Assembly (NCBI GenBank): GCA_017441765.1
Contig: JAFRVK010000030.1
Location: forward strand, 21,778 to 85,777
Reading direction: 5' to 3'
DNA from: Erysipelotrichaceae bacterium
Lineage (GTDB): Bacteria > Bacillota_I > Bacilli_A > Erysipelotrichales > Erysipelotrichaceae
DNA length: 64,000 nt
The notes beneath the pieces were generated by a model. The model did not search any database, had not been told where the DNA came from, and was given only the letters and a program-made list of their open reading frames with translations. The stretch's first letter is position 1, and the number at the start of each line of letters is the position of its first letter. Below, piece after piece: positions 1 through 64,000 of this stretch. The translations under genes were made by a program, and so were the position numbers.

Positions 1-2070
1 GATCAGTTCCCTGCTGATTTCCCTTACATCAATGAAGTCGAAGGCGATTCCTTGAAGAGAACTCCTGACAAGTATTTCGTTGATTACGGAACAGATATCA
101 AGTCCTTCATCAAGAATCAGCCGATCGCTCCGGAATTCACGAAGAAATGTCTGTCCAAGGTCATTGCGGAAGTCTTCGCAAGATACAAGACAGAAGGTTC
201 TTCCACTATTCTGGACTCGATCAAAGACTTAGGTTTCGAATATTCGACCGTTGCCGGCATGACGATCTCCCTGGCGGATATCAATGTCGCGCCGAACAAG
301 CAGAAGTATGTCGATGAAGCGAAATCCAAAGCCGATGTCCTGCAGACCCTGCTGAAACGTGGTCAGCTGACGCTCCCTGAATGGGAGAAACATTTCTCCA
401 AACTGTGGGCGGATACGACCAACGCCATCGGTGATGACGTCATGAACAACCTTCAGCGTAAATCCCCGATCAACATGTCAAGCGTTTCCGGAGCCCGTGG
501 TAACAAATCCAATATTACCCAGCTCTCCGGCATGCGTGGCCTGATGGGCAGACCGACCCAGTCCAAATCGAAGAAAGAGTATCAGCCTTCGATCATCGAG
601 GTCCCGATCTATTCTTCCTTCCGTGAAGGACTGAACGTATCTGAATTCTTTATCTCGACCCATGGCGTCCGTAAAGGTCTGACCGATACCGCTCTGAAGA
701 CAGCCGAATCAGGCTATCTGACCAGAAGACTGGTTGACGTCGCTCAGGATGTCATGATCATGCAGGAAGACTGCCAGACCCGCAAGGGCTACTATGTCGA
801 GGATATCATCGATCAGAAGGACAATTCCCGCATTGAGAGTTTCTATGACCGTATCGTCGGACGTTATTCCAAAGACGAACTTACCGATCCCAAGACCGGA
901 GAAGTCATCGTCGATCAGGACGAATTCATCGATGAAGCGATCGCGGAAAAGATCATCGCTGCCGGCTACAAGGGCATGAATATCCGTAACTCCTTCACCT
1001 GCGAATGCAAAGACGGCATCTGCCGGAAGTGCTATGGCCGCAATATGGCGACCGGCAAGCTGGTGGAAGCAGGCGAAGCGGTCGGTATCATGGCTGCGCA
1101 GTCCATCGGTGAACCTGGCACACAGCTGACCATGCGTACCTTCCACTCGGGTGGTGTCGCAAACGCTGATGATGATATCACCCAGGGTCTCCCGCGTGTC
1201 GAGGAACTGTTCGAAGCGCGCTGTCCGAAGCATCCTGCCGTTCTGGCCAAGATCAGTGGTTCCGTTACGGCAATCGAGGAAGCGGACGACCACTCCGTGA
1301 CGATCGACATCACGAACGATAAGGAAACCATCACTCATAAGCTGGGAATCTCTCAGACGATGAGAGACTGGATCAAAGTCGGTTCGGAAGTGCAGGCAGG
1401 CGACAAGCTGACCGAAGGCAACGTCAACCCGAAGGAACTGCTGGCGATTGCCGGTGTGAATGCGGTACAGAACTATATTCTGAAAGAAGTCAAGAAAGTC
1501 TATGCCGTCACAGGTATCGATATTTCCGACAAGCACGTCGAAGTCATCATCAAGCAGATGCTGAAGAAGATCATTATTACCGACGCCGGTGATTCTGATT
1601 ATTCTGTCGGTCAGACGATCTCCCAGAAGAAAGTGAATGAACTGAACAAGAAGCTGTTTGAAAAAGACAAGAACAGCAAGCTGATCGGTTTCGCGCCGCT
1701 GCTGCTGGGTATCTCGAAGTCATCAGTCGAGACCGATTCCTTCCTGTCGGCTGCAAGCTTCCAGGAAACGACCAAGGTCCTGACGGATGCTGCCGTCAAC
1801 GGCAAGACCGACGACCTCTTCGGAATCAAGGAGAATGTCATTATCGGCAAGCTGATTCCTGCCGGTACCGGTTCTCATTTCGAAAGAGAAACGACTTCTT
1901 TGATCGATCAGAGAGCAGCAGAGCTCGATGAGATCAGAGAGGAAAAGCTCCTTGCTGCACAGGAAGAAAAAGAAGCCGCTTTACCAAGCGAGCTGACCGG
2001 AGATCTTGATGAGATCTCGGGTATCGAACTTCAAGCATCAGCCGATCCGGTTGAAGAAGATCAGCAGTAA
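1..2070 (+). CDS. rpoC: DNA-directed RNA polymerase subunit beta' (C-terminal part; 5' end outside window)
   Basis: Frame 1 is open from nt 1 with no stop before the listed Met at 52. Beta' hallmarks are present: [28 protein letters not shown] and [27 protein letters not shown]. Acidic C-terminal tail. Confidence 0.95.
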
Positions 2071-2086
2071 GCAGTCTATCAGTCAA

Positions 2087-2125
2087 ATAAAATGGTCATC
2101 TCAGTGAGATGACCATTTTTCTTTT
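2087..2125. terminator. Bidirectional intrinsic terminator between convergent rpoC and the NlpC/P60 gene
   Basis: AATGGTCATCTC-agt-GAGATGACCATT 12-bp stem, flanked by an A-run upstream and TTTTTCTTTT downstream. Confidence 0.8.
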
Positions 2126-3521
2126 ACCACATTTCCGTGTAGTTTCCGTCTTCGAGATATTCTTCGTCCATCAGCATGAAGTACGTAAACGCATCATCCC
2201 CCAGTTCGTTGAAGGATCCGACGTTGCGTTCGTATCTTCTGACTTTCGTTCCGGTACGTATCGTATCGGCGATCCATATATAATCATCTTCGATTCCGAT
2301 CACGATTCCCACGTGTCCCGTAAAGCCGCATAGATCACCGCATCTGATCCGATCCGACTGCAGGAGCTCATCCGTAATACTGACCCTCTCTCCCAGCATG
2401 GACATGCCATACGATCCGGGACCGCCTGCTCCCATATCGCCGAAATCATATCCGGCATTGTAGTAGCACCATGAGACGAAGCCTCCGCAATCCAGTCCGT
2501 TCGGACGCTTCATCAGATAGAGGTTCGTACCGATATCAGAGACCACCAGTCCTCCATCGAGGTATTCTTCATCTCTGGAATGGTCTTCCGTCGTATCTTC
2601 CTTGAAGTATTGACCCCAGTATTTCGGACCCAGGATACTGGCAACGATATCTTCATATTTCTCTTCGCTGAGGTAGAAACCTTTGTGATAGTATCTTCCC
2701 TCGCCATCACTGCGGCGGGAATCGACAGTATTATCAAGCTTCCCCGTTTCCGCAAAGTAAGCCAGACGGTATGGAAACTGCAGGACCATGAAACGTGCGG
2801 CGGCAACGACGCCTGCCCTGGTATGATAGCCGGCTTCAGCGATCTTCATCTCCAGGACTTGATCCAGTTTCCTGTTCTGTTCATCATCGCAGATCGTTTC
2901 ATGCAGGATCGGTTTATTCATCGAATCGGTATCGATGAGCGTATAGAGATCGGTCACTTCGATCTCGACGCTGTCGCTGATCCCGTGGGAACTGACCGTA
3001 ATTGTTGCAGTGCCCGGAGAGCCGGTGATGATCTTCCCATCCTGTACCGATGCGACGCTTTCATCAGATGATGTGATTCTCAGTTCTTCATCATTGCCGA
3101 AAGTGAGCGTTTCATAGTTCAGTTTCAGTTGCTCGCCGACCGGATAGAAGGGATATTCAAATCCATCGACACGGATCGCCAGGGTGGAATTGATGATCGG
3201 TCCTGTATCGGCCGTTTTTCCCATCACGTCTTTCACATGGATATACCAGGTTCCCGGTTCGATGACATAGATCCTGTCAGGATCGTAGAGTTCATAAACG
3301 GTTCCATCATCGGACGCAGCTTCGCCATCGACAGCGACATCGTATCGACGCTTCAGGATGCTCTTGTCTATGATGCTGATGCGTACAGTCGCAGAGCGAT
3401 CATCATAGCTGAGCAGCTCGTAATCGATGTCGGGCTTGCTTAGAAGATTGAATAAAAAGAACAGGGACAGCCCTATCAGAACAAGCAGAATCAGCAGTAG
3501 AACGATCTTTCTTTTTTTCAT
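2124..3521 (-). CDS. Membrane-anchored cell-wall hydrolase: Big_2-like Ig domain plus C-terminal NlpC/P60 cysteine peptidase
   Basis: N-terminal signal anchor (IVLLLILLVLIGLSLFFLF). Big_2-like segment (ITSSDESVASVQDGKIITGSPGTATITVSS). NlpC/P60 Cys (GLDCGGFVSWCYYNAG) and His (GHVGIVIG) motifs. Confidence 0.75.
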   Translation of the reverse strand: MKKRKIVLLLILLVLIGLSLFFLFNLLSKPDIDYELLSYDDRSATVRISIIDKSILKRRYDVAVDGEAASDDGTVYELYDPDRIYVIEPGTWYIHVKDVMGKTADTGPIINSTLAIRVDGFEYPFYPVGEQLKLNYETLTFGNDEELRITSSDESVASVQDGKIITGSPGTATITVSSHGISDSVEIEVTDLYTLIDTDSMNKPILHETICDDEQNRKLDQVLEMKIAEAGYHTRAGVVAAARFMVLQFPYRLAYFAETGKLDNTVDSRRSDGEGRYYHKGFYLSEEKYEDIVASILGPKYWGQYFKEDTTEDHSRDEEYLDGGLVVSDIGTNLYLMKRPNGLDCGGFVSWCYYNAGYDFGDMGAGGPGSYGMSMLGERVSITDELLQSDRIRCGDLCGFTGHVGIVIGIEDDYIWIADTIRTGTKVRRYERNVGSFNELGDDAFTYFMLMDEEYLEDGNYTEMW

Positions 3522-3628
3522 AAACCTGAGATAAGTATAACATACTCACGATTCGTTTTATGGTACTATAGGTGAAGACGACCGTTGCATATGGGACGGT
3601 TTTGATTTATTTGTGTAAGGAGGACAAT

Positions 3629-5089
3629 ATGGGTTGCACGACGATACTTGTAGGCAAGAAAGCCAGCTATGACGGATCAACGATGATTGCGAGAAACGAC
3701 GATGGCCGTTTTGATGTGAAGAAACTGATCGTGGTCGATCCCAAGAAACAGGTCAGGCACTATAGAAGCAGGATCTCTCATCTCAAGATCGATCTGCCTG
3801 AGAATCCTATGCGTTATACTTCGACTCCAAGTGTCGATCCCAAGAACGGCATCTGGGCCGCGAACGGCATCAACGAGGCCAATGTCGGAATGACTGCTAC
3901 GGAAACGATCACTTCCAATCCGCTGGTACTGGGAGCGGATCCCTATGTCGTCTATAAGGAAAAGAAAGGCAGACAGAAGGAAGAGATCGGCGGGATCGGG
4001 GAAGAAGACCTGGTCGTGCTCGTGCTCCCATACATTCATAGTGCCAGAGAAGGCGTCCTTCGTCTGGGTTCCCTGCTGGAACAGTACGGGACCTATGAAC
4101 CCAACGGCATCGCTTTCAACGATGAAGAAGAGTGCTGGTGGCTTGAAACGATCGGCGGACATCACTGGATCGCCAGAAGAGTCAGAGACGACGAGTATGT
4201 CATGATGCCGAATCAGTTCGGCATGGATCGTTTCGATCTGAATGATGCATTCGGAGAACAGAAGGAACATCTTTGCAGCAAAGATCTCAGAGAATTCATC
4301 CGGGACAATCATCTGGATCTCAATCAGGACGGCATCTTCAATCCGCGTTATGTCTTCGGTTCGCATTCCGATGCCGATCATGTATACAACACGCCTCGCG
4401 CCTGGTTCATGGGCCGCTACTTCAATCCGAAAACCTACAGGTGGGATGGCGAGAACGCCGACTTCACACCGGAAAGCGATGATATCCCATGGTCCATGGT
4501 TCCGGAAAAGAAGATCACTGTGGAAGATATCAAGTATATCCTTTCTTCCTATTATCAGGGAACGCCATACAATCCTTACCAGAAAGCCGATGATCCGAAA
4601 AAAGGCATCTATCGTCCGATCGGCATCAGCCGTACAGGGGTCATGGCTGTCTTACAGATCAGAGGTTCTATGCCTGATCCTTTGAAAGGCGTGGAATGGG
4701 TCTGCTTCGGTGCCAATCCGTTCAATACGGTCGTACCGGTCTATGCGCAGGTCGGTAAGATGCCGAAGTATCTGAGCGATGTCACTTTGGATGTTTCGAC
4801 AGAGAATTTCTATTGGAGTTCCCGTCTGATCGGAGCATTGGCGGATCCGTATTTCGGTCCCATGATCCAGCACATCGAACGCTATCAGATGTCCGTCGCC
4901 TCCAAGGGACATAAGCTGATCAACGAGTATGATCAGAAGATGATGAAACAGAAGGATTATTCTCTGACGGAAGAAGCGAATGAAACGATCTGCAGGATGT
5001 GCAGAGAAGAAACGCTGAAAGCATTGGACAATGTCCTGCATGAAGCGAGCATGCAGATGAAATGCGGCTATTCCAGAGCAGACAACTGA
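3629..5089 (+). CDS. C69-family dipeptidase
   Basis: AAGGAGG SD sits 5 nt before ATG 3629. The product begins MGCTTILVGK, the N-terminal nucleophile Cys typical of peptidase C69. The track ORF starting at 3572 is an upstream extension lacking an SD. Confidence 0.85.
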   Translation: MGCTTILVGKKASYDGSTMIARNDDGRFDVKKLIVVDPKKQVRHYRSRISHLKIDLPENPMRYTSTPSVDPKNGIWAANGINEANVGMTATETITSNPLVLGADPYVVYKEKKGRQKEEIGGIGEEDLVVLVLPYIHSAREGVLRLGSLLEQYGTYEPNGIAFNDEEECWWLETIGGHHWIARRVRDDEYVMMPNQFGMDRFDLNDAFGEQKEHLCSKDLREFIRDNHLDLNQDGIFNPRYVFGSHSDADHVYNTPRAWFMGRYFNPKTYRWDGENADFTPESDDIPWSMVPEKKITVEDIKYILSSYYQGTPYNPYQKADDPKKGIYRPIGISRTGVMAVLQIRGSMPDPLKGVEWVCFGANPFNTVVPVYAQVGKMPKYLSDVTLDVSTENFYWSSRLIGALADPYFGPMIQHIERYQMSVASKGHKLINEYDQKMMKQKDYSLTEEANETICRMCREETLKALDNVLHEASMQMKCGYSRADN

Positions 5090-5211
5090 TCTGAAAATAT
5101 ACATCAACAGCCGCCGGGATGATAAACTCAGCGATAGCCGGACAGAATGAAAAATCTTTCATTCAATTTGAAAAATAAGACATAATTGTGTAAGAAACAG
5201 TCATAGAATCA

Positions 5212-5240
5212 TTGTATTTTAGGGGATTATGTCATAAAAT
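5212..5240 (+). promoter_or_regulatory. Candidate sigma-A promoter for the T-box leader (TTGTAT-17-TAAAAT)
   Basis: -35 TTGTAT at 5212-5217, 17-nt spacer, -10 TAAAAT at 5235-5240. Confidence 0.5.
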
Positions 5241-5247
5241 AAAGAAA

Positions 5248-5476
5248 AGCTGGGAACAGAAGAGTAGCTTGATCAGATAGCGTAGAGAGTCTTTGGCTGG
5301 TGAAAAAAGACGTGGATGATCAAAGGAAGATGGTCTGGGAGCTGCTGGTCCGATATGAGGGTCAGACGCATGCCTGCGTTACAGGGCCAGGATATGTTTG
5401 TATCCGATGAGGTGCATCTGCACGAATTAAGGTGGTAACACGATGATAAGTCGTCCTTAGGGGCGGCTTTTTTGTT
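5248..5476 (+). promoter_or_regulatory. T-box leader (tRNA-sensing riboswitch), presumably Met-specific, controlling metQNI
   Basis: AGUA (5262-5265), AG box GUAGAGAG (5282-5289) and distal-loop GGCUGGUGAAA are present. T-box sequence AAUUAAGGUGGUAACACG lies at 5425-5442. It is followed by a terminator AAGUCGUCC-uuag-GGGCGGCUU-UUUUU (5448-5476). AUG triplets occur at 5330-5332 and 5355-5357. Confidence 0.8.
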
Positions 5477-5489
5477 TAAGGAGGTAATT

Positions 5490-5597
5490 ATGAATAAAAA
5501 AGTGAAAGAGGTGATCGGCTTGCGTCTTGGCGCAGGCGTGACGATGCCATGGTTTCTGTTTCAATACGTAACAATGATAGGAGGAATTAAACAATGA
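5490..5597 (+). CDS. Unannotated 35-aa small ORF between the T-box terminator and metQ (MNKKVKEVIGLRLGAGVTMPWFLFQYVTMIGGIKQ)
   Basis: AAGGAGG SD sits 5 nt upstream of ATG 5490. Its stop TGA (5595-5597) overlaps the metQ ATG (5594) as ATGA. It is below the track's length cut-off. Confidence 0.3.
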   Translation: MNKKVKEVIGLRLGAGVTMPWFLFQYVTMIGGIKQ

Positions 5598-6433
5598 AAA
5601 AAATCGTTACATTACTGTTTGTATTGCTGCTGCTCTGCGCTTGCGGAAATAAAGATTCCGGATCAGGAGACGCTCCTGCGGAAGATAAGACGATCACGGT
5701 CGGCGTAAACCCGGTCCCTCATGCCGAGATCCTGGAGAACGCGGTGAAGCCTGTCCTGGAAGAAGCAGGATGGAAACTGGAAGTCGTAGTCTATCAGGAT
5801 TATGTCCTGCCGAATGAAAACCTGGTGGCAGGTGAACTGGATGCGAACTATTTCCAGACCTTAGGTTACATGAACGGCCAGAATGATTCCCATGGCTGGA
5901 CTTTGACGGCCGTCAAGGGCGTTCATATCGAGCCGATGGGGCTGTATTCCGACAAATATGCCTCTGCAGCCGATATTCCTGACGGAGCCTATATTTCTGT
6001 ACCGAATGATGAAGACAACCGTACCAGGGCACTGGAATTTCTGATTGCGAACGGTTTCCTGAACCCGGTCGAAGGAGAACTTTCAGGCGATACGCTGAAT
6101 GGAAATGCCGAAGCCAATCCTCATGGCTACCTGATCGTTGAACTGGAAGCCGCTCAGCTGCCTCTGGCATTGGCCGACGTGGATGCCTCGGTCATCAACG
6201 GGAACTATGCGTTAGGCGCAGGCCTTCCTGCGACCTATCCGGCCCTGCTGGTCGAAAGCTTCGATGCGGAAACGACGATCCGCCGTACCAACTTCATCGT
6301 CGTTCTGGAAGGAAACGAGAATTCAGAGAAGATCCAGGCGCTTGTCGATGCGATTACTTCGGATGCGGTGCAGAAGTATATCGAGGATACCTATAAAGGT
6401 GCGGTCATTACTTCTTTTGTCGATCCGCAATAA
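5594..6433 (+). CDS. metQ: Methionine ABC transporter substrate-binding lipoprotein (NlpA/MetQ family)
   Basis: Lipobox LLLCAC-G. NlpA-family sequence (ITVGVNPVPHAEILE...YFQTLGYM). Sits in an operon with metN and metI downstream of a T-box. Confidence 0.9.
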   Translation: MKKIVTLLFVLLLLCACGNKDSGSGDAPAEDKTITVGVNPVPHAEILENAVKPVLEEAGWKLEVVVYQDYVLPNENLVAGELDANYFQTLGYMNGQNDSHGWTLTAVKGVHIEPMGLYSDKYASAADIPDGAYISVPNDEDNRTRALEFLIANGFLNPVEGELSGDTLNGNAEANPHGYLIVELEAAQLPLALADVDASVINGNYALGAGLPATYPALLVESFDAETTIRRTNFIVVLEGNENSEKIQALVDAITSDAVQKYIEDTYKGAVITSFVDPQ

Positions 6434-6454
6434 CAGTGCAATAACATCACACCT

Positions 6455-6490
6455 GGAAATGTTCCGTCTTTTCTGAACATTTCCTTTTTT
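6455..6490 (+). terminator. Intra-operon hairpin/terminator between metQ and metN
   Basis: Perfect 10-bp stem GGAAATGTTC-(10 nt)-GAACATTTCC followed by TTTTTT. Confidence 0.7.
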
Positions 6491-6500
6491 AGAGGTTCAT

Positions 6501-7469
6501 ATGATAAAACTGGAAAACGTATGTAAGGATTTCGGAGATCTCAGGGTTCTCAAAGACATTACGCTGGAGATCGCAGATCACGAAATCTACGGGATCATCG
6601 GACAGAGCGGTGCAGGAAAATCGACGCTTTTAAGATGCATCAACGGCCTGGAAGAGTATCAGTCCGGCCATATCTGTATCGATGACGTGGAAGTGTCGAC
6701 AAAGGATCAGAAAAAGCTGCATCTTCTGCAGAAGAAGATGGGAATGATCTTTCAGAATTTCAATCTTCTGGAACGGCTGGATGTCTATGACAACGTTGCG
6801 CTTCCGATGAAATTCTGGGGCATCAATCCCCGTACGCCCGAGGCACAGAAAAAGATCAGGGAACTGATCTCGCTGGTCGGGCTGGAAGACAAGATGCACG
6901 TACGCCCGAAAGAACTGTCCGGGGGACAGAAGCAGAGAGTGGCGATCGCCAGAGCGCTGGTCCTTGATCCGGAGATCCTTTTGTGTGATGAGGCGACTTC
7001 TGCTTTGGATCCTGCCATTACAAGAGAGATCCTGAGTCTGCTTCAGCAAATCAACAGGGATCTGGGCATCACCATCATCGTGGTGACCCATCAGATGGAA
7101 GTCGTGAAACAGATCTGCGAAAAAGTCGCTTTCATCAAGGAGGGACGCGTCCTGGCCATAGGCAAACCGGAAGAATTGTTCATCCGTCCGAGCAAAGACA
7201 TCAAAGCCTTTCTGCATGAAGACAGCGAACTTCTGCCGGACAACGGATTGAATATCCAGCTCTTCTTTACGGATGAAAGCTCGGACGAGCCCGTCATCTC
7301 CCAGATGGCCAGAAAGCTGGATATCGACTTTTCTATTTCCTGGGCAAAACTGGAAGATTTCCGTTCCAATGTCTACGGTTCGCTGGTGATAACGATCAAT
7401 GAAGAAGATAAGACCAAGGTCCTGAATTATCTGGATTCGGTCAACGTCTTATGGGAGGTCCTGGACTGA
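6501..7469 (+). CDS. metN: Methionine ABC transporter ATP-binding protein with C-terminal NIL domain
   Basis: Walker A GQSGAGKST, signature LSGGQKQRVAIARAL, Walker B ILLCDEATSALD, and a NIL-like C-terminus. Confidence 0.9.
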   Translation: MIKLENVCKDFGDLRVLKDITLEIADHEIYGIIGQSGAGKSTLLRCINGLEEYQSGHICIDDVEVSTKDQKKLHLLQKKMGMIFQNFNLLERLDVYDNVALPMKFWGINPRTPEAQKKIRELISLVGLEDKMHVRPKELSGGQKQRVAIARALVLDPEILLCDEATSALDPAITREILSLLQQINRDLGITIIVVTHQMEVVKQICEKVAFIKEGRVLAIGKPEELFIRPSKDIKAFLHEDSELLPDNGLNIQLFFTDESSDEPVISQMARKLDIDFSISWAKLEDFRSNVYGSLVITINEEDKTKVLNYLDSVNVLWEVLD

Positions 7470-7470
7470 T

Positions 7471-8106
7471 ATGATGAGCATTATTCTGAACGCAAGCCGG
7501 CAGACCCTGTACATGGTCTTCTGGTCGACATTGTTCTCTGTCGTTCTCGGTTTTATTCCTGCCGTCATACTGACGCTGACAGCACCGGACGGGCTTCGTC
7601 CGAACAGGATCGTCTATGAGACACTGTCTTTGCTGGTGAATATCTTCCGTTCATTCCCGTTTATCATTCTTCTGGTGATCATCATTCCGTTCACCCGGCT
7701 TGTGGCAGGCAAAGCGATCGGAACCAGGGCAGCCATCGTACCGTTGACGGTTTCTGCGATCCCGTATATCGCCAGGATCTTTGAGACGAGTCTCAGGGAG
7801 ACCGATCCCGGAGTCATCGAAGCGGCACGTTCTTTCGGTGCTTCCGATCTGCAGATCCTGTTCCGTGTCTATATCAAAGAATCGATCCCGAGGATGCTGA
7901 ACGGGGTGATCCTGCTGATCATCTCGCTGGTCGGTTATTCGGCAATGGCCGGGACCGTAGGCGGAGGAGGGATCGGCGATCTGGCGATCCGTTACGGCTA
8001 TCAGCAGTACAAGACGGAGTATCTTCTGGTCTGTTCCATCATCCTGATCATCTTTGTGCAGCTGATACAGATGCTGGGGAACTACCTGTACAAGAGGCTG
8101 TCCTGA
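7471..8106 (+). CDS. metI: Methionine ABC transporter permease
   Basis: Starts 1 nt after the metN stop. Multi-TM protein with an EAA-like loop (IEAARSFGASDLQILFRVYIKES). Confidence 0.9.
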   Translation: MMSIILNASRQTLYMVFWSTLFSVVLGFIPAVILTLTAPDGLRPNRIVYETLSLLVNIFRSFPFIILLVIIIPFTRLVAGKAIGTRAAIVPLTVSAIPYIARIFETSLRETDPGVIEAARSFGASDLQILFRVYIKESIPRMLNGVILLIISLVGYSAMAGTVGGGGIGDLAIRYGYQQYKTEYLLVCSIILIIFVQLIQMLGNYLYKRLS

Positions 8107-8107
8107 G

Positions 8108-8902
8108 ATGCGCACGGAAACGATATTCATACCCTCTAAAAGAGGAACGCTGATTCCTGCCGATATTGCGGCTGCTGAAAGCAAAGGAGGACTATTGATC
8201 CTGGCACACGGCTTCAAGGCGGAACGCAAGGAAGACGAGAGATTTACCGCGGTTGCTGAACAGATGGCAGAACAGGGATTCCACGCGATATCCATGGACT
8301 TTCCCGGCTGCGGTGAATCAGAAGAACCTTTTATCGCCTACAGTCTGGATCACTGTCTGGATGATCTAGAAAGCTGTTTCCTGTACATGAAGGAACATTA
8401 TGAGACCGATGAGCGTCTCTATCTTCTCGGTTACAGCATGGGCGGAAGGCTGATCTCGCTGTTTCTAAGAAAACATCCGGAAGCAAAGAAACTGGTCTTC
8501 TGGGCTGCGTGCAACCGTTCCTTCGATCTGGATGATCTGTTTCTGGAACAGTCTTTCCGGATACTCAAGGAACAGTGCGACAGAGAAGGTTCCTGCGATT
8601 TCTATGATATCTATACGCAAGAGACTGACCGGATGTCCTCGGCGTTTGTAAACAACATGCTGGAATACGATGCCTTAAGTCCTTTGGAGCATTTCAAAGG
8701 CGATGCCTTGATCATTCAGGGCGATCAGGACAGGACCATCGAAGTCGAGAATGCGCAATGGATCTATGATCATCTGAAAGAGGCTTCTTATAAAGAACTG
8801 CACTGCATTCAAGGTGCCGATCATGGCTTCGGCTTATGGGACGGACGTACACAGGACAGCGAGGAACTGGTTCGGACGACCGTTTCCTTCCTGAATCGCT
8901 GA
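8108..8902 (+). CDS. Alpha/beta-fold hydrolase
   Basis: HG oxyanion region (LILAHGF) and nucleophile elbow GYSMGG. ATG lies 1 nt after the metI stop, so it is probably co-transcribed. Confidence 0.7.
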   Translation: MRTETIFIPSKRGTLIPADIAAAESKGGLLILAHGFKAERKEDERFTAVAEQMAEQGFHAISMDFPGCGESEEPFIAYSLDHCLDDLESCFLYMKEHYETDERLYLLGYSMGGRLISLFLRKHPEAKKLVFWAACNRSFDLDDLFLEQSFRILKEQCDREGSCDFYDIYTQETDRMSSAFVNNMLEYDALSPLEHFKGDALIIQGDQDRTIEVENAQWIYDHLKEASYKELHCIQGADHGFGLWDGRTQDSEELVRTTVSFLNR

Positions 8903-8930
8903 ATGTATCCGTTTACATCTTTCGTGTATA

Positions 8931-8959
8931 TTGAAACTGCAGATCAATGATGTTAAGAT
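8931..8959 (+). promoter_or_regulatory. Candidate promoter for the SAM riboswitch (TTGAAA-17-TAAGAT)
   Basis: -35 at 8931-8936, 17-nt spacer, -10 at 8954-8959. Confidence 0.5.
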
Positions 8960-8961
8960 TA

Positions 8962-9085
8962 TTAAGTCCATAAAGAGAGATGGAGAGACAAGCTCTGTGA
9001 TATCTCAGCAACCTCACTGTAAGGTGCTAAAGCTTGAACGATGGGTAAAAAAGACATTTGCCCATCCTGTGATGGGCTTTCTTTA
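8962..9085 (+). promoter_or_regulatory. SAM-I (S-box) riboswitch with terminator expression platform
   Basis: AAAGAGAGAUGGAGAGACAAGCUCUGUGAUAUCUCAGCAACC...AAGGUGCUAAAGCUUGAA matches the S-box core. Terminator is GCCCAUC-cugu-GAUGGGC-UUUCUUU (9060-9084). An alternative pairing of GAUGGG (9040-9045) with GCCCAUC gives an antiterminator. Confidence 0.8.
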
Positions 9086-9107
9086 TGATAATAGGGGGAG
9101 AAATAGT

Positions 9108-9653
9108 ATGAAAAATGATTCTGTCAAGAAAGTTGTCGCCACCGGTATCGGTGCTGCATTGTTCTTTGTGCTGGCCCGTTTCGTAGCGATTCCTAGCGGC
9201 ATTCCGAACACGAACATCACGTTCCAGTATGCGATCCAGGCAGTATTTGCTGTACTGTACGGACCGGTCGTAGGATGCCTGTCAGGTTTCATCGGCCACG
9301 TGCTCTGTGACATGAGTTGGGGCGGCGTCTGGTGGAGCTGGGCGTTTGCGACAGCTGTCTATGGTCTGGTCGTCGGTCTGTTTGCGAAAAAGATCAATGT
9401 CAAAGACGGCTACTTCGCCAAGAAAGAGATTTCTACTTTCGTTTTGGCAAACCTCTTGGCTAACGCTGTGGCATGGCTGCTGATCGCTCCGGTCGGCGAT
9501 ATCGTCATCTACAAAGAAGATGCCAAACTGGTCTTCACGCAGGGCCTGGTTGCCGGCTTAGGCGACTTCCTGTTCGCTGTCGTTCTGGGCGGCCTGCTGC
9601 TGTTTGGCTACTCCAAGACAGTTGCCAAGACAGGTTCGCTGGACAAAGAGTAA
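9108..9653 (+). CDS. ECF transporter substrate-specific (S) component, UPF0397-like
   Basis: GGGGGAG SD precedes ATG 9108. A ~181-aa polytopic membrane protein (MKNDSVKKVVATGIGAALFFV...). From memory it resembles the UPF0397 S-component family. The track ORF from 8931 would read through the riboswitch. Confidence 0.7.
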   Translation: MKNDSVKKVVATGIGAALFFVLARFVAIPSGIPNTNITFQYAIQAVFAVLYGPVVGCLSGFIGHVLCDMSWGGVWWSWAFATAVYGLVVGLFAKKINVKDGYFAKKEISTFVLANLLANAVAWLLIAPVGDIVIYKEDAKLVFTQGLVAGLGDFLFAVVLGGLLLFGYSKTVAKTGSLDKE

Positions 9654-9677
9654 AACAGTCATTTCGAATCGAAAGAA

Positions 9678-9708
9678 AAAGAAGTATCACGGATACTTCT
9701 TTTTTTCT
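9678..9708 (+). terminator. Intrinsic terminator after the S-component gene
   Basis: AGAAGTATC-acg-GATACTTCT followed by TTTTTTT. Confidence 0.75.
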
Positions 9709-9852
9709 TGGCTCAAACATCAGGGAGATTGAAATGAAAAAACTTTTACGGTTTCATCTTAACAGATGATTGTGAAACAATGGTGATAATTCATGGGGCG
9801 CTCAAAAGGAATCGCAGGCATGCGTATGCAACATATTGTATAATAGTAGGGT

Positions 9853-11565
9853 ATGAAACCGATTATTTCTTTTAAAGATTTTTCTTTTCAGTACAATGCC
9901 CAGAAACAGCCGACTCTGAAGCACATCGATCTGGACATCTATCCCGGAGAGAAGATCCTGATCTGCGGAGCGAGCGGTTCCGGCAAGAGCACGCTGGGCA
10001 ACTGCATCAATGGCCTGATCCCTTTTTCCTATGAAGGGAAGATGGAAGGCGAACTGACAGTGGACGGGATCACGACAAAGGATTCTTCCATTTTTGAACT
10101 GTCGACCAGAGTAGGCACGGTCCTGCAGGATCCGGATGGGCAGTTTGTCGGACTGACGGTCGCAGAAGATATCGCTTTCGCTTTGGAGAACGACTGCGTC
10201 GAGCAGGACGCGATGAAGCGTCAGATCATGGAAGCGGCCGGAAAAGTCGGCATCGAAGACCATATGAGCAAAGCTCCGTATGACCTTTCCGGCGGACAGA
10301 AACAGCGGGTCTCCATGGCAGGCGTCATCGTTGACGATGTCAAGATACTGCTGTTTGACGAACCGCTGGCCAATCTTGACCCTTATACAGGCAAGACCGC
10401 AATCGAACTGATCGATCTGATCAAGAAACAGACCGATACCACAGTCCTTATCATCGAGCATCGTATCGAGGATGTCCTGTGGGAGAAAGTCGATCGCATC
10501 ATTCTGATGGACGACGGAAGGATCGTTTCCGATACGAAACCGGAAGAACTGCTGCGCAGCGATCTGCTGAGCAGATACGGGATCAGGGAACCCCTGTATC
10601 TGACCCAGCTCAAATATGCCGGAGTCGATGTGAACAAGGTCGAGGGCATCGATAATATCAAAGATCTTGTTCTGAAAGAAAACGACAAGAAAAAGATACG
10701 CAACTGGTATGAAGCCCAAAGCAAACCTGAGCGCATCAATGATAACGATTATATCCTTGAAGTCGAACATGTGGATTTTGCCTACGACAACAGCGAACAG
10801 ATCCTTTTCGATGTTTCCTTCAAGGTGAGACAGGGGGAGATGCTGGCGATCGTCGGCAAGAACGGCGCAGGCAAATCGACCATGTGCAAGGTCATCTGCG
10901 GTTTCGAAAAGAACAGGACCGGCAGGATCCTCTTTAAAGGCGAAGATATCACCCAGTCCAGCATCCGTGCCCGCGCTTCCCATATCGGCTATGTCATGCA
11001 GAACCCGAACCAGATGATCTCCCAGGCGATGATCTTCGACGAAGTGGCCATGGGTATCCGCAATCTGGGACTGAGTGAAGAGGAGCTGCAGGAGCGGGTC
11101 TATAATACATTGAAGATCTGCGGTCTGTATGAATTCCGCAACTGGCCGATATCCGCCCTGAGTTTCGGACAGAAGAAACGTGTCACCATCGCATCCATCC
11201 TGGTCATGGGACCGGAAGTGGTGATGCTGGATGAACCGACGGCAGGACAGGATCTCAGGCACTACACCGAGATCATGGAGTTCCTGAAAGAACTGAATGA
11301 AAAAGGCATCACGATCATCCTGATCACGCACGACATGCATCTGATGCTGGAATATACCGATCGCTCCATCGTCTTTACCGATGGCCGTATCGTTGCGGAC
11401 AAGTCAGGATCTGCTGTCCTTTGCGACAGGGAACTGATACAGAAAGCCGCTTTGAAGGAAACATCGCTTTTCTACATCGCGGAAATGGTAGGGATCATTG
11501 ATCCTGTAGACTTTGTCGATTGTTTCATCGACTGTGACAGAAAGGAGCGGGACCGTGGCAACTAA
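9853..11565 (+). CDS. ECF transporter fused double ATPase (EcfA1-EcfA2 type)
   Basis: Two ABC cassettes. First: GASGSGKST / LSGGQKQRVSMAGV / LLFDEPLANLD. Second: GKNGAGKST / LSFGQKKRVTIASI / VMLDEPTAGQD. Confidence 0.9.
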   Translation: MKPIISFKDFSFQYNAQKQPTLKHIDLDIYPGEKILICGASGSGKSTLGNCINGLIPFSYEGKMEGELTVDGITTKDSSIFELSTRVGTVLQDPDGQFVGLTVAEDIAFALENDCVEQDAMKRQIMEAAGKVGIEDHMSKAPYDLSGGQKQRVSMAGVIVDDVKILLFDEPLANLDPYTGKTAIELIDLIKKQTDTTVLIIEHRIEDVLWEKVDRIILMDDGRIVSDTKPEELLRSDLLSRYGIREPLYLTQLKYAGVDVNKVEGIDNIKDLVLKENDKKKIRNWYEAQSKPERINDNDYILEVEHVDFAYDNSEQILFDVSFKVRQGEMLAIVGKNGAGKSTMCKVICGFEKNRTGRILFKGEDITQSSIRARASHIGYVMQNPNQMISQAMIFDEVAMGIRNLGLSEEELQERVYNTLKICGLYEFRNWPISALSFGQKKRVTIASILVMGPEVVMLDEPTAGQDLRHYTEIMEFLKELNEKGITIILITHDMHLMLEYTDRSIVFTDGRIVADKSGSAVLCDRELIQKAALKETSLFYIAEMVGIIDPVDFVDCFIDCDRKERDRGN

Positions 11566-12388
11566 AGTACTGAACTATATCCCGAAAGAAAGCTTTATCC
11601 ATGGGCTTTCCGGAACCACGAAACTGATCATCTTCCTGACTTTTTCCGTTCTTTGCGGTCTTTCTTTCGATACGAGAGTCTTGCTGTTCCTGCTGTTATT
11701 GTCGTTTATCGGTTTCTCTTTGAGCAATATCAGACTTTCCGAGATCCGGCTGATGAGCACCTTTCTGATCATCTTCTTGGTGATGAATTTCATATTGCTG
11801 TTCCTGTTCAATCCGGAATACGGTCCTGAACTGTACGGTTCAAGAACGGTGCTGTTCCATCTGTTTGGCAGATACGATGTGACCATGGAACAGATGTTCT
11901 ATCAGTTCAATGTCTCCCTGAAATATGTCATCGGCTTCCCGATCGCGATCCTGTTCATTTCCACGACGAATCCGAGTGAATTTGCTTCTTCACTGTCACA
12001 GATCGGCGTGCCTTACAGGATCAGCTATTCCGTGTCTCTGGCGTTGAGATACATCCCGGATATTCAGCAGGATTACCATGAGATCGCACAGTCCCAGGAA
12101 GCCAGAGGCGTCGCCTTAGGCAAAGATGTCAAGTTCTTTGAACGGCTGAAGAATTCTGCCAAGATCCTGCTTCCGCTGGTTCTCACCAGCCTGAACCGTA
12201 TCGATGACATTTCCAATTCGATGCAGCTGAGAAGTTTCGGCAAGCACAAGAAGAGGACCTGGTTCACCAAGAAAAAAATGACAGCTGCGGATTACAGCGT
12301 CATTGCGTTCTGTATCATATTGTTTGTGGTGGGTATGATCATCACCAATCAAGGCGGGAATAACCTTTATAATCCTTTTGTGAGGTAA
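11555..12388 (+). CDS. ECF transporter transmembrane (T) component
   Basis: GTG 11555 lies 7 nt after AAAGGAG and overlaps the ATPase stop. Multi-TM protein with the EcfT-type Ala-Arg-Gly region (QSQEARGVALG). Confidence 0.8.
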   Translation: MATKVLNYIPKESFIHGLSGTTKLIIFLTFSVLCGLSFDTRVLLFLLLLSFIGFSLSNIRLSEIRLMSTFLIIFLVMNFILLFLFNPEYGPELYGSRTVLFHLFGRYDVTMEQMFYQFNVSLKYVIGFPIAILFISTTNPSEFASSLSQIGVPYRISYSVSLALRYIPDIQQDYHEIAQSQEARGVALGKDVKFFERLKNSAKILLPLVLTSLNRIDDISNSMQLRSFGKHKKRTWFTKKKMTAADYSVIAFCIILFVVGMIITNQGGNNLYNPFVR

Positions 12389-12390
12389 CG

Positions 12391-13233
12391 ATGAAAAAGA
12401 TGCTTGTTGTTCAGACAGATTTTACTTATAAAGAAGGCGCAGTAGCGGCCATGTACGGCGTGATCAAGAGTGTCGATCCGGATATCGAGATCATCACGGC
12501 GACACATGAGATCCCGCAGTATGATACCTGGTCTGCTTCCTATCGCCTGTATCAGTATATCGATTTCTGGCCGAAAGGAACGATCTTCATTTCCGTGGTC
12601 GATCCCGGTGTAGGAACGGACCGCAGAGCCTGTGTCGCAAAGACAAGAAACGGCTACTATATCGTCACTCCTGACAATGGCTCATTGACCCATGTGGACC
12701 GTTATTTCGGGATCAAAGAAGTACGGCAGATCGATGAGACGGTCAACCGCCTGCATCGCGAGGATAACGGGGCCGTGTCGATCTTCCATGGCAGGGATCT
12801 TTTCGGTTACTGCGCTGCCAGACTTGCTTCCGGAATCATTTCCTATGAAGAAGTCGGACCGGTCTATGACGTTTCTGAGATCGTCCGGCACGACATCAGG
12901 GAAGCAGAGATCTTTGAAGACAGGATCGAAGGCATGTTCGAGATCAACGATCCGAATTTCGGCAATCTCTGGACCAATATCCTCTTAAGCGATTTCCTTA
13001 GGAAACACAAGATGGGTGACAAGATCCATACCGTGATCTATCACAATGAAGAGAAAGTGTTTGATGATGATCTTCCATACTACGATTCCTTCGGCAAAGC
13101 TCCGAAACACAGCGTCATGATCTATAACAACGAGATCAACAAGATGGGTCTGGCGGAAGTGATGGGCAATCTCTGCGAAGATTATCAGTTAGGCTATGGC
13201 GACGCATACAAGGCGGTGTTCTATGATGAATAA
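12391..13233 (+). CDS. S-adenosyl-L-methionine hydrolase (adenosine-forming), DUF62 family, paralog 1
   Basis: VVQTDFTYKEG, VVDPGVGTDRRA and FHGRDLF motifs typical of the DUF62 / SAM hydroxide adenosyltransferase family. Confidence 0.85.
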   Translation: MKKMLVVQTDFTYKEGAVAAMYGVIKSVDPDIEIITATHEIPQYDTWSASYRLYQYIDFWPKGTIFISVVDPGVGTDRRACVAKTRNGYYIVTPDNGSLTHVDRYFGIKEVRQIDETVNRLHREDNGAVSIFHGRDLFGYCAARLASGIISYEEVGPVYDVSEIVRHDIREAEIFEDRIEGMFEINDPNFGNLWTNILLSDFLRKHKMGDKIHTVIYHNEEKVFDDDLPYYDSFGKAPKHSVMIYNNEINKMGLAEVMGNLCEDYQLGYGDAYKAVFYDE

Positions 13234-14062
13234 ACTATTGGTATTTCAGACGGACTTCGGTCTGGATGACGGTTCGATCAGCGCGATGGAAGGAGTCGCC
13301 TTCAGTGTCGACTTCGATCTGAATATCCGTCATCTGACGCACAATATTCCCCAGTACAATATTTTTGATGCTTCCTATCGTCTGTATCAGGCCATCAATT
13401 ACTGGCCTTCAGGGACCGTTTTTGTGTCTGTCGTCGACCCTGGCGTGGGTTCTGACCGCAAAGCGGTCGTAGCAAAAACAAAGAACGATTATTATATCGT
13501 CACACCGGACAACGGAACACTGACACACATCGACCGTTTCCTGGGAATCGAAGAGCTCAGAGAAATCGATGAAAAAAGAAACCGTCTGGCAGGATCCGAA
13601 CTGTCCTATACGTTCCACGGCAGAGACGTCTTTGCCTATACGGGAGCCAGACTTGCTTCCGGGAAGATCTCATTTGAAGAAGTCGGACCTCAGGTCGATC
13701 TTGACGATATGGTCCGTCTGGAACTTTATGGCTGCCATCCGATCGAAAACGGCGTCATGGGACAGATCGATATCCTGGATGTCCGTTTCGGTTCTCTGTG
13801 GACCTCGATCTCCTATGATGATTTCATCAACTGCGGTTTCAGGATCGGCGACGACATCCTGGTGGAGATCTTCCACAACGACCGCAAAGTCTATTCCAAC
13901 CGGATCAACTACGGGAAATCCTTCGCGGATGTCGCCATCAGCGAACCGCTGATCTATATGAATTCTGCCTATCATATGGCAGTCGCGATCAACCAGGGAT
14001 CTTTCTCCAAAGCCTACGGCATCGGTGTAGGTTCCAAATGGAAGATCACCATGACCAGATGA
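13223..14062 (+). CDS. S-adenosyl-L-methionine hydrolase (adenosine-forming), DUF62 family, paralog 2
   Basis: VFQTDFGLDDG, VVDPGVGSDRKA and FHGRDVF. The start ATGATG overlaps the paralog-1 stop. The track start at 13196 adds a non-homologous extension. Confidence 0.85.
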   Translation: MMNKLLVFQTDFGLDDGSISAMEGVAFSVDFDLNIRHLTHNIPQYNIFDASYRLYQAINYWPSGTVFVSVVDPGVGSDRKAVVAKTKNDYYIVTPDNGTLTHIDRFLGIEELREIDEKRNRLAGSELSYTFHGRDVFAYTGARLASGKISFEEVGPQVDLDDMVRLELYGCHPIENGVMGQIDILDVRFGSLWTSISYDDFINCGFRIGDDILVEIFHNDRKVYSNRINYGKSFADVAISEPLIYMNSAYHMAVAINQGSFSKAYGIGVGSKWKITMTR

Positions 14063-14104
14063 TTTAACAATTCTTTCACAAGCAACTGGTATACTGTTTT
14101 TCAA

Positions 14105-14126
14105 ATCATAAAAATGTTTTTATGAT
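14105..14126. promoter_or_regulatory. Perfect 22-bp palindrome just upstream of the SD of the 168-aa membrane protein gene
   Basis: ATCATAAAAA-TG-TTTTTATGAT lies downstream of an extended -10 TGgTATACT (14087-14095). It could be an operator or a 5'-UTR hairpin. Confidence 0.35.
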
Positions 14127-14141
14127 AGAAAGGAGGGCCTG

Positions 14142-14648
14142 ATGATCAAGAACAAAGATCTTGACAGTTTCGAACATGACGACTGGCTGAAAAAAGAAAG
14201 AGCCAGAGAAAGCAGGATCTCTGCCTGGGATTTTGATGACGCCAGAAAGCTGCGGCAGGAACACGAAGATGACTGCGATGCGAAAGATGTCGCCCAGACA
14301 CATCGTGTCAGACATGCCCGTTCCAACATGATGAACGATCATACCTTATCACGGATCAACGGTTCATCGACAACCGCGAACGATATCGTGTGGTTCATCA
14401 TCGATTTCATCGCTCTGTTTATCCTGATCTTCCTTAATACCATGATGTTCAGGCATTGGCAGTTCTATTGGCCGATCATCATCCTGTTCCTGGGAATCAA
14501 CCCGGGAATCTTCGTCTGGCTTGGGCTGTTCAAGCGTTTCCCGCCGGCGAAATACAGCAAGTGCCTGTTGTTTACCGCGATCCTCATTGAAGCGGTCGGA
14601 TTCCTATACTATTTTGTCTATTATCACGGTTATTACTATTTCTTCTAG
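14142..14648 (+). CDS. Hypothetical membrane protein (charged N-terminus, 3-4 TM, Tyr-rich tail) preceding an SPFH gene
   Basis: AAAGGAGGG SD. Hydrophobic C-terminal half. No family recognised. Confidence 0.5.
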   Translation: MIKNKDLDSFEHDDWLKKERARESRISAWDFDDARKLRQEHEDDCDAKDVAQTHRVRHARSNMMNDHTLSRINGSSTTANDIVWFIIDFIALFILIFLNTMMFRHWQFYWPIIILFLGINPGIFVWLGLFKRFPPAKYSKCLLFTAILIEAVGFLYYFVYYHGYYYFF

Positions 14649-14661
14649 GAGGTAAAGAAAA

Positions 14662-15546
14662 ATGATGTATTTTATTATTGCTGCTTTTATCATTCTACTG
14701 ATCCTGATGATCCTTTTGTCATGCATCAGCATCGTTCCGCAGGGCAATGCCTGGGTCATGGAACGCCTGGGTAAATATTCCGATACCTGGAAAGCAGGCA
14801 TGCATCTCAAGACGCCTGTACTTGAAAGAGTCGTCCGTAAGATCTCTTTAAAGGAACAGGTTGCCGACTTCGAACCGCAGTCGGTCATTACGAAAGATAA
14901 CGTTACGATGAACGTCGATTCCGTCGTCTATTTCCAGGTCATCGATCCGAAAGCTCTGACCTATGGCGTTGAGCGTCCGATCGCGGCGATCGAAAATCTC
15001 TGTGCGACCACATTGAGAAACATCATCGGTTCCATGACACTGGATGAAACGCTGACTTCAAGAGAAAAGATCAACAACGAAACGATCAAAGTCCTGGATG
15101 AAGCCACCAACAAGTGGGGCATCGATATCACCCGTGTCGAGGTCCAGAACATCACGCCACCGAAGTCCATTCAGGAAGCGATGGAGAAGCAGATGAAGGC
15201 TGAACGTGAAAAGAGAGCGGTCATCCTGACGGCAGAAGGCGAGAAGCAGTCTGCGATCACCAGAGCGGAAGGTGAAAAAGAATCTGCGATCCTGAGAGCG
15301 GATGCAGTCAGAGAAGAAAGGATCAGGACTGCGCAGGGTGAAGCGGAAGCGATCAGAGCCGTTGCGGAAGCACAGGCAAAAGCCATCGAGATGGTCAACA
15401 GCGTCCATCCTTCGAAAGAGTATCTTTCCATCCGGTCCATGGAAGCGGCTGAAAAAATGGCTGACGGTCAGTCAACCAAGATCATCGTTCCATCCGATCT
15501 GCAGGATATCGCTTCTTTAGCGACGATCTTTAAAGAAAGCAAGTAG
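14662..15546 (+). CDS. SPFH/band-7 (stomatin-like) membrane protein
   Basis: N-terminal TM, SPFH core (VPQGNAWVMERLGKY...ITKDNVTMNVDSVVYFQVIDP), and an Ala/Glu-rich coiled-coil tail. Confidence 0.9.
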   Translation: MMYFIIAAFIILLILMILLSCISIVPQGNAWVMERLGKYSDTWKAGMHLKTPVLERVVRKISLKEQVADFEPQSVITKDNVTMNVDSVVYFQVIDPKALTYGVERPIAAIENLCATTLRNIIGSMTLDETLTSREKINNETIKVLDEATNKWGIDITRVEVQNITPPKSIQEAMEKQMKAEREKRAVILTAEGEKQSAITRAEGEKESAILRADAVREERIRTAQGEAEAIRAVAEAQAKAIEMVNSVHPSKEYLSIRSMEAAEKMADGQSTKIIVPSDLQDIASLATIFKESK

Positions 15547-16029
15547 CTATTTTTTAAACAGCACGATTTTTGGAGCCAGTATCACACCGATACAAAGCGC
15601 TATGCCATCCGCAAGGAATGCCACAAGATTGCTGGTGAACTTGGCATAGAACGGCCAGTGATACATCCAGATCTCCAGTGCTGTTTTTATCACAGCGATG
15701 CCGATAAAGACCGCGATCAGACTGATCAATACTTTCAGAAACAGATTTTTCGTACGAGGCAGGAGATAGCCAAGAGACAGTCCGATGAAAGCCTGTCCGA
15801 TGGCCCAGGCGATTGGAAGCGAACCGCCTTTGAGCAGATTGGAAATGATGCAGCCTGCCACACCGACAATGGTTGCGGAAGGGCCCAGACCTTCAAGCAG
15901 GACTCCGAATACGATGTATCCGAGATCCAGCTTGATCCTGCTGATCAAAGGAATGATCACGACAGTCGACAGGACCACATACAAGGCGATCCCAATGCCA
16001 AGTAATGCTGTTTTACGTTGACGATTCAT
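15547..16029 (-). CDS. Small polytopic membrane protein, ECF S-component-like
   Basis: A 160-aa product with 5-6 TM from MNRQRKTALLGIGIALYVV. TATAAT sits 6 nt upstream of this ATG. The longer track ORF (to 16119) overlaps the divergent gene. Confidence 0.5.
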   Translation of the reverse strand: MNRQRKTALLGIGIALYVVLSTVVIIPLISRIKLDLGYIVFGVLLEGLGPSATIVGVAGCIISNLLKGGSLPIAWAIGQAFIGLSLGYLLPRTKNLFLKVLISLIAVFIGIAVIKTALEIWMYHWPFYAKFTSNLVAFLADGIALCIGVILAPKIVLFKK

Positions 16030-16063
16030 AACATCATTATACGATAGAAACAAAGAGGTGAAC

Positions 16064-17317
16064 ATGAACGAAATTAAATGTCCCAAATGCGGAGCAGTCT
16101 TCCAGATCGATGAAGCCAATTACGCTTCGATCGTGAAACAGGTCCGGGATCATGAATTCTACGACGAGCTTCATCAGAGAGAAAACGAGATGAAGGACCA
16201 GCTGAATTCCGCTGTCGAACTGACCAGGGCAAAAACGATCAATGACAATAAAGAAAAGGTTGCTGAACTGGAACAGACCATCATCTCCCTGCAGGCAAAA
16301 ATAGACAGTCAGGAAACCGAAGCCAGACTGTCGACAAAGGAAGCTCTGGACAAGGTGCAGAACGAACTGGCAAAGAAAGATCTGCAGATCAGGGAGCTGC
16401 AGTCGCAGCTTTCCGGAAAGGATACGGAATCCAGACTGCTGGTCAGCGAGGCAGTTTCGAAAAAGGATCAGGAGATCATGGAACTGAAGACCCGTTCCGA
16501 GGCCATGAAGGACAGCTATGAGACGAAACTGCAGGGAAAGGATCAGGAGATCGCCTTCTACAAGGATCTGAAAGCCCGTCATTCGACCAAGATGATCGGT
16601 GAAGACCTGGAACAGCACTGTTTCTATGAGTTCAACCGGGTCAGACCGTTATTCAGAAATGCCTACTTCGAGAAAGACAACGATGCTTCCCAGGGAAGTA
16701 AAGGCGATTTCATTTTCCGTGATTATGACGACGACGGAACGGAATTCATCTCGATCATGTTCGAAATGAAGAACGAACGCGATGAGACCGCGACCAAGCA
16801 CAAGAATGAAGATTTCCTGGATAAACTCGATAAAGACAGGAAAACCAAGAACTGCGAGTATGCGGTACTGGTATCTCTGCTGGAAATGGACAATGATCTC
16901 TACAATGAAGGCATCGTCGATATGTCTCACAGATACCCCAAGATGTATGTCGTACGTCCGCAGAATTTCATTCCGATCATCACGCTGTTGCGCAATGCCG
17001 CAATGAATTCCCTGTCTTACAAGAAACAGCTGATCGTCGCTCAGAATCAGGATATGGATTTCAAGAATTTTGAGCAGAACATGAATGATTTCAAAGACGC
17101 GTTCTCCCGCAATTACGAGCTGGCCTCCCGCAAGTTCCAGGATGCGATCGACGATATCGACAAGACGATCAAAGCCCTGGAAAAGACCAAGGCGGATCTC
17201 TTGTCATCCGATCGGAATCTGCGTCTGGCCAACGACAAAGCCCAGGATCTTACGGTCAGGAAGCTGACGAAAAACGCACCAAGCATTGCTGCGAAAATCA
17301 GTCAGGAGAACGACTGA
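16064..17317 (+). CDS. DUF2130-family protein: N-terminal zinc ribbon, long coiled coil, C-terminal PD-(D/E)xK-like nuclease fold
   Basis: AAAGAGG SD sits 5 nt before ATG 16064. CPKCG zinc-ribbon motif and a Q/E/K-rich coiled coil. GDFIFRDY...ISIMFEMKNE resembles the D...ExK nuclease motif. Confidence 0.75.
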   Translation: MNEIKCPKCGAVFQIDEANYASIVKQVRDHEFYDELHQRENEMKDQLNSAVELTRAKTINDNKEKVAELEQTIISLQAKIDSQETEARLSTKEALDKVQNELAKKDLQIRELQSQLSGKDTESRLLVSEAVSKKDQEIMELKTRSEAMKDSYETKLQGKDQEIAFYKDLKARHSTKMIGEDLEQHCFYEFNRVRPLFRNAYFEKDNDASQGSKGDFIFRDYDDDGTEFISIMFEMKNERDETATKHKNEDFLDKLDKDRKTKNCEYAVLVSLLEMDNDLYNEGIVDMSHRYPKMYVVRPQNFIPIITLLRNAAMNSLSYKKQLIVAQNQDMDFKNFEQNMNDFKDAFSRNYELASRKFQDAIDDIDKTIKALEKTKADLLSSDRNLRLANDKAQDLTVRKLTKNAPSIAAKISQEND

Positions 17318-17342
17318 ACATCTACCGAAACAGCGATTCAGC

Positions 17343-17372
17343 AAAGCATCGTCTGAATGGCGATGCTTTTTC
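17343..17372 (+). terminator. Intrinsic terminator after the DUF2130 gene
   Basis: AAAGCATCG-(9 nt)-CGATGCTTT followed by TTC. Confidence 0.7.
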
Positions 17373-17452
17373 ATGAATTGATCGACAGATAATGTTAGAA
17401 TAATGATAGATGAACAAGCATATAATGAATGACCGATCAGGAGGCCGTTTTT

Positions 17453-17902
17453 ATGGAAAAGATACTAACAAAAGAGATTTCAGGATTAGACCAGAGGTTT
17501 CATAAATATCTAAACGCCGTGACACATCTGGAAGATTATTTCAATCTGACTCAGATCCATGTGCTTGTCTATCTGGTGCGTCATATCGAGGAAGATGTTT
17601 GCCAGAAGGATCTTGAGATCGAAATGGGCCTGAAAAAAGCGACGATCACCGGGCTCATCGATGTATTGAACGAAAAAGGATTCGTATACCGGGTACAGGC
17701 AGAAGATGACCGGCGCAAGAACTATATCAAGCTGACACAGAAAGCGATGAATTATAAGGATGAGATCTATGCAAGGCTTCAGGAACTGAATGGAATCGTG
17801 AAAAAAGAGATCTCATCGGAAGAACTGGGAACGTTCTTCCGAACCATTGAAAAGATCAATAGAAACATGGATGACGCGATACAGCTCAACGAAAAAGGAT
17901 AG
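17453..17902 (+). CDS. MarR-family transcriptional regulator
   Basis: CAGGAGG SD precedes ATG 17453. Winged-HTH region (LTQIHVLVYLVRH...QKDLEIEMGLKKATITGLIDVLNEKGFVYR). The track start at 17429 lies only 2 nt after a TATAAT box. Confidence 0.85.
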   Translation: MEKILTKEISGLDQRFHKYLNAVTHLEDYFNLTQIHVLVYLVRHIEEDVCQKDLEIEMGLKKATITGLIDVLNEKGFVYRVQAEDDRRKNYIKLTQKAMNYKDEIYARLQELNGIVKKEISSEELGTFFRTIEKINRNMDDAIQLNEKG

Positions 17903-17917
17903 ATCACTATCCTTTTT
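17892..17917. terminator. Bidirectional terminator between convergent marR-like gene and pepC
   Basis: AAAAAGGATAG-atca-CTATCCTTTTT. Confidence 0.75.
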
Positions 17918-17920
17918 GTG

Positions 17921-19264
17921 TTAATCAGCCAGTGATCCGAACGGATCCCACGGATCGAGCACGATCGGCTTTTTTGCTAGTGCTTTCAACTGTTTCTGAT
18001 TGAGATATTTCCTGTGTACTACAGCTTCAAAGACATACTTGTCGAACCAGCTGTCGGAACAGATGTAGTAACCCTTGTTTGCGACTTTATCTCCCCAGGA
18101 GTTTTCGATCTTCCAGCGGGTCGGCTTGTTCCTGACGAGGTTGACTCCGGTAAAGACCATCGCGTGGTTCATTGCCGATTCCCTTGCATCCAGCATATCA
18201 GCTTTGGACATTTCAAGTTCCATATCGAAGGTCTCGCCATAGTCGATGGCCTTGTCATCCCATAAGCCCAATTGCCGGTCACCATCCTTGCCGCAGTCGC
18301 AGCCGAACCAGACGATTTCCTTGTCTTTCAGCTGTTTCAGGATGAGATTCTTGAAATCATCCAAAGGAAGGTTCAGATAAAAGACATCGTTGTCTGTACC
18401 TGCGACATTACCGAGATATTTTACGGTATACGTCTGATAGTATTTCTTGTCCTCGGTCGGACCGTTGATGATGCCGACATAATCATCCAGATCGATACCG
18501 AGATACTTTTCATACATTTCCATCGGTGTCACATCGTAATAGGCGTGATGTTTGTCTTTTTTGTCGTAGTATTCGAAAGTGAAGGATTTTGGCGGTACAC
18601 CGAAGCAGTCGCATAACAGTCCGTAGCATTCTTTGAGACACTGATCCTTCATTTTTTTGATCTGTACATCTCTGTCTTTTTCATCAAGCTTCTTGAGATC
18701 TGCCGCAAACTTGCGCAGACGGCGGTTGATGATGCCGTTCATCGCTCTGGTATGGGAAGACTGGTAGGTTTCCTGCATGGCTGTCTTCGGACAGAGTCCA
18801 TACTTCTTGACCAGGGAAACCATCATGTCCCATTGACCTCCGTCACCGATCGCGACTTCCAGAAGATAGCGTACCGTTTCATCATTCAAAGGCGTATCGG
18901 CTTCCCTGATCATGCATTCCAGGAAGTAGTTGATCTTCTCGAGCTTGTCGTAGAAAGCAATGTAGTTCTGCGAGAACTCGAACTGCTCCTTGATGTTGTA
19001 TTTTTTAGCCAATATTTCTCTCAGGATCGTCATCGAAGAGAAGAGCCAGCATCTTCCTGAGGACATCTGGTTGTTTACAGGAAGCGTTTCGATATCGATG
19101 GAGAAGAAGTTGGGGTTCTCTGCTTTGGCTTCCAGACGTCTTGAAATCAGGGTGAGATCGTTTTCGGTCAATGCATTGCGAACCACTCTGGCTTTTTCGT
19201 CTTTGAGATAATCCTGATTCAGTTCTTCAAGATATTTCTTACTGATTGAATGTAGTTTTGCCAT
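17921..19264 (-). CDS. pepC: Aminopeptidase C (bleomycin-hydrolase-type C1 cysteine peptidase)
   Basis: Active-site QMSSGRCWLFS and C-terminal ENSWG. Length 447 aa. Confidence 0.9.
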   Translation of the reverse strand: MAKLHSISKKYLEELNQDYLKDEKARVVRNALTENDLTLISRRLEAKAENPNFFSIDIETLPVNNQMSSGRCWLFSSMTILREILAKKYNIKEQFEFSQNYIAFYDKLEKINYFLECMIREADTPLNDETVRYLLEVAIGDGGQWDMMVSLVKKYGLCPKTAMQETYQSSHTRAMNGIINRRLRKFAADLKKLDEKDRDVQIKKMKDQCLKECYGLLCDCFGVPPKSFTFEYYDKKDKHHAYYDVTPMEMYEKYLGIDLDDYVGIINGPTEDKKYYQTYTVKYLGNVAGTDNDVFYLNLPLDDFKNLILKQLKDKEIVWFGCDCGKDGDRQLGLWDDKAIDYGETFDMELEMSKADMLDARESAMNHAMVFTGVNLVRNKPTRWKIENSWGDKVANKGYYICSDSWFDKYVFEAVVHRKYLNQKQLKALAKKPIVLDPWDPFGSLAD

Positions 19265-19342
19265 ATATTATCCTTCTTTCACTATCCATCTTAACACGAG
19301 GAAAGAAAAGAATTCTTCTGAATGATACGCTATAATTGAACT

Positions 19343-21316
19343 ATGGACAACAGGAAATTCAAACTGGTATCACCCTTCACACCGACCGGAGATCAGCCGG
19401 AAGCGATCGCAAAGCTGGTAGAAGGAATCAATGAAGGCAAAGAGGAACAGGTCCTTTTAGGTGCGACCGGTACAGGCAAGACTTTTACGATCGCCAATGT
19501 CATCGCCCAGGTCAATAAACCTACCCTGGTTTTCGCTCACAACAAGACTCTGGCAGGTCAGCTTTATTCCGAATTCAAAGCACTGTTCCCGGAGAATGCC
19601 GTCGAGTATTTTATCTCCAACTTCGACTACTACCAGCCGGAAGCCTATATGCCGAAGACCGATACCTACATCGAAAAGAATGCTGTCACCAACGATGAGA
19701 TCGACATGCTGAGGATGTCCGCATACAATTCTTTATTAGAAAGAAGAGACGTCATCGTTGTGGCTTCGGTCGCCTGTATCTATGCCGGAAGCAACCCTAA
19801 GGATTATAAAGACATGTTCTTTACGCTGAAGGTTGGAGAGATCATCGACCGTCAGGATCTGATCAAACGGCTGGTCGTCATGCAGTACCAGCGCAACGAT
19901 GTGGACAAGCTGCGCGGTACCTTTTCGGTCAAAGGCGATGTCATCGAGATCTGTCCGGGACATACGGATGCCTTCATCATAAGAGTCGAGATGTTCGATG
20001 ATGAAGTCGAGAGGATCACCGAAATCGAACCTGTCACCAAGAATCTGATCAATGGCTATACGGTCTATTCCTTCTTCCCGGCATCCGGTTATGCACGTAA
20101 GAAAGAGGATCTTCTGATCGCCTGCGACAACATCGAAAAAGAGCTGGAAGAACGGCTTGAATACTTCAAAGAAAAAGGCAAAGCCGTGGAATATGAACGC
20201 CTGGAGCAGCGATGCCGATACGATATCGAAGCCTTAAGAGAAATGGGCATGTGCTCGGGAATCGAGAACTATGCGATGCATATCGACCACCGTGTACCGG
20301 GAGAACGCCCTTACAATCTCTTCGACTATTTCGGCGATGATTTTCTGATCGTGGTCGATGAATCACACGCTTCTCTGCCGCAGATAAGAGGCATGTACAA
20401 TGGCGACCACGCACGGAAACAGACTCTGGTGGATTACGGTTTCCGTCTGCCCAGCGCTCTGGAAAACCGTCCGATGCGCTTTGACGAATGGGAAGAGATC
20501 AACGCCCAGCGTATCTATATGTCTGCCACTCCGGGAGATTATGAACTGGAACGTAGCGGAGAAGTCGTGGAACAGCTCATCCGTCCGACCGGACTTGTCG
20601 ATCCAAAAGTGGAAGTACGCAGGACCAACGGTCAGATCGATGACCTGATGCAGGAGATCAATAAAACGATAGAAAAGAATCAGCGTACTCTGATCACGAC
20701 ACTGACAGTCAAGATGGCCGAAGATCTCAGTGACTATCTGCAGAAACTGAACTATAAAGTGGCTTATCTCCATCATGAAACCAAGACACTGGAGCGAAGC
20801 GAGATCATTCATGATTTAAGAGAAGGGAAATACGATGTTCTGGTAGGCATCAACCTTTTAAGAGAAGGCCTGGACATTCCGGAAGTCTCTCTGATCGCGA
20901 TCCTGGATGCGGACAAGGAAGGTTTCCTGAGAAGCGCACGTTCCCTGATCCAGACCATCGGCCGTGCCGCCCGTAATGTGGATGGGCGGGTCATCATGTA
21001 TGCGGATGAGATCACCGATTCCATGAAACAGGCCATCGATGAGACCGAACGACGCAGAAAGATTCAGATCGTCTACAACGAGGAACACCATATCATACCG
21101 CGTTCCGTCACTAAAGAAGTCAATGAAGTCATCCATTCGAAAGAAACCAAAGAGATGGCTCGCAAGTATAACCAGAAACATAAGCACACGAAGGCAGAAA
21201 AAGAAAAGCTCATGGCTTCGATCGAAGCGGAAATGAAACAGGCCGCAAAGCAGCTGAACTTCGAACGTGCGGCAGAATTGAGGGATATTCTGTATGAACT
21301 CCGTGATGAAGATTGA
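19343..21316 (+). CDS. uvrB: Excinuclease ABC subunit B
   Basis: [17 protein letters not shown], Walker [10 protein letters not shown], helicase motifs, and a C-terminal UVR domain ([15 protein letters not shown]). Confidence 0.97.
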
Positions 21317-21905
21317 TTTTAGACAGTTCTTCTATACCGTCTTAGGAATCGCCATTCTTGGCGCAGGTGTCGCTCTGGCCGTCAGGGCAGGTCTGGGCAC
21401 CAGTCCTTTGGATGTACTCATCGAGCTGGTCCATTTCAAGATCGGCATTTCCGTCGGCAGACTGACTTTCATCTGCCAGGTCATGATGGTTGTGATCGCT
21501 CTGATCCTGTGGCCCAAGACTATTGGCATCGGAACGGTAATGACAATGCTTCTGACCCAGTTTCCGATCGATCTGGTTTATGATCTGGTTGGAACCTATG
21601 ACAGTTTCTATATCAATCTATTCCTGTGTGTTGCCGGTACGACGCTGACAGCCATCGGCGCAGCCGTGATCATCCGTGCCGGTCTTGGCATGGGAACCTA
21701 TGAGGCGCTGACCTTCTCGATCTCCAACCGTTTCAAGATCAAGTACCTCTATGTCAAATACGGACTGGAAGCGATCTTCCTATTCTTGCTGGTCATTTTT
21801 CATGGCACCATCGGTATCGGTACACTGATTTCCTTTCTCTTTCTGGGTAAACTGATCACGGTGTTCATCCCTCTGGCAGAGAAATGGATCGTATTCCCAA
21901 AATAG
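21294..21905 (+). CDS. YczE/YitT-like integral membrane protein
   Basis: [20 protein letters not shown] motif with 5-6 TM. Overlaps the uvrB 3' end. Alternative start at ATG 21306. Confidence 0.6.
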
Positions 21906-21937
21906 AAACACCATAGAATGTGTTATATAATTGAAGT

Positions 21938-22780
21938 ATGAAAAAACTGGTACTTATCAGCGGTATTTCCGGAGCCGGTAAATCGACTGCTTCCAATATC
22001 CTTGAGGATATGGGTTACACGTGTATCGACCAGTATCCTGTCGAGCTTTTGCCTGACCTGATCGAACTGATCAAAAGCAGCGATTCGATCAGATACAACA
22101 AAGTCGCTTTGACAATCGGATTATCGGATCTGGAGAACTTCTATGATCTTCTTGCGAATTCCGAATTCGATGTTTCGCTGATCCTTTTGGATGCCAGCAA
22201 AGATTCGATCATCAACCGCTACAAGTTTTCCAGACGTGTCCATCCTTTGGTGACTTCGAATATGGCAGCGACCGTGGAAGAAGCGATCGAAATCGAAAAG
22301 AATATCCTGAACAAGTGGAAGACACGTAATGTTCACGTCATCGATACCAGCAATCTTACAGCGAAACAGCATAAAGAAAAACTGGATAAGATCCTGAAAT
22401 ACAACGATAAAGAAAACCTGGCAATCACTTTCGAATCGTTCGGGTTCAAGAACGGCGTTCCTGAAGATGCGGATGTGATCCTGGATGTCAGAATGCTGGA
22501 TAATCCGTTCTATGTCGCCAAACTGAAGAACAAGACCGGCAACGACAAGGCGGTCAGGAATTATGTCCTGGACTCCAAACTGACCCAGAAATACATTAAA
22601 AAGACCCTGGCTTATCTGGACTTCATGTTCAAGGAATACGGCAAGGAAGAGAAACGCCACCTGACCATCTGTGTCGGCTGTACGGGGGGACAGCATCGAA
22701 GCGTGACCTTGGCGAATTACTTCTATGAATACTATAAAGACAAATACATGTGTTATGTGACACACCGGGAACTGAAATGA
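21938..22780 (+). CDS. rapZ: RNase adapter protein RapZ (YvcJ)
   Basis: P-loop GISGAGKST and C-terminal CTGGQHRSV motif. Conserved rapZ-yvcK-whiA order. Confidence 0.92.
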   Translation: MKKLVLISGISGAGKSTASNILEDMGYTCIDQYPVELLPDLIELIKSSDSIRYNKVALTIGLSDLENFYDLLANSEFDVSLILLDASKDSIINRYKFSRRVHPLVTSNMAATVEEAIEIEKNILNKWKTRNVHVIDTSNLTAKQHKEKLDKILKYNDKENLAITFESFGFKNGVPEDADVILDVRMLDNPFYVAKLKNKTGNDKAVRNYVLDSKLTQKYIKKTLAYLDFMFKEYGKEEKRHLTICVGCTGGQHRSVTLANYFYEYYKDKYMCYVTHRELK

Positions 22781-23703
22781 AAAAGATAACAGCGATAGGC
22801 GGAGGCCATGGGCTTTCGGCAATATTAAGAGGAATCAAAGACATACCGGATATCGATATCTCGGCAATCGTTACGGTTGCGGATGACGGAGGATCGACGG
22901 GACGTCTGCGTAAACGCTATACCATTCCGGCAATGGGTGATGTCAGGAATGTACTTTTGGCATTGTCGGATGGCGAACCTTTATTGCATGAATTGATGAA
23001 TTACCGTTTCGAAGGCGAAGACAACATGGATATCGCAGGACATTCTTTAGGCAATTTGATTCTGACCGCTTTGACCAATATGACCGGATCCTTCGATGAA
23101 GCGATCAGGATCACTTCGGACATGCTGATGGTGAAAGGCAGGATCATTCCTTCGACCCTGCAGAATGTGACCCTGTTTGCACAGATGGATGACGGTACGA
23201 TCGTCAAAGGCGAAGCCAATATTCCGTCGTTGATCCACAACATTGAGCGTGTTTTCTATCAGGAAGCGGTCCATGCCAACGAGGAAGCCATTCAGGCGAT
23301 CAAAGAAGCCGATCTGATCATTTATGGGATCGGATCCCTGTATACTTCCATCCTCCCGAATACAATCATCAAAGGCATCAACGAAGCCCTGCGTGAATCC
23401 AAAGCCTGGAGGATCTATTTCGCCAATTGCATGACCCAGTCCAACGAAACCTACAACTATGACCTGGCTGCCCATCTGCAGGCCTTCAAGGATCACCATA
23501 CCGATGTGGACCTGGTCGTTACCCATGAAGACAAGATCCCTGACCGTATCCTTTACCGTTATGCCCAGCAGAATTCCATCGAAGTCCTGGACAGCGAAGA
23601 AGTTACGATCCCAGTCATCAAATATCCGTTATTATCTTTTGAAAACGATCTTGTCCGTCATGATCCGAAACAGATCAGGAAAGTCATTGAGGATCTGCTC
23701 TGA
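22777..23703 (+). CDS. yvcK: YvcK / CofD-like gluconeogenesis factor
   Basis: MKKITAIGGGHGLS start overlaps the rapZ stop (ATGA). VTVADDGGSTGRLR motif. Confidence 0.9.
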   Translation: MKKITAIGGGHGLSAILRGIKDIPDIDISAIVTVADDGGSTGRLRKRYTIPAMGDVRNVLLALSDGEPLLHELMNYRFEGEDNMDIAGHSLGNLILTALTNMTGSFDEAIRITSDMLMVKGRIIPSTLQNVTLFAQMDDGTIVKGEANIPSLIHNIERVFYQEAVHANEEAIQAIKEADLIIYGIGSLYTSILPNTIIKGINEALRESKAWRIYFANCMTQSNETYNYDLAAHLQAFKDHHTDVDLVVTHEDKIPDRILYRYAQQNSIEVLDSEEVTIPVIKYPLLSFENDLVRHDPKQIRKVIEDLL

Positions 23704-24644
23704 TGTCTTTTTCTACCGATATCAAACAGGAGATCAGCAAGCGTGATTCCGAGCTTCACTGCAAGAAAGCGGAACTGAGCGCATTGCTGAAGCTGACCAG
23801 TTCCCTGACCATATCGAATGGGAATCTGGGTTTCGTGGTGCGCACCGAGAATCCCACAACGGCCAAGCGCATCGTTTTTTTATTGAAAGAACTCTATGAT
23901 GCCGAAACGGAACTGCAGATCTATAAGAAGACCAATCTCAAGAAAAACAACGTCTATACCATCGAAGTCCACGAAGAGGGAAGAACGATCCTGGATGATC
24001 TGGACATCTATAATGAAAAAGGTCTGCAGGCTCATCCCCGTTACGATCTGATCATGCGCAACTGCTGCGCGGCATCCTATCTGGCAGGGGCGTTCCTGGC
24101 CTACGGGGCATGCAACGACCCACAGAATCCCAACTATCATATGGAGATTTCTCTGCCCGAGATCGAGAATGCGAACTTCCTGGTCAAACTGCTGTCCCGT
24201 TTCCACATCGAAGCCAAGATCGTCAAACGGAGGGTGCGCTATATCGTCTATGTGAAGAAAGCGGACCATGTCTCGGATTTCCTGGCGCTGATCGGAGCGC
24301 ATGATGCGATGATGCGTTTTGAAGATGAGAGGATCGGAAGAGACGTCAACAATTCCATCCGCAGGATCGACAACTGCGAGATCGCCAATGAAGTCAAGAC
24401 ACTCAAAGCGGCACAGCAGCAGATTACAAACATGCAGAAGATCATCGACAGCGGCAAGTATGAACATCTCAATGAGAAACTGAGAAACGTCATCGATATC
24501 CGGATGAAATATCAGGACTCCTCACTGCTGGAGTTGTGTGAAGCATATCAGAAAAACTATGGCGAAGCCATCTCCAAGTCGGGCATGAAACACCGGCTGA
24601 ATCGTATCGATAGCATCGCCGATCATTTGGAGGAACAGTCATGA
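23703..24644 (+). CDS. whiA: DNA-binding protein WhiA
   Basis: MSFSTDIKQEI start. LAGLIDADG-like domains (YLAGAFLAYGA) and a C-terminal HTH (ISKSGMKHRLNRI). TGATG overlap with yvcK. Confidence 0.92.
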   Translation: MSFSTDIKQEISKRDSELHCKKAELSALLKLTSSLTISNGNLGFVVRTENPTTAKRIVFLLKELYDAETELQIYKKTNLKKNNVYTIEVHEEGRTILDDLDIYNEKGLQAHPRYDLIMRNCCAASYLAGAFLAYGACNDPQNPNYHMEISLPEIENANFLVKLLSRFHIEAKIVKRRVRYIVYVKKADHVSDFLALIGAHDAMMRFEDERIGRDVNNSIRRIDNCEIANEVKTLKAAQQQITNMQKIIDSGKYEHLNEKLRNVIDIRMKYQDSSLLELCEAYQKNYGEAISKSGMKHRLNRIDSIADHLEEQS

Positions 24645-25423
24645 AATACGTGTTGATCACAGGCGCATCCAGCGGGATCGGAAAAGAGTTGGCAAAGCAG
24701 TTCGCCAAGAAGGATCACAACCTGATCCTGGTCGCCAGAAGGGAAGAACTTCTCAAGGAACTGGAAGAGGAACTGGAAAAGGATTATCTGGTGAATGTCA
24801 TTTGTTATGCCTGCGACATCGCAAAGGATCCGAAGGCGGTCTACGATTTCTGCAAGGCCAATGATCTCAATGTATCCGTTCTGGTCAATAATGCGGGCTA
24901 CGGGGATTACGGACAGTTCATCGACGGAGATATCGATAAACTCTCAGGCATGATCGATCTGAACGATAAAGCACTGGTTGCTTTGACCTACTATTTCCTC
25001 AAGGATATGAAAGAAAAGGGCCATGGTCACATCATCAATACCGGTTCGGTCGCTTCCTTCATTCCGGGTCCGTATATGGCAGTCTACTATGCGACCAAGG
25101 CCTTCGTTCTGAGCTTCTCTCTGGCGTTAAGAGAAGAGCTGAAAGATACAGGCATCCATGTTTCCGTCCTGTGCCCCGCACCGACGAAATCCCCGTTCTG
25201 GGAGGTTGCCGGAGGGGAAACTACCGCTGTCTATAACAACATCTTTGCCCGTACCGCAAAGAATGCTGCCAGGACAGGCTATGGCTTGTATGACAGCAAA
25301 AAGGCCTATGCCATCGATGGACCGGCCTATAAGCTGCTGATCGCTGTCGCAAGGCATCTGCCTTTGGAACTCTGTGCCAGGACGATCGGATATCTCCAAT
25401 CCAAAACAAAGAAAGCCCGTTAG
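24641..25423 (+). CDS. SDR-family oxidoreductase
   Basis: TGASSGIGKE cofactor motif, NNAG, and YxxxK (YYATKAF). Confidence 0.9.
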   Translation: MKYVLITGASSGIGKELAKQFAKKDHNLILVARREELLKELEEELEKDYLVNVICYACDIAKDPKAVYDFCKANDLNVSVLVNNAGYGDYGQFIDGDIDKLSGMIDLNDKALVALTYYFLKDMKEKGHGHIINTGSVASFIPGPYMAVYYATKAFVLSFSLALREELKDTGIHVSVLCPAPTKSPFWEVAGGETTAVYNNIFARTAKNAARTGYGLYDSKKAYAIDGPAYKLLIAVARHLPLELCARTIGYLQSKTKKAR

Positions 25424-26190
25424 GCCTTCTTGTAGATATCGATAATAAATGCGAACGTTACGGACAGCTCTTCACAGCTGTCCAGTTTCTTTTTATCGGA
25501 TAAGGAAGTGGTATTGCTGTAGGGAGTCATCAGGAAGAGATCATGGAGTTCTTCCTTGTTCAGGATTGCTTTCTGATGGATTTTTAGCTGTTTCTCTTGG
25601 ACCAAACCATCGATCATGATATCTTCTGTCTCGTTCCTGTATGGCTTCTCATAGAGGACTTCTTTCATTTCAAAGAGATGATCCTCATCGGGCCGGACCA
25701 GGATGAATCGTCCGTCCTCTTTCAGGATACGATCGATCTCTTCTTTGGCAATCGGAGCGAAGATGGTCAGGGCTTTGTCCGCACAATTGTCATACAAAGG
25801 CACATCGAAGATCGATGAAAGAATGTATGTGGTATCTTTATCGCTCTTGGAAGCATAGCGCAGGCCCTGCTTGCTGAGATCGATCCCTGTTCTGTCTTTG
25901 CAGCGGAATTTTGAAGTATAGTAACCTTCCCCGCAGGCAAGATCCACCAGGACATCATTTTCATCGATATATTTGTTCAGTTCATCCAATAAGAAACGGT
26001 AATGGTCCTGATTCAGGAAATTCCTTCTGGCCTGTATCATCTCTTTGTTGTCTCCGCTGGTCTCTGACTTATGCAGATAGAGATTCACATAGCCTTCCTT
26101 GGCGATATCAAAACTGTGTCCATGAATGCACTTATAGGTATTCTCATTCTTATGTAAAACATCTTTACAGATCGGACATCTGATTTCCAT
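25420..26190 (-). CDS. rlmA: 23S rRNA (guanine-N1)-methyltransferase RlmA-like
   Basis: MEIRCPICKDVLHKNENTYKCIHGHSFDIAKEGYVNL zinc-finger N-terminus as in RlmA. SAM motif VLVDLACGEGY. The track ORF to 26328 is an extension across the gmk promoter. Confidence 0.8.
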   Translation of the reverse strand: MEIRCPICKDVLHKNENTYKCIHGHSFDIAKEGYVNLYLHKSETSGDNKEMIQARRNFLNQDHYRFLLDELNKYIDENDVLVDLACGEGYYTSKFRCKDRTGIDLSKQGLRYASKSDKDTTYILSSIFDVPLYDNCADKALTIFAPIAKEEIDRILKEDGRFILVRPDEDHLFEMKEVLYEKPYRNETEDIMIDGLVQEKQLKIHQKAILNKEELHDLFLMTPYSNTTSLSDKKKLDSCEELSVTFAFIIDIYKKA

Positions 26191-26236
26191 AACAATATTG
26201 TACGATACGGCAAAGAAAATGTTATAGAATGAAAGT

Positions 26237-26812
26237 ATGAAAAAGGGACTATTAATCGTATTTAGCGGAGTATCAGGTGTAGGCAAGGGAACGCTTCTTG
26301 ACAGACTGATGCCCATGGAAGATCTCAATCTGGCCTACTCGGTATCCATGACGACCAGAGCGCCGCGTGAAGGAGAGGTGGAAGGAGAAGATTATTTCTT
26401 TGTTTCCAAAAAGAGATTCGTGGAAGCCATCAAGAATGACGAACTCCTTGAGCATGCCCGTTTTGTCGGAAATGATTACGGAACACCGAGAGCCTATGTC
26501 GAGCAGCAGCGGGAATTGGGTAAGAACGTCATTCTGGAGATTGAGATCCGAGGAGCGAAGCAGATCATGGAGAAGTGTCCGGATGCCTTGAGCATCTATA
26601 TCGTTCCGCCTTCATTGGAAGAACTGGAACGGAGACTGAGGGCACGCAGTACTGAGGATGATGAAACAATCATGAAGAGGATCGCCAAAGCGAAGAGGGA
26701 ACTCAAGGATACCGATTCCTATGAACACATCGTATGCAACGATGACCTCGATGTCGCGGTCGAAGAGATCCGGCAGATCATCCTGGATGAGATCAACAAG
26801 GAAGAGGAATAG
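26237..26812 (+). CDS. gmk: Guanylate kinase
   Basis: GVSGVGKGT P-loop, TTRAPREGEVEGEDYFF, and GNDYGTPR. Confidence 0.95.
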   Translation: MKKGLLIVFSGVSGVGKGTLLDRLMPMEDLNLAYSVSMTTRAPREGEVEGEDYFFVSKKRFVEAIKNDELLEHARFVGNDYGTPRAYVEQQRELGKNVILEIEIRGAKQIMEKCPDALSIYIVPPSLEELERRLRARSTEDDETIMKRIAKAKRELKDTDSYEHIVCNDDLDVAVEEIRQIILDEINKEEE

Positions 26813-26838
26813 AAATCAGTTATTATAATGGAATCAAC

Positions 26839-26885
26839 AAACATATCGTTTAAGATAATTCTCAGCGATATGTTTTATTTTTGAT
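26839..26885 (+). terminator. Intrinsic terminator after gmk
   Basis: AAACATATCG-(17 nt)-CGATATGTTT followed by TATTTTT. Confidence 0.6.
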
Positions 26886-26956
26886 CGATCCTAATTGTGA
26901 AAATGTTTACAATTATCATATAATAATATTTAGGGGAAAAACCCCAGGAGGAAATT

Positions 26957-28036
26957 ATGAAAAAACTTTTTAAGTTGCTTATGATCGCTTTGATCGCTTG
27001 CTGCTTATTTGCGTGCGGCGGTAAAGGCGGTAACGAAGGTGGTGGCGAAGAGACCGTTGGCGGCGGCAGTCTGGTTATCTATTCACCAAACTCCGATGCT
27101 CTGGTTGAAGCTGCTGAAAAATTCGGCGAGAAGTACGGTATCGATGTACAGTTCATCTCAGCAAAAACAGGCGAATGTCTGGAAAGAATCGCTGCTGAAA
27201 AAGACAACCCTCAGGGCGATGTCATGTATGGCGGCATGAACTATGCAAACTCTTTCAACCCGGATTATGTTCCGCTGTTTGAACCATACGTTGCTGCAGG
27301 CGATGACAAGCTTCCTGAAGCATATCAGAACTTCAACGGCATCACCACGCACTACTGCCTGGATGGTTCCGCAGCTCTGCTGGTAAATGTTGAAGAATAT
27401 CAGAAACTCGGTCTGAATATCGATGATTTCGATTCCTATGAGGATCTGCTGCAGCCTGAACTGTTCGGCAAGATCGCTATGGGTGACCCTGCTTCTTCTT
27501 CCAGTGCGTGGGCAGAACTCACCAACATGCTTCTGGTCAAAGGCGATGAACCATATGACGAGAAAGCCTGGGAATGGGTCAACACGTTTGCTAAGAACCT
27601 GAATGGCGTCATCATCGATGGCTCTTCCGCAATCTACAAGGGCACGTATGAAGGCGAATATGTCGTAGGTGTTTCCTATGAAGATCCATGTGTCGGTCTT
27701 CTGGTCGACCAGTCAGCTCTGGGCAAAGAGATCGTCCGTCTGGTTTATCCTTCCGAAGGTGCCGTATGGCTCCCTGCAGGTGCAGCTATCATCAAGAACG
27801 CTCCGAATATGGAAAATGCGAAACTGTTCATGGATTGGCTGATCTCTGATGAAGGCCAGAACGAAATCGCCAAGACGACGGCTCGTCCGGTTAATCCTAG
27901 CATTCCGAACACTTCCGATCTGATGATCCCGTTCTCCAAGATCAATGTCGTATACGAAGACATGGAACTCTGCGGAACGCACAAGAAGGAATGGCAGGCT
28001 CGCTGGACAGAAATGTTCAATGCTGCAAAACAGTAA
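26957..28036 (+). CDS. ABC transporter substrate-binding lipoprotein (Fe3+/polyamine-type, SBP family 1)
   Basis: Lipobox LFAC-GG and a Gly-rich linker. Sits in an operon with an FbpC/PotA-like ATPase and a fused permease. Confidence 0.8.
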   Translation: MKKLFKLLMIALIACCLFACGGKGGNEGGGEETVGGGSLVIYSPNSDALVEAAEKFGEKYGIDVQFISAKTGECLERIAAEKDNPQGDVMYGGMNYANSFNPDYVPLFEPYVAAGDDKLPEAYQNFNGITTHYCLDGSAALLVNVEEYQKLGLNIDDFDSYEDLLQPELFGKIAMGDPASSSSAWAELTNMLLVKGDEPYDEKAWEWVNTFAKNLNGVIIDGSSAIYKGTYEGEYVVGVSYEDPCVGLLVDQSALGKEIVRLVYPSEGAVWLPAGAAIIKNAPNMENAKLFMDWLISDEGQNEIAKTTARPVNPSIPNTSDLMIPFSKINVVYEDMELCGTHKKEWQARWTEMFNAAKQ

Positions 28037-28076
28037 TTCAAAGTAAAACAATAATCAAACAGGTGAGGTTGGAAAT

Positions 28077-29204
28077 ATGAGTGTTAATATCAAAATCCGT
28101 GACGCTGTGAAAAAATACGGCGATAATACGATAATTTCTGACTTATCACTGGATATCAAGGAGGGTGAGTTCTTTACCCTCCTTGGTCCATCTGGATGTG
28201 GTAAGACGACTTTATTGCGTATGATTGCTGGCTTTAACTCGATCGAGGGTGGAGACTTTTATTTTGGGGATACCAGAATAAATGATATGGATCCGGCAAA
28301 GCGTAATATCGGTATGGTGTTCCAGAACTATGCCATTTTCCCGAATATGACGGTGGAAAAGAACGTGGCATTCGGCCTGAAGAACCGTAAGCTTCCTGCG
28401 GAAGAGATCGCATCCAAGACGGATCAGTTTTTGAAACTGATGAAGATTGATGAATATCGCGAGCGTATGCCGGAGAGGCTTTCCGGCGGTCAGCAGCAGC
28501 GTGTCGCTTTGGCAAGAGCCTTGGCGATCACTCCGGATGTATTGCTGATGGATGAGCCGCTTTCGAATCTGGATGCCAAGCTGAGAGTCGAAATGCGTAC
28601 CGTCATCAAGCAGATACAGAATGAAGTAGGTATCACGACTGTCTACGTTACTCATGACCAGGAAGAGGCTATGGCTGTTTCCGATCGTATCGCTGTCATG
28701 AACAATGGCGATATTCAGCAAATCGGTACGCCGAAGATCCTGTATCAGCGTCCTGCGAATCTGTTTGTCGCAACGTTTATCGGTCATACGAATGTGATCG
28801 ATGGCGAACTGAAGATCGAAGATGGCAAGGCATATCTGTATCTGCCTGGCAATTACAAGGTCAGAATGGATACGATCCGCAAGGAAGATATGAAGGATCA
28901 GAAAGTCAAAGCCAGCATCCGTCCGGAAGAACTGGTGGTGGATGTCAACAATAAGGAAGGCATCAAGGCCGTGATCGATGATGCGGTATTCCTTGGTCTG
29001 AATACGCACTACTTCGTACACTTTGAAGACGGCGAGACTGCCGAGATCGTCCAGGAATCCAAGATCGATTCCATCATCGAGAAGGGTACGGAAATCAGAC
29101 TGGGTGTCAAGACCGAGAAGATCAATATCTTCGATGAGAACGGAGAACATAATCTGGTGGAAGGCGTGATCAACGATTACGACGTATACACAAAAGAGGC
29201 TTAA
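28077..29204 (+). CDS. ABC transporter ATP-binding protein with C-terminal TOBE-like domain (FbpC/PotA-like)
   Basis: GPSGCGKTT, LSGGQQQRVALARAL, LLMDEPLSNLD. Confidence 0.9.
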   Translation: MSVNIKIRDAVKKYGDNTIISDLSLDIKEGEFFTLLGPSGCGKTTLLRMIAGFNSIEGGDFYFGDTRINDMDPAKRNIGMVFQNYAIFPNMTVEKNVAFGLKNRKLPAEEIASKTDQFLKLMKIDEYRERMPERLSGGQQQRVALARALAITPDVLLMDEPLSNLDAKLRVEMRTVIKQIQNEVGITTVYVTHDQEEAMAVSDRIAVMNNGDIQQIGTPKILYQRPANLFVATFIGHTNVIDGELKIEDGKAYLYLPGNYKVRMDTIRKEDMKDQKVKASIRPEELVVDVNNKEGIKAVIDDAVFLGLNTHYFVHFEDGETAEIVQESKIDSIIEKGTEIRLGVKTEKINIFDENGEHNLVEGVINDYDVYTKEA

Positions 29205-29207
29205 TCT

Positions 29208-30863
29208 ATGAACAGCAAGTCCACGAAATACTTCGATGTCTGGAAACTGGTCTCGCTGGCCATTCTTTTCCTGTACATCCTGTTCCTGCTGTATCCGCTG
29301 TTTAAGCTGCTGCAGAACGCGTTCTTTACCAGTGAAGGTCATTTCACGCTGGAACAGTTCCAGGCGTTCTTCTCGCAGTCTTATTACGTTGAATCCATCT
29401 TCAACAGCTTGAAGGTTTCCGCGCTGGCGACACTGCTTACACTGATTATCGGTATTCCTCTGGCATACTTCTACCAGATGTATGAGATCAAGGGTAAGAC
29501 AGTACTGCAGGTGCTGATCATCCTCTGCTCCATGTCTGCGCCGTTTATCGGTGCCTACTCCTGGATCATGCTGCTGGGAAGAGGCGGTATCATCACGAAA
29601 TTCATCGAGAGCATCATTCAGAGACAGATGCCAAGCATCTATGGCTTCAATGGCATCCTGCTGGTACTGGCGCTGCAGCTGTTCCCGCTGGTCTTCCTCT
29701 ATGTCTCAGGTGCGCTGAAGAATATCGATAACTCCCTGCTCGAAGCTGCCGAAAACATGGGCTGCTCCGGTGTGAAACGTTTCTTCAAGATCGTCATCCC
29801 GCTGTGCATGCCGACGATCATCGCCGCGACACTGATGGTGTTCATGCGTGCATTTGCGGATTTCGGTACGCCACTGCTGATTGGTGAAGGCTATCAGACC
29901 TTCCCGGTCATCATCTACAAGACGTATTTTGCGGAGACCGGTTCCGACCACAATTTCGGTGCGGCGATTTCCGTTATCGCCATCGTCATTACCGCGGTCA
30001 TCTTCCTGATCCAGCGATACGTCAACAACCAGTTCCGTTTCACGATGAATGCGATGCATTCCATTGAAAGAAAGGAACTCCATGGCCTGAAATCGGTCCT
30101 GGTGCATTTCTACTGCTGGTTCGTCGTGCTGCTGGCGTTCATGCCGCAGATCTATGTCATCTATACGTCATTCCAGAAGACTTCAGGCAAGATCTTCCTG
30201 CCTGGATATTCCCTGGATTCATACCGTTTCGCGTTCTCGCATCTGAAGAATGCGATTCCGAATACGTTCCTGATCGGCGGTCTGGCCCTGATCGTGGTCA
30301 TCCTGCTGGCGATCCTGATCGCTTACCTGGTGGTCAGAAGAAGCAACGTTATCAACAAGATCATCGATACCCTGTCCATGGTTCCGTACATCATTCCGGG
30401 TTCCGTTGTCGGTATCGCATTGCTGATGGCGTTCAATAAGAAACCGCTGGTACTCGCCGGTACGGTCACGATCATGATCATCGCACTGGTCATCCGTCGT
30501 ATCCCTTATACCATCCGTTCCTCGACTGCGACTCTGCAGCAGATCCCGATGTCGATCGAAGAAGCAGCGATCTCGCTTGGTTCTTCCAAACTGAAAGCGT
30601 TCTTTACGATCACAGTTCCGATGATGGCGAACGGTATCCTATCGGGTGCGATCATGTCTTGGGTCACGATCATTACCGAACTGTCTACGGCGATCATCCT
30701 GTACAACCTGAAGACGATCACGCTGACGCTGGCTACCTATACGTATGTCTCAAGAGGCAACTACGGCATCGCTGCGGCTTATGCGACGATCCTGACGGTA
30801 GCAACGGTACTGTCACTGCTGATCTACATGAAAGTCACAGGAAACAAGGAAATTTCGTTCTAG
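29208..30863 (+). CDS. ABC transporter permease, duplicated (two-module) FbpB/ThiP-like
   Basis: A 551-aa protein with two EAA-type loops (LLEAAENMGCSGVKRFFKIVIP and IEEAAISLGSSKLKAFFTITVP). Confidence 0.9.
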   Translation: MNSKSTKYFDVWKLVSLAILFLYILFLLYPLFKLLQNAFFTSEGHFTLEQFQAFFSQSYYVESIFNSLKVSALATLLTLIIGIPLAYFYQMYEIKGKTVLQVLIILCSMSAPFIGAYSWIMLLGRGGIITKFIESIIQRQMPSIYGFNGILLVLALQLFPLVFLYVSGALKNIDNSLLEAAENMGCSGVKRFFKIVIPLCMPTIIAATLMVFMRAFADFGTPLLIGEGYQTFPVIIYKTYFAETGSDHNFGAAISVIAIVITAVIFLIQRYVNNQFRFTMNAMHSIERKELHGLKSVLVHFYCWFVVLLAFMPQIYVIYTSFQKTSGKIFLPGYSLDSYRFAFSHLKNAIPNTFLIGGLALIVVILLAILIAYLVVRRSNVINKIIDTLSMVPYIIPGSVVGIALLMAFNKKPLVLAGTVTIMIIALVIRRIPYTIRSSTATLQQIPMSIEEAAISLGSSKLKAFFTITVPMMANGILSGAIMSWVTIITELSTAIILYNLKTITLTLATYTYVSRGNYGIAAAYATILTVATVLSLLIYMKVTGNKEISF

Positions 30864-30890
30864 ATCAGAAACAGAATTAACTGATGTTAT

Positions 30891-30921
30891 AACCCTCCCT
30901 GTAAAAACAAGGAGGGTTTTT
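30891..30921 (+). terminator. Intrinsic terminator after the ABC permease
   Basis: AACCCTCC-(12 nt)-GGAGGGTT followed by TTT. Confidence 0.7.
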
Positions 30922-30926
30922 AAATA

Positions 30927-30962
30927 CAAAAAAAGTCATGAGCACATCTGTTCATGACTTTT
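30927..30962 (-). terminator. Intrinsic terminator of the Hsp70-like operon
   Basis: On the minus strand, AAGTCATGA-(10 nt)-TCATGACTT is followed by TTTTTTT. Confidence 0.7.
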
Positions 30963-30984
30963 GATCTATCCTGTTATAACGAAA

Positions 30985-32904
30985 TCATCCCAACGGAATC
31001 TCTACGACCTCTGCCATCTTGGCAAGACAGCTTTCGATCTGGACAGAGATCTCTTTCGCCAGACGCTGACTGATCTCCTGGCTCTTCTCCTGTTCCAGCT
31101 TTTCATAGAGATTGTCTTTGACCTGTTTGGAAATGTAGTCGATCCTGGCTTTCAGATAGCTTTTCGGAATGACTTTCCTGACAGGATTCGGAATATTGGA
31201 ATTGAGAAGCATCTCCTGCATCTTGTCCTTGCCCAATGCCAGGATCAGCAGCGATACCACGGCGCCTGCAACGATACCGGGCAGGCCGTTGGCGATCAGC
31301 GCGATTCCTCCTCCTCCGCAGAGAAGACCTACAACGATGGAGATCGTTGCATCGATCAGCCAGGTGATCTCTTTGACCGCAAACAGATTCTTCGCTTCGA
31401 CATTGATCTCGATATCACTCATCGACAGGAAGGAATTCAGAGACAGAGAAGAATACGGTACGTTGTGTCTCACACAGATCGGCATCGTATGTTCCTCAAG
31501 TTCAAAGGAGACGGTCTTCAGCCACTTGGCGACAGGCCGCATCAGCAGTGCTCTTGCTTCGTTGGTATGCAGCCAGGTATCGATCTCCGACTGCATGACA
31601 GGGTCGATGTCTGAGAGCTTCTCGATCTCGCCATTGCGCCATCTCTCACTGATCGGCAGAGCGACATGTTCCAGGATCGGTTCCACCATCGTCTCTACCG
31701 CATCGTGATAGAGTTCGCTGATATGTTTCTCAACGATCTGCTCTACCGTACTGGAATCGATGAGGGCGCTGACTTCTTCTCTGAATCCTTTCAGTTCATC
31801 ATCGATCTTGCCGCACCATGCCAGACCGGAAGCGACAGAGAATTCCGGTTCCGCGCAGGTGATGACCACGGAGTTTTCAAACACCTCCTGGCACCAGCTG
31901 CGGATGATCGCCATCTTGGAGACTCCTCCGGTCAGAAAGACCAGTTCAGGCTGTTTTTCCTTGATGGAAGATTTCGCCTGGATCAGGCTTTCCATAAAGA
32001 CTTCCTTGAAGGATCTGTCGGACAGCCGTTCGACTTTCCGGTTCAGCAGCTGGTCTGCGATCTTCGGGTCGATCTTCAGTATCAGTTTTACCGGAATCAG
32101 ACCCTGGCGGATGGATACGGACTGGCTGCATTCGTTCCTGCTCCAGTATTCTTCATCGGAGAAATATTTTTCTTTCAGTCTTCTTGCGGCAAAATCGCAG
32201 TAGCTTCGCCATGCTTCGCTTTCTTCGAAGATCTTGCGGATCTTGCTTTCATTCGGCGACGCTTTCAGGGATTCTTCCAGCAGGATCTCATCCATCACGC
32301 CGCCGCCCAGGAAGACTTCTCCACCTGTCTTGAGTTCCACTTCTTTTCCGCCCATGAGATAGGCAAAGTCGGTCGTGGAAGAACCGATATCGATGACCAG
32401 GACCGGCTTGTTGAGGATATCGTAACCGACCTGAAGATGCTTGGACTGGCAAGCGGATACCAGGGCGGCTCTGGATTCGGAGATGATCTTCACCGGAGGA
32501 TATCCCGTCTTCTCAAAGATGCTGCGGTATTCTTCGCGGGCGATCTTGTCCCAGCCTGCCGGACAGCCGATATAGAAGCAGCAGTCGTCTCCCTTGATCA
32601 CATCGCCATTCAGATACAGCTCTCCCAGTACGCCTGAGGCAAAGCTTTTCACATCCTTGGCTGCTTCAGGATCAGTCAGGAAACGGCTTTTGAACCGTTC
32701 CTTCCTTTTCGTCGCGTCCGGCGCGTAGCAGGCACCTTCGCCGATCAGAAGCTTTCCGTCCCGAAGCAGGGCATAGGCCGTAATAAAACTCCTGGCTTCA
32801 TTGATCTGAAGCACGACAGGTGTCAGATCTTTTGTCTTATCAAACCGGGTGACTGCACTTTCCGCATCACCCAAATCAAACCCATAAAAGCGATCCATAG
32901 TCAT
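30985..32904 (-). CDS. Hsp70/actin-fold (ASKHA) ATPase with C-terminal helical region containing a hydrophobic membrane hairpin; no Hsp70 substrate-binding domain
   Basis: Motifs occur in order: FDLGDAES, ISESRAALVS, VIDIGSSTTDF, LGGGVMDE, FLTGGVSKM, EPEFSVASGLAW. Hydrophobic stretch IVVGLLCGGGGIALIANGLPGIVAGAVVSLLILALG. ATGA overlap with the upstream gene. Alternative start ATG at 32898 has better AGGAG spacing. Confidence 0.8.
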   Translation of the reverse strand: MTMDRFYGFDLGDAESAVTRFDKTKDLTPVVLQINEARSFITAYALLRDGKLLIGEGACYAPDATKRKERFKSRFLTDPEAAKDVKSFASGVLGELYLNGDVIKGDDCCFYIGCPAGWDKIAREEYRSIFEKTGYPPVKIISESRAALVSACQSKHLQVGYDILNKPVLVIDIGSSTTDFAYLMGGKEVELKTGGEVFLGGGVMDEILLEESLKASPNESKIRKIFEESEAWRSYCDFAARRLKEKYFSDEEYWSRNECSQSVSIRQGLIPVKLILKIDPKIADQLLNRKVERLSDRSFKEVFMESLIQAKSSIKEKQPELVFLTGGVSKMAIIRSWCQEVFENSVVITCAEPEFSVASGLAWCGKIDDELKGFREEVSALIDSSTVEQIVEKHISELYHDAVETMVEPILEHVALPISERWRNGEIEKLSDIDPVMQSEIDTWLHTNEARALLMRPVAKWLKTVSFELEEHTMPICVRHNVPYSSLSLNSFLSMSDIEINVEAKNLFAVKEITWLIDATISIVVGLLCGGGGIALIANGLPGIVAGAVVSLLILALGKDKMQEMLLNSNIPNPVRKVIPKSYLKARIDYISKQVKDNLYEKLEQEKSQEISQRLAKEISVQIESCLAKMAEVVEIPLG

Positions 32905-33773
32905 TCTCCTGCCGCCAGGCCTTTGCGCAGTACGCTGCCTGCGATCACCAGAGCGGGTCGTATCGTTCCCGGACTTTCCGAAGGCATCAGTTCAAAGAAG
33001 TCCCGATTGCTTCCGTCATAATCCACAACATCGATATTCTTGCGGTGCAGATAGAATTTCAGTTCGGAAACAATCTGCTTGCCGTATTCGTTGTTTTCGC
33101 CATATGCGGATTCCAGAAGATCGGAAAGAAGCTGCAGATCTTCCTTTTTCAGACTGTCTTTTTCTTCCAGAAGCGCTTTCTTCTCTTCCAGCAGTTCTTC
33201 ATTCCTGATCTGTTCCAGGATCCGATCCATCGTCAGCACGCTGTTGAGAAGGATGTGATATGTTTTTTCTCCATCGGGGATCGTTTCGGCATAGAGTTCC
33301 TGCTTGTTTTCTTCCTTCTTTCTGGCGGAAAAGATACCGGAAAGGAAGAGGAAGAACGCCGCAGCTGCCGCAGCTGCCAGCCCGATGATCATCTCGTTGC
33401 TCGGCGGGATGGAATCGGTCAGATAGACCAGTTCCGCACCTGCTCCGGCAAGAGCCAGGATGCCAAGAAACAGGAATATCCCGAACCACGCTGATTTTTT
33501 CGGCTTGCTGATACCGGGACGGTACTGCGATTTCGACCAGATGGTCGATTCTCCGTCGCAGTTCAAAAAACCGGCAGAAGAAGTCAGCGATTCGATCAGA
33601 AACACCGCGGTATTCCTGATGCGTTCGTTTTCTTCTTTTTCATTGTACGCGGACAGGATACGGCTGAACTGTTCTTCTACGGTCGCAACCGATTCTGCCG
33701 ACGATTTTGCGGCTGCCATATTATTCAGAAAACGTTCTTTGTCTTTTTCAAGAAGTGCCTGCATCGTTGCCAT
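32901..33773 (-). CDS. 2-TM membrane protein with coiled coil and GrpE-like C-terminal region (tentative)
   Basis: AGGAGG SD. TM helices WFGIFLFLGILALAGAGA and IIGLAAAAAAAFFLFLSGIF. The C-terminus LLSDLLESAY...VVDYDGSNRDFFELM...PGTIRPALV...VLRKGLA follows the GrpE C-terminal pattern by eye. Confidence 0.65.
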   Translation of the reverse strand: MATMQALLEKDKERFLNNMAAAKSSAESVATVEEQFSRILSAYNEKEENERIRNTAVFLIESLTSSAGFLNCDGESTIWSKSQYRPGISKPKKSAWFGIFLFLGILALAGAGAELVYLTDSIPPSNEMIIGLAAAAAAAFFLFLSGIFSARKKEENKQELYAETIPDGEKTYHILLNSVLTMDRILEQIRNEELLEEKKALLEEKDSLKKEDLQLLSDLLESAYGENNEYGKQIVSELKFYLHRKNIDVVDYDGSNRDFFELMPSESPGTIRPALVIAGSVLRKGLAAGE

Positions 33774-33797
33774 AAAGCTACTCCTCCTATTAATTGC

Positions 33798-33806
33798 ATT
33801 CTAGCA
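33798..33806 (-). promoter_or_regulatory. Extended -10 (TGcTAGAAT) for the Hsp70-like operon
   Basis: The minus strand reads TGCTAGAAT about 24 nt upstream of the AGGAGG-ATG of the 290-aa gene. Confidence 0.45.
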
Positions 33807-33835
33807 TAAACTCGTTCAGTTCTCATCTTGCAGGG

Positions 33836-33866
33836 ATAAAAAAAGATCCTCGTTTTGAGGATCTTC
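33836..33866 (-). terminator. Intrinsic terminator of rpsD
   Basis: On the minus strand, AAGATCCTC-aaaac-GAGGATCTT is followed by TTTTTTTAT. Confidence 0.8.
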
Positions 33867-33874
33867 CGGTCTCA

Positions 33875-34483
33875 CTACCTGTTGTAGTATTCGATGACCA
33901 GCAGTTCGTTGATGTCCTGGCTGAGTTCTTTTCTTTCAGGATATCTGACATACTTGCCTTTGCGGGCATCCTTGTCGACTTCAACGAAATCCTTGGTCGA
34001 GACGTTAGCTTCCAGCGACTGACCGACTAAGACATTGTTCTTGTAGTTGTCTTTGATCTCGATCACAGAACCCGGCTTGATCTGAGCGGAAGGAATATCG
34101 ACCTTCTTGCCATCGACCAGTACGTGTCCGTGGTTGACGATCTGTCTCGCCTGTTTTCTTGTGCTGGCGAAGCCCATACGGTAGACCAGATTGTCCAGTC
34201 TTGATTCCAGCATGGTGAACAGGATCGTGCCTGTGACACCTTTGGAACGTACGGCTTTCACGAAAGTGTTATAGAACTGTTTTTCGCTTAATCCGTACAG
34301 ATGTCTCATCTTCTGCTTCTCAGCTTTCTGCAGACCATAGTTGGACTGTTTCGCTCTTCTTGCAGTCGGTGAGCCGTGCTGGCCCGGGATGTAAGGGCGT
34401 TTCGCTAATTCTTGTCCTGTTTCAAGAACAGAGAAGTTTAAACGTCTGCTGATTCTCCAAGTAGGACCTGTATTTCTTGCCAT
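33875..34483 (-). CDS. rpsD: 30S ribosomal protein S4
   Basis: MARNTGPTWRISRRLNFS...PGQHG and an S4 RNA-binding domain. Length 202 aa. Confidence 0.97.
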   Translation of the reverse strand: MARNTGPTWRISRRLNFSVLETGQELAKRPYIPGQHGSPTARRAKQSNYGLQKAEKQKMRHLYGLSEKQFYNTFVKAVRSKGVTGTILFTMLESRLDNLVYRMGFASTRKQARQIVNHGHVLVDGKKVDIPSAQIKPGSVIEIKDNYKNNVLVGQSLEANVSTKDFVEVDKDARKGKYVRYPERKELSQDINELLVIEYYNR

Positions 34484-34642
34484 AAGTCATTTCCTCCTTA
34501 AGTAAGTACAGGTGTAAATCATTACCGGGGGTGTTGGTATGCGATTTTCAGCAATAGCGCCTGCCTACTCGTCTCCTGTGGTATCAACGCCTTACCGATA
34601 ACTTTACATGCTGCTATGATTATGTGCTTTACTATTATCCCA
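34484..34642 (-). promoter_or_regulatory. rpsD promoter (TGgGATAAT, comp 34634-34642) and ~144-nt 5' leader, a candidate S4 autoregulatory element
   Basis: Long untranslated leader ending in AAGGAGG. S4 is known to autoregulate through its leader in Bacillus. The structure was not verified here. Confidence 0.4.
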
Positions 34643-34662
34643 AATAGGGCCACCAAAGTCAA

Positions 34663-34691
34663 TTGAAAAAAGACTATTTAAATAGTAAAAT
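34663..34691 (+). promoter_or_regulatory. ezrA promoter TTGAAA-17-TAAAAT, 8 nt from the ATG
   Basis: -35 at 34663-34668 and -10 at 34686-34691. No SD in GATTCTGT before ATG 34700. Confidence 0.55.
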
Positions 34692-34699
34692 GATTCTGT

Positions 34700-36427
34700 A
34701 TGAGAGAAAAAATCTTGAATTTTATCATCAATTATAAATTATACGTCATCATCGCTGCTGCAGCGCTGGTGTTTCTGATCGTTCTGCTTGTTCTGATCAA
34801 GAAAGCACATAAGAAAAAGCTCAGAAAGACACTGGATGATCTCTATGTACGTTTCAACGATGTCAAGACCGTACCGATCGCCTTCAAGCTGAACAAGGCA
34901 CAGATCATGGCCAAACGCAACAAGGAAACGATGGAACAGGTGTCGCAGTACTACCAGAAGTATGAGGATGCCGAGAAGCATATCACGCAGGTGCAGGATC
35001 TTCTGAACGAAGTGGATGACTCGCTTGGCAACGTCAGCTACAAGGAAGCAAAGAACGGTCTGCGTATTGCCGCTGAAAACCTGGCGGATTGCGAAAAAGA
35101 GATCAAAGCCATCGACAGTTTCCTGGAAGCGTTCTCCAAGAAGGAGGATGAACAGCGCGACTTCTCCATCAAACTGAAAGAGAAATACCGTGTCGTCAAA
35201 GCGACCATCGACAAGAATTCCCAGCTGCTGTCGATCGCCTATGAAGGCTTTGTGAACAAACTGAAAGAATGTGAAGAACTGTTCTCCGCTTCGGAAGATG
35301 CGATGATGTCTTCCGAATACGGACTGGCACAGGATGATCTGGAAAAGATCGATCATATCCTCAATGAGATCAAGACCAACGCGAATGCCGTTCCTACCCT
35401 GGTCAAGGATACCAAAGGCGTTTTGCCGCTGATGCTGGATGAGACGAAACGCGAACTGGCTCTGACCCAGCAAAGAGGCATCTATCTCGATCATCTGAAG
35501 ATCGAAGACAGGATCGAAGAGATCGAACGTTCCCTCAACAACGACATCAAGAGCATCATGGAGGCGGATACCCAGGGGATCAGGAACAATGTCGCCAGAG
35601 CAAAGGAACAGATCAACGAACTGAATGAGCAGCTCTCCAGTGAGAACCGGGCATTCAAGCAGGCCAAGGAAACCAATGACAAGGCCTATGAACATCTCGC
35701 AGACATGGAGAAGGTCGAGAACTATGTCCGTGTCGCTTACGAGAAGGATTCCAGCCGTTACGGACTGAGTATCGTCTCGGATACCCTGGATCAGCTGAAG
35801 GAGAATATCGTGGCCTACCGTCAGGAGTATCAGAATATTTCTGCCGATCTGAGTACAGCGGACCGTCCTTCGACGGAACTGCTGGCTGCTGCCGATGATC
35901 TCTATCAGCATATCGAGGACGACAAGAAGGCCCTGTATGCCTATAAGAGCATCATCGATAAATCGACGGATGGCGAACAGCGGGCGATCTCTCAGCTGAC
36001 GAAACTGCAGCTGGTCGTGTGCGAAGTCGAAGCCAAGCTGGCAGAATATTCTCTGCCTGCGATCGATGAATCCTACAAGGATGATCTCTACAGAGCGCAC
36101 GACTATATCGAGAAGCTTCGCAATGAACTGTCGGTCATTCCGATCGATGTTGATAAGCTGAATGAGCTTCTATCGGAAGCGATCGATTTCATCTACAAGT
36201 TCTACAACAATATCAACAATGTCGTTGGCATGGGTGTCATGGTGGAGAATGCGATCGTATTCGGCAACCGTTACCGTTCCACCTATCCGGAGATCGACAG
36301 GGAACTTTCCAAAGCGGAATTCCAGTATTTCAATGGTGAATATACGAAAGCTCTGAAGACGGCGATCACCTGTATGGAGACGCTGTTCCCGGAAAGCATC
36401 GATGAAAAGATCATGGAGAATGCCTGA
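34700..36427 (+). CDS. ezrA: Septation ring formation regulator EzrA
   Basis: Single N-terminal TM followed by ~540 aa of coiled-coil repeats. Conserved position upstream of nifZ-thiI. Confidence 0.85.
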   Translation: MREKILNFIINYKLYVIIAAAALVFLIVLLVLIKKAHKKKLRKTLDDLYVRFNDVKTVPIAFKLNKAQIMAKRNKETMEQVSQYYQKYEDAEKHITQVQDLLNEVDDSLGNVSYKEAKNGLRIAAENLADCEKEIKAIDSFLEAFSKKEDEQRDFSIKLKEKYRVVKATIDKNSQLLSIAYEGFVNKLKECEELFSASEDAMMSSEYGLAQDDLEKIDHILNEIKTNANAVPTLVKDTKGVLPLMLDETKRELALTQQRGIYLDHLKIEDRIEEIERSLNNDIKSIMEADTQGIRNNVARAKEQINELNEQLSSENRAFKQAKETNDKAYEHLADMEKVENYVRVAYEKDSSRYGLSIVSDTLDQLKENIVAYRQEYQNISADLSTADRPSTELLAAADDLYQHIEDDKKALYAYKSIIDKSTDGEQRAISQLTKLQLVVCEVEAKLAEYSLPAIDESYKDDLYRAHDYIEKLRNELSVIPIDVDKLNELLSEAIDFIYKFYNNINNVVGMGVMVENAIVFGNRYRSTYPEIDRELSKAEFQYFNGEYTKALKTAITCMETLFPESIDEKIMENA

Positions 36428-37530
36428 TGAAGATCTATCTTGATGCAGTCTCGACGACGGCTCTTGATCCTGAAGTCAGAGAGACCTACGTGAGACTCCT
36501 CAATGAATACTACTGCAATAGCGATGCCTTATATGACGATGGCGTCGCTATTTATGATATGCAGGAAAAGGCCCGTGCACATATCCTGGAGGCCCTGAAA
36601 CTCAGAGATAAGGACCTGATCTTTACTTCCGGAGCTTCGGAAGCGAATTCTCTGGCCATCAAAGGCTACTGTCTCAAACAGAAGGAAAAGAAGCATGTGA
36701 TCACTTCCTACTACGAGCATTCTTCCGTATACAATGCCTTCAGGCAGCTGGAGGAACAGTTCGGTTTCGATGTGACCTATCTGATGCCGGACGAGGAAGG
36801 ACATATCACGGCAGAAGCCGTGGGGAACGCGTTACGGAATGATACCTGTCTTGTGAGCATCATGGCGGTAAACAATGAGATCGGCGCGATCAACGATATT
36901 GCTGAGATCGCCAGGACCGTAAAGAAGCATCCCGGGACTCTGTTCCATACCGATATCACTCAGGCCATCGGCAAGATCCCGCTGGATCTCAAAGATGCAG
37001 ATATGGCTTCGTTCTCTGCCCACAAGATCCATGGACTCAAGGGAAGCGGAGCTCTGATCAAGAAGAGCTATATCGAACTGCTTCCGCAGATTTCCGGAGG
37101 ACAGCAGGAGTATTCCATGCGCGGAGGCACGTCCAACGCCCTGGTCAACATCGTACTGGCCAAGACCGTACGTCTGGCTCTGGAACATCAGCAGAGAGAT
37201 CAGGAAAAGCTGCTGAAGATGCACGATCATCTCATCGAAGGATTCCCCGAACAGGTCTCGATCAACTATGACAGAGGTGTCATTACCCTGGTCAATGTCT
37301 CGACTCCGATCCCTTCAGAAGTATTGCTGAATGCTTTGAACAAAGAAGGGATCATGGTTTCCAGCAAGTCCACGTGCGGATCAAGAAAGAACGAACTCAA
37401 CCGCAGCCTCTCCAGTATGAATTTCGATGAGGATCACGCGATAAGGATCTCCTTCGATCACACGAATACGATCGAAGAACTGGATCGTTTCAATCAATGT
37501 CTTAAGGAGATAATAAAGAAATATGCCTGA
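36427..37530 (+). CDS. nifZ: Cysteine desulfurase (class V aminotransferase, NifZ/IscS-like)
   Basis: PLP-Lys motif SFSAHKIHGLKG. TGATG overlap with ezrA and adjacency to thiI. Confidence 0.88.
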   Translation: MKIYLDAVSTTALDPEVRETYVRLLNEYYCNSDALYDDGVAIYDMQEKARAHILEALKLRDKDLIFTSGASEANSLAIKGYCLKQKEKKHVITSYYEHSSVYNAFRQLEEQFGFDVTYLMPDEEGHITAEAVGNALRNDTCLVSIMAVNNEIGAINDIAEIARTVKKHPGTLFHTDITQAIGKIPLDLKDADMASFSAHKIHGLKGSGALIKKSYIELLPQISGGQQEYSMRGGTSNALVNIVLAKTVRLALEHQQRDQEKLLKMHDHLIEGFPEQVSINYDRGVITLVNVSTPIPSEVLLNALNKEGIMVSSKSTCGSRKNELNRSLSSMNFDEDHAIRISFDHTNTIEELDRFNQCLKEIIKKYA

Positions 37531-38719
37531 TTATGATCATATCATCGTCCGTTATGGCGAATTGTCAACCAAAGGGAAGAACCGCAAAGAATTCACCAAA
37601 CGTCTGACGCAGAATATCCGTAACCATTTAAGCGAATATCATGGCCTGACATACAAGACTCTGCATGACGGTCTTTTCATCCGCCTCAATGGTGAAAACT
37701 ATGAAATGATAAGGGAGGATCTGAAACAGGTTTTCGGCTACAGCTATTTCCAGGGAGCCATCAAGGTCAAGAAGGATATCGATGAACTGAAGGACGTTTC
37801 TCTGAAACTTGTCAATATACATGATTCAAAAACGTTCAAGGTACAGACCAAGCGCCATGACAAGAGCTTTCCGATGCCTTCCGATGAGATCAACCGGGCT
37901 CTGGCGGGGAATATCCTGCACAACACGGAATATACCGTGGATGTCCATGAACCGGAAGTGATGCTGTATGTGACCGTGGATCAGGATTGCATCTATCTCT
38001 CCGATGAGAAGGTGAAGGGGATCGGTGGCTATCCGACCGGCATCAACGGGAAAGCGCTGCTTATGATGTCAGGCGGCATCGATTCTCCGGTCGCAGGCTA
38101 TATGACGATGAAGCGCGGCCTGAAGATCGAATGCATCCATTTCGCTTCGGAACCTTATACCTCGAAACAGGCGAAAGAGAAAGTGCTGACTCTGGCCAGA
38201 AAGCTCTCTGTCTATCAGGAAGAAGTCATCGTGCACATGATTCCTTTTACCCAGCTGCAGCTGGCGATCTATAAGCATGTCGATGAACCGTACTGTGTCA
38301 CGATCATGAGAAGGATGATGTACCGTATCGCTGATGCAGTCGCCAGGGAAAGAGACATCACGGTCATCACCAATGGTGAATCGATCGGACAGGTCGCCTC
38401 TCAGACTCCGGAATCGATCAGCGTCATCGCCAAAGTCTGTGATACCCTGATCCTGCGTCCTCTGTGCATGCAGGACAAGCTGGAAATCATCGCGATCGCC
38501 AAGAAGATCGATACCTATGAAACCAGCATCCTTCCTTATGAGGACTGTTGCACGATCTTTGACCCGAAGAACCCGGTCACCAAACCGAAAGAGAATAAAT
38601 GCCTGTATTATGAATCACTGTTTGATTATCTGGAACTGATCGATCAGTGTCTCAGAGAAAAAGAAATGGTCACTGTATCCTACAAAGACGGAGGCGATAT
38701 CGATGAATCGCTATTCTGA
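37523..38719 (+). CDS. thiI: tRNA 4-thiouridine synthase ThiI
   Basis: THUMP N-terminus (IVRYGELSTKGKNR) and PP-loop SGGIDSPVA. Confidence 0.92.
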   Translation: MPDYDHIIVRYGELSTKGKNRKEFTKRLTQNIRNHLSEYHGLTYKTLHDGLFIRLNGENYEMIREDLKQVFGYSYFQGAIKVKKDIDELKDVSLKLVNIHDSKTFKVQTKRHDKSFPMPSDEINRALAGNILHNTEYTVDVHEPEVMLYVTVDQDCIYLSDEKVKGIGGYPTGINGKALLMMSGGIDSPVAGYMTMKRGLKIECIHFASEPYTSKQAKEKVLTLARKLSVYQEEVIVHMIPFTQLQLAIYKHVDEPYCVTIMRRMMYRIADAVARERDITVITNGESIGQVASQTPESISVIAKVCDTLILRPLCMQDKLEIIAIAKKIDTYETSILPYEDCCTIFDPKNPVTKPKENKCLYYESLFDYLELIDQCLREKEMVTVSYKDGGDIDESLF

Positions 38720-39944
38720 TAGAAGAGAACGGCTGATGAAGTCACTGCCTGATGACAGTGTCGTTCTTCTGTTTTCGGGCAATGCCCCGTATCGTTCTGC
38801 CGATGAAACGTATGAGTTCTGCGTGGACCGCAATTTCTATTATCTGACCGGTCTGGATGCGGAAGACATGGTCGTCATGCTGAGCAAGATCAATGGCAGC
38901 ATCATGGAGAGGATCTTTATCCTTCCTTATGATGAGACCATGGCCAAATGGGTCGGAGGAAGACTGCTGCCGGAAACGGTCAAAGAGATCTCGAAAATCG
39001 CGATCATAGAAGACCGTGAAGATCTGGACATGACGATCGCTTCGCTCATGAACCGCTATCGTCTGAAAGACAGTCTGTCCTTCTATTTCGATTTCTGGCA
39101 CTATGATACAGACCAGGCGGATACCCAGGCACAGAAGTATGCCAGAAACATGCAGGAGCAGTATCCTTACTGCGTCATGAAAGATATCTATCCGATGCTG
39201 ACAAAAATGCGTCTGATCAAAGATGAATACGAGATCTCCTGCATCCGTAGAGCGATCCGTACGACCAATCTGGGGATACGGCAGATGATGAAAGCATCCA
39301 AGCCGGGAATGAACGAGATGGTCATGGACGGTATCTTCGAATTCGTACTGAAACAGGATTCCTGCAAAGAGCCGGCCTTCAAGACGATCGCTGCCAGCGG
39401 AAAACGGGCAACGATCCTCCATTATGCCGACAATGATCAGATCATGGAAGACAACGAACTGTTCCTTTGCGATCTGGGCGCGACCTATGACCATTACTGT
39501 GCGGATATTTCAAGGACTTTCCCGGTCAACGGCCGTTTCAGGGAACGTCAGAGAGAACTCTATGAAATCGTGCTGCACGCGAATAAGCTTGTCGCCCGCA
39601 AAGCGGCTCCGGGCATGAGCCTGAAGGAACTGAACAAGCTCGTAACCGATTACTATGAAGAAGAGCTTCCGAAGCACGGCCTGACCAAAGGCGTTTCCGA
39701 ATACTATTACCATTCCGTGTCCCACCATCTGGGTCTGGATACCCATGATGTGGATGGCGGGCCCGGAGCGCTTCTGGAAATAGGAAATGTCATTACGGAT
39801 GAACCGGGACTCTATGTTTCGGATGAAGGCATCGGCATCCGGATCGAGGATGATCTGCTGATCACGAAATACGGAGCAGTCGTTCTGTCGGAAGAGATCA
39901 TGAAAGATCCGCAGGATATCGAAGATTATATGAGAGGACATTAA
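38703..39944 (+). CDS. Xaa-Pro aminopeptidase (M24B family)
   Basis: Metal ligands appear in CDLGATYDHYCADISRTF, HSVSHHLGLDTHD and GIRIEDD. GGAGG SD lies 8 nt upstream. Confidence 0.88.
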   Translation: MNRYSDRRERLMKSLPDDSVVLLFSGNAPYRSADETYEFCVDRNFYYLTGLDAEDMVVMLSKINGSIMERIFILPYDETMAKWVGGRLLPETVKEISKIAIIEDREDLDMTIASLMNRYRLKDSLSFYFDFWHYDTDQADTQAQKYARNMQEQYPYCVMKDIYPMLTKMRLIKDEYEISCIRRAIRTTNLGIRQMMKASKPGMNEMVMDGIFEFVLKQDSCKEPAFKTIAASGKRATILHYADNDQIMEDNELFLCDLGATYDHYCADISRTFPVNGRFRERQRELYEIVLHANKLVARKAAPGMSLKELNKLVTDYYEEELPKHGLTKGVSEYYYHSVSHHLGLDTHDVDGGPGALLEIGNVITDEPGLYVSDEGIGIRIEDDLLITKYGAVVLSEEIMKDPQDIEDYMRGH

Positions 39945-39977
39945 GTGTCCTTTTCTTTTATAAAAACAGTACAATAA

Positions 39978-39991
39978 TGTAAACGTTTACA
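39978..39991. promoter_or_regulatory. cre / LacI-family operator palindrome TGTAAACGTTTACA abutting a TATAAT box (39994-39999)
   Basis: Perfect 14-bp palindrome matching the CcpA cre consensus (TGWAANCGNTNWCA). Confidence 0.6.
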
Positions 39992-40020
39992 GGTATAATA
40001 TCATTATAAAGGAGACTCGT

Positions 40021-40104
40021 ATGAAACATAATCACAATCCTGTTTTTCCTGACGGATTTCTCTGGGGCGCTTCCTCTGTGAAAGAAAGCATCATCTTTCA
40101 ATGA
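40021..40104 (+). pseudogene. Relic of a GH1 6-phospho-beta-glucosidase gene (first ~19 codons only)
   Basis: AAAGGAG SD plus MKHNHNPVFPDGFLWGASS matches the GH1 N-terminal FPxxFLWGxA signature. It then diverges and stops after 27 codons. Confidence 0.6.
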
Positions 40105-40107
40105 TGC
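40081..40107 (-). terminator. Intrinsic terminator of the GH2 gene (inside the GH1 relic)
   Basis: On the minus strand, GCATCAT-tgaaag-ATGATGC is followed by TTTCTTT. Confidence 0.7.
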
Positions 40108-40114
40108 CTGAATG

Positions 40115-41728
40115 CTATTCGCATTCTTTCTTATAGATCTCTTGAAGCTCTGCGTTCAGTTCATGCAGGGCTTTTTTATTGACCTTGCATATCTTTCTGT
40201 CATAGGTATAGAGACCGTTGATTTCCGTTTCCACGTCGCTGACCTGGGTATAGATCGCTCCCATGAGTCCATTTTTGATTGAAGGGATATACATCTTTTC
40301 ATGGAGTTCCCTGATCTTATCCATCAGCTCCTTTTCCGAAGCAGCCGTTCCATAGCCCCAGGTACTGCCTTTGATTTCTTCCATCGCCCGCTTGAAGCCT
40401 CCGCATTCCGACAGGAACAGTGCCTTGTCTTTTTCTTTCAGGACCTTGTTGCGGAAATAGACGTGATAGGAATCAAAATCCGACTTGTCATCAAAGAACC
40501 ACCCTGAAGTCGAATCGAAGAGACGATCCGGATCCATCGGTTTCAGGATCTCATAGCTTCCCGAGGCATCCTGCTGGCCCCAGCCTTCGTTGTAGATCGT
40601 ATAGGCGATGATGGATGGATGAGACTTGAGATGCTGTATCGTATTCTTGGCGTGCTGAATGAAGAAGTCATAGCGGTCCTGTTCGATGATCGGACATTTG
40701 ATCTTCTGTAGGCCGATCGTAGAGATGACCGTATCTTTCAAAGGTTTGTAGGTGCCGGAATTGACCATGTCCTGTATCACCAGCATCCCGTGTTTGTCGC
40801 AATAGTAATAGAACGCTTCCGGTTCTACTTTGATGTGTTTCCGTAAGGTATTGAATCCCAGTTCCTTCATGTTCAGGACATCGGCTTCATATTCCTTTGG
40901 ATCTTCCGGGGTATAGATGCCTTTTTTGAAATAGCCCTGATCCAGGAGTCCGTTGATGAAGACAGGTTCATCATTCAGATAGAAACGGTAATGTCCGTTG
41001 GCTTTCTTCAGTTCCGTTTTCCGCAAAGCGAAATAGGAAGTGACTGTATCGTTCTTTGTGCTGATTTTCAGATCATAAAGGTATGGATCATCGATGGACC
41101 AAAGATGCGGTTCAGGGATCGTGATCTCGATATCGCGCTGATCGAAAGACTGTCTGTATCCTTCAAATTCAACCGTGTAACGATCTGCCTTGGAATCGAT
41201 GTGCAGTTTCAGCATCTTTGCATCTGTCCTGATCACCAAAGCATCGATCCCGTCTTTCGGATAGGCTTCCAGCCAGACGGACTGCCAGATGCCGGAGACC
41301 TGGGTGTACCAGATGCCGGAAGGCTCCTTGGCCTGCTTGCCATAAGGATAAAGAGGATCCAGCTCATCGATGACCTTGACCTCCAGATGATTTTCTTCTT
41401 TCAGACAGTCTGTGATATCCGCATGGAATGGCAGATATCCGCCTTCATGGTGACAGAGATGTTCCTCATTGAGATAGATATCGCAGATCTGATCGACTGC
41501 ACCGAAATGAAGGATGGCCTTGTCTTCCTTTCCGTAAAATCCAACAGGAATAACAAAATCTTTCACATAGCTGATCTCGTGAAGATCTCCCTGATAACCG
41601 GAAGCTTCCGATTCCGGAGGAAAAGGCACTTCGATCGGTTTCCCGTTCAAAGTCCATTCACCATTCAATGATAAGAAAGAGTCTCTCTGCAGCAGGGGAC
41701 GGGGATAGTAATTGTCGTACTTGTTCAT
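40115..41728 (-). CDS. Glycoside hydrolase family 2 protein
   Basis: GH2 sugar-binding N-terminus (LNGEWTLNG...) and TIM-barrel motifs (NTLRKH..., YNEGWGQ). Confidence 0.8.
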   Translation of the reverse strand: MNKYDNYYPRPLLQRDSFLSLNGEWTLNGKPIEVPFPPESEASGYQGDLHEISYVKDFVIPVGFYGKEDKAILHFGAVDQICDIYLNEEHLCHHEGGYLPFHADITDCLKEENHLEVKVIDELDPLYPYGKQAKEPSGIWYTQVSGIWQSVWLEAYPKDGIDALVIRTDAKMLKLHIDSKADRYTVEFEGYRQSFDQRDIEITIPEPHLWSIDDPYLYDLKISTKNDTVTSYFALRKTELKKANGHYRFYLNDEPVFINGLLDQGYFKKGIYTPEDPKEYEADVLNMKELGFNTLRKHIKVEPEAFYYYCDKHGMLVIQDMVNSGTYKPLKDTVISTIGLQKIKCPIIEQDRYDFFIQHAKNTIQHLKSHPSIIAYTIYNEGWGQQDASGSYEILKPMDPDRLFDSTSGWFFDDKSDFDSYHVYFRNKVLKEKDKALFLSECGGFKRAMEEIKGSTWGYGTAASEKELMDKIRELHEKMYIPSIKNGLMGAIYTQVSDVETEINGLYTYDRKICKVNKKALHELNAELQEIYKKECE

Positions 41729-41783
41729 AAGTATATTATAAAATGAGTGTTCCGTTTATGATACTTTTTGATAAACTATTGTT

Positions 41784-42542
41784 ATGAATATAGCACTGGT
41801 ATCTTACGAATTTATCAACAATGATCTTTCTTTCAATATCAAGCAGATCGAAAAAGCCTTCCGGGCGGTTTCAGACAAGGCAGATCTTCTGTGCTTCGGT
41901 GAGACCTTTCTGCAGGGCTTCGATGCATTGAGCTGGAACTATGACCGCGACAAGAAGATCGCACTGTCACAGGACAGCCGCATCATTCAGAATCTGCGTG
42001 CTCTGACGGTCCAGTATGGCACGGATCTTCTGTTCGGCTATCTGGAACTGTTCGAGGACAGGATCTATTCCTCATGCATGCTGATAGAGAAGAGAGAGAT
42101 CGTTCATAATTACCGCCGTATCACGAAAGGCTGGAAGGATACGGAATTTGCCGATGAGCACTATGCGGAAGGAACAGACACGGCGCCTTTTGCCTACCAG
42201 GGAAAAGAGATGCAGATCGCGCTGTGCGGAGATCTCTGGGATGAGCCGAAACGCTTCAGGACAGATGGCCTGCTGCTGTGGCCGGTCTATGTGAACTTCT
42301 CACAAGAAGAATGGCAGAATGAGATCAAAGAATACGCTCTGCAGGCAAAAAAAGTTGCAAAGGATACCGTCATGGTCAATTCTCTCAGCAGAGATCGAGA
42401 TCCTGTTTCCGTTGGCGGAGCCTTCGTTTTCGGGGACGGAGAACTGATGAATGAACCGATCTATGATGTCGAAAACATTCTGATCATCGGTTATAACGAT
42501 CTTCCGGATTACAGGAATAAAGAAGCGATCATTGAAGAATGA
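41784..42542 (+). CDS. Carbon-nitrogen hydrolase (nitrilase superfamily)
   Basis: Glu (LLCFGETFLQG), Lys (YRRITKGW) and Cys (IALCGDLW) triad context. Confidence 0.8.
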   Translation: MNIALVSYEFINNDLSFNIKQIEKAFRAVSDKADLLCFGETFLQGFDALSWNYDRDKKIALSQDSRIIQNLRALTVQYGTDLLFGYLELFEDRIYSSCMLIEKREIVHNYRRITKGWKDTEFADEHYAEGTDTAPFAYQGKEMQIALCGDLWDEPKRFRTDGLLLWPVYVNFSQEEWQNEIKEYALQAKKVAKDTVMVNSLSRDRDPVSVGGAFVFGDGELMNEPIYDVENILIIGYNDLPDYRNKEAIIEE

Positions 42543-42568
42543 TCGTTTTTTTACGAAAAGGCACATCG

Positions 42569-43015
42569 ATGGAAATACTGCTGATTCAGAAAGGGTATCC
42601 TCTCTGGGATAAGACGATCTCATATGCACAGAACTGTTCCTGGAACGCGGGATCTTTTCTTGCGGACAAAATGAAAAGAAATGACTTCTTTGATTGGGAA
42701 CGGGTGATTATCGCAACAGAACAGGAGCGCATCATCGGATTCTGTAGCTTTACGGAAAAAGATGCATTGCCTGAGTATTATGATTTCAAACCCTTTATCG
42801 GATTCGTTTTCGTAGACGAAAACCGTCGCGGAAACCGTGTATCTGAACGGATGATCGATCAGGCGGTCCGTTATGCCGAAAAGACCGGATTTTCGAAAGT
42901 TTATCTGACGAGTGATGAACGTGGTCTCTATGAGAAATACGGATTTGAGAAGATCGGCGATTATGAAACGATCCATGGAACAAAAGAACAGTTGTTTCAA
43001 AGAAATATCATATAA
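42569..43015 (+). CDS. GNAT-family N-acetyltransferase
   Basis: Acetyl-CoA motif region (VFVDENRRGNRVSERMIDQAVRYAEKTGF). The alternative upstream start at 42539 overlaps the preceding stop. Confidence 0.75.
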   Translation: MEILLIQKGYPLWDKTISYAQNCSWNAGSFLADKMKRNDFFDWERVIIATEQERIIGFCSFTEKDALPEYYDFKPFIGFVFVDENRRGNRVSERMIDQAVRYAEKTGFSKVYLTSDERGLYEKYGFEKIGDYETIHGTKEQLFQRNII

Positions 43016-43022
43016 TTGAAGT

Positions 43023-43694
43023 ATGGATAAAATACTGATCATTTCTGCTTTCAGCAAGTTCTTTCTCGGCGTGATCCTGGTCGGAGCGCTTCTGTTTGTT
43101 CCGGCAGGGACGCTGCAGTACAGGGAAGCCTGGCTTTTTTTGGCGACGCTGTTCATTCCGATGTTTATCGTAGGGATCATCCTGATGTTCAAGGATCAGG
43201 ATCTTTTGAGAAGCAGGCTGAACGCCAAAGAAAAAGTCGGAACACAGAAGAAGGTCGTGGGATTCAGCGGACTGATGTTTCTGACAGCTTTCATCCTGGC
43301 GGGTCTGAATCGCCGGTTCGGCTGGAACAGCCTGCCTGAGAGTATCATTTACGGCGCTGTTGCCGTTTTCCTGATCGCTTATCTTCTGTATGGAGAAGTG
43401 CTGAGAGAAAACTCTTATCTTTCAAGAACAATCGAAGTACGCGAAGGCCAGAAAGTGGTCGATACTGGACTGTATGGCGTCGTCCGTCATCCGATGTATA
43501 TGGCAACGATCTTTCTGTTTCTGAGCATTCCCTTTATTCTCAACAGCCTCTATTCTTTCTTTGTGATGCTGTTGTACATTCCGATCATCATCAAACGATT
43601 GCTGAATGAAGAAGAAGTCCTGAAGAAAGAACTGCCAGGCTATGAAGAATATATGCAGAAAGTGAAATACCGTATCATTCCGTTCATTTACTAG
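43023..43694 (+). CDS. ICMT/phospholipid-methyltransferase-family membrane methyltransferase
   Basis: Multi-TM protein with C-terminal GLYGVVRHPMY motif. Confidence 0.78.
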   Translation: MDKILIISAFSKFFLGVILVGALLFVPAGTLQYREAWLFLATLFIPMFIVGIILMFKDQDLLRSRLNAKEKVGTQKKVVGFSGLMFLTAFILAGLNRRFGWNSLPESIIYGAVAVFLIAYLLYGEVLRENSYLSRTIEVREGQKVVDTGLYGVVRHPMYMATIFLFLSIPFILNSLYSFFVMLLYIPIIIKRLLNEEEVLKKELPGYEEYMQKVKYRIIPFIY

Positions 43695-43698
43695 AAAC

Positions 43699-44040
43699 AT
43701 GAAAATCAACGAATATCAGAAACTGGCGATGAAGAACCTGAATCCTGCCTTGAAGGAAGAGGAAGTCCTTTTGAATGGCGTCATGGGCCTTTGCGGAGAG
43801 AGCGGAGAAGTCATCGACATCCTCAAGAAGCATCTTTCCCAGGGACATGAACTGAATAGAGAGAAGATGGCAGAAGAGCTTGGCGATGTCGCCTGGTATC
43901 TGGCAGAAACAGCCTACGCGTTAGGCTATGATCTGGAAGATATCTTACAGATGAATATCGATAAATTGCATAAACGTTATCCGAACGGTTTCAGTACAGA
44001 GGATTCATTAAACAGAAAAGATGAAGAATCGATCCTGTGA
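43699..44040 (+). CDS. MazG-like nucleotide pyrophosphohydrolase (small, single domain)
   Basis: GLCGESGEVIDILKK...ELGDVAWYL EExxE/D-type motifs. Confidence 0.85.
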   Translation: MKINEYQKLAMKNLNPALKEEEVLLNGVMGLCGESGEVIDILKKHLSQGHELNREKMAEELGDVAWYLAETAYALGYDLEDILQMNIDKLHKRYPNGFSTEDSLNRKDEESIL

Positions 44041-44069
44041 CATATTTAGATTATTGAAGGAGATCAGCA

Positions 44070-45242
44070 ATGCTTTGTGAAACAAAATTCAACGAAATAT
44101 ATGGAAAGCAGGCGGAACATCTTTTGTTCTGCCCATATCGCATTTCTCCTCTGGGAGCTCATATCGACCATCAGGATGGCATTATCAACGGATTGGCGAT
44201 CGATAAGGGGATCTATATCGCCTGCAGCCTGAAGAAAAACGGCATCATCGAGCTGCAAAGTGTCAATTTCCCGAAACGGGCCCAGTTTCATATCGATGAT
44301 ATCGAAGAACAGAAAGTGGGAGACTGGGCCGATCACCTGAGAGGCGCAGCCAGGGAACTGCAGCAGAAACATCAGCTGAAATATGGCCTGTGCGGTGTGA
44401 TCGAAGGCGAATTGCCAATCGGCGGTCTGTCATCATCTGCCGCAGTCATCATTGTATTCCTGAGCGCTCTGGCAAAGATCAATGGGATCACACTTGATCC
44501 GTGGGAACTGATCATGATGGCAAAAGCTGCTGAAAACAACTATGTCGGAGTAAAGTGCGGCAAGCTTGATCAGTGCTGTGAAGTCTTAAGCAGAAAAGAC
44601 AGACTGCTGTATCTGGACTGCAGGGATGATTCTTACGAACTGATCAGCCTGAATCCGGATATGAAACCGTTCCGGATCGCGGTCTTCTTTTCCGGTCTGG
44701 AGAGATCCTTGGCTAATTCCGACTACAACCTGAGACAGGATGAATGTAAAGCGGCTGCCTATTCGCTGATGGCTTATGCGGGTATGAAGTACGGCAAGTT
44801 TGCGGATGCGAAGCTCAGAGATGTGCCTGTCGAAGTGTTTGAAACATACAAGGATCAGCTTCCGCTGAATTTCAGGAAAAGAGCTGTTCACTTCTTCAGC
44901 GAGATCGACAGAGCCAGAAGAGGCGCTGAGGCTTTCAGAAACGGAGACCTGGAAGAATACGGAAAACTGATTTTTGAATCAGGAAGAAGCAGCATCGTCA
45001 ATTATGAATGCGGATGCAAGGAGCTGATCAGCCTGTATGACATCATGACAGAGACGGATGGCATTTATGGCGGAAGATTTTCAGGTGCGGGCTTTAAGGG
45101 CTGCTGCATGGCTCTTATCGATCCTGACAGGGAAGATGAGATCTGTAGCAGGGTCTCGGAGGCATATCTTAAGATCTATCCGGAACTGAAAGACAGATAT
45201 GCATGCTGCGTCTGTGACAGCAGCGACGGAGTGAAACTATGA
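44070..45242 (+). CDS. Galactokinase-family (GHMP) sugar 1-kinase
   Basis: ISPLGAHIDHQDG (galactokinase-signature-like) and GHMP motif PIGGLSSSAAV. Confidence 0.82.
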   Translation: MLCETKFNEIYGKQAEHLLFCPYRISPLGAHIDHQDGIINGLAIDKGIYIACSLKKNGIIELQSVNFPKRAQFHIDDIEEQKVGDWADHLRGAARELQQKHQLKYGLCGVIEGELPIGGLSSSAAVIIVFLSALAKINGITLDPWELIMMAKAAENNYVGVKCGKLDQCCEVLSRKDRLLYLDCRDDSYELISLNPDMKPFRIAVFFSGLERSLANSDYNLRQDECKAAAYSLMAYAGMKYGKFADAKLRDVPVEVFETYKDQLPLNFRKRAVHFFSEIDRARRGAEAFRNGDLEEYGKLIFESGRSSIVNYECGCKELISLYDIMTETDGIYGGRFSGAGFKGCCMALIDPDREDEICSRVSEAYLKIYPELKDRYACCVCDSSDGVKL

Positions 45243-45958
45243 AATGTATCATTCTTGCGGCAGGGTATGCGACCAGGCTGTATCCTTTGACTGAAAACTT
45301 CCCCAAGCCGCTGCTGGAAGTGGCAGGCAGAACGATCCTGGACCGGCTGATCGATGATATCGGTGAATCTATCGATGAGTTTATCCTTGTAAGCAATCAT
45401 AAGTTCTATGAACAGTTTTCAGACTGGTCTTCTAACAGAAACATCACTGTAATCGATGATGGATCCATCCGAAATGAAGAAAGGCTCGGAGCTGTGAGGG
45501 ATCTGGAGATTGCAATCAGGGAATCGGAAATCAGGGAAGACTGCATGGTCATGGCCGGAGATAATCTGCTGGATTTTTCATTGAAAGGATTTATTGATTT
45601 CTTTAAAGAAAAGAACCACTCCTGTGTCATGTGTCACGAAGAAAACAGGATCGAAGCATTGAGAAAGACGGCAGTCATTACGGTAGATGAGGATCATCGG
45701 ATCCTTTCCTATGAAGAAAAACCGGAAGAACCTAAGGGGAATCTGGCAGTTCCGCCATTCTATATCTATAAGGCCGAGGATATCACCAGAGTATCGCAGG
45801 CTCTCAATGAAGGATGTTCCTATGACGCTCCGGGATCGTTTGCGGTCTGGTTATCAGGCAGAAGCGACATGTATGCTTATCCGATGCCTGGCAGAAGATA
45901 TGATATCGGCGATCTGAAGAGCTATAAGAATGTCTGTGAACTGTTTAAAGAAGGATAA
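45239..45958 (+). CDS. Sugar-1-phosphate nucleotidylyltransferase
   Basis: MKCIILAAGYATRLYPLTENFPKPLL N-terminal signature. ATGA overlap with the kinase gene. Confidence 0.85.
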   Translation: MKCIILAAGYATRLYPLTENFPKPLLEVAGRTILDRLIDDIGESIDEFILVSNHKFYEQFSDWSSNRNITVIDDGSIRNEERLGAVRDLEIAIRESEIREDCMVMAGDNLLDFSLKGFIDFFKEKNHSCVMCHEENRIEALRKTAVITVDEDHRILSYEEKPEEPKGNLAVPPFYIYKAEDITRVSQALNEGCSYDAPGSFAVWLSGRSDMYAYPMPGRRYDIGDLKSYKNVCELFKEG

Positions 45959-45960
45959 CT

Positions 45961-46362
45961 ATGAGAAAAGTGCTGTTTGTCTGCTGGGGCAATATCTGCA
46001 GAAGCCCAATGGCTGAATATACCCTGAAAAGCCTCTCTGAGGACATTTATTGCGAGTCCAGAGCTGTTTCCAATGAAGAAGAAGGGAAAGACCTCTATCT
46101 TCCCGCAAAACGCTGTCTGGAACGCCATGGGATCTCTTATGAACGGCATTACGCACGGAAGATCACACAGGATGACTATGAAGAATTCGATGAAATCTAT
46201 GTCATGGATCAGCTGAATATGGATCGTATCAGAAAAATCATCAATGATCATGATCATAAAATAAAATATTTATTAAATAAAGAAATAGAAGACCCCTGGT
46301 GGACGGGAAGATACGACAAAGTCTACGAAGAGATCTATGAAGGGATCTTAAATATCCTATAA
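45961..46362 (+). CDS. Low-molecular-weight protein-tyrosine phosphatase
   Basis: VLFVCWGNICRSPMAE (CX5RS) and a DP motif near the C-terminus. Confidence 0.9.
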   Translation: MRKVLFVCWGNICRSPMAEYTLKSLSEDIYCESRAVSNEEEGKDLYLPAKRCLERHGISYERHYARKITQDDYEEFDEIYVMDQLNMDRIRKIINDHDHKIKYLLNKEIEDPWWTGRYDKVYEEIYEGILNIL

Positions 46363-46380
46363 CTTTTTTCATTTCAGGTA

Positions 46381-46409
46381 TTGACAGTCATATGAACCTC
46401 TGATATAAT
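46381..46409 (+). promoter_or_regulatory. Consensus sigma-A promoter TTGACA-17-TATAAT for the SPFH operon
   Basis: Perfect -35 (46381-46386) and -10 (46404-46409) with a 17-nt spacer. Confidence 0.7.
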
Positions 46410-46508
46410 CAAATTACCATGAAGGAGTTGTATGATCCGGAATGGTTGAAAAAAGATCATTGTGAAATGGTCTGGTTCATTGAAAATCTATATCAGGAGG
46501 TACAGAAG

Positions 46509-47309
46509 ATGAAGAATATCAATATCAATGTTAATTTCAAGAAAGTATTCGTCATCATCGCAGCCTTCGCTCTGTTGATGACGATCGTTACAGCTGCGAC
46601 CGTGAAAGTCGAAGCTGGTCATACCGGAGTAGTTCTTACTTTGGGTAAAGTCGAGGAAACGGTCCTGCAGGAAGGGATGCATCTGAAGATCCCGTTCGTA
46701 CAGGAAGTTGTACAGATCGACAACCGTATCGTAAAACTGGAAGTCGAAACGGAGGCCTTCTCCAAGGACCTGCAGACAGTGGATACGACTCTGGCGATCA
46801 ACTACCGTATCGATGCCAACAAGAGCTACAGCGTGTACAAGAATATCGGTTCGAACTATGAAGATGTCCTGATCGTTCCGGCAGTCAACGAAGTCCTGAA
46901 AGCCATTACTTCCCGTTATACGGCAGAAGAAAGCGTCAGCAATCGTGCTTTGATTTCTGATGGACTGGTAGAAGGACTGAACAAGAAGCTCAATGCTTCC
47001 GGATTGTACGTTACGGATGTCAATATCATCGACTTCGACTTCTCAGAAGCCTTCATTCAGGCGATCGAAGAGAAACAAGTCGCTCAGCAGATGCTGCTGA
47101 AAGCGGAAACCGAGAAACAGACAGCGATCACGAATGCGGAAGCACAGGCAGAAGCGATTAAAATCAAAGCAGAAGCCGAAGCAGAAGCAAACCGTGTACT
47201 GGCAGAATCCCTTACCGCTGAGATCATCGAATACAACAAGATCCAGAAGTGGGACGGACAGCTGCCTCAGGTCAGCGGTAGCACAGCTACCATCATCGAC
47301 CTGGACTAA
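46509..47309 (+). CDS. SPFH/prohibitin-family membrane protein
   Basis: CAGGAGG SD precedes ATG 46509. N-terminal TM followed by a prohibitin-like core (VEAGHTGVVLTLGKV...). An in-frame ATG at 46419 would add 30 non-membrane residues and would be leaderless. Confidence 0.82.
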   Translation: MKNININVNFKKVFVIIAAFALLMTIVTAATVKVEAGHTGVVLTLGKVEETVLQEGMHLKIPFVQEVVQIDNRIVKLEVETEAFSKDLQTVDTTLAINYRIDANKSYSVYKNIGSNYEDVLIVPAVNEVLKAITSRYTAEESVSNRALISDGLVEGLNKKLNASGLYVTDVNIIDFDFSEAFIQAIEEKQVAQQMLLKAETEKQTAITNAEAQAEAIKIKAEAEAEANRVLAESLTAEIIEYNKIQKWDGQLPQVSGSTATIIDLD

Positions 47310-47320
47310 GGAGGTGCAAA

Positions 47321-47464
47321 ATGATCACATTATTTGTATTAACCATGATGCTTATCGGATTCGTCTTTGGATTGTTAGGCTGGATCATAAGATTGGGATT
47401 GGCTCTGCTGCCTTATATCCTGCTCTATCAGTTATTTAGAAGTTTCGTATATAGAAGATATTAA
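47321..47464 (+). CDS. Unannotated 47-aa small membrane protein (MITLFVLTMMLIGFVFGLLGWIIRLGLALLPYILLYQLFRSFVYRRY)
   Basis: AAGGAGG SD lies 6 nt upstream. Two hydrophobic segments. Sits 11 nt after the SPFH stop and 5 nt before the next gene. Confidence 0.5.
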   Translation: MITLFVLTMMLIGFVFGLLGWIIRLGLALLPYILLYQLFRSFVYRRY

Positions 47465-47469
47465 AGAAA

Positions 47470-47979
47470 ATGAAATACTATCTGAAAGAAAACTTCCGTT
47501 TCTTATATGCAGACGGACAATTATATGACGAAAACGATAATGTAGTCTACTACTACGAAAACAAGACCCTGCTCTATCCGAAAATCGGATTGTACAAGGA
47601 TGACAAGATGATAGGTTTCGTCAAAAAGAACTTTACCTGGTTCTTAAGACAGTATGATTTATTCCTGGATGATGAGTTCGTTGGCTCTCTGGATCAGAAA
47701 TTCACCTGGTTCAGGAGCCAGCTGGATCTGTCGGATCTGGGATGGACGATTCGGGGAGATCTCTTTGACTGGCATTATGAGATCTATGACAAAGACGATC
47801 TCCTGATCGCCCGTGTCGATCAGGAACTGTTCCGCTTGACGCAGCGATTCTACATCGATATCTATGATGAAGACAACGAAGAGCTGGTGATACTGCTTGT
47901 AATAGCATTGAATCAGTTCGATAAAGACAGAGCTGCCGCAAGTTCAGCCGCAAGCTCAGGCTCGCACAGCAGCCATTAA
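47470..47979 (+). CDS. LURP-one-related / Tubby-C-like (YxjI-type) protein
   Basis: Repeated FTWF(L/R)xQ(Y/L)DL segments and the overall pattern are typical of the LURP-one-related (DUF567) family. Ala/Ser-rich tail. Confidence 0.7.
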   Translation: MKYYLKENFRFLYADGQLYDENDNVVYYYENKTLLYPKIGLYKDDKMIGFVKKNFTWFLRQYDLFLDDEFVGSLDQKFTWFRSQLDLSDLGWTIRGDLFDWHYEIYDKDDLLIARVDQELFRLTQRFYIDIYDEDNEELVILLVIALNQFDKDRAAASSAASSGSHSSH

Positions 47980-47985
47980 GGAGAC

Positions 47986-48537
47986 ATGATGATAGGGGAT
48001 ACGATACCGGGAACAACGATTGATTTTACGGAATATGATCAGACGATCGCTTATATCAGGCAGATGATCGATTTCACAGGCGGATTGAGCCTGGGACAGG
48101 TCTGCAAGCTGACAGGGCTTCCTGAAACCAGCATTCAGAACTGGGTCAAACGCGGATATGTGCCGCATCCGGAGCGGAAGCGCTACTATGAAAGGCATAT
48201 GTCCAGAATACTGCTGATTTCAGCTCTGAAGGATTCGATGAATATCGAAGACATCGGAGAACTGATGGTCCTGATCAATGGCGATGCGGATGATGAGTCG
48301 GATGATATCGTTTCGGAATCGGAATTGTATCGTTATCTCTGTAAAGCGATCAAAGGTCTGGATGTCGAAGCGCTTGCACAGAATCAGATCGAATATCGCA
48401 TCAAAGCGATCCTGGCAGAGGATAAAGCGAATGCTGAAAAGCTGTCAATGGCCCTGAAAGTGATGGTTTATGCCTATATTTCAGGAGCCTGCTTCAGAAG
48501 ATCGGATCGCTATCTGCAGGAACTGAAGAAAATGTAG
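47986..48537 (+). CDS. DUF1836-like HTH protein
   Basis: LSLGQVCKLTGLPETSIQNWVKRGYVPHPERKRYYERHMSRILLISALK resembles the DUF1836 / MerR-like HTH pattern, from memory. ATG 47989 has better SD spacing. Confidence 0.55.
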   Translation: MMIGDTIPGTTIDFTEYDQTIAYIRQMIDFTGGLSLGQVCKLTGLPETSIQNWVKRGYVPHPERKRYYERHMSRILLISALKDSMNIEDIGELMVLINGDADDESDDIVSESELYRYLCKAIKGLDVEALAQNQIEYRIKAILAEDKANAEKLSMALKVMVYAYISGACFRRSDRYLQELKKM

Positions 48538-48549
48538 GAGGTAAGAAGC

Positions 48550-48753
48550 ATGTTCATGTTTTTACTGGTAATGTATGTATTGTACAGAATGATGTTCAGA
48601 TATCCTTACGGACGCTACATGTATCGTCCGCTGCCTCGTCCGATGTACATGTTCGGACCGTATATGAGAGGTCCAAGACCGATGGGTCCCGGTCCGGGAC
48701 GTGGCCAGATGGGCCCTGGATTCCATGGACCGCAACACGGACACAGATTCTAA
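48550..48753 (+). CDS. 67-aa small protein: N-terminal TM plus Pro/Gly/Met/Arg/Tyr-rich low-complexity tail
   Basis: AGGAGG SD lies 8 nt upstream. Sequence: MFMFLLVMYVLYRMMFRYPYGRYMYRPLPRPMYMFGPYMRGPRPMGPGPGRGQMGPGFHGPQHGHRF. A terminator follows. Confidence 0.5.
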   Translation: MFMFLLVMYVLYRMMFRYPYGRYMYRPLPRPMYMFGPYMRGPRPMGPGPGRGQMGPGFHGPQHGHRF

Positions 48754-48777
48754 GCGTAAAAGTGTATCTGACGCAAG

Positions 48778-48802
48778 AGTCTTCCTTAGGGAAGGCTTTT
48801 TG
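48778..48802 (+). terminator. Intrinsic terminator ending the SPFH operon
   Basis: AGTCTTCC-ttag-GGAAGGCT followed by TTTT. Confidence 0.65.
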
Positions 48803-48820
48803 AATGTTATAATAAATTAT

Positions 48821-49291
48821 ATGGGCTTCTTTGATTTATTCAGGGAGAAGAAGGTTTATGAAGGGGAGATCGTGGATCTCAGGGAGCGTTACAGAGTCTC
48901 GGCGAAACAAGCGTATGATGGTATAGCGACGGTTTATTATGAGATCCTGAAGCACGAGGATAAGCATAAGGTAGGAACGATCGATCTCAGGCTTTCTGCT
49001 GCACAGGGAGATATGTATTATTACGGAAATGTAGGCTATAACGTCCAGAAGGAAGAACGCGGAAACAGTTATGCCTATTATGCCTGCAAAGTCCTGTTCC
49101 GTATCGCAAAAGAAGAATTCGGAATGCATGAACTGATCATTACCTGTTCCCCGGAGAACGAAGCTTCCTACAGGACTCTGATGAAACTCAACGGCGAATT
49201 GCTGGAACTGGTAGAAGTTCCTGCCAGACATCTCCTGTATACTTTGGGAGAAAAGACGAAATACATTTTCCGTTACAGGATAGACTTGTAG
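48821..49291 (+). CDS. GNAT-family N-acetyltransferase
   Basis: TGtTATAAT lies 7 nt upstream of ATG 48821. GNAT-like core (VGYNVQKEERGNSYAYYACKVLFRIAKEEFGMHELIITCSPENEAS). The track start at 48701 overlaps the preceding gene and terminator. Confidence 0.72.
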   Translation: MGFFDLFREKKVYEGEIVDLRERYRVSAKQAYDGIATVYYEILKHEDKHKVGTIDLRLSAAQGDMYYYGNVGYNVQKEERGNSYAYYACKVLFRIAKEEFGMHELIITCSPENEASYRTLMKLNGELLELVEVPARHLLYTLGEKTKYIFRYRIDL

Positions 49292-49321
49292 ATAAGAATA
49301 TTTGTGGAAAGGTAGATATGT

Positions 49322-49876
49322 ATGATTGAGGTTGTCTTGTTAGGTGTGGCCCTTGCCATGGATTCTCTGACGGTTTCCCTGGTCAATGGCCTGAAATATC
49401 GCGATTATGACTGGTCAAAGATGCTTTTGGCATCGTTTTCTTTCGGTTTCTTCCAGGGATTCATGCCTCTTTTGGGTTATCTGCTCCTGTATCCGTTTCT
49501 TTCCTATATCGAAAAGATCGATCACTGGCTGGTTCTGATCATTCTGAGTCTGATCGGCATCGATATGATCAAAGAAGCGTTCCAGAAGGAAGACACGACC
49601 GTTTCCGAAAACAAGTTTACAATCAAGATATTATTGCTGGAATCCATCGCAACAGCCATCGATGCGTTAAGCTGCGGTCTGGTCCTGCCCACCTTGACGG
49701 TGAACCCTTATCTGAGCTGTCTGATCATCGGCGTCGTGACGATGGCGATCTGTATCGTTGGTCATCTCTTCGGCAAGAAAGTCGCGCTGATCCTGAAAGA
49801 TAAAGCCACCATTGCCGGGGGCATCATCCTGATCCTGATCGGGGTGAAGACCGTGATCGAACATCTGTTTGGCTAA
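49322..49876 (+). CDS. mntP: Manganese efflux pump MntP
   Basis: Duplicated AMDSLTVS / ATAIDALS motifs with 6 TM. Confidence 0.88.
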   Translation: MIEVVLLGVALAMDSLTVSLVNGLKYRDYDWSKMLLASFSFGFFQGFMPLLGYLLLYPFLSYIEKIDHWLVLIILSLIGIDMIKEAFQKEDTTVSENKFTIKILLLESIATAIDALSCGLVLPTLTVNPYLSCLIIGVVTMAICIVGHLFGKKVALILKDKATIAGGIILILIGVKTVIEHLFG

Positions 49877-49906
49877 GAAAAAACAGGAGCGATGATTCGC
49901 TCCTGT
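49877..49906. terminator. Hairpin between convergent mntP and the DUF4097 gene (a U-tract is present only for the minus strand)
   Basis: AAAAAA-ACAGGAGCG-atgatt-CGCTCCTGT. Confidence 0.5.
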
Positions 49907-50002
49907 GTTCGTATAATGATTGTTACTGCTGGGATACGGTATACAGCGAGTAGAAGTATCCCTTGTTTTTCATAAGCTCATCAAACGGGACTTGTATATT
50001 GT

Positions 50003-50908
50003 TTAGTCTGTCAGGAAATGATAACTGATATCGCCGTTGACCGTATCGATACGCAGCTTGTGATCGCAATGTCCGCCTCCGGATGTTTTTTCATGGAAGA
50101 GGGAAGTCGCTTTGACATCGACCTGGTCCCGTCTGGCATTCAGTCCGATATCGATATCTCCGTTCACGCTGTTCATGATGATATTTTTGCAGGAGATCCG
50201 ATCGCCGTCATAATCTCCGTTGACCGCATCGATCTTCATTGTTTCTTCGACAAGGATGTCATCCATTTCGATATCTCCGGATACTGTATTGATTTTCATA
50301 TTCTGCGCTGTCGTATCTTCCAGTTCAAGATCTCCCGATACGCTGTCGATATTCAGCTGATCCAGACGGAGCCCTTGGACTCCGATATCTCCTGAGACGT
50401 TATCCATCAGCACCGTGCAGCCATCAGGTACATACAGAGTGGCGTCTCCGCCATTGAATGAACCATGGAACATCTTTTGGAGAATATTCACGCCCTGGCC
50501 ATAGGAAGGGAAATCCTGTTCGATGTTCAGGGTATCGCCGACCTGTTCATGCATCATCGTGTCATCGTCGCTGTCGCATTCGAAGACCGTTGTCTCATCG
50601 GGGGAACGCAGGATCTCGAAATCATAGGATGTATTCGTGATCTTGATCGTACGGATCCCATAGTAGACGCTGCGTACCTGGTCGGTTTCATCGGTGTGTT
50701 TTTCTTTATTGTTTGTTTCTTCTTTGCCGCCGAACGCTTTGACGATCTGTTCCGGTTCCCCGAGATCTCTTAAAACTTCTTCCGGGTTTTCACCCTGTTC
50801 GATGCGATCTTCAATGATCTCATCAAAATACTGTACGATATCATCCGCTTCCGGGATTTCTTTCTTGATCAAAGCTCTTTTTAAGCGATTCAGATATTCC
50901 TCAATCAT
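50003..50908 (-). CDS. DUF1700 (N-terminal) / DUF4097 (C-terminal beta-helix repeat) protein
   Basis: MIEEYLNRLKRALIKKEIPEADDIVQYFDEIIEDRIEQG matches DUF1700. Repeated V(S/N)GDI units are typical of DUF4097. Overlaps the padR stop. Confidence 0.8.
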   Translation of the reverse strand: MIEEYLNRLKRALIKKEIPEADDIVQYFDEIIEDRIEQGENPEEVLRDLGEPEQIVKAFGGKEETNNKEKHTDETDQVRSVYYGIRTIKITNTSYDFEILRSPDETTVFECDSDDDTMMHEQVGDTLNIEQDFPSYGQGVNILQKMFHGSFNGGDATLYVPDGCTVLMDNVSGDIGVQGLRLDQLNIDSVSGDLELEDTTAQNMKINTVSGDIEMDDILVEETMKIDAVNGDYDGDRISCKNIIMNSVNGDIDIGLNARRDQVDVKATSLFHEKTSGGGHCDHKLRIDTVNGDISYHFLTD

Positions 50909-51221
50909 CGTTTCTGACCTCCTTTGCGATGTAGTTGAAAATGTTCATTAATTCCTGGAAATCCTGCAGATATTCCTTGATCCTGTCTTTTCCTTTGTCT
51001 GTGATGGAATAAAATTTCCGCAGACGTCCGTTATGTTCCACGGAATAGAATTTCAGGCAGTCGCTTGCTTCCAGACGGCGCAGGATGGGATAGAGCGTCG
51101 ATTCCGATATCTCTACGACATTCTGCAGGGACTGGATGATCTTGTAGCCATAGGAGTCTTCCCTGAGCAGAGATGCCAGGACACAGACTTCCAATGAGCC
51201 TCTTTTTAATTGAACTTCCAT
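50901..51221 (-). CDS. PadR-family transcriptional regulator
   Basis: LEVCVLASLLREDSYGYKIIQSL...STLYPILRRLE winged-helix signature. CAGGAGG SD. Confidence 0.9.
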   Translation of the reverse strand: MEVQLKRGSLEVCVLASLLREDSYGYKIIQSLQNVVEISESTLYPILRRLEASDCLKFYSVEHNGRLRKFYSITDKGKDRIKEYLQDFQELMNIFNYIAKEVRNDD

Positions 51222-51356
51222 AGATACCTCCTGTCATATAATACTATACTATACATAGTATAATATGTAAAGCGAAGGTAATTGCTGATAAACAGATCAT
51301 GATATATACCTCCTTACGTATAATACTATACAACACATAGTATGAAATGTAAAGCA
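51219..51356 (-). repeat. Tandem ~55-nt duplication of the padR promoter/operator/SD/ATG region
   Basis: Copy A is 51219-51273 and copy B is 51298-51355, about 85% identical. On the minus strand each reads TTTACA-17-TATAGT ... AGGAGG ... ATG. Each contains the palindrome ATACTAT-N7-ATAGTAT and ACAT-N8-ATGT. Confidence 0.7.
51244..51300 (-). CDS. Possible 18-aa upstream ORF created by the duplicated SD/ATG (MICLSAITFALHIILCIV)
   Basis: AAGGAGG lies 8 nt upstream of the ATG. The ORF reads across the copy-A operator and stops in its -10 box. Confidence 0.25.
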   Translation of the reverse strand: MICLSAITFALHIILCIV

Positions 51357-51384
51357 TAAAAAAAAACATCCTGTGGAGGATGTT
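51355..51384 (-). terminator. Intrinsic terminator of the 218-aa membrane protein gene
   Basis: On the minus strand, AACATCCT-ccac-AGGATGTT is followed by TTTTTTTTT. The stem overlaps the stop codon. Confidence 0.75.
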
Positions 51385-52040
51385 CATATAAAATCATACT
51401 GGATATCGTATGTGACCCGTTCTTTCCATTTCTTCTGCAGGAACGGTTTCATAATCAGCAGAATGACGACAGAACCAAGAATGAGCTTGCTCAGACGGCG
51501 ATAGGCTTTGTACTGATCCCAGAACAGCGGCATGACCGCATCGCAGATACTCATGATGATGCTGCCGATGATGACAGATAAAACAGTCTTTTTATTGAAG
51601 ATCTTGCTCCAGAGAAGATCCGGGAACAGGATCTTGATGCAGATTGCGATGATCGCCATCAGGATCAGGGTCTGCAAAAGGAATCCAAGGACCAGATGTC
51701 CCAGTGGAGTCAGGATGGTCCGGACCAGAAGATTCGCCATAAACAGCAGGGCATTGCCCATGATCCATAACGGGACGCAGAGGACCATCCGGAGTTTTAC
51801 CGGGATCTTCAGGATATATTTCCTGGTCGTCTGTCGGAAGGACATGCCAAGCCACGGATGACGTTCTTCCAGAAGGACTTCCTTGCATTCTTCAACGACC
51901 GGATCTGTGTCATTTAACAGATCATCCAGAAGATCTTTCGGCGAATCGAATGTCCGCCCCAGCAGGACGCTTGCCGAAGTGACGCCAGCGATCAAGCCTG
52001 CTGCAAGTTTTCTGTTCCTCTGTTTCTTTTTCTCGTCCAT
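51384..52040 (-). CDS. Hypothetical membrane protein (218 aa, ~5 TM)
   Basis: Long ORF with a charged N-terminus and hydrophobic helices. TATAAT lies 6 nt upstream of the ATG. No family recognised. Confidence 0.5.
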   Translation of the reverse strand: MDEKKKQRNRKLAAGLIAGVTSASVLLGRTFDSPKDLLDDLLNDTDPVVEECKEVLLEERHPWLGMSFRQTTRKYILKIPVKLRMVLCVPLWIMGNALLFMANLLVRTILTPLGHLVLGFLLQTLILMAIIAICIKILFPDLLWSKIFNKKTVLSVIIGSIIMSICDAVMPLFWDQYKAYRRLSKLILGSVVILLIMKPFLQKKWKERVTYDIQYDFI

Positions 52041-52077
52041 GTCACTATTATAATATGATGATGATATAATTCAAATA

Positions 52078-52329
52078 ATGGAAAAGTTAAAAGATATCAG
52101 GGAAGTCATCGAATATCTCAAGGATGGAACGATCATCACTTCCGGAAAGGGTGATCATTTCGTTCTGAAAGAAGGAAGAGTCCATCACTACACGAAAGGG
52201 ACCCACTACAGCCTGAACATTGATGAATTCAGGGAACTCTATGAAAAAAGCGATCTCGGGCTTTACGAGGAAGCGTTCGAGATCGATGAAACGAAAGACG
52301 AAGCGTATTACCGCTATTATCGGAAATAG
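52078..52329 (+). CDS. Hypothetical 83-aa cytosolic protein
   Basis: TATAAT lies 7 nt upstream of the ATG. Charged, Tyr-rich C-terminus. No family recognised. Confidence 0.45.
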   Translation: MEKLKDIREVIEYLKDGTIITSGKGDHFVLKEGRVHHYTKGTHYSLNIDEFRELYEKSDLGLYEEAFEIDETKDEAYYRYYRK

Positions 52330-52896
52330 CTATTTTCTTTTGTAGATGAGACCGAGCACAGTCCCGGAGAGACCGCCGATGATGTGCGTCAGCTGGGAGA
52401 TGTTGTCGGAAGCGACGAAACCATTATAGATCTCCTGTCCGAGATACAGTACGGCAACCAGGATCAGCGTGATCGGGATGCCGTTTTCTTTTCCGGTGAT
52501 CGAAGCCAGAAGAATGAATGCGAACACGACACCGCTGGCTCCCAGAAGCATGACATTGGGCTGCAGTATATTGTGGACCACACCTGTGACGATCGCGGTC
52601 GTTAGGATGACGGTGATCAGCCGGTCGCGATATTTTTCTTCCAGCATCGGTCCCAGCAAGAGAATATACAGCATGTTCGAGACCAGATGATTGAGGTTGT
52701 GATGTCCGAAGACATGACAGATCAGCCGTACATAGGTCATCGGATTGAGCCATGAGGAATGATAGGTTGAGAAAACCATGACGGTGGACATGTCATTGGT
52801 GATATAGGAAAGACCCAGAGCCAGACAGCAGATCGCTACAAAGCACAGGGTGATCGGTGCGTTGAAGTAGATAATGAATTTCTTTTTTCTTGTCAT
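52330..52896 (-). CDS. Rhomboid-family intramembrane serine protease
   Basis: HxxxN (HNLNHLVSNM), GASGVVFAF catalytic Ser, and a downstream His (LTHIIGGLSG). Confidence 0.88.
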   Translation of the reverse strand: MTRKKKFIIYFNAPITLCFVAICCLALGLSYITNDMSTVMVFSTYHSSWLNPMTYVRLICHVFGHHNLNHLVSNMLYILLLGPMLEEKYRDRLITVILTTAIVTGVVHNILQPNVMLLGASGVVFAFILLASITGKENGIPITLILVAVLYLGQEIYNGFVASDNISQLTHIIGGLSGTVLGLIYKRK

Positions 52897-52928
52897 ATCA
52901 CTATTATGCCATTACAGGGCAAAAAGAA

Positions 52929-52955
52929 AAAGGCATCGCTGCCTTTTCAAGTTTT
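52929..52955 (-). terminator. Intrinsic terminator of the PTS EIIA gene
   Basis: On the minus strand, AAAGGCA-gcga-TGCCTTT is followed by TTCTTTTT. Confidence 0.7.
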
Positions 52956-53367
52956 ATTGCATATTGGCTTTCAGGGTAGCGACCAGGTCGACGATGCCGT
53001 CCTTGCCAGCATTCAGCAGTTCCTCGACGCTTGGATCGCCAGCTTCTCTTGTTGCAAGGATCTGCAGGATCATCGCCAGGTTGACACCGGTCACGACTTT
53101 CACTTTATCGCTTTCCAGATCTTCCGCAACGACTCTGGCCATGCAGTTGCAAGGCGAACCGAACAGCATATCGCAGAAGACGATGACACCATCGCCGGTA
53201 TCAACTTCAGCGATCGCTTCTTTCAATGTGCCGACAAATTCATCCGGATTGTCATCGGCATTCAGACAGCGTGCTGTCAGCTGCGACTGTTCACCGAAAA
53301 ACAGTTTTGATGTTTCTAAGATTCCCTGAGCCATCGGACCATGGCTTGTGATAACGATACCTTTCAT
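52954..53367 (-). CDS. PTS mannose-family EIIA component (stand-alone)
   Basis: MKGIVITSHGPMAQGI (phospho-His context). Length 137 aa. Own extended -10 (TGtTATAAT) and AAGGAG SD. Confidence 0.88.
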   Translation of the reverse strand: MKGIVITSHGPMAQGILETSKLFFGEQSQLTARCLNADDNPDEFVGTLKEAIAEVDTGDGVIVFCDMLFGSPCNCMARVVAEDLESDKVKVVTGVNLAMILQILATREAGDPSVEELLNAGKDGIVDLVATLKANMQ

Positions 53368-53438
53368 TTTTCACTCCTTCTATTATTCAAATTATAACAT
53401 GTCCGTTTTTCTGTGATATCAATAATAGTTCTAAAGTA

Positions 53439-55448
53439 TCATGCGTTATCCGCGCTGAATAGAGAGATGATCGTTTCTTTCGTTAAAGCATTCAGCGATA
53501 GATCATAGTCGGTTATCTTTGTTTCTGATGATGCATTGTTTTCGTTTGTTTCGTTTACGATGATCGCTCCGCATTCTTTCAGAAGGTCCTGCAGATCCAG
53601 CGATGATTTCTGACTAGCTGCAAGATAACTGAATGTGTGCATAAAGACCGGATCATCATTGCGGGAAACGATCAGGCGTCCGCTGCTGAAACTGTCGAAT
53701 ACCATACGGATCGAATCTCCTGTGACATAAACGAAACCAAGACGCATCATGCTTTCGTTCGCAGCCATCTCCATCGGGACCTTGATGATGATACTGCCGG
53801 GGTCGATCATGTGATACTGATTCAGATCCTTTGGTGCGATTCCTGTCGGAGATCTGGATAAGACAGTATCGAAGGGGATCTTTTCAGGATTGTTGGTATA
53901 TTTGTTGATGGAAAACAGGAAGGTACTGTCGACGTCCTGGCCGATATAGTAGAGTTCGCTGGCTCCTTCCGGAAGCGGAGCGTCCGTCATATCGCCGGAA
54001 TAATAGATATCCTGTTTCTCGGAACGGTAAGCGCTGTTCCAGCCGAAAGATATTTCCGTGTTCTGCATATGCAGATCGAGGTCGACGCGGGAATCGTCTT
54101 CATCTTCATGTTCAAGGTTGGTCCAGTGGATCCCAAAAATCACGTCGGAATCTTTCTTTGCTTCGAAAGATGAACCGCATGGGAAATTGCCTACGAACTG
54201 TTTTTCTGAAGTCGGAGCCTTCAATAAGAAGTCATCAGGCAGAAGGATTGTTTTTCCTTCCAGGAGAGGTTTCAGTCTGCCGATCAGATGCTTACTGACC
54301 AGCTCATAGCGATTCCTGATGAGTTCCTGTCCCGTTTCATCCAATACTTTGCGTTCTGTCGCATAGGAACGTCCGTTCCGGATCCGGTAGACGATCGAAG
54401 AATTGTTGCTTAAGGCATAGCAAAGGCCATTGAGTATCCGGATTTCCCTAAAGACGGTAATGCTTTCCAGTCCTTTTAGAAGTTCCTCATCGCTGATTTC
54501 TGTAGATGCTGCAGTCAGACGGTCGAGCTTGTTGACTTTCATCGGCCGATGATAGTGTTTCGCCAGTTTGGCCAGCCGGTTGATCAGATGATTCAGCTGC
54601 GTGGCTTCTTCTTTTTCATTGTCGAAGATATTCTTCACCTGCCAGTAGATGTCTGCAGATCCGTTGAACAGACGGTGCAGCGGCGTTTTCATCGCCAGGA
54701 AGAGCTTTTTGTTTCTTAGGAAGACTGAAGCAAGTTTTTTCATCGCGTTATCTTCATCTTTCTTAAGATAACGTTGAATCAGCAAAAGCAGCTCTTTACG
54801 TGAAAATGCTTTCAAGGAATCGATCGTGAACTGATCCTGTATCTTCAGGGTGCTGCCGGTGGCTTTGTAGATAAGGTAGCGCAGAAATTCATCCGGATCT
54901 TCCGGCGCGATTGAAAACGCATCACAGAGCGCGATCCTTGCTTCCCGGTTCCTGATTTCCTCATAGCGGCTGATATCGATCAGATCAGTCAGATCGGTGA
55001 TGCAGCTGATCGTATCCTTCGATAAGGCGATGCCGCTTGTAAGCAGAGCCATCAGCTTTTCTGAGACTTCCTCTTCCGTATAGGCGTGGATACTGACGAG
55101 CTCGATGTCCTCTTTTAATTCAGGGATCTCCAGCTTTTCGTGAGGAAGATAGACCGATTCATGCGAAAAGACCCCCAGATCTTCAAAACCATAGGTCGTC
55201 ATATAGTGAATGATCTGCTCAAGGACTAATTCTTCGATCGGAGCGTTCGCAACCTTGTTCCAGGACTTATGAAAGGTCTTGTTCCAGGCTTTGGCATCCT
55301 TGCCGTAAAGCCGGATGGCATCCGCGCAGACATCATCCGTTGCACTTTGAGGGATCAGTAAGCCATATTTCAGGGCATCTTCCCTGATTCTGTCCGTTTT
55401 TTCGCCAATAAAGCCTTTGAAGAGTTTCATTACAGATAATTGATTCAT
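53439..55448 (-). CDS. 670-aa protein of unknown function: ~440-aa helical N-terminal region plus TerD-like C-terminal beta-sandwich
   Basis: AAAGGAAG SD precedes ATG at comp(55446-55448). The segment IFGIHWTN...RVDLDLHM...ISFGWNSAYRSEKQDIYYSGDMTDAPLPEGASELYYI parallels the TerD pattern GLGWD...DLDASA...VFYNN...HTGDNxTGEGDGDDE. Confidence 0.65.
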   Translation of the reverse strand: MNQLSVMKLFKGFIGEKTDRIREDALKYGLLIPQSATDDVCADAIRLYGKDAKAWNKTFHKSWNKVANAPIEELVLEQIIHYMTTYGFEDLGVFSHESVYLPHEKLEIPELKEDIELVSIHAYTEEEVSEKLMALLTSGIALSKDTISCITDLTDLIDISRYEEIRNREARIALCDAFSIAPEDPDEFLRYLIYKATGSTLKIQDQFTIDSLKAFSRKELLLLIQRYLKKDEDNAMKKLASVFLRNKKLFLAMKTPLHRLFNGSADIYWQVKNIFDNEKEEATQLNHLINRLAKLAKHYHRPMKVNKLDRLTAASTEISDEELLKGLESITVFREIRILNGLCYALSNNSSIVYRIRNGRSYATERKVLDETGQELIRNRYELVSKHLIGRLKPLLEGKTILLPDDFLLKAPTSEKQFVGNFPCGSSFEAKKDSDVIFGIHWTNLEHEDEDDSRVDLDLHMQNTEISFGWNSAYRSEKQDIYYSGDMTDAPLPEGASELYYIGQDVDSTFLFSINKYTNNPEKIPFDTVLSRSPTGIAPKDLNQYHMIDPGSIIIKVPMEMAANESMMRLGFVYVTGDSIRMVFDSFSSGRLIVSRNDDPVFMHTFSYLAASQKSSLDLQDLLKECGAIIVNETNENNASSETKITDYDLSLNALTKETIISLFSADNA

Positions 55449-55572
55449 GATCGTTCTTCCTTTGCTTAAGAAAAATGGGCGGGAAGTAGATTCTGACCAA
55501 TAAAAGGAACTTCCTATGCCCGATATCATTCTAGCATATCTGTTGATAAACATAAATCAATAGAATACAGGG

Positions 55573-55581
55573 TGTTATAAT
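55573..55581 (+). promoter_or_regulatory. Extended -10 TGtTATAAT for the triple SIS operon
   Basis: Perfect TGnTATAAT 27 nt upstream of ATG 55609. Confidence 0.5.
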
Positions 55582-55608
55582 GAAAAAGGAAAGGATCTTA
55601 GAAATAAT

Positions 55609-56328
55609 ATGGATATAAAGAAACATTATTTTGAGCTGATCAAAGAACGGATCCGGGATGCCTATGAACTTCAGGCAGATAAGATCAGAGAAGTGGCTGA
55701 GCTGTTTGGAGAGTGCGCTGAAAATGGCGGAGTCATTCAGCTATTTGGCGTGAAGCATGGCGAGGAATTCGTGAATGAGCTCAACTATCGCGCAGGCGGT
55801 CTGGCACCGTTCCATGCCTTGCGCCTGAGAGATATGATGCTGAAGAAGCTGATTGATCAGGACGACATCGATTCCGGCGTGATCTATGATGATCTGAGTC
55901 TAATCGACAAGTTTGATGAAGCCTTCATTATGGATGACAGGGATATGTATGTTCTGGTCAGTTACTATGGCAACGAGCCCGTGCTTCTGGAGATTGCACG
56001 CAGAGCGAAAAAGAGAGGCCAGAAGGTCGTGGCAGTAGTTAATAAGAAATCCTATGATCTGCATGATGGGAAACTGCTGGATTATGCGGATGTCTATCTC
56101 GATATGGATGCCGAGGAACCGGATCTTGCTCTGGATATCAGAGGCTATAAGGTAGGGCAGATCTCTTCGACCGTGACGAATGTCATCGCCCAGATGCTGA
56201 CGGCAGAATTCTATGACTACTATGTCAGACAGGGTAAAGAGGCTCCTATTCTCCTGTCTGCCAACATCAAGGGTGCCGACGTACATAATAATTCCCTGAC
56301 AGATCCTTATGGAAGGAGGATCAGATAA
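55609..56328 (+). CDS. SIS-domain protein (UPF0309-like), paralog 1, degenerate phosphate-binding motifs
   Basis: Same length and architecture as the next two genes. However it has FGVKHGEEF instead of FG(S/T)GHS, and SYYGNEP instead of SNSG. Confidence 0.78.
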   Translation: MDIKKHYFELIKERIRDAYELQADKIREVAELFGECAENGGVIQLFGVKHGEEFVNELNYRAGGLAPFHALRLRDMMLKKLIDQDDIDSGVIYDDLSLIDKFDEAFIMDDRDMYVLVSYYGNEPVLLEIARRAKKRGQKVVAVVNKKSYDLHDGKLLDYADVYLDMDAEEPDLALDIRGYKVGQISSTVTNVIAQMLTAEFYDYYVRQGKEAPILLSANIKGADVHNNSLTDPYGRRIR

Positions 56329-57056
56329 TGGTAGACGCAAAGAGATTTTTGGATGAAGTCAGCAGCCTTCTGGATACCTTGTATGAAACACAGAAGGAAG
56401 CTCTGGAGGCGACTGCTCAGGCGATGAAGGAATGCATCGAACAGGGAGGAATCATCCATGTCTTCGGTTCCGGACATTCTGTCGGATTGGGCATCGATAT
56501 CAAGAACCGCAATGGTGCGATCGTTCCGGTCCATATCATGGAGATGTCGGATTTTGTGACCAAAGGCGGAGTCAGCGTTGAGGAGTTTATGGATAAGAAT
56601 GATATCTTCGAACGCAAACCGAATGTGGCAGACAAGCTCTATGGACTCTATAATATACAGCCGCAGGATATCTTCTTCGTGATCTCCAATTCCGGCATCA
56701 ACGGGATCGTCATCGATATTGCCGATCTGGCGAAGAAGAACGGACACAAGGTGGTCATCATCACTTCGATGAAACATACCCTGGCGGAAGAACCGAGACA
56801 CCCTTCTGGGAAGAAACTCTATGAATTCGGGGATATCGTGATCGACAACTGCGGTCCGCATGGCGATGCCTTGCTGGAAACGGATGGCGTCGCGAAAGTC
56901 TGTTCCGTTTCTTCCATCTGCAACAACTGCATCGCTCAGGCATTGTCCGCGCGTACGGCGGAACTGCTGCTGGAAGACGGCTATGAACTGCCTTATCTCA
57001 ATGGCGAGAACGGCCATGATACGGCTTTGATCAGAAAATATGAAGGGAGAGCATAA
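56328..57056 (+). CDS. SIS-domain protein (UPF0309-like), paralog 2
   Basis: IIHVFGSGHSVGL and VISNSGINGIVID motifs. TAATG overlap with paralog 1. Confidence 0.85.
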   Translation: MVDAKRFLDEVSSLLDTLYETQKEALEATAQAMKECIEQGGIIHVFGSGHSVGLGIDIKNRNGAIVPVHIMEMSDFVTKGGVSVEEFMDKNDIFERKPNVADKLYGLYNIQPQDIFFVISNSGINGIVIDIADLAKKNGHKVVIITSMKHTLAEEPRHPSGKKLYEFGDIVIDNCGPHGDALLETDGVAKVCSVSSICNNCIAQALSARTAELLLEDGYELPYLNGENGHDTALIRKYEGRA

Positions 57057-57776
57057 ATGTTATTTGAATACGGTGATAAGATCCTTGAAGTAATGAAACT
57101 CGCGGAAGAGAAAAACAAGGATACGATTAAGGAACTGGCGGAAAAGATGGCAGAAAACATCGAGAATGACAAGATGATTCATACTTTTGGTACGGGTCAT
57201 TCGCATATGCTGGGTATTGAACTGTTCGCCAGGGCAGGCGGCTTAGGCAACGTGGATGCGATGCTGGATCCGGATACGCTGACTTCGTTTGGCGCACAGA
57301 GATCCGGCGCCATGGAGAAGACTTCCGGCGTTTCCGATGTCATCTACGATTCCTACAATATTGAAAAGGGCGATATGATGATCATCACGTCCAATTCCGG
57401 AAGGAATGCGATGCCGATCGAAATGGCGATGCGCTGCCAGAAGGAAGGCGTCTATGTAGTGGCCATGACCAATCTGGATCAGTCCATGCACACGACATCC
57501 AGACATCCTTCGGGAAAGAAGCTTTACGAATGTGCGGACTGCGTCATCGATACCTGTGTCCCTGCCGGAGATGCCTCGATGGATATCGGCGGGATCAAGA
57601 CGGGGCCTGCTTCTTCGATCGTTTCGATGTTCCTGATCAATACGGTCGTAAGTGAAGCGATCAAGATCGTTCTGTCTCATGGTAAGCGTCCGTATGTCTT
57701 CCAGTCACAGAATGTCGATGGCTATGACAATGATGCGATCTATGAACACTTCAAAGGAAGAGTGAAACATTTCTAG
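57057..57776 (+). CDS. SIS-domain protein (UPF0309-like), paralog 3
   Basis: MIHTFGTGHSHML and ITSNSGRNAMPIE motifs. The ATG directly follows the paralog-2 stop. Confidence 0.85.
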   Translation: MLFEYGDKILEVMKLAEEKNKDTIKELAEKMAENIENDKMIHTFGTGHSHMLGIELFARAGGLGNVDAMLDPDTLTSFGAQRSGAMEKTSGVSDVIYDSYNIEKGDMMIITSNSGRNAMPIEMAMRCQKEGVYVVAMTNLDQSMHTTSRHPSGKKLYECADCVIDTCVPAGDASMDIGGIKTGPASSIVSMFLINTVVSEAIKIVLSHGKRPYVFQSQNVDGYDNDAIYEHFKGRVKHF

Positions 57777-57781
57777 AAACG

Positions 57782-57807
57782 AAGGCTCCTAAGGAGCCTT
57801 TTTCTTT
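57782..57807 (+). terminator. Intrinsic terminator after the SIS operon
   Basis: AAGGCTCC-taa-GGAGCCTT followed by TTTCTTT. Confidence 0.8.
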
Positions 57808-57829
57808 CCTCCATGTATAATGGAAATGA

Positions 57830-58918
57830 ATGAAGGAACTGAAGAAACAGGAAATCGACCGATTGGTAGACTGGTATCGTCTGAATAAACGGATCCTGCC
57901 TTTCCGGGATACGGATGATCCTTATGATGTGTGGATCTCTGAGATCATGCTTCAGCAGACAAGAATCGAGGCTGCAGTTTCTTATTTCCTGCGTTTTAAA
58001 AAAGAGATCCTTGATATCGATACATTGGCTGGAGTCGATGAAGACAGGCTTCTGCGTCTTTGGGAAGGGCTGGGATATTATTCCAGAGCCCGCAATCTGA
58101 AGAAATGCGCTCAGATCCTGAAAGAAGAACATCAGGGAAAGATCCCCGAGGAGCATGATGCACTGCTGAAGCTGCCGGGGATCGGACCGTATACCGCAGG
58201 AGCGATCCTGGCGATCGGTTTCGGGAAACCGTATCCTGCCATCGACGGAAACGTGTTGAGAGTCCTCGCGAGGTATCTGGGAATCACGGAAGACATCCGT
58301 TCAGATGCAGTCAGAAAAAAACTGGAGATCATTGTTTCCACTTTCTATAAGAAGGAAGAAATCAATGATAAGCAATACGTCCGCGATCTGACGCAGTCAT
58401 TCATGGAACTTGGAGCGATGGTATGCATCCCGAATGGAAAGCCTTTATGTATGGATTGTCCGTTAAGAAAGAATTGTTATGCCTGTCAGAACGGCCTTAC
58501 CGATCAGATCCCTTATCGAAGCAAACCGAAAGAACGGAAGATCATAGAAAGAACGCTGTTTATTATCCGTATAGGCGATAAGTTTCTGCTGACAAAGCGT
58601 CCCAAGAAGGGACTGCTGGCAGGGATGTATGAATTCATGGGAATCGATCAGATGCTGAATGAAAGAGATGTCGAAACATATCTGAAAGAAAGAGGACTGA
58701 TCATTTCGAAGATCATGAAGCTTCCTTCTTCAAAACACATTTTCAGTCACGTGGAGTGGCATATGGATGCCTATGAGATCAGTATTGCAGACGGGGATAT
58801 CCCTTTGGTAAAGGAACAGATCCTCGTCAGCAAAGATCAGCTTCAGGAACTAGCCATCCCATCGGCGTTTAAGACCTATATCGACTATTATGCTTTAAGA
58901 GAAGGAGAACATCTATGA
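57830..58918 (+). CDS. mutY: A/G-specific adenine DNA glycosylase
   Basis: HhH-GPD (LPGIGPYTAGAI), 4Fe-4S Cys cluster (CIPNGKPLCMDCPLRKNCYAC), and a NUDIX-like C-terminus. Confidence 0.92.
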   Translation: MKELKKQEIDRLVDWYRLNKRILPFRDTDDPYDVWISEIMLQQTRIEAAVSYFLRFKKEILDIDTLAGVDEDRLLRLWEGLGYYSRARNLKKCAQILKEEHQGKIPEEHDALLKLPGIGPYTAGAILAIGFGKPYPAIDGNVLRVLARYLGITEDIRSDAVRKKLEIIVSTFYKKEEINDKQYVRDLTQSFMELGAMVCIPNGKPLCMDCPLRKNCYACQNGLTDQIPYRSKPKERKIIERTLFIIRIGDKFLLTKRPKKGLLAGMYEFMGIDQMLNERDVETYLKERGLIISKIMKLPSSKHIFSHVEWHMDAYEISIADGDIPLVKEQILVSKDQLQELAIPSAFKTYIDYYALREGEHL

Positions 58919-59850
58919 AACTGGCAATCTTCGGTTGCGGCAATATTGCCAAACGCATCGCTGCGTCATGTCTGAAAGTCGAAGAAATCGACCTGGTCGG
59001 TTTCGCATCCAAGGATATTGAGAAAGCCAAAGCGTATGCAAAAACCTATGGATGCAGAGACTTTGGAGATTATGATCATTTTCTGAACGGCGATATCGAT
59101 GCAGTCTATGTGGCAACATACAATCCTTCCCATTACGAACTGATCAGGACCTGTCTTGAATACCACAAATCCGTGATCTGCGAGAAGCCGATGCTTTCAA
59201 CAGAGGAAGAGACCAGGAAACTGTTTGAACTGGCAGAACGAAACGGTGTGACGCTGATGGAAGCCTTGAAGTCGGTCTTCCTTCCTTTGAATATCCGCAT
59301 CCGGCAGATGATCAAAGACGGAACGATCGGAGAGATCCGGGAAGTCTATGCGGCTTTCATGAGATGCGGACACCATCCGGAAACGCACTGGATCAACGAA
59401 AAAAAGACAGGTGGTGCTTTGAAGGATCTCGGATCTTATACGGTCGGTACACTGAATTATCTGATGAACCTGCGGCCAGAACTGGTATATCTTGAGACCG
59501 ATGCGACAGCAGACAGAGCCGATACGACTGCATATGCCGATCTGCGATACGGAAACGTCAAAGGAAGGATCGCTGTATCCAACAGGCTGGATGGCGATAC
59601 GACGCTGATCATCACAGGATCCAAAGGCATCATTCAGGCAGACAACTTCTGGAAGACCGGTAGAGGCTTCTATACCGTAAACAATGAAAGATATGAGCTG
59701 GATGAAGAATGCATCTCAGATTTCTATTATGAACTGAAGCATTTCGCCGGGTTGGTCGATCAGAAGAACGCACAGTCTCCGGTCATGTCCATGCAGGCAT
59801 CGCTGGATATCCTGCATATCACCGCATCTGATGGAGAAGCAAATGAATAG
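58915..59850 (+). CDS. Gfo/Idh/MocA-family oxidoreductase
   Basis: MKLAIFGCGNIAKR Rossmann motif and EKP motif (ICEKPM). Confidence 0.88.
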   Translation: MKLAIFGCGNIAKRIAASCLKVEEIDLVGFASKDIEKAKAYAKTYGCRDFGDYDHFLNGDIDAVYVATYNPSHYELIRTCLEYHKSVICEKPMLSTEEETRKLFELAERNGVTLMEALKSVFLPLNIRIRQMIKDGTIGEIREVYAAFMRCGHHPETHWINEKKTGGALKDLGSYTVGTLNYLMNLRPELVYLETDATADRADTTAYADLRYGNVKGRIAVSNRLDGDTTLIITGSKGIIQADNFWKTGRGFYTVNNERYELDEECISDFYYELKHFAGLVDQKNAQSPVMSMQASLDILHITASDGEANE

Positions 59851-60514
59851 AAAGAGAATCATCACGGCAGTTCTGATGGCGATCCTGTCCCTGCTGGTGA
59901 TGACTTATATCGAAAGGATCGTGCAGCCGGGATACTGGATCAAGAGTCTGGTGAAACTTTTCATGTTCGGAGGGTCCATCCTTCTTTATGCTTTTGTTTT
60001 CAAAGAAGAAGTTCCGGAATTGATCCATCTGAAGAAGAAACGGCCTTCAAAGAAACTGATCCTGTTTATGGCATTTGCTTATGCCGGGATCATCGTCCTG
60101 TATCTTCTGCTCAGCAGATACATCGATCTTGACAGCATCCGGGATAACCTGATGAAAAAGGAGCATCTTTCCAGGCAGAACTTCCTGTTCATCTTTTCCT
60201 ACATCATCCTGATCAATTCGTTTCTGGAAGAAAGCTTCTTCCGCGGTTTCCTCTATCAGGTATTCAAGGAACAGAAGCTGGAAAAGACAGGCATCCTCTT
60301 CAGTGCCCTGGTCTTTGCGTTGTATCATATAAGTATCATGGATGGATGGTTTCATCCGATCATCATGCTGCTGGGAATTTCCGGTCTGTTTCTGGTCGGG
60401 ATCTTCCTGCAGATCATCATGAAAAGGGAGGACAACCTGCTGGGGAGCTGGCTGGTCCATGCGTTTGCGAATCTTGCGATCAATACGATCGCAACGATAA
60501 TGCTGTTTTCATAG
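59843..60514 (+). CDS. CPBP-family intramembrane glutamic endopeptidase
   Basis: EESFFRGFLY, FALYH and HAFANL motifs. GGAG lies 6 nt upstream of ATG 59843. The track start at 59831 is also possible. Confidence 0.82.
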   Translation: MNRKRIITAVLMAILSLLVMTYIERIVQPGYWIKSLVKLFMFGGSILLYAFVFKEEVPELIHLKKKRPSKKLILFMAFAYAGIIVLYLLLSRYIDLDSIRDNLMKKEHLSRQNFLFIFSYIILINSFLEESFFRGFLYQVFKEQKLEKTGILFSALVFALYHISIMDGWFHPIIMLLGISGLFLVGIFLQIIMKREDNLLGSWLVHAFANLAINTIATIMLFS

Positions 60515-60529
60515 AAAGGGAGAATCAAT

Positions 60530-61681
60530 ATGATCATTCAAAGCAAAAGGGTTTATTTTGAAGAAAAACTACAGCCGAAGCAGATTGAGATCAGAAAGGA
60601 CAGGATCGTCGGTGTGTATCCTTACGGACTGTTCAAGGCGGATAAGGACTATGGAGACCTGATCATTACGCCTGGCCTGTGCGATGTGCATAATCATGGC
60701 TACAATGGAGAGAACTCCAATTACGCCACAAGAAAGTGGCTGAAGGAATGGACGGAATATCTGCCTTCGGAAGGCGTGACAGCGACACTGGCATCGATCT
60801 CGTCCTTTCCGAAAGAAGGCCTATTGAAAGCGTTAAAGAATATCGGTGATTTCATCGATCACGACAATAAGAATGGGACGCATATCCTTGGCGTGTATGA
60901 GGAAGGACCGTTCATCTGTTCCACCAAGGAAAGAGGGGCGCAGAGCCTTGCTTACCAGATCATTCCGACCAAAAAAGTCATCGATGAATTCAATGATGCC
61001 TGCAACGGTCATCTGATCTATGTCATGATCGCGCCGGAGATGCTGAAGGGGAATTACGGAGTCATCGATTACTGTGTATCGAAAGGGATGAAAGTCGCTC
61101 TGGGTCATACGGGTGCCACTTTCGAGATCTGCAAGGAAGCGATCGAACATGGGGCTACTTCATTTACGCATACCTACAACGGCATGAAAGGCCTGCATCA
61201 CCGTGAACCGGGCGTGGTAGGCGCAGCGATGTATCATGACAGCTGCTACGCGGAATGTATTTGCGATGGCATCCATGTGAACAAAATCGCAGCCAATGTC
61301 CTGGCAAAGACCAAGGGCAAGGATAAGCTGATCCTGATCACGGACTCAGTCACGATCAAAGGATTCAAGCCGGGAGTGTATACATACGAAGGAAAAGATG
61401 ATTCGGTTACCGTCACGGATAAAGGCGTCGCCTATCTGACAGGTACGGATACCCTGTCCGGTTCCTGCCACAAACTGAATCACATTCTGGATTATGCGAT
61501 CCATGAAGCGAAGATCGATGAGGTTACGGCACTGAATGCGGTCACGATCAACCCGATGAGGATGCTGGGGATCAATGACCGCGGTCTGATCAAAGAGAAC
61601 TACCATGCCGATCTTGCGGTATTTGATGATCGTTTCGAGAATCAAGCAACCTATATCAATGGCAAGGAATGGAAACGATAA
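60530..61681 (+). CDS. nagA: N-acetylglucosamine-6-phosphate deacetylase
   Basis: GLCDVHNHG metal-binding motif, HTGATF, and HTYNGM. Length 383 aa. Confidence 0.92.
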   Translation: MIIQSKRVYFEEKLQPKQIEIRKDRIVGVYPYGLFKADKDYGDLIITPGLCDVHNHGYNGENSNYATRKWLKEWTEYLPSEGVTATLASISSFPKEGLLKALKNIGDFIDHDNKNGTHILGVYEEGPFICSTKERGAQSLAYQIIPTKKVIDEFNDACNGHLIYVMIAPEMLKGNYGVIDYCVSKGMKVALGHTGATFEICKEAIEHGATSFTHTYNGMKGLHHREPGVVGAAMYHDSCYAECICDGIHVNKIAANVLAKTKGKDKLILITDSVTIKGFKPGVYTYEGKDDSVTVTDKGVAYLTGTDTLSGSCHKLNHILDYAIHEAKIDEVTALNAVTINPMRMLGINDRGLIKENYHADLAVFDDRFENQATYINGKEWKR

Positions 61682-62568
61682 TGGAAACTGACAAGCTGCA
61701 GACAGAACAGCGTAACGACAAGACGATGAATCTCGATCTTATGAGTGTGGAAGAGATCGTCGCTTTGATGAATGAGGAAGATCTCAATGTCTATGAAACG
61801 ATCAAGGAAGCAAGACCCGCCATTACAGAACTGATCGATGCGACAATCACTGCCTACAACAATGGCGGCCGTATCATCTATCTTGGAGCAGGGACTTCCG
61901 GAAGACTAGGACTGATGGATGCGGTGGAAGTCGTTCCTACCTATAATTCCGACCGTTTTGTCGGTCTGATTGCTGGAGGAGATATGGCTTTTGTCAAGGC
62001 AGTAGAGGGAGCCGAGGACAGCAAGGATCTTGCCGTATCCGATCTGAAGAATATAGGTCTGTGTGACAAGGATTTGGTCATCGGAATTGCCGCAAGTGGC
62101 AGGACACCTTATGTCATTGGCGGTCTGGAGTATGCCCGCAGCATCGGCTGCGTGACCGGATGCATCTGCTGCAACAAGGATACTGCGATCGGAAAGGTCT
62201 CCGATCACAAGGTTGAAGTGGATGCCGGTCCGGAAATATTGACGGGATCTACCAGATTGAAATCAGGAACCTGCCAGAAGATCATCCTGAATATGGTCTC
62301 GACGGTCACGATGATCAAAGTTGGCAAGGTCTATGGCAATCTGATGGTAGATGTCAGGGCTACGAATGAGAAGCTGGTGGAACGCTGTCACAGGGTCGTC
62401 ATGGAGGCGACGGGCTGTACCTATGAAACAGCAGCAGATGCTTTGAAACAGACCGGTAACAGCTGCAAAACAGCAATCGTCATGATCCTGCTAGGTCTGG
62501 ACAAAGAAGAAGCGATAAAACGTCTTGAAGAAGCTTCAGGAAATATCAGGAAAGCTATCGGTCAGTGA
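61681..62568 (+). CDS. murQ: N-acetylmuramic acid 6-phosphate etherase
   Basis: SIS motifs (GAGTSGRLG, IAASGRTPY) and TGSTRLKSGT. TAATG overlap with nagA. The track start at 61669 is an alternative. Confidence 0.92.
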   Translation: METDKLQTEQRNDKTMNLDLMSVEEIVALMNEEDLNVYETIKEARPAITELIDATITAYNNGGRIIYLGAGTSGRLGLMDAVEVVPTYNSDRFVGLIAGGDMAFVKAVEGAEDSKDLAVSDLKNIGLCDKDLVIGIAASGRTPYVIGGLEYARSIGCVTGCICCNKDTAIGKVSDHKVEVDAGPEILTGSTRLKSGTCQKIILNMVSTVTMIKVGKVYGNLMVDVRATNEKLVERCHRVVMEATGCTYETAADALKQTGNSCKTAIVMILLGLDKEEAIKRLEEASGNIRKAIGQ

Positions 62569-62581
62569 CCGGTAGTTTTTT
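62557..62581 (+). terminator. Probable terminator after murQ
   Basis: ATCGGTCA-g-TGACCGGT imperfect hairpin overlapping the stop, followed by AGTTTTTT. Confidence 0.5.
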
Positions 62582-62626
62582 ATCTGTGCATAAAATACGC
62601 TATAATAGGTGAATAAGGAGCTTGAA

Positions 62627-63385
62627 ATGGTAGATATCTTCAAAACGAGCATCAAACAGCTGACAGGACGGGAGAAACGCAAAGTCTATGTCTATGTGCC
62701 TGATTATGAGGGACAGTTCCCCGTATTGTATATGTTCGATGGACATAATCTTTTTGATGACGAAGAAGCTTCTTTCGGAAGATCCTGGCGTCTGAGGGAT
62801 TATCTGGATGAGAACAGAGTCCCGTTGATCGTAGTAGGAGTAGAATGCAATCATCATAAAGAAACAGATAAATGCGGGGGACGTCTTTCCGAGTATTCAC
62901 CTTTCGATTTTTATGATCCGCATTTCGGAACGATCAAAGGCAGAGGAAAGATCACGATGGACTGGTATGTGAACGAGCTGAAACCTTACATCGATGACAA
63001 TTATCCGACTCTAAGCGATCGCAAGCATACTTTCATTTCCGGTAGTTCGATGGGCGGCCTGATGACGCTGTATGCGATCAGCGAATACAACGATATCTTC
63101 TCCAGAGGAGCAAGTCTTTCTCCGTCATTATCCTTTGCGCCGATGGCGGTCAAAGAGACGCTCAGGAAGACCCGTTTCAAGCGCAATACCGTCCTTTATA
63201 TGGACTATGGCGAGAAGGAACTTCCTTACATGTATGCCCGCGAATACTTCGGTGAAGTATCTGAAATCCTGATCAATAAGAACGTATTGCTGACAAGCCG
63301 TATCGTACCGGGAGGCAAGCACAACGAGGAATCCTGGGAACAAGCGATCCCGTTCTTTATGGATGTTCTGTTTTATAAATTATAG
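62627..63385 (+). CDS. Esterase-family alpha/beta hydrolase (putative esterase, PF00756-like)
   Basis: AAGGAG SD lies 6 nt before ATG 62627. Nucleophile elbow GSSMGG. Confidence 0.78.
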   Translation: MVDIFKTSIKQLTGREKRKVYVYVPDYEGQFPVLYMFDGHNLFDDEEASFGRSWRLRDYLDENRVPLIVVGVECNHHKETDKCGGRLSEYSPFDFYDPHFGTIKGRGKITMDWYVNELKPYIDDNYPTLSDRKHTFISGSSMGGLMTLYAISEYNDIFSRGASLSPSLSFAPMAVKETLRKTRFKRNTVLYMDYGEKELPYMYAREYFGEVSEILINKNVLLTSRIVPGGKHNEESWEQAIPFFMDVLFYKL

Positions 63386-63393
63386 GAGTTACC

Positions 63394-64000
63394 ATGAAAG
63401 TCGATTACTATGAATTCTACAGCGAGAATCTGAACCGCAATATGCCGATCAAAGTCTATGGCCATCAGGGCAAGCCGATCCTGTTCATCCCCTGTCAGGA
63501 CGGACATTGCTACGACTTTGAGAATTTCGGGATGACCGATACTTTCCACGACTGGATCGAAGGAGGAAGATGTGTCGTTTATGCGATCGATACGATCGAT
63601 ATCGAGACCTGGAGCGCAAACGATAAGAATCCCTATGACAGGATCCGCCATCATGAAGCATGGATCAACTATATCACCAGGGAAGTCGTACCTTTCATCC
63701 GTTCGGACTGCAATGCCAAGAACGACTGGGACGGCTATCCCGGGATCATGACTTTCGGCTGTTCCATGGGAGCGACGCATGCCCTGAATCTGTATCTGCG
63801 TTTTCCTGATCTCTTCGATCGCTGTCTGGCTTTGAGCGGAATCTATAATGCTTCCTTCTTCCTTGGCGACTACATGGATGAAGTGGTCTATCAGAATTCC
63901 ATTACCGACTATCTCAGCAACATGGACAGGAACCATCCGTTCATTGCCCGCTATAACAACAATAAGGCTGTGGTCTGTGTCGGCATGGGTGCCTGGGAAG
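63394..64000 (+). CDS. Second esterase-family alpha/beta hydrolase (3' end outside window)
   Basis: AGGAG SD precedes ATG 63394. Open to the window end. The translation MKVDYYEFYSENLNRNMPIKVYGHQGKPILFIPCQDG...FGCSMGATHAL carries a GxSxG elbow. It is absent from the track because no stop is reached. Confidence 0.78.
   Translation, partial: MKVDYYEFYSENLNRNMPIKVYGHQGKPILFIPCQDGHCYDFENFGMTDTFHDWIEGGRCVVYAIDTIDIETWSANDKNPYDRIRHHEAWINYITREVVPFIRSDCNAKNDWDGYPGIMTFGCSMGATHALNLYLRFPDLFDRCLALSGIYNASFFLGDYMDEVVYQNSITDYLSNMDRNHPFIARYNNNKAVVCVGMGAWE

Follow-up and report, generated by a model that had tools for sequence, protein, structure and literature searches.

A SAM-I riboswitch, an ECF transporter and a pair of DUF62 proteins suggest a putative S-adenosylmethionine import and salvage module in Erysipelotrichaceae

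Our analysis of a 64,000-nt stretch of DNA from an Erysipelotrichaceae bacterium (GCA_017441765.1 JAFRVK010000030.1:21778-85777; hereafter the window) points to an importer of S-adenosylmethionine (SAM), encoded together with SAM-to-methionine hydrolases in a methionine-auxotrophic host. We consider this the best reading of the locus, with a somewhat better than even chance of being correct; its putative SAM cargo is suggested by regulation, synteny and phyletic pattern. Since relatives that have lost metK, the SAM synthetase gene, keep the module, it probably represents an undescribed route of SAM uptake and salvage.

Results

The gene for the S component is preceded on the plus strand by a SAM-I (S-box) aptamer at 8965-9047, with P1, P2, P3 and a CAAG/CUUG pseudoknot partner located in J3/4. 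It matches RF00162 with 55.8 bits in a search of the window (gathering score 44.4, E 3.4e-10), in agreement with the core that the original prediction had placed at about 8971-9038, and reaches 76.5 bits with a custom covariance model; the clan competitors SAM-IV and SAM-I/IV are outscored at this site. P4 is nearly gone (17 RF00162 model positions are deleted), and the aptamer has P1-P3 only where SAM-I has a P1-P4 four-way junction; a consensus fold of nine orthologous leaders recovered P1-P3 and no P4. Short SAM hits, of 83-91 nt, are frequent across the Erysipelotrichaceae genomes searched. The 1.5-Mb genome itself has only two SAM riboswitches, the second lying 5' of metK. A consensus scan found a promoter-like site (8931-8959, plus strand; TTGAAA, 17 nt, TAAGAT, with a TG) that ends 6 nt 5' of the aptamer, and related leaders have its counterpart in TTGAA..GATAAGAT boxes.

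The expression platform consists of two mutually exclusive structures. A terminator scan identified an intrinsic terminator at 9060-9086 (plus strand), with a 7-bp GC-rich stem and a CTGT loop (GCCCATC-CTGT-GATGGGC, 9060-9077) followed by the tail TTTCTTTAT, and among nine related leaders its pairing is maintained by compensatory changes at 3 of 6 stem pairs. The competing antiterminator helix (9040-9066, plus strand) pairs 9040-9049, which comprises the P1 3' strand and AAA..., with 9057-9066; such a pair of alternatives had been proposed from the start, with an antiterminator shorter than the one found here. At -38.7 kcal/mol, the antiterminator is the fold of minimum free energy; enforcing the terminator costs 4 kcal/mol (-34.7 kcal/mol). 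Sequence and covariation thus suggest a SAM-I OFF switch acting by transcription termination: binding of SAM would allow P1 to form and the 9060-9077 hairpin to halt transcription, and at low SAM the pairing of 9040-9049 with 9057-9066 would let the S-component gene be transcribed.

The S component (9108-9653, plus strand; 181 aa) belongs to the UPF0397/PRK13661 family of ECF S components, scoring 212.7 bits with NF010182 (cut-off 99) and 155.9 bits with PF07155; its gene starts behind a strong Shine-Dalgarno sequence, AGGGGGAG, and its hydropathy profile has about six hydrophobic segments. Homologues in the congener G087 and in E. faecium score 133 and 232 bits, respectively, with NF010182. 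Searches of the PDB returned no S component at E <= 1 by sequence or E <= 10 by profile, a result that also counts against a RibU. In Pfam and NCBIfam the family goes by the name 'ECF-type riboflavin transporter S component'. A RibU-type riboflavin identity failed on both RibU relatedness and FMN-riboswitch context: B. subtilis, which carries RibU, has no match to NF010182, and Rfam scans at gathering thresholds of 12 stretches, the window and 11 related loci, contained no FMN riboswitch.

Downstream lie a fused EcfA-EcfA' double ATPase (A; 9853-11565, plus strand; 570 aa), in which DUF3744 (PF12558) separates two PF00005 domains (TIGR04520, 417 bits, cut-off 315; TIGR04521, 366 bits, cut-off 330), and the transmembrane component EcfT (T; 11555-12388, plus strand; 277 aa; PF02361, 93.6 bits). 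The GTG start of EcfT overlaps the ATPase stop, has an AAAGGAG Shine-Dalgarno sequence and is consistent with tblastn alignments in relatives; the protein carries the coupling motifs ALRY and QLRS. S, A/A' and T are therefore encoded together and all above cut-off, as in dedicated (group I) ECF transporters.

The two genes that follow, DUF62-A (D1; 12391-13233, plus strand) and DUF62-B (D2; 13223-14062, plus strand), have reading frames that overlap in ATGATGAATAA and are both assigned to PF01887 (155 and 166 bits) and PF20257 (40.8 and 67 bits). DUF62 enzymes convert SAM to adenosine and L-methionine, a chemistry that requires a 5'-sulfonium leaving group. Both proteins contain VVDPGVG(T/S)DR and FHGRD. 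The gene content read earlier from the sequence, an S component, a double ATPase, a GTG-initiated T component and two overlapping DUF62 genes with these motifs, is borne out. The motifs DPGVG(T/S)xR and FHGRD align with those of PH0463 and 2zbu, and a comparison of 36 sequences found them conserved throughout; they include Asp, Arg and His, which we take from work on PH0463 to be the catalytic triad. The original view that both enzymes are competent needs qualification: the triad is kept in both, but the C-terminal motif of DUF62-A is altered (AINQGSF to AEVMGNL, NS to NE), unlike that of all other family members, and its C-terminal domain is weak, with only 40.8 bits for PF20257. DUF62-A is thus a diverged paralogue, in a separate clade (100/100 support) with lineage-specific substitutions, whose probable competence concerns the N-terminal triad. 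DUF62-B groups with the copies from Clostridia, Enterococcus and Listeria and is, by this placement, orthologous to the DUF62 found in single copy with the same ECF module elsewhere; its best PDB matches are 2zbu, PH0463, MJ1651 and 22uy, the last annotated as an (R)-SAM hydrolase. Against the NCBIfam (R)-SAM hydrolase equivalogs NF058624 and NF053629, the two proteins score 98-141 bits (cut-offs 350 and 470).

The S and ATPase genes are separated by 199 nt. Immediately after S, RNAfold predicts a hairpin with a U-run (9676-9712, plus strand) that may be a terminator or an attenuator; its 15-bp helix spans 9676-9704, the terminator scan calls it a bidirectional terminator, and a comparable hairpin lies 3' of S in all 20 loci examined. 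Next comes the 5' region of the ATPase gene (9713-9852, plus strand), conserved with 71% mean column identity to loci L007, L009 and L107. It contains a mini-ORF (MKKLLRFHLNR, 9734-9769) whose Shine-Dalgarno sequence is GGAG, together with a TTGTGAA box and a TATAAT at 9839-9844, 8 nt 5' of the ATPase ATG. In L107 (genome G125), the same region sits ahead of A-T-D1-D2 at a locus without S. Because the terminator and this separate 5' region intervene, direct control by the riboswitch in the window extends to S alone. A-T-D1-D2 would form an adjacent unit behind a conserved 5' region of its own, and its co-regulation with S is putative here. The post-S hairpin is also present at loci (L019-L024, Clostridia) where A follows behind an ordinary Shine-Dalgarno sequence and lacks a promoter box; its retention in such loci makes it compatible with an attenuated single operon.

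Upstream, a Met-specific T-box leader (5243-5461, plus strand; RF00230, 109.3 bits, gathering score 93), whose specifier region GAAGAUGG reads the codon AUG, heads an operon on the plus strand of metQ (5594-6433; NlpA lipoprotein), metN (6501-7469; ABC_tran plus NIL), metI (7471-8106; BPD_transp_1) and an alpha/beta hydrolase gene (8108-8902; Hydrolase_4/Abhydrolase_1; all Pfam). These neighbours recur in 8-12 related loci. The T-box-controlled metQNI had been noted before, and the idea that the locus integrates two signals of methionine status stands insofar as both the T-box and SAM-I elements are real; the SAM-I element directly controls only S.

Among 121 Erysipelotrichaceae genomes, S is found above cut-off in 34 and DUF62 in 35. 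The expected co-occurrence of the two is seen in 33 of the 34 S-bearing genomes, and in 29 family genomes the two genes lie on one contig, about 8 kb apart at most. Of 80 loci, 69 preserve the order S-A-T, and across all 80 the only neighbour of S-A-T that recurs is DUF62. In about 26 of 62 Clostridia loci the order is DUF62-S-A-T. The synteny of S and DUF62, which recurs in Clostridia, in G087 and on a plasmid of E. faecium, thus holds across two classes with differing gene orders. Many S carriers, including Faecalibacterium, Blautia and Gemmiger formicilis, have no DUF62 genome-wide, so use of the cargo does not require the enzyme.

SAM-I and Met T-box elements place the module in the methionine regulon, a link that arises along three independent lines. 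SAM-I lies 5' of S in nine loci of the clade and is restricted on S to one rumen subclade, a plain promoter standing ahead of S in the close relatives L007, L011, L012, L014 and L015. Met T-boxes with an AUG specifier stand ahead of DUF62-S-A-T on the E. faecium conjugative plasmid and ahead of a lone DUF62 in L. monocytogenes. In the congener G087, SAM-I lies 5' of a gap-free S-A-T-M20-D1-D2 operon, headed by an S that is 29% identical to ours and containing an M20 gene for a PepV-like dipeptidase; this genome lacks metK, and its sole SAM riboswitch governs the operon.

More broadly, metK (PF02773) was called absent, from MAGs, in 13 of the 121 genomes, nine of which have the module (odds ratio 7.5, Fisher p = 0.0013, uncorrected for kinship). 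Of the metK-less genomes, the six with a completeness of 95% or more, drawn from five genera, all have it, and the four without it are 68-94% complete. A re-check with a full-length MetK query and the archaeal-type family still gave no metK. Most module carriers retain metK, and in G027 metK sits about 100 nt 5' of S, in the same orientation. A search for MetE or a homocysteine S-methyltransferase domain gave none in G000, G087, G004, G001 and G125, and PF02574 (the MmuM family of homocysteine S-methyltransferases) was not found in the Erysipelotrichaceae genomes searched. The host, a rumen Erysipelotrichaceae bacterium, appears by its gene content to be a methionine auxotroph.

Discussion

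In the model that we favour, S would capture the substrate of a dedicated ECF importer, with the fused EcfAA' and EcfT forming the remainder, and the riboswitch would set transport capacity via the supply of S, because the EcfAA'-EcfT and DUF62 genes form a separate unit. The cargo would be SAM, probably both sulfonium epimers as found extracellularly. Once imported, (S,S)-SAM could be used as it is. Conversion of imported SAM to L-methionine plus adenosine would fall to the translationally coupled DUF62 pair, perhaps as a mixed trimer, with the methylation-inactive (R,S) epimer as its favoured substrate, and the released products could supply translation and purine salvage. The hydrolase role is suggested by the known activity of the family. 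The originally proposed import of SAM or a related adenosyl or methionine compound, coupled to methionine release, gains support from the co-occurrence of S and DUF62, the SAM-I and T-box control and the metK-less carriers. Hydrolysis of SAM when SAM is low seems wasteful if it is neither confined to the (R,S) epimer nor a means of methionine supply. Published DUF62 enzymes prefer (R,S)-SAM, the inactive epimer; one paper questions whether their physiological role is SAM hydrolysis (PMC12120602), and another casts them as agents of metabolite-damage repair (bioRxiv 10.1101/2025.08.29.672840).

It is possible, though a good deal less probable, that the cargo is some other methionine-related compound and that the DUF62 enzymes act on it or on endogenous SAM. 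The ECF systems mtsABC/MtsTUV are members of the methionine regulon with an unproven 'methionine precursor' as cargo (PMC3228920, PMC4239095, PMC3654945), and such a precursor, S-methylmethionine (SMM), MTA, SAH, S-ribosylhomocysteine, decarboxylated SAM or a SAM conjugate would all be candidates. Ordinary methionine transporters are likewise under SAM riboswitches and Met T-boxes, the dipeptidase within the G087 operon hints at an amide-linked cargo, and the altered ligand-side C-terminal motif of DUF62-A suggests a second substrate. However, the need of DUF62 chemistry for a 5'-sulfonium excludes MTA, SAH and methionine itself, and precursors of the homocysteine or SMM type would be unusable in cells that have no methionine synthases or homocysteine methyltransferases, as in the genomes searched here. 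Nor could a methionine-type cargo restore SAM without metK, yet the operon is what the only SAM riboswitch of G087 controls.

That the riboswitch-S pair and A-T-D1-D2 are functionally separate, S docking on a housekeeping EcfAA'T and the adjacency being a historical leftover, strikes us as unlikely. The terminator 3' of S and the conserved 5' region of A would fit such a separation, as would the solitary S genes of L011-L015, the A-T-D1-D2 unit that stands elsewhere in G125, and G124, which has a solitary S, only a general EcfT and no DUF62; a general EcfT is also present in every genome checked. On the other hand, S-A-T adjacency is too recurrent, in the 69 loci and 29 family genomes above, to sit easily with a leftover, and the same hairpin in L019-L024 fits an attenuated single operon. 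Separation would in any case alter the wiring and leave the cargo inference untouched. Least probable is import of a vitamin such as riboflavin, with DUF62 a chance neighbour engaged in housekeeping repair of (R,S)-SAM. The database name of the S family and the proposed repair role of DUF62 (bioRxiv 10.1101/2025.08.29.672840) speak for it, but it is at odds with the missing NF010182 match in RibU-bearing B. subtilis, the 12 scanned stretches free of FMN riboswitches, the SAM-I and Met T-box regulation and the synteny across two classes. Even the lone DUF62 of Listeria is under a Met T-box.

SAM import by the module thus remains our preferred reading, and it has counterparts among known systems. 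SAM carriers of Rickettsia and Chlamydia, which belong to the drug/metabolite-transporter family, import SAM and are linked to loss or decay of metK. Unlike these secondary carriers of obligate intracellular bacteria, which form an unrelated protein family, the module would be ATP-driven and of ECF type, occurs in free-living anaerobes of the gut and rumen and has a presumed SAM-cleaving enzyme alongside. MmuP/MmuM, which neighbours the DUF62-ECF cassette on the E. faecium plasmid and has a Met T-box to itself, shares the logic of importing a sulfonium derivative of methionine and turning it into methionine inside the cell, but differs in transporter family, enzyme and substrate, and MmuM needs homocysteine.

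UPF0397/COG4720 S components probably belong to the HtsTUV family. HtsTUV (TCDB 3.A.1.31, 'Unknown-ABC1'; PMC3654945) resembles the module in its small S, fused double ATPase and T, and is without a proposed substrate or regulatory link, both of which the window locus supplies. MtsTUV/mtsABC (TCDB 3.A.1.29; PMC3654945, PMC3228920, PMC4239095) also has a dedicated S, ATPase and T and belongs to the methionine regulon, a likeness of description and regulon between two systems of predicted cargo; the regulator here differs in being a SAM-I riboswitch that governs only S, and the accessible literature on MtsTUV makes no mention of a DUF62 partner, SAM cargo or metK loss. The characterised DUF62 proteins PH0463, MJ1651, StDUF62 and SaciSAMH (PMC12120602, bioRxiv 10.1101/2025.08.29.672840) share PF01887, PF20257 and the Asp/Arg/His motifs with ours, which differ in scoring far below the equivalog cut-offs, in forming a coupled pair with one diverged member and in being tied to an importer and to methionine and SAM sensors. 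This tie points to nutrient salvage, beyond the repair of endogenous damaged SAM.

In the literature searched, no paper ties DUF62 to ECF transporters, and the S component has no relative in the PDB at the thresholds used. As originally proposed, the locus gives a substrate clue for this orphan family of ECF S components.

Results

Two RNA elements reach the Rfam gathering threshold in the window, whose source is a 1.5-Mb MAG (77% complete; contig C63) with its nearest relatives among Erysipelotrichaceae from rumen and gut. The first, a T-box (5243-5461, +, 109 bits), lies ahead of metQNI as the original prediction had it; the second, a SAM-I aptamer (RF00162) at 8965-9047 (+), scores 55.8 bits against a gathering threshold of 44.4 and spans the S-box core previously placed at about 8971-9038. 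The aptamer has P1, P2 and P3 and the CAAG/CUUG loop-to-J3/4 pseudoknot partner, and lacks 17 model positions of P4 in the Rfam alignment; a consensus scan found a promoter-like TTGAAA-17-TAAGAT box ending 6 nt 5' of it. The mutually exclusive antiterminator and terminator that had been read from the sequence were both recovered by folding on the forward strand: 9040-9049 pairs with 9057-9066 in the minimum-free-energy structure (-38.7 kcal/mol), and 9060-9066 pairs with 9071-9077, followed by TTTCTTTAT, in the enforced fold (-34.7 kcal/mol). By its sequence, the leader appears to be of the classical S-box OFF design. The consensus of nine aligned leaders comprises aptamer and terminator, with compensatory changes at three of the six terminator pairs. 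SAM-I aptamers of Erysipelotrichaceae are often just 83-91 nt long with P4 almost or wholly gone, a type that includes the copy preceding metK in the window's genome (G000:C44:30204-30288); the aptamer of the related locus L009 is also missing its J3/4 pseudoknot partner.

All the transport genes of the original prediction were located and assigned to families, all on the forward strand. The S component (9108-9653, 181 aa, about six hydrophobic segments) matches PF07155 and the UPF0397-type family NF010182/PRK13661 at 212.7 bits (cut-off 99); four Trp and three acidic residues are conserved in this family. In the fused EcfA-EcfA' (9853-11565), DUF3744 separates two ABC domains, and both TIGR04520 and TIGR04521 score above cut-off; EcfT (11555-12388) has a GTG start after AAAGGAG that overlaps the ATPase stop. 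Two DUF62 genes, DUF62-A (D1, 12391-13233, +) and DUF62-B (D2, 13223-14062, +), follow and overlap in ATGATGAATAA. Within the Met T-box operon, an alpha/beta hydrolase gene (8108-8902, +) starts 2 nt past the metI stop; its product resembles S33 aminopeptidases and, faintly, homoserine-lactone lactonases, and 11 related loci retain the gene. On the opposite strand, 1.5 kb past the DUF62 pair, is a second, distant S-like gene (15547-16119, -; PF07155 31.9 bits, NF010182 38.7 bits, below cut-off); it follows the genes for a 168-aa membrane protein that matches no family and for an SPFH/Band-7 protein.

Scanning genome contigs with an alignment of S, we obtained 80 loci, of which 18 belong to Erysipelotrichaceae and the other 62 to Clostridia. 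A custom covariance model, which replaced an S-box core regular expression that was too lax and gave many false matches, placed SAM-I directly 5' of S in the window, L008, L009, L010, L013, L016, L017, L018 and G087, the last of these confirmed by Rfam. SAM-I was not found in seven other loci by Rfam scan, nor at S in the 62 Clostridia loci by the custom model; the latter absence is weaker evidence because the model has just 7 base pairs and is mostly a sequence profile trained on Erysipelotrichaceae. At loci with S 86-92% identical (L007, L011, L012, L014 and L015) a short leader follows a plain promoter, and the switch on S is therefore a trait of a single rumen subclade. Across the family, the survey found SAM-I adjoining S only in the window's genome and in G087, which belongs to the same genus, yet has an S just 29% identical (NF010182 133 bits). 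The G087 order is SAM-I followed, gap-free, by S, ATPase, T, a PepV-like M20 dipeptidase, D1 and D2, so that the riboswitch controls the DUF62 genes in that genome. The dipeptidase, between T and D1 (L105, 8231-9577), is of the PepV/Sapep type and scores above cut-off for TIGR01887; its presence hints at an amide-linked cargo, or at a parallel release of methionine from dipeptides.

In the window, a 199-nt spacer separates S from the ATPase gene. Directly 3' of S is a 15-bp hairpin with a U-run (9676-9712, +), and such a hairpin is present at 20 of 20 loci examined, including Clostridia loci where the ATPase gene has a normal Shine-Dalgarno; it could be a terminator, or may equally be an attenuator setting the ratio of S to the rest of the module. 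It is followed by a conserved ATPase 5' region of about 150 nt (window 9713-9852, +; L007 6745-6893; L009 10620-10777; L107 3290-3464; 71% mean column identity), with TTGTGAA boxes, a mini-ORF with its own Shine-Dalgarno (MKKLLRFHLNR at 9734-9769 in the window; MKKL..., 8-11 codons, across loci) and an invariant TTGTATAAT ending 6-8 nt upstream of the start codon. No usable Shine-Dalgarno precedes the ATPase start codon within this region, which could serve as the promoter of a leaderless mRNA or represent a leader of unrecognised type. An S-less locus in the genome G125 has this region in front of A-T-D1-D2, and S lies elsewhere in that genome, beside metQNI; A-T-D1-D2 is thus probably a separate transcription unit in the window's clade, perhaps with a leaderless mRNA, and the window riboswitch directly gates S alone.

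The co-occurrence of S and DUF62 proved general in the family: among 121 surveyed genomes, 34 have S above cut-off, 35 have PF01887 and 33 have both, so that 33 of the 34 S genomes carry DUF62, and in 29 of the 121 the two lie on one contig within about 8 kb. The DUF62 genes of these family genomes are nearly always a tandem pair. The association recurs in Clostridia with a different order, DUF62-S-A-T, at about 26 of 62 loci, and all-against-all clustering of adjacent ORFs gave no other recurrent neighbour of S-A-T. The link is not obligatory, as no DUF62 was found anywhere in the genomes of the S-A-T carriers Gemmiger formicilis, Faecalibacterium prausnitzii (complete genome) and one Blautia; the E. 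coli DUF62 homologue is solitary. Our literature search found no paper tying DUF62 to ECF transporters.

Other lineages place these genes under Met T-boxes. On the E. faecium conjugative plasmid NZ_CP064407, a T-box (110.5 bits, AUG specifier) precedes an IS1216-flanked DUF62-S-A-T cassette whose S scores 232 bits for NF010182, and a second Met T-box lies ahead of an amino-acid permease and mmuM; the two cassettes adjoin at 76-86 kb, between IS1216 copies (L109). Methionine/SAM salvage thus appears to be mobile cargo on this plasmid. L. monocytogenes has a lone DUF62 gene behind a Met T-box (107 bits). With SAM-I and Met T-boxes on the same gene set, two unrelated RNA sensors, of SAM and of uncharged tRNA-Met, have therefore been recruited in different lineages.

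Both DUF62 proteins had been predicted to be catalytically competent. Alignment to PH0463 shows the Asp/Arg/His triad (DPGVG(T/S)xR, FHGRD) kept in both, which bears this out for the active-site motifs, but D1 and D2 are 48% identical and the idea that they are equivalent was rejected: a tree of 36 sequences sets D1 apart in a separate clade (100/100 support), and conserved C-terminal-domain residues are replaced in all D1 orthologues (NS to NE, AINQGSF to AEV(V/M)GNL, SFADV to SFGKA). That tree places D2 with the single-copy DUF62 found alongside the ECF module in Clostridia, Enterococcus and Listeria.

The strongest new observation is the pattern of metK loss. The MetK marker PF02773 is missing from 13 of 121 genomes, and the S/DUF62 module is carried by 9 of these 13 versus 25 of the 108 metK-bearing genomes (odds ratio 7.5, Fisher p = 0.0013, uncorrected for relatedness). 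The module is present in every one of the six metK-less genomes with a completeness of 95% or more (G087, G015, G035, G040, G067 and G111; five genera), and the four metK-less genomes without it are 68-94% complete. Genera g1, g15 and g4 mix species with and without metK, and the losses are therefore repeated. Five of the six near-complete genomes were re-checked with MetK at full length as the query and with the archaeal-type family, and nothing was found in G087, G015, G040 and G067; in the exception, G035 (99% complete), a SAM riboswitch precedes a 265-aa ORF that matches MetK at just 18 bits, over its N-terminal third (G035:C29:18655-19127, -), and that may be a decaying metK. A synteny test for a possible clean metK deletion in G087 used a flanking gene of the window's genome that is not conserved even in G004. 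Where metK is retained it can lie close by: in G027 it precedes S by about 100 nt on the same strand, and in G001 and G084 it sits behind a riboswitch a few kb downstream of the cluster. MetK of the window's genus and of genus g32 is unusually divergent and short (340-350 aa; about 124 bits vs about 210 for other family members), for example in G000 (G000:C44:29124-29495), G004, G032 and G108.

Discussion

The nature of the cargo can be approached from several sides. The database name 'riboflavin transporter' for S was rejected: B. subtilis has no protein that matches the family, Rfam scans covering the window plus 11 related loci found no FMN riboswitch, and regulation is by methionine and SAM signals. 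A PDB search found no solved structure related to S. The S of the window may belong to mtsABC/MtsTUV (TCDB 3.A.1.29), predicted methionine-regulated ECF systems with no assigned substrate, or to HtsTUV (TCDB 3.A.1.31), likewise an orphan family with no substrate (PMC3654945, PMC3228920, PMC4239095). The window's genome, G087 (99% complete), G004 (99%), G001 (98%) and G125 look like methionine auxotrophs: searches of them turned up neither a MetE domain nor a homocysteine S-methyltransferase domain (MetH, MmuM, YitJ), and they would have no use for homocysteine-type or S-methylmethionine-type precursors. Lacking MetK, a cell has import as its sole means of raising SAM; G087 is such a cell, and its single SAM riboswitch controls the module operon. 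Every feature that the original prediction described in the sequence was confirmed, and its reading, that the module may import SAM or an adenosyl- or methionine-related compound, is supported by synteny, regulation and the metK pattern. From the demonstrated RNA elements, gene families, synteny, regulation and phyletic patterns, we infer SAM as the cargo, and the window locus would be an ECF importer whose cargo is probably new, coupled to an enzyme that cleaves that cargo.

In the mechanism that we propose, low SAM would open the riboswitch and allow production of S, which with the fused ATPase and T would import SAM. SAM outside the cell is a mixture of epimers, of which (S,S)-SAM would be used directly after import, and the DUF62 pair would cut SAM, preferably the (R,S) epimer, to methionine and adenosine; such a preference is known for StDUF62 and archaeal enzymes (PMC12120602; bioRxiv 10.1101/2025.08.29.672840). 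The diverged D1 might widen the substrate range or enter a mixed trimer with D2. Our overall proposal, which we hold tentatively and at slightly less than even confidence, is that the UPF0397-type ECF system is an ATP-driven bacterial SAM importer, the first of the ECF type, that enabled repeated loss of SAM synthetase in at least five genera of free-living gut and rumen Erysipelotrichaceae, its DUF62 partners converting imported SAM, chiefly (R,S), to methionine and adenosine.

Thousands of Bacillota carry this orphan transporter family, Enterococcus plasmids, Listeria relatives and major gut genera among them, and it thereby gains a testable cargo. The proposal also addresses a puzzle of the DUF62 literature, the reason for hydrolysing an expensive cofactor, and if true would give this long-puzzling family a physiological job. 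SAM uptake would suffice for the loss of the otherwise near-universal metK in some free-living bacteria, which suggests that SAM may be a traded metabolite of gut and rumen communities; such trade would bear on auxotrophy networks, on the cultivation of these organisms and on how far the use of SAM riboswitches extends past biosynthesis genes.

Follow-up and report, generated by a model that had tools for sequence, protein, structure and literature searches.

A two-gene operon encoding an Hsp70-fold ATPase with a hydrophobic hairpin and a co-inherited two-transmembrane partner: a possible membrane-acting conflict module

The 64,000-nucleotide stretch of Erysipelotrichaceae DNA analysed here (the window) carries a real and self-contained two-gene operon, which encodes an Hsp70-fold ATPase with a hydrophobic helical hairpin and a partner protein with two predicted transmembrane (TM) helices. 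Tentatively, and at somewhat less than an even chance, we read the operon as a module of the conflict or abortive-infection type that is switched by ATP and acts on the membrane, rather than as a housekeeping chaperone.

Results

A stand-alone operon

The operon consists of the partner gene (290 aa; 32901-33773, minus strand) and the ATPase gene (639 aa; 30985-32904, minus strand), both supported by the open reading frame list and by homologues, the start of the latter overlapping the stop of the former by ATGA (32901-32904). Both products have many homologues and are therefore encoded by real genes. A Shine-Dalgarno sequence, AGGAGG (33783-33788, minus strand), can be read 9 nt before the partner ATG, preceded by a promoter-like site (33826-33798, minus strand) with a -35 ATGAGA (33826-33821), a 17-nt spacer and an extended -10 TGcTAGAAT (33806-33798), which matches the consensus at 9 of 12 positions with the TG present. 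Of the operon's own promoter, as proposed in an earlier note on this DNA, the extended -10 is thus in place, but the site taken alone is weak because comparable consensus sites are about equally common in shuffled sequence. DNA similarity to the closest relatives reaches 33806-33814, and the promoter-like region therefore travels with the operon genes.

On the other side, an intrinsic-terminator-like hairpin followed by a T-run (30924-30962, minus strand; -15.8 kcal/mol, z = -4.1) was equalled in stability by 0 of 200 shuffles and also recovered as an inverted repeat, in agreement with the terminator assigned previously, while rpsD has a separate terminator at ~33838-33867 (-16.4 kcal/mol). 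The operon sits between an ABC importer and rpsD/ezrA, a placement with which the Pfam families of the flanking genes agree (SBP_bac_8, ABC_tran+TOBE_2, a double BPD_transp_1 permease, Ribosomal_S4, EzrA and Aminotran_5). These flanks are of housekeeping type and the GC content of the window is unremarkable. The stand-alone arrangement described earlier, i.e., overlapping minus-strand genes with a promoter-like site, Shine-Dalgarno sequence and terminator of their own, is therefore borne out.

The ATPase combines an Hsp70-type nucleotide-binding domain with a helical domain bearing a hydrophobic hairpin

Residues 1-366 of the ATPase (31807-32904, minus strand) correspond to an Hsp70-type nucleotide-binding domain (NBD), as assigned by Pfam and by comparison of the family profile with PDB. 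Pfam HSP70 (PF00012) passes its gathering score of 20.6 with 28.4 bits, and the family profile matches the NBDs of DnaK, BiP and Hsc70 over positions 5-364 (E = 8e-17; aligned with DnaK 7-361), the top 60 PDB matches being all Hsp70s, as anticipated by the earlier note for residues ~1-390. Each of the ASKHA/Hsp70 nucleotide-binding motifs that it listed is found, and in the order claimed: FDLGDAES (residues 9-16), ISESRAALVS (141-150), VIDIGSSTTDF (170-180), LGGGVMDE (199-206), FLTGGVSKM (323-331) and EPEFSVASGLAW (352-363). This is also the motif order of Hsp70/DnaK, including phosphate-1 (GFDLGxGES), with ESRAA corresponding to NEPTAAA, DIGSSTTD to DLGGGTFD, LTGGxSRM to LVGGSTR, and EPExxIAxGLA to NPDEAVAxGAA.

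Invariant family columns in the NBD comprise D10, G12, E15, F71-K72, E143, D172, G174, T177 and G326, and K72 is aligned to the DnaK SIKRLMG lysine, which we take to be the catalytic K70. With the Hsp70 catalytic set kept, the ATPase is predicted to bind and hydrolyse ATP as a conformational switch. The NCBIfam equivalogs for DnaK, HscA and YegD reach at best 19-26 bits against cut-offs of 331-1002, the actin-like Pfam families fall below threshold (MreB_Mbl 21.7 versus 27; FtsA 13.9 versus 31.8), and the NCBIfam mreB, ftsA, MamK, BeeR and ParM-like PRTRC_D models match weakly only.

In contrast with Hsp70/DnaK, the ATPase has no hydrophobic interdomain linker, β-sandwich substrate-binding domain or lid, and carries instead ~270 aa of helices with the putative membrane hairpin. 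The substrate-binding domain had already been noted as missing, and indeed the Pfam HSP70 match ends at profile position 374 of 599, while the C-terminal helical domain (residues 367-639; 30988-31806, minus strand), with invariant W422 and R576, gave no significant PDB or Pfam match over its 273 residues. Residues 523-558 of this domain (IVVGLLCGGGGIALIANGLPGIVAGAVVSLLILALG; 31231-31338, minus strand) form a hydrophobic helical hairpin rich in Gly and Ala, described in the earlier note and recovered here as two Kyte-Doolittle segments, 513-537 and 540-558 (peaks 2.13 and 2.21), which is kept in 113 of the 117 full-length family representatives.

The only non-trivial, sub-threshold PDB matches to this domain are colicins A, B and S4 (E = 0.39, 0.67 and 2.6), whose H8-H9 hairpin is likewise a ~40-residue Ala/Gly-rich hydrophobic helix, tight turn and second helix, and whose pore-forming domain also has amphipathic helices before and after it. 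The colicin domain is, however, a secreted toxin module without a fused ATPase, and the resemblance, which is not significant, is probably driven by composition; it serves as a lead, with no claim of homology.

The partner is a predicted two-TM protein whose C-terminal resemblance to GrpE is sub-significant

The partner begins with an N-terminal helical domain (residues 1-94), continues through two TM helices into a long helix and ends in a small α/β domain; it matches no Pfam, NCBIfam or PADLOC family. The TM hairpin (residues 96-118 and 128-150 with the short loop DSIPPSNE; 33324-33488, minus strand) emerges consistently from Kyte-Doolittle analysis (98-116 and 129-147; peaks 2.1 and 2.33) and from AlphaFold2 (helices 95-117 and 126-149), in line with the two TM helices proposed previously, and the N- and C-terminus are predicted to share one side of the membrane. 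The TM region of two distant homologues (L085 and L089) is a glycine-zipper-like stretch. The C-terminal domain (residues 207-290; 32904-33155, minus strand) is made of two helices and short strands and carries the conserved motifs LLxxLLE, F[DE]xxP and T[IV]xPAL..G..L+KG.

The GrpE-like tail that the earlier note saw in this domain is not supported by the comparisons made here. PF01025 (GrpE) has no match at E <= 10, whether in the full partner, in its C-terminal fragment or in any of four distant homologues, while five GrpEs used as control score 98-178 bits. Alignment by hhalign gives probabilities of 14.7% with a GrpE profile of 5 sequences and 12.5% with one of 85, over 11-21 columns; its raw score of 24-26 stands ~8 sd above column-permuted decoys (mean 10.8, sd 1.7), carried by one short motif. 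No GrpE was found by the partner profile among PDB sequences, nor by Foldseek against PDB among the best 50 of 204 matches to the full-length model or among all 44 matches to the C-terminal model (each E > 2), the β-part of which has a pLDDT of only 55-75.

The identity of the partner as a GrpE is thus not demonstrable, which leaves a motif resemblance that is collinear but below significance, together with the same order of secondary structure, i.e., a long helix, two short helices and then short strands. In the hhalign alignment, LLxxLLE, YLHRKNIDVVDY and the terminal strands run collinear with GrpE, with weak correspondences of LLxxLLE to LLPVLDxLERA, of L+KxGIxVV to LxKxGVExI, and of the terminal ...LRKG / TIRPALV to ...RVLRPAxV. 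The 160 N-terminal residues of the partner, which include the two TM helices, have no counterpart in GrpE.

The pair is co-inherited, patchily distributed and apparently mobile

In 79 of the 80 rumen Firmicutes loci, and likewise in all six distant ones (cyanobacteria, metagenomes and one plasmid), the partner gene stands directly upstream of the ATPase gene, so that the two families co-occur in other genomes, as the earlier note had supposed; the two genes, predicted to be translationally coupled, are strictly co-inherited. Within the co-inherited pair, divergence is about twofold faster in the partner (r = 0.95) than in the ATPase, which keeps about 60-67% identity across Firmicutes classes.

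The ATPase family is large (324 clusters at 50% identity and E < 1e-30; several hundred species genomes) and patchy, being found in rumen Firmicutes, filamentous cyanobacteria, Achromatium, Beggiatoa, Streptomyces and Saprospiraceae. With its closest relatives the window shares only 30984-33814 (79-84% nucleotide identity) and none of the flanking genes; flanks differ from locus to locus, and one copy of the cassette lies between integrases on a conjugative Calothrix plasmid. From this comparison the operon appears to behave as a horizontally mobile unit.

Among 366 neighbours in 274 clusters there is no third recurring gene and, as expected from the earlier note, no J-domain gene, which is absent from the operon and not conserved in its flanks, a further difference from Hsp70/DnaK, although a J-protein may be encoded elsewhere. 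The neighbours include no recurring GTPase family, linkage to ezrA is conserved in 0 of 80 loci, and a search for ATPase or partner copies in phages returned none.

Sister branches carry effector fusions

Among the best 150 clusters, aligned over query residues ~6-630, all nine ATPase-family representatives with an N-terminal extension (~146 aa) have a TIR_2 domain there (E = 1e-19 to 1e-30), and another representative carries Peptidase_C14 + CHAT. The fused TIR scores against PADLOC TIR models, and one Glu aligns in all nine, presumably the catalytic position of the TIR motif. The fused relatives keep the hydrophobic hairpin, and both the TIR- and the caspase-fused branches are without a partner gene. 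One fused gene, in Nostoc, adjoins ThsB_TIR and a weak second TIR, another adjoins Trypco1 and a TrwC relaxase, and a third adjoins the IS21 gene IstB. In a long ATPase branch (1083-1099 aa) the partner is kept and a HerA-like ATPase gene comes next, joined in one locus by an E1-like gene. That the ATPase-plus-hairpin core can be fused to TIR or caspase-CHAT when no partner is present suggests that this core may be an activation or assembly platform, to which partner and effectors would be alternative add-ons.

In the Firmicutes branch, no defence-island signal was seen among 147 neighbour ORFs of 54 loci (crude gene calls), in which matches to Cas12f/TnpB-like, Csx1, HEC-05 and HerA models were single, and the neighbours are mainly transport and metabolism genes (ABC transporters, MatE, GNAT, hydrolases). 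In PADLOC-DB 2.0 neither protein matches any model beyond chance level (Csn2 0.034; LeoBC 0.0049). Our literature search found no paper and no curated family for the pair, and the earlier note, too, could not place it in a named system.

Discussion

Under the conflict reading, the ATPase and partner would form a membrane complex in which a trigger, picked up either by the helical domain or by the partner, which evolves fast, would shift the nucleotide state of the ATPase. This shift would make the hydrophobic hairpins, the partner TM/glycine-zipper segment or both rearrange or oligomerise, and the membrane could then be depolarised or permeabilised, so that the infected cell stops growing. Effector fusion or linkage, as expected of a conflict system, does occur in the family (TIR_2 and Peptidase_C14+CHAT as fusions; ThsB_TIR, Trypco1 and HerA-like genes as neighbours). 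The reading draws on these fusions, on the immune or mobile neighbours of the fused genes and on the HerA-like gene after the long branch, as well as on the patchy distribution, the mobile cassette, the fast-diverging co-inherited partner and the conserved catalytic residues; the weak colicin resemblance of the hairpin adds a lead. It is weighed down by an ATPase unusually well conserved for an immune gene, by the negative PADLOC, defence-island and phage searches and by the housekeeping flanks in the window. Since the TIR and caspase fusions sit in other, partner-less branches, their function is transferred to the window branch as something we infer.

A wider proposal, which we regard as possible though rather doubtful, is that the family represents previously undescribed, widespread membrane-embedded Hsp70-fold immune ATPases with partner-coupled and effector-fused (TIR, caspase-CHAT) forms, in which ATP-driven rearrangement of a colicin-like hairpin and/or of the partner TM/glycine-zipper segment kills or arrests infected cells. 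If so, they would form a new class of defence system with the chaperone ATPase fold re-used as the switch.

Of the roles considered in the earlier note, the conflict or abortive-infection option gained from the TIR and caspase fusions, while that of a chaperone with its exchange factor lost its main argument. We hold unlikely the main rival of the conflict reading, a membrane-localised chaperone or remodeller in which a hairpin-anchored Hsp70-like ATPase acts on membrane proteins or the bilayer and the partner regulates its nucleotide turnover, perhaps as a GrpE-like exchange factor that has diverged very far. The NBD is most similar to true Hsp70s and retains the full catalytic set, but neither a substrate-binding domain nor an adjoining J-domain gene is present; the C-terminal part of the partner follows the GrpE element order, with a collinear hhalign score (24-26 versus a decoy mean of 10.8), but no GrpE was returned by Pfam (E <= 10) or stands among the Foldseek matches listed, and the hhalign probability is 12-15%. 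Likewise, strong conservation of the ATPase along its whole length and the housekeeping-type Firmicutes contexts would suit such a role, while the patchy distribution and variable genomic position are unlike a core proteostasis factor, and the TIR and caspase fusions, with the missing partner in those branches, would be left unexplained.

A membrane-tethered actin-like (cytomotive) filament such as FtsA, MreB or MamK, with the partner as membrane adaptor, as PilN for PilM, and a role in cell shape, division or positioning, seems to us very improbable. The matches to MreB_Mbl, FtsA, ParM-like PRTRC_D, BeeR and MamK models that speak for it are all below curated cut-offs, whereas HSP70 passes, and against the occasional annotation of relatives as ParM, rod-shape or FtsA stand the uniformly Hsp70 top PDB matches and the alignment of the conserved F71-K72 with the DnaK lysine. 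Enrichment of the family in filamentous or very large bacteria would fit a filament, but its sporadic distribution and mobile cassette would not, and the closeness of the window ATPase gene to ezrA recurs in none of the 80 loci.

Few molecular machines have been studied as well as Hsp70 ATPases, and in the window branch a predicted membrane hairpin has taken the place of the peptide-binding domain, in a family spread over groups of ecological importance (rumen Firmicutes, filamentous cyanobacteria, giant sulfur bacteria and Streptomyces). Should the conflict reading be true, the operon would represent a new switch type in bacterial immunity, and a simple two-gene system in which to study how such an ATPase drives membrane events; if the chaperone reading is true, it would provide the first case of a membrane-integral Hsp70 with a cofactor dedicated to it.

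Among known systems, PilM-PilN and FtsA with its membrane anchor likewise hold an ASKHA ATPase at the membrane and pair it with a short membrane protein from the neighbouring gene. In contrast, the sequence affinity of the window ATPase, judged from profile scores, is with Hsp70, and pilus or divisome genes are not linked to the operon family. Sister-branch ATPases resemble single-protein TIR effectors and Thoeris in carrying an N-terminal TIR and adjoining ThsB_TIR genes, whereas the window ATPase has no TIR; a study of Thoeris (10.64898/2025.12.03.692087) makes no mention of an Hsp70-fold ATPase in any known type. Hsp70-like components have been predicted in the conflict system CoCoNuT type III (CnuD/CnuCD; PMC11090510) and, with GrpE/DnaJ, in DO-GTPase GAP1-N2 systems (Kaur et al. 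2020; PMC7159879). Assignment of the window operon to a DO-GTPase/GAP1 system was rejected, its flanks being the ABC importer, rpsD and ezrA, with no recurring GTPase among the neighbours. Both systems share with the present family a divergent Hsp70-fold ATPase as a component and links to TIR, caspase and Trypco-type effector neighbourhoods, but they are multi-gene, require McrB-like GTPases or DO-GTPase + GAP1 and keep the NBD/SBD unit, while the window operon, which has neither a GTPase nor an SBD, has the membrane hairpin and a dedicated two-TM partner.

Organization of the pair in the window

The two genes lie on the minus strand, the partner gene (32901-33773, 290 aa) preceding the ATPase gene (30985-32904, 639 aa), and their ORFs share an ATGA overlap. 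Upstream of the partner gene, on the same strand, are found an AGGAGG motif (33783-33788) and a promoter-like site (33826-33798) in which ATGAGA and TGcTAGAAT are 17 nt apart, a type of site not commoner in the window than in shuffled sequence. A hairpin with a T-run lies 3' of the ATPase gene (30924-30962, minus strand; -15.8 kcal/mol, z = -4.1), and rpsD, immediately upstream of the pair, has its own hairpin and T-run (-16.4 kcal/mol). Direct sequence reading and folding bear out the two-gene overlapping operon with its own upstream signals and terminator described in the earlier note, and Pfam confirms its placement between an ABC importer (SBP_bac_8, ABC_tran plus TOBE_2, and a double BPD_transp_1 permease) on one flank and the rpsD/ezrA side (Ribosomal_S4, EzrA and a class-V aminotransferase) on the other.

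The ATPase combines an Hsp70-type domain with a hairpin-bearing helical domain

The ATPase motifs and hairpin quoted in the earlier note are all found at the positions that it gave, and its assignment of an Hsp70-type nucleotide-binding domain (NBD) holds: the Pfam HSP70 model matches residues 112-367 with 28.4 bits (gathering score 20.6), and a family profile built from 34 diverse members aligns at positions 5-364 with DnaK 7-361 in the PDB (E = 8e-17), covering the whole NBD, with Hsp70s making up 60 of its 60 best matches. The MreB and FtsA Pfam models leave the protein below their gathering scores, and NCBIfam equivalogs score it far under their cut-offs. In the profile-PDB alignment, F71-K72 of the family are aligned with the lysine of the DnaK SIKRLMG motif, presumably the catalytic K70, while D10, E143, D172, T177 and the glycines of the adenosine motif vary little or not at all across the family. 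From this full-domain match and the conserved residues at catalytic positions, the 639-aa protein is very probably an active Hsp70-type ATPase.

The substrate-binding domain is missing, as the earlier note had claimed, the Pfam HSP70 match stopping at profile position 374 of 599. A profile of the final 273 residues, which include the invariant W422 and R576, gave no significant match against PDB and Pfam. Within them, residues 523-558 form a Gly/Ala-rich hydrophobic hairpin (Kyte-Doolittle peaks 2.1-2.2), and a comparable hydrophobic peak is present in 113 of 117 full-length representatives. MtrR, HtpG and colicin were rejected as identities of this domain (all E > 0.01), the hydrophobic hairpin of colicins A, B and S4 giving the only suggestive, sub-threshold matches (E = 0.39-2.6). 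At 31231-31338 of the window, the succession of a helix, a G..ALI..G.PG turn, a second helix and G+ is like the H8-H9 hairpin of colicins A and B (sub-threshold HMM, E = 0.39 and 0.67), which is treated here as a composition-level resemblance, homology not being claimed.

The partner is a two-TM protein whose GrpE likeness is not demonstrated

No family in Pfam, NCBIfam or PADLOC matched the partner. In its AlphaFold2 model (pLDDT 80), the N-terminal domain is helical and is followed by a strand, the two TM helices (95-117 and 126-149) and another strand; a 39-residue helix then leads to a pair of short helices and five or six short strands, and the N- and C-termini are placed on one side of the membrane. 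Conservation peaks at the C-terminus (LLxxLLE, F[DE]xxP and T[IV]xPAL..G..L+KG). One source labels a partner homologue (P0163) 'YrzE family protein', a name that may reflect kinship with the B. subtilis YrzE family or stem from the TM region alone.

This C-terminus had been read by eye as GrpE-like. At E <= 10, PF01025 matched neither the partner, nor its C-terminal fragment, nor four distant homologues, in a run that included as controls five GrpE sequences whose identity was confirmed by Pfam (98-178 bits). A search of PDB sequences with the partner profile did not return GrpE. With hhalign, the 103-sequence partner alignment gave 14.7% probability over 11 columns against the five GrpEs, and 12.5% over 21 columns against a larger profile of 85 sequences (including 80 metagenomic GrpEs); the raw score of 24-26 clearly exceeds those of decoys with permuted columns (mean 10.8, sd 1.7, maximum 17.2), the signal coming from one or two short motifs, and the relaxed alignment is collinear with GrpE. 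Foldseek against the PDB returned no GrpE among the best 50 of 204 matches of the full-length model, nor among the 44 matches (all E > 2) of a model of residues 160-290 (pLDDT 75); this comparison of folds is not a strong negative, as the beta part is modelled with modest confidence. As no test reached significance, the GrpE claim is rejected as unproven, and the likeness is now limited to a shared succession of secondary-structure elements and some weak, collinear motif matches.

The pair is widespread, linked and mobile

The ATPase family comprises 1282 clusters (50% identity) at E <= 1e-3 and 324 at E <= 1e-30, mostly of 630-660 aa and aligned end to end. At least 535 ATPase relatives were found among 600 listed pattern matches in one-genome-per-species contigs, and the best 80 of them all belong to rumen/gut Firmicutes MAGs and isolates; named relatives also occur in Achromatium, Beggiatoa and Streptomyces. 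In 79 of these 80 loci the ATPase gene is immediately preceded, on its own strand, by a partner homologue, the remaining locus being cut by a contig end. The same arrangement is present in the Allocoleopsis and Fischerella chromosomes, on a conjugative Calothrix plasmid, in two metagenomic lineages whose ATPase has 1083-1099 aa and in one further metagenomic lineage. The two families thus co-occur, as the earlier proposal of a linked system implied, in 79/80 Firmicutes loci and 6/6 non-fused distant loci. Over 71 pairs, partner identity to the window tracks that of the ATPase (r = 0.95) and drops about twice as fast (for example, 35% where the ATPase has 65%).

Among the best 80 loci (L001-L080), the ATPase is 57-67% identical across MAGs labelled Erysipelotrichaceae, Lachnospiraceae, Oscillospiraceae and Christensenellales, which, all 80 being from rumen or gut, suggests habitat-internal exchange or mislabelled bins. 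In one of them (L044:1853-3799) the ATPase reads as two separate ORFs (1853-3361 and 3383-3799), possibly because of a frameshift, pseudogene formation or assembly error.

In none of the 80 loci is the pair accompanied by rpsD, ezrA or the ABC importer, as it is in the window, and the DNA of the four closest loci matches that of the window (79-84% identity) only between 30984 and about 33810, over the two genes and the promoter region. Small groups of loci have common flanks, so the cassette is stable within lineages, and its position varies between them; cassette-like mobility and patchy distribution are counted here among the facts shown. The window cassette is not bordered by direct or inverted repeats and its GC content is not anomalous, and a phage collection and viral contigs gave no match. 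Exact rpsD matches sought for presence/absence polymorphism consisted of two short contigs only. Clustering of 366 neighbours into 274 clusters revealed no conserved third gene (J-domain, GTPase or effector), consistent with the lack of an adjacent J-domain gene reported earlier. The Firmicutes neighbours are mainly transporters and metabolic genes, with scattered defence-model matches.

The only plasmid copy found (L096:6997-9902) lies on the conjugative plasmid2 of Calothrix brevissima NIES-22 (AP018209.1), flanked by two phage-integrase-family genes; its partner is truncated (268 aa) and lacks the conserved C-terminal motifs. In Allocoleopsis franciscana (L081:172-17923), a GT4-conflict glycosyltransferase, a DUF4007 gene, a transposase, a 190-aa HSP70/MreB-like fragment and an 843-aa Peptidase_C14 protein lie within 8 kb of the pair.

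Effector-fused and long relatives

TIR_2 is found (E = 1e-19 to 1e-30) in every one of the nine ATPase representatives that are extended by ~146 aa at the N-terminus, with one Glu aligned in 9/9, which we take to be the catalytic position of the TIR motif, and one 1195-aa member carries Peptidase_C14 and CHAT. Fused members, from Nostoc (for example the TIR-fused WP_322686368.1) and Saprospiraceae among others, keep the NBD, helical domain and hairpin, and their surroundings are of immune or mobile-element type. A partner homologue is absent within 7 kb in all three fused loci, as opposed to its presence in 6/6 non-fused distant loci. In Nostoc sp. DedQUE07 (L179:4936-9340), the TIR-fused 779-aa member adjoins a divergent ThsB_TIR gene, together with a 183-aa protein with a weak TIR_2 match (E = 4e-4) and a 154-aa multi-TM protein without family, and the locus looks like a small TIR-rich immune cluster. 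The caspase+CHAT-fused 1195-aa member (L181:6536-10588) adjoins a Trypco1-domain gene and has genes for a TrwC relaxase and a ParA-like protein in its vicinity, its carrier probably being a plasmid or integrative element; IS21 and a primase lie near another fused member. A long branch (L085:6061-14133 and L089:2085-11772) has a 1083-1099-aa ATPase with ~430 aa of N-terminal sequence without family, and keeps a partner in which a glycine-zipper-like stretch replaces the TM region. Downstream of the ATPase gene come a 910-937-aa HerA-like ATPase and small genes without named family; L089 has in addition an E1-like ThiF gene and a weak match to a metallopeptidase.

Interpretation and comparison with known systems

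A very probably active Hsp70-type ATPase without a client-binding domain, its conserved membrane hairpin, a strictly linked and faster-evolving two-TM partner, cassette-like mobility, patchiness, and recurrent fusion or linkage of this core to TIR, caspase-CHAT and HerA together make a conflict module the most economical, if still tentative, reading of the window pair. The ATPase would act as switch or assembly platform, the output being the fused enzyme in the fused forms; where the ATPase is coupled to the partner, the hairpins and/or the partner would instead cause a lesion in the membrane. However, the window's own branch has no defence-island signal and is unusually conserved. A chaperone or remodeller acting at the membrane, with the partner as its regulator, is a serious rival, albeit a less probable one, and a membrane-tethered actin-like filament is less likely still; the remaining probability goes to some explanation beyond these three. 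Set beside what is known, the pair is viewed here as a divergent Hsp70-fold ATPase taken up into a stand-alone module that is probably conflict-related.

PADLOC scans of the ATPase and partner returned no known defence system, a full-text literature search found no description of the pair, and neither of two recent systematic defence-system screens (NAR 2026; TIR-systems preprint) mentions Hsp70, DnaK or a chaperone. There is a fair chance that the pair deserves the name of a new system. Earlier predictions place Hsp70-like components in CoCoNuT type III systems (PMC11090510) and in DO-GTPase GAP1-N2 systems (PMC7159879); both are multi-gene systems defined by their GTPases, whereas the window pair is a cassette without such GTPases.
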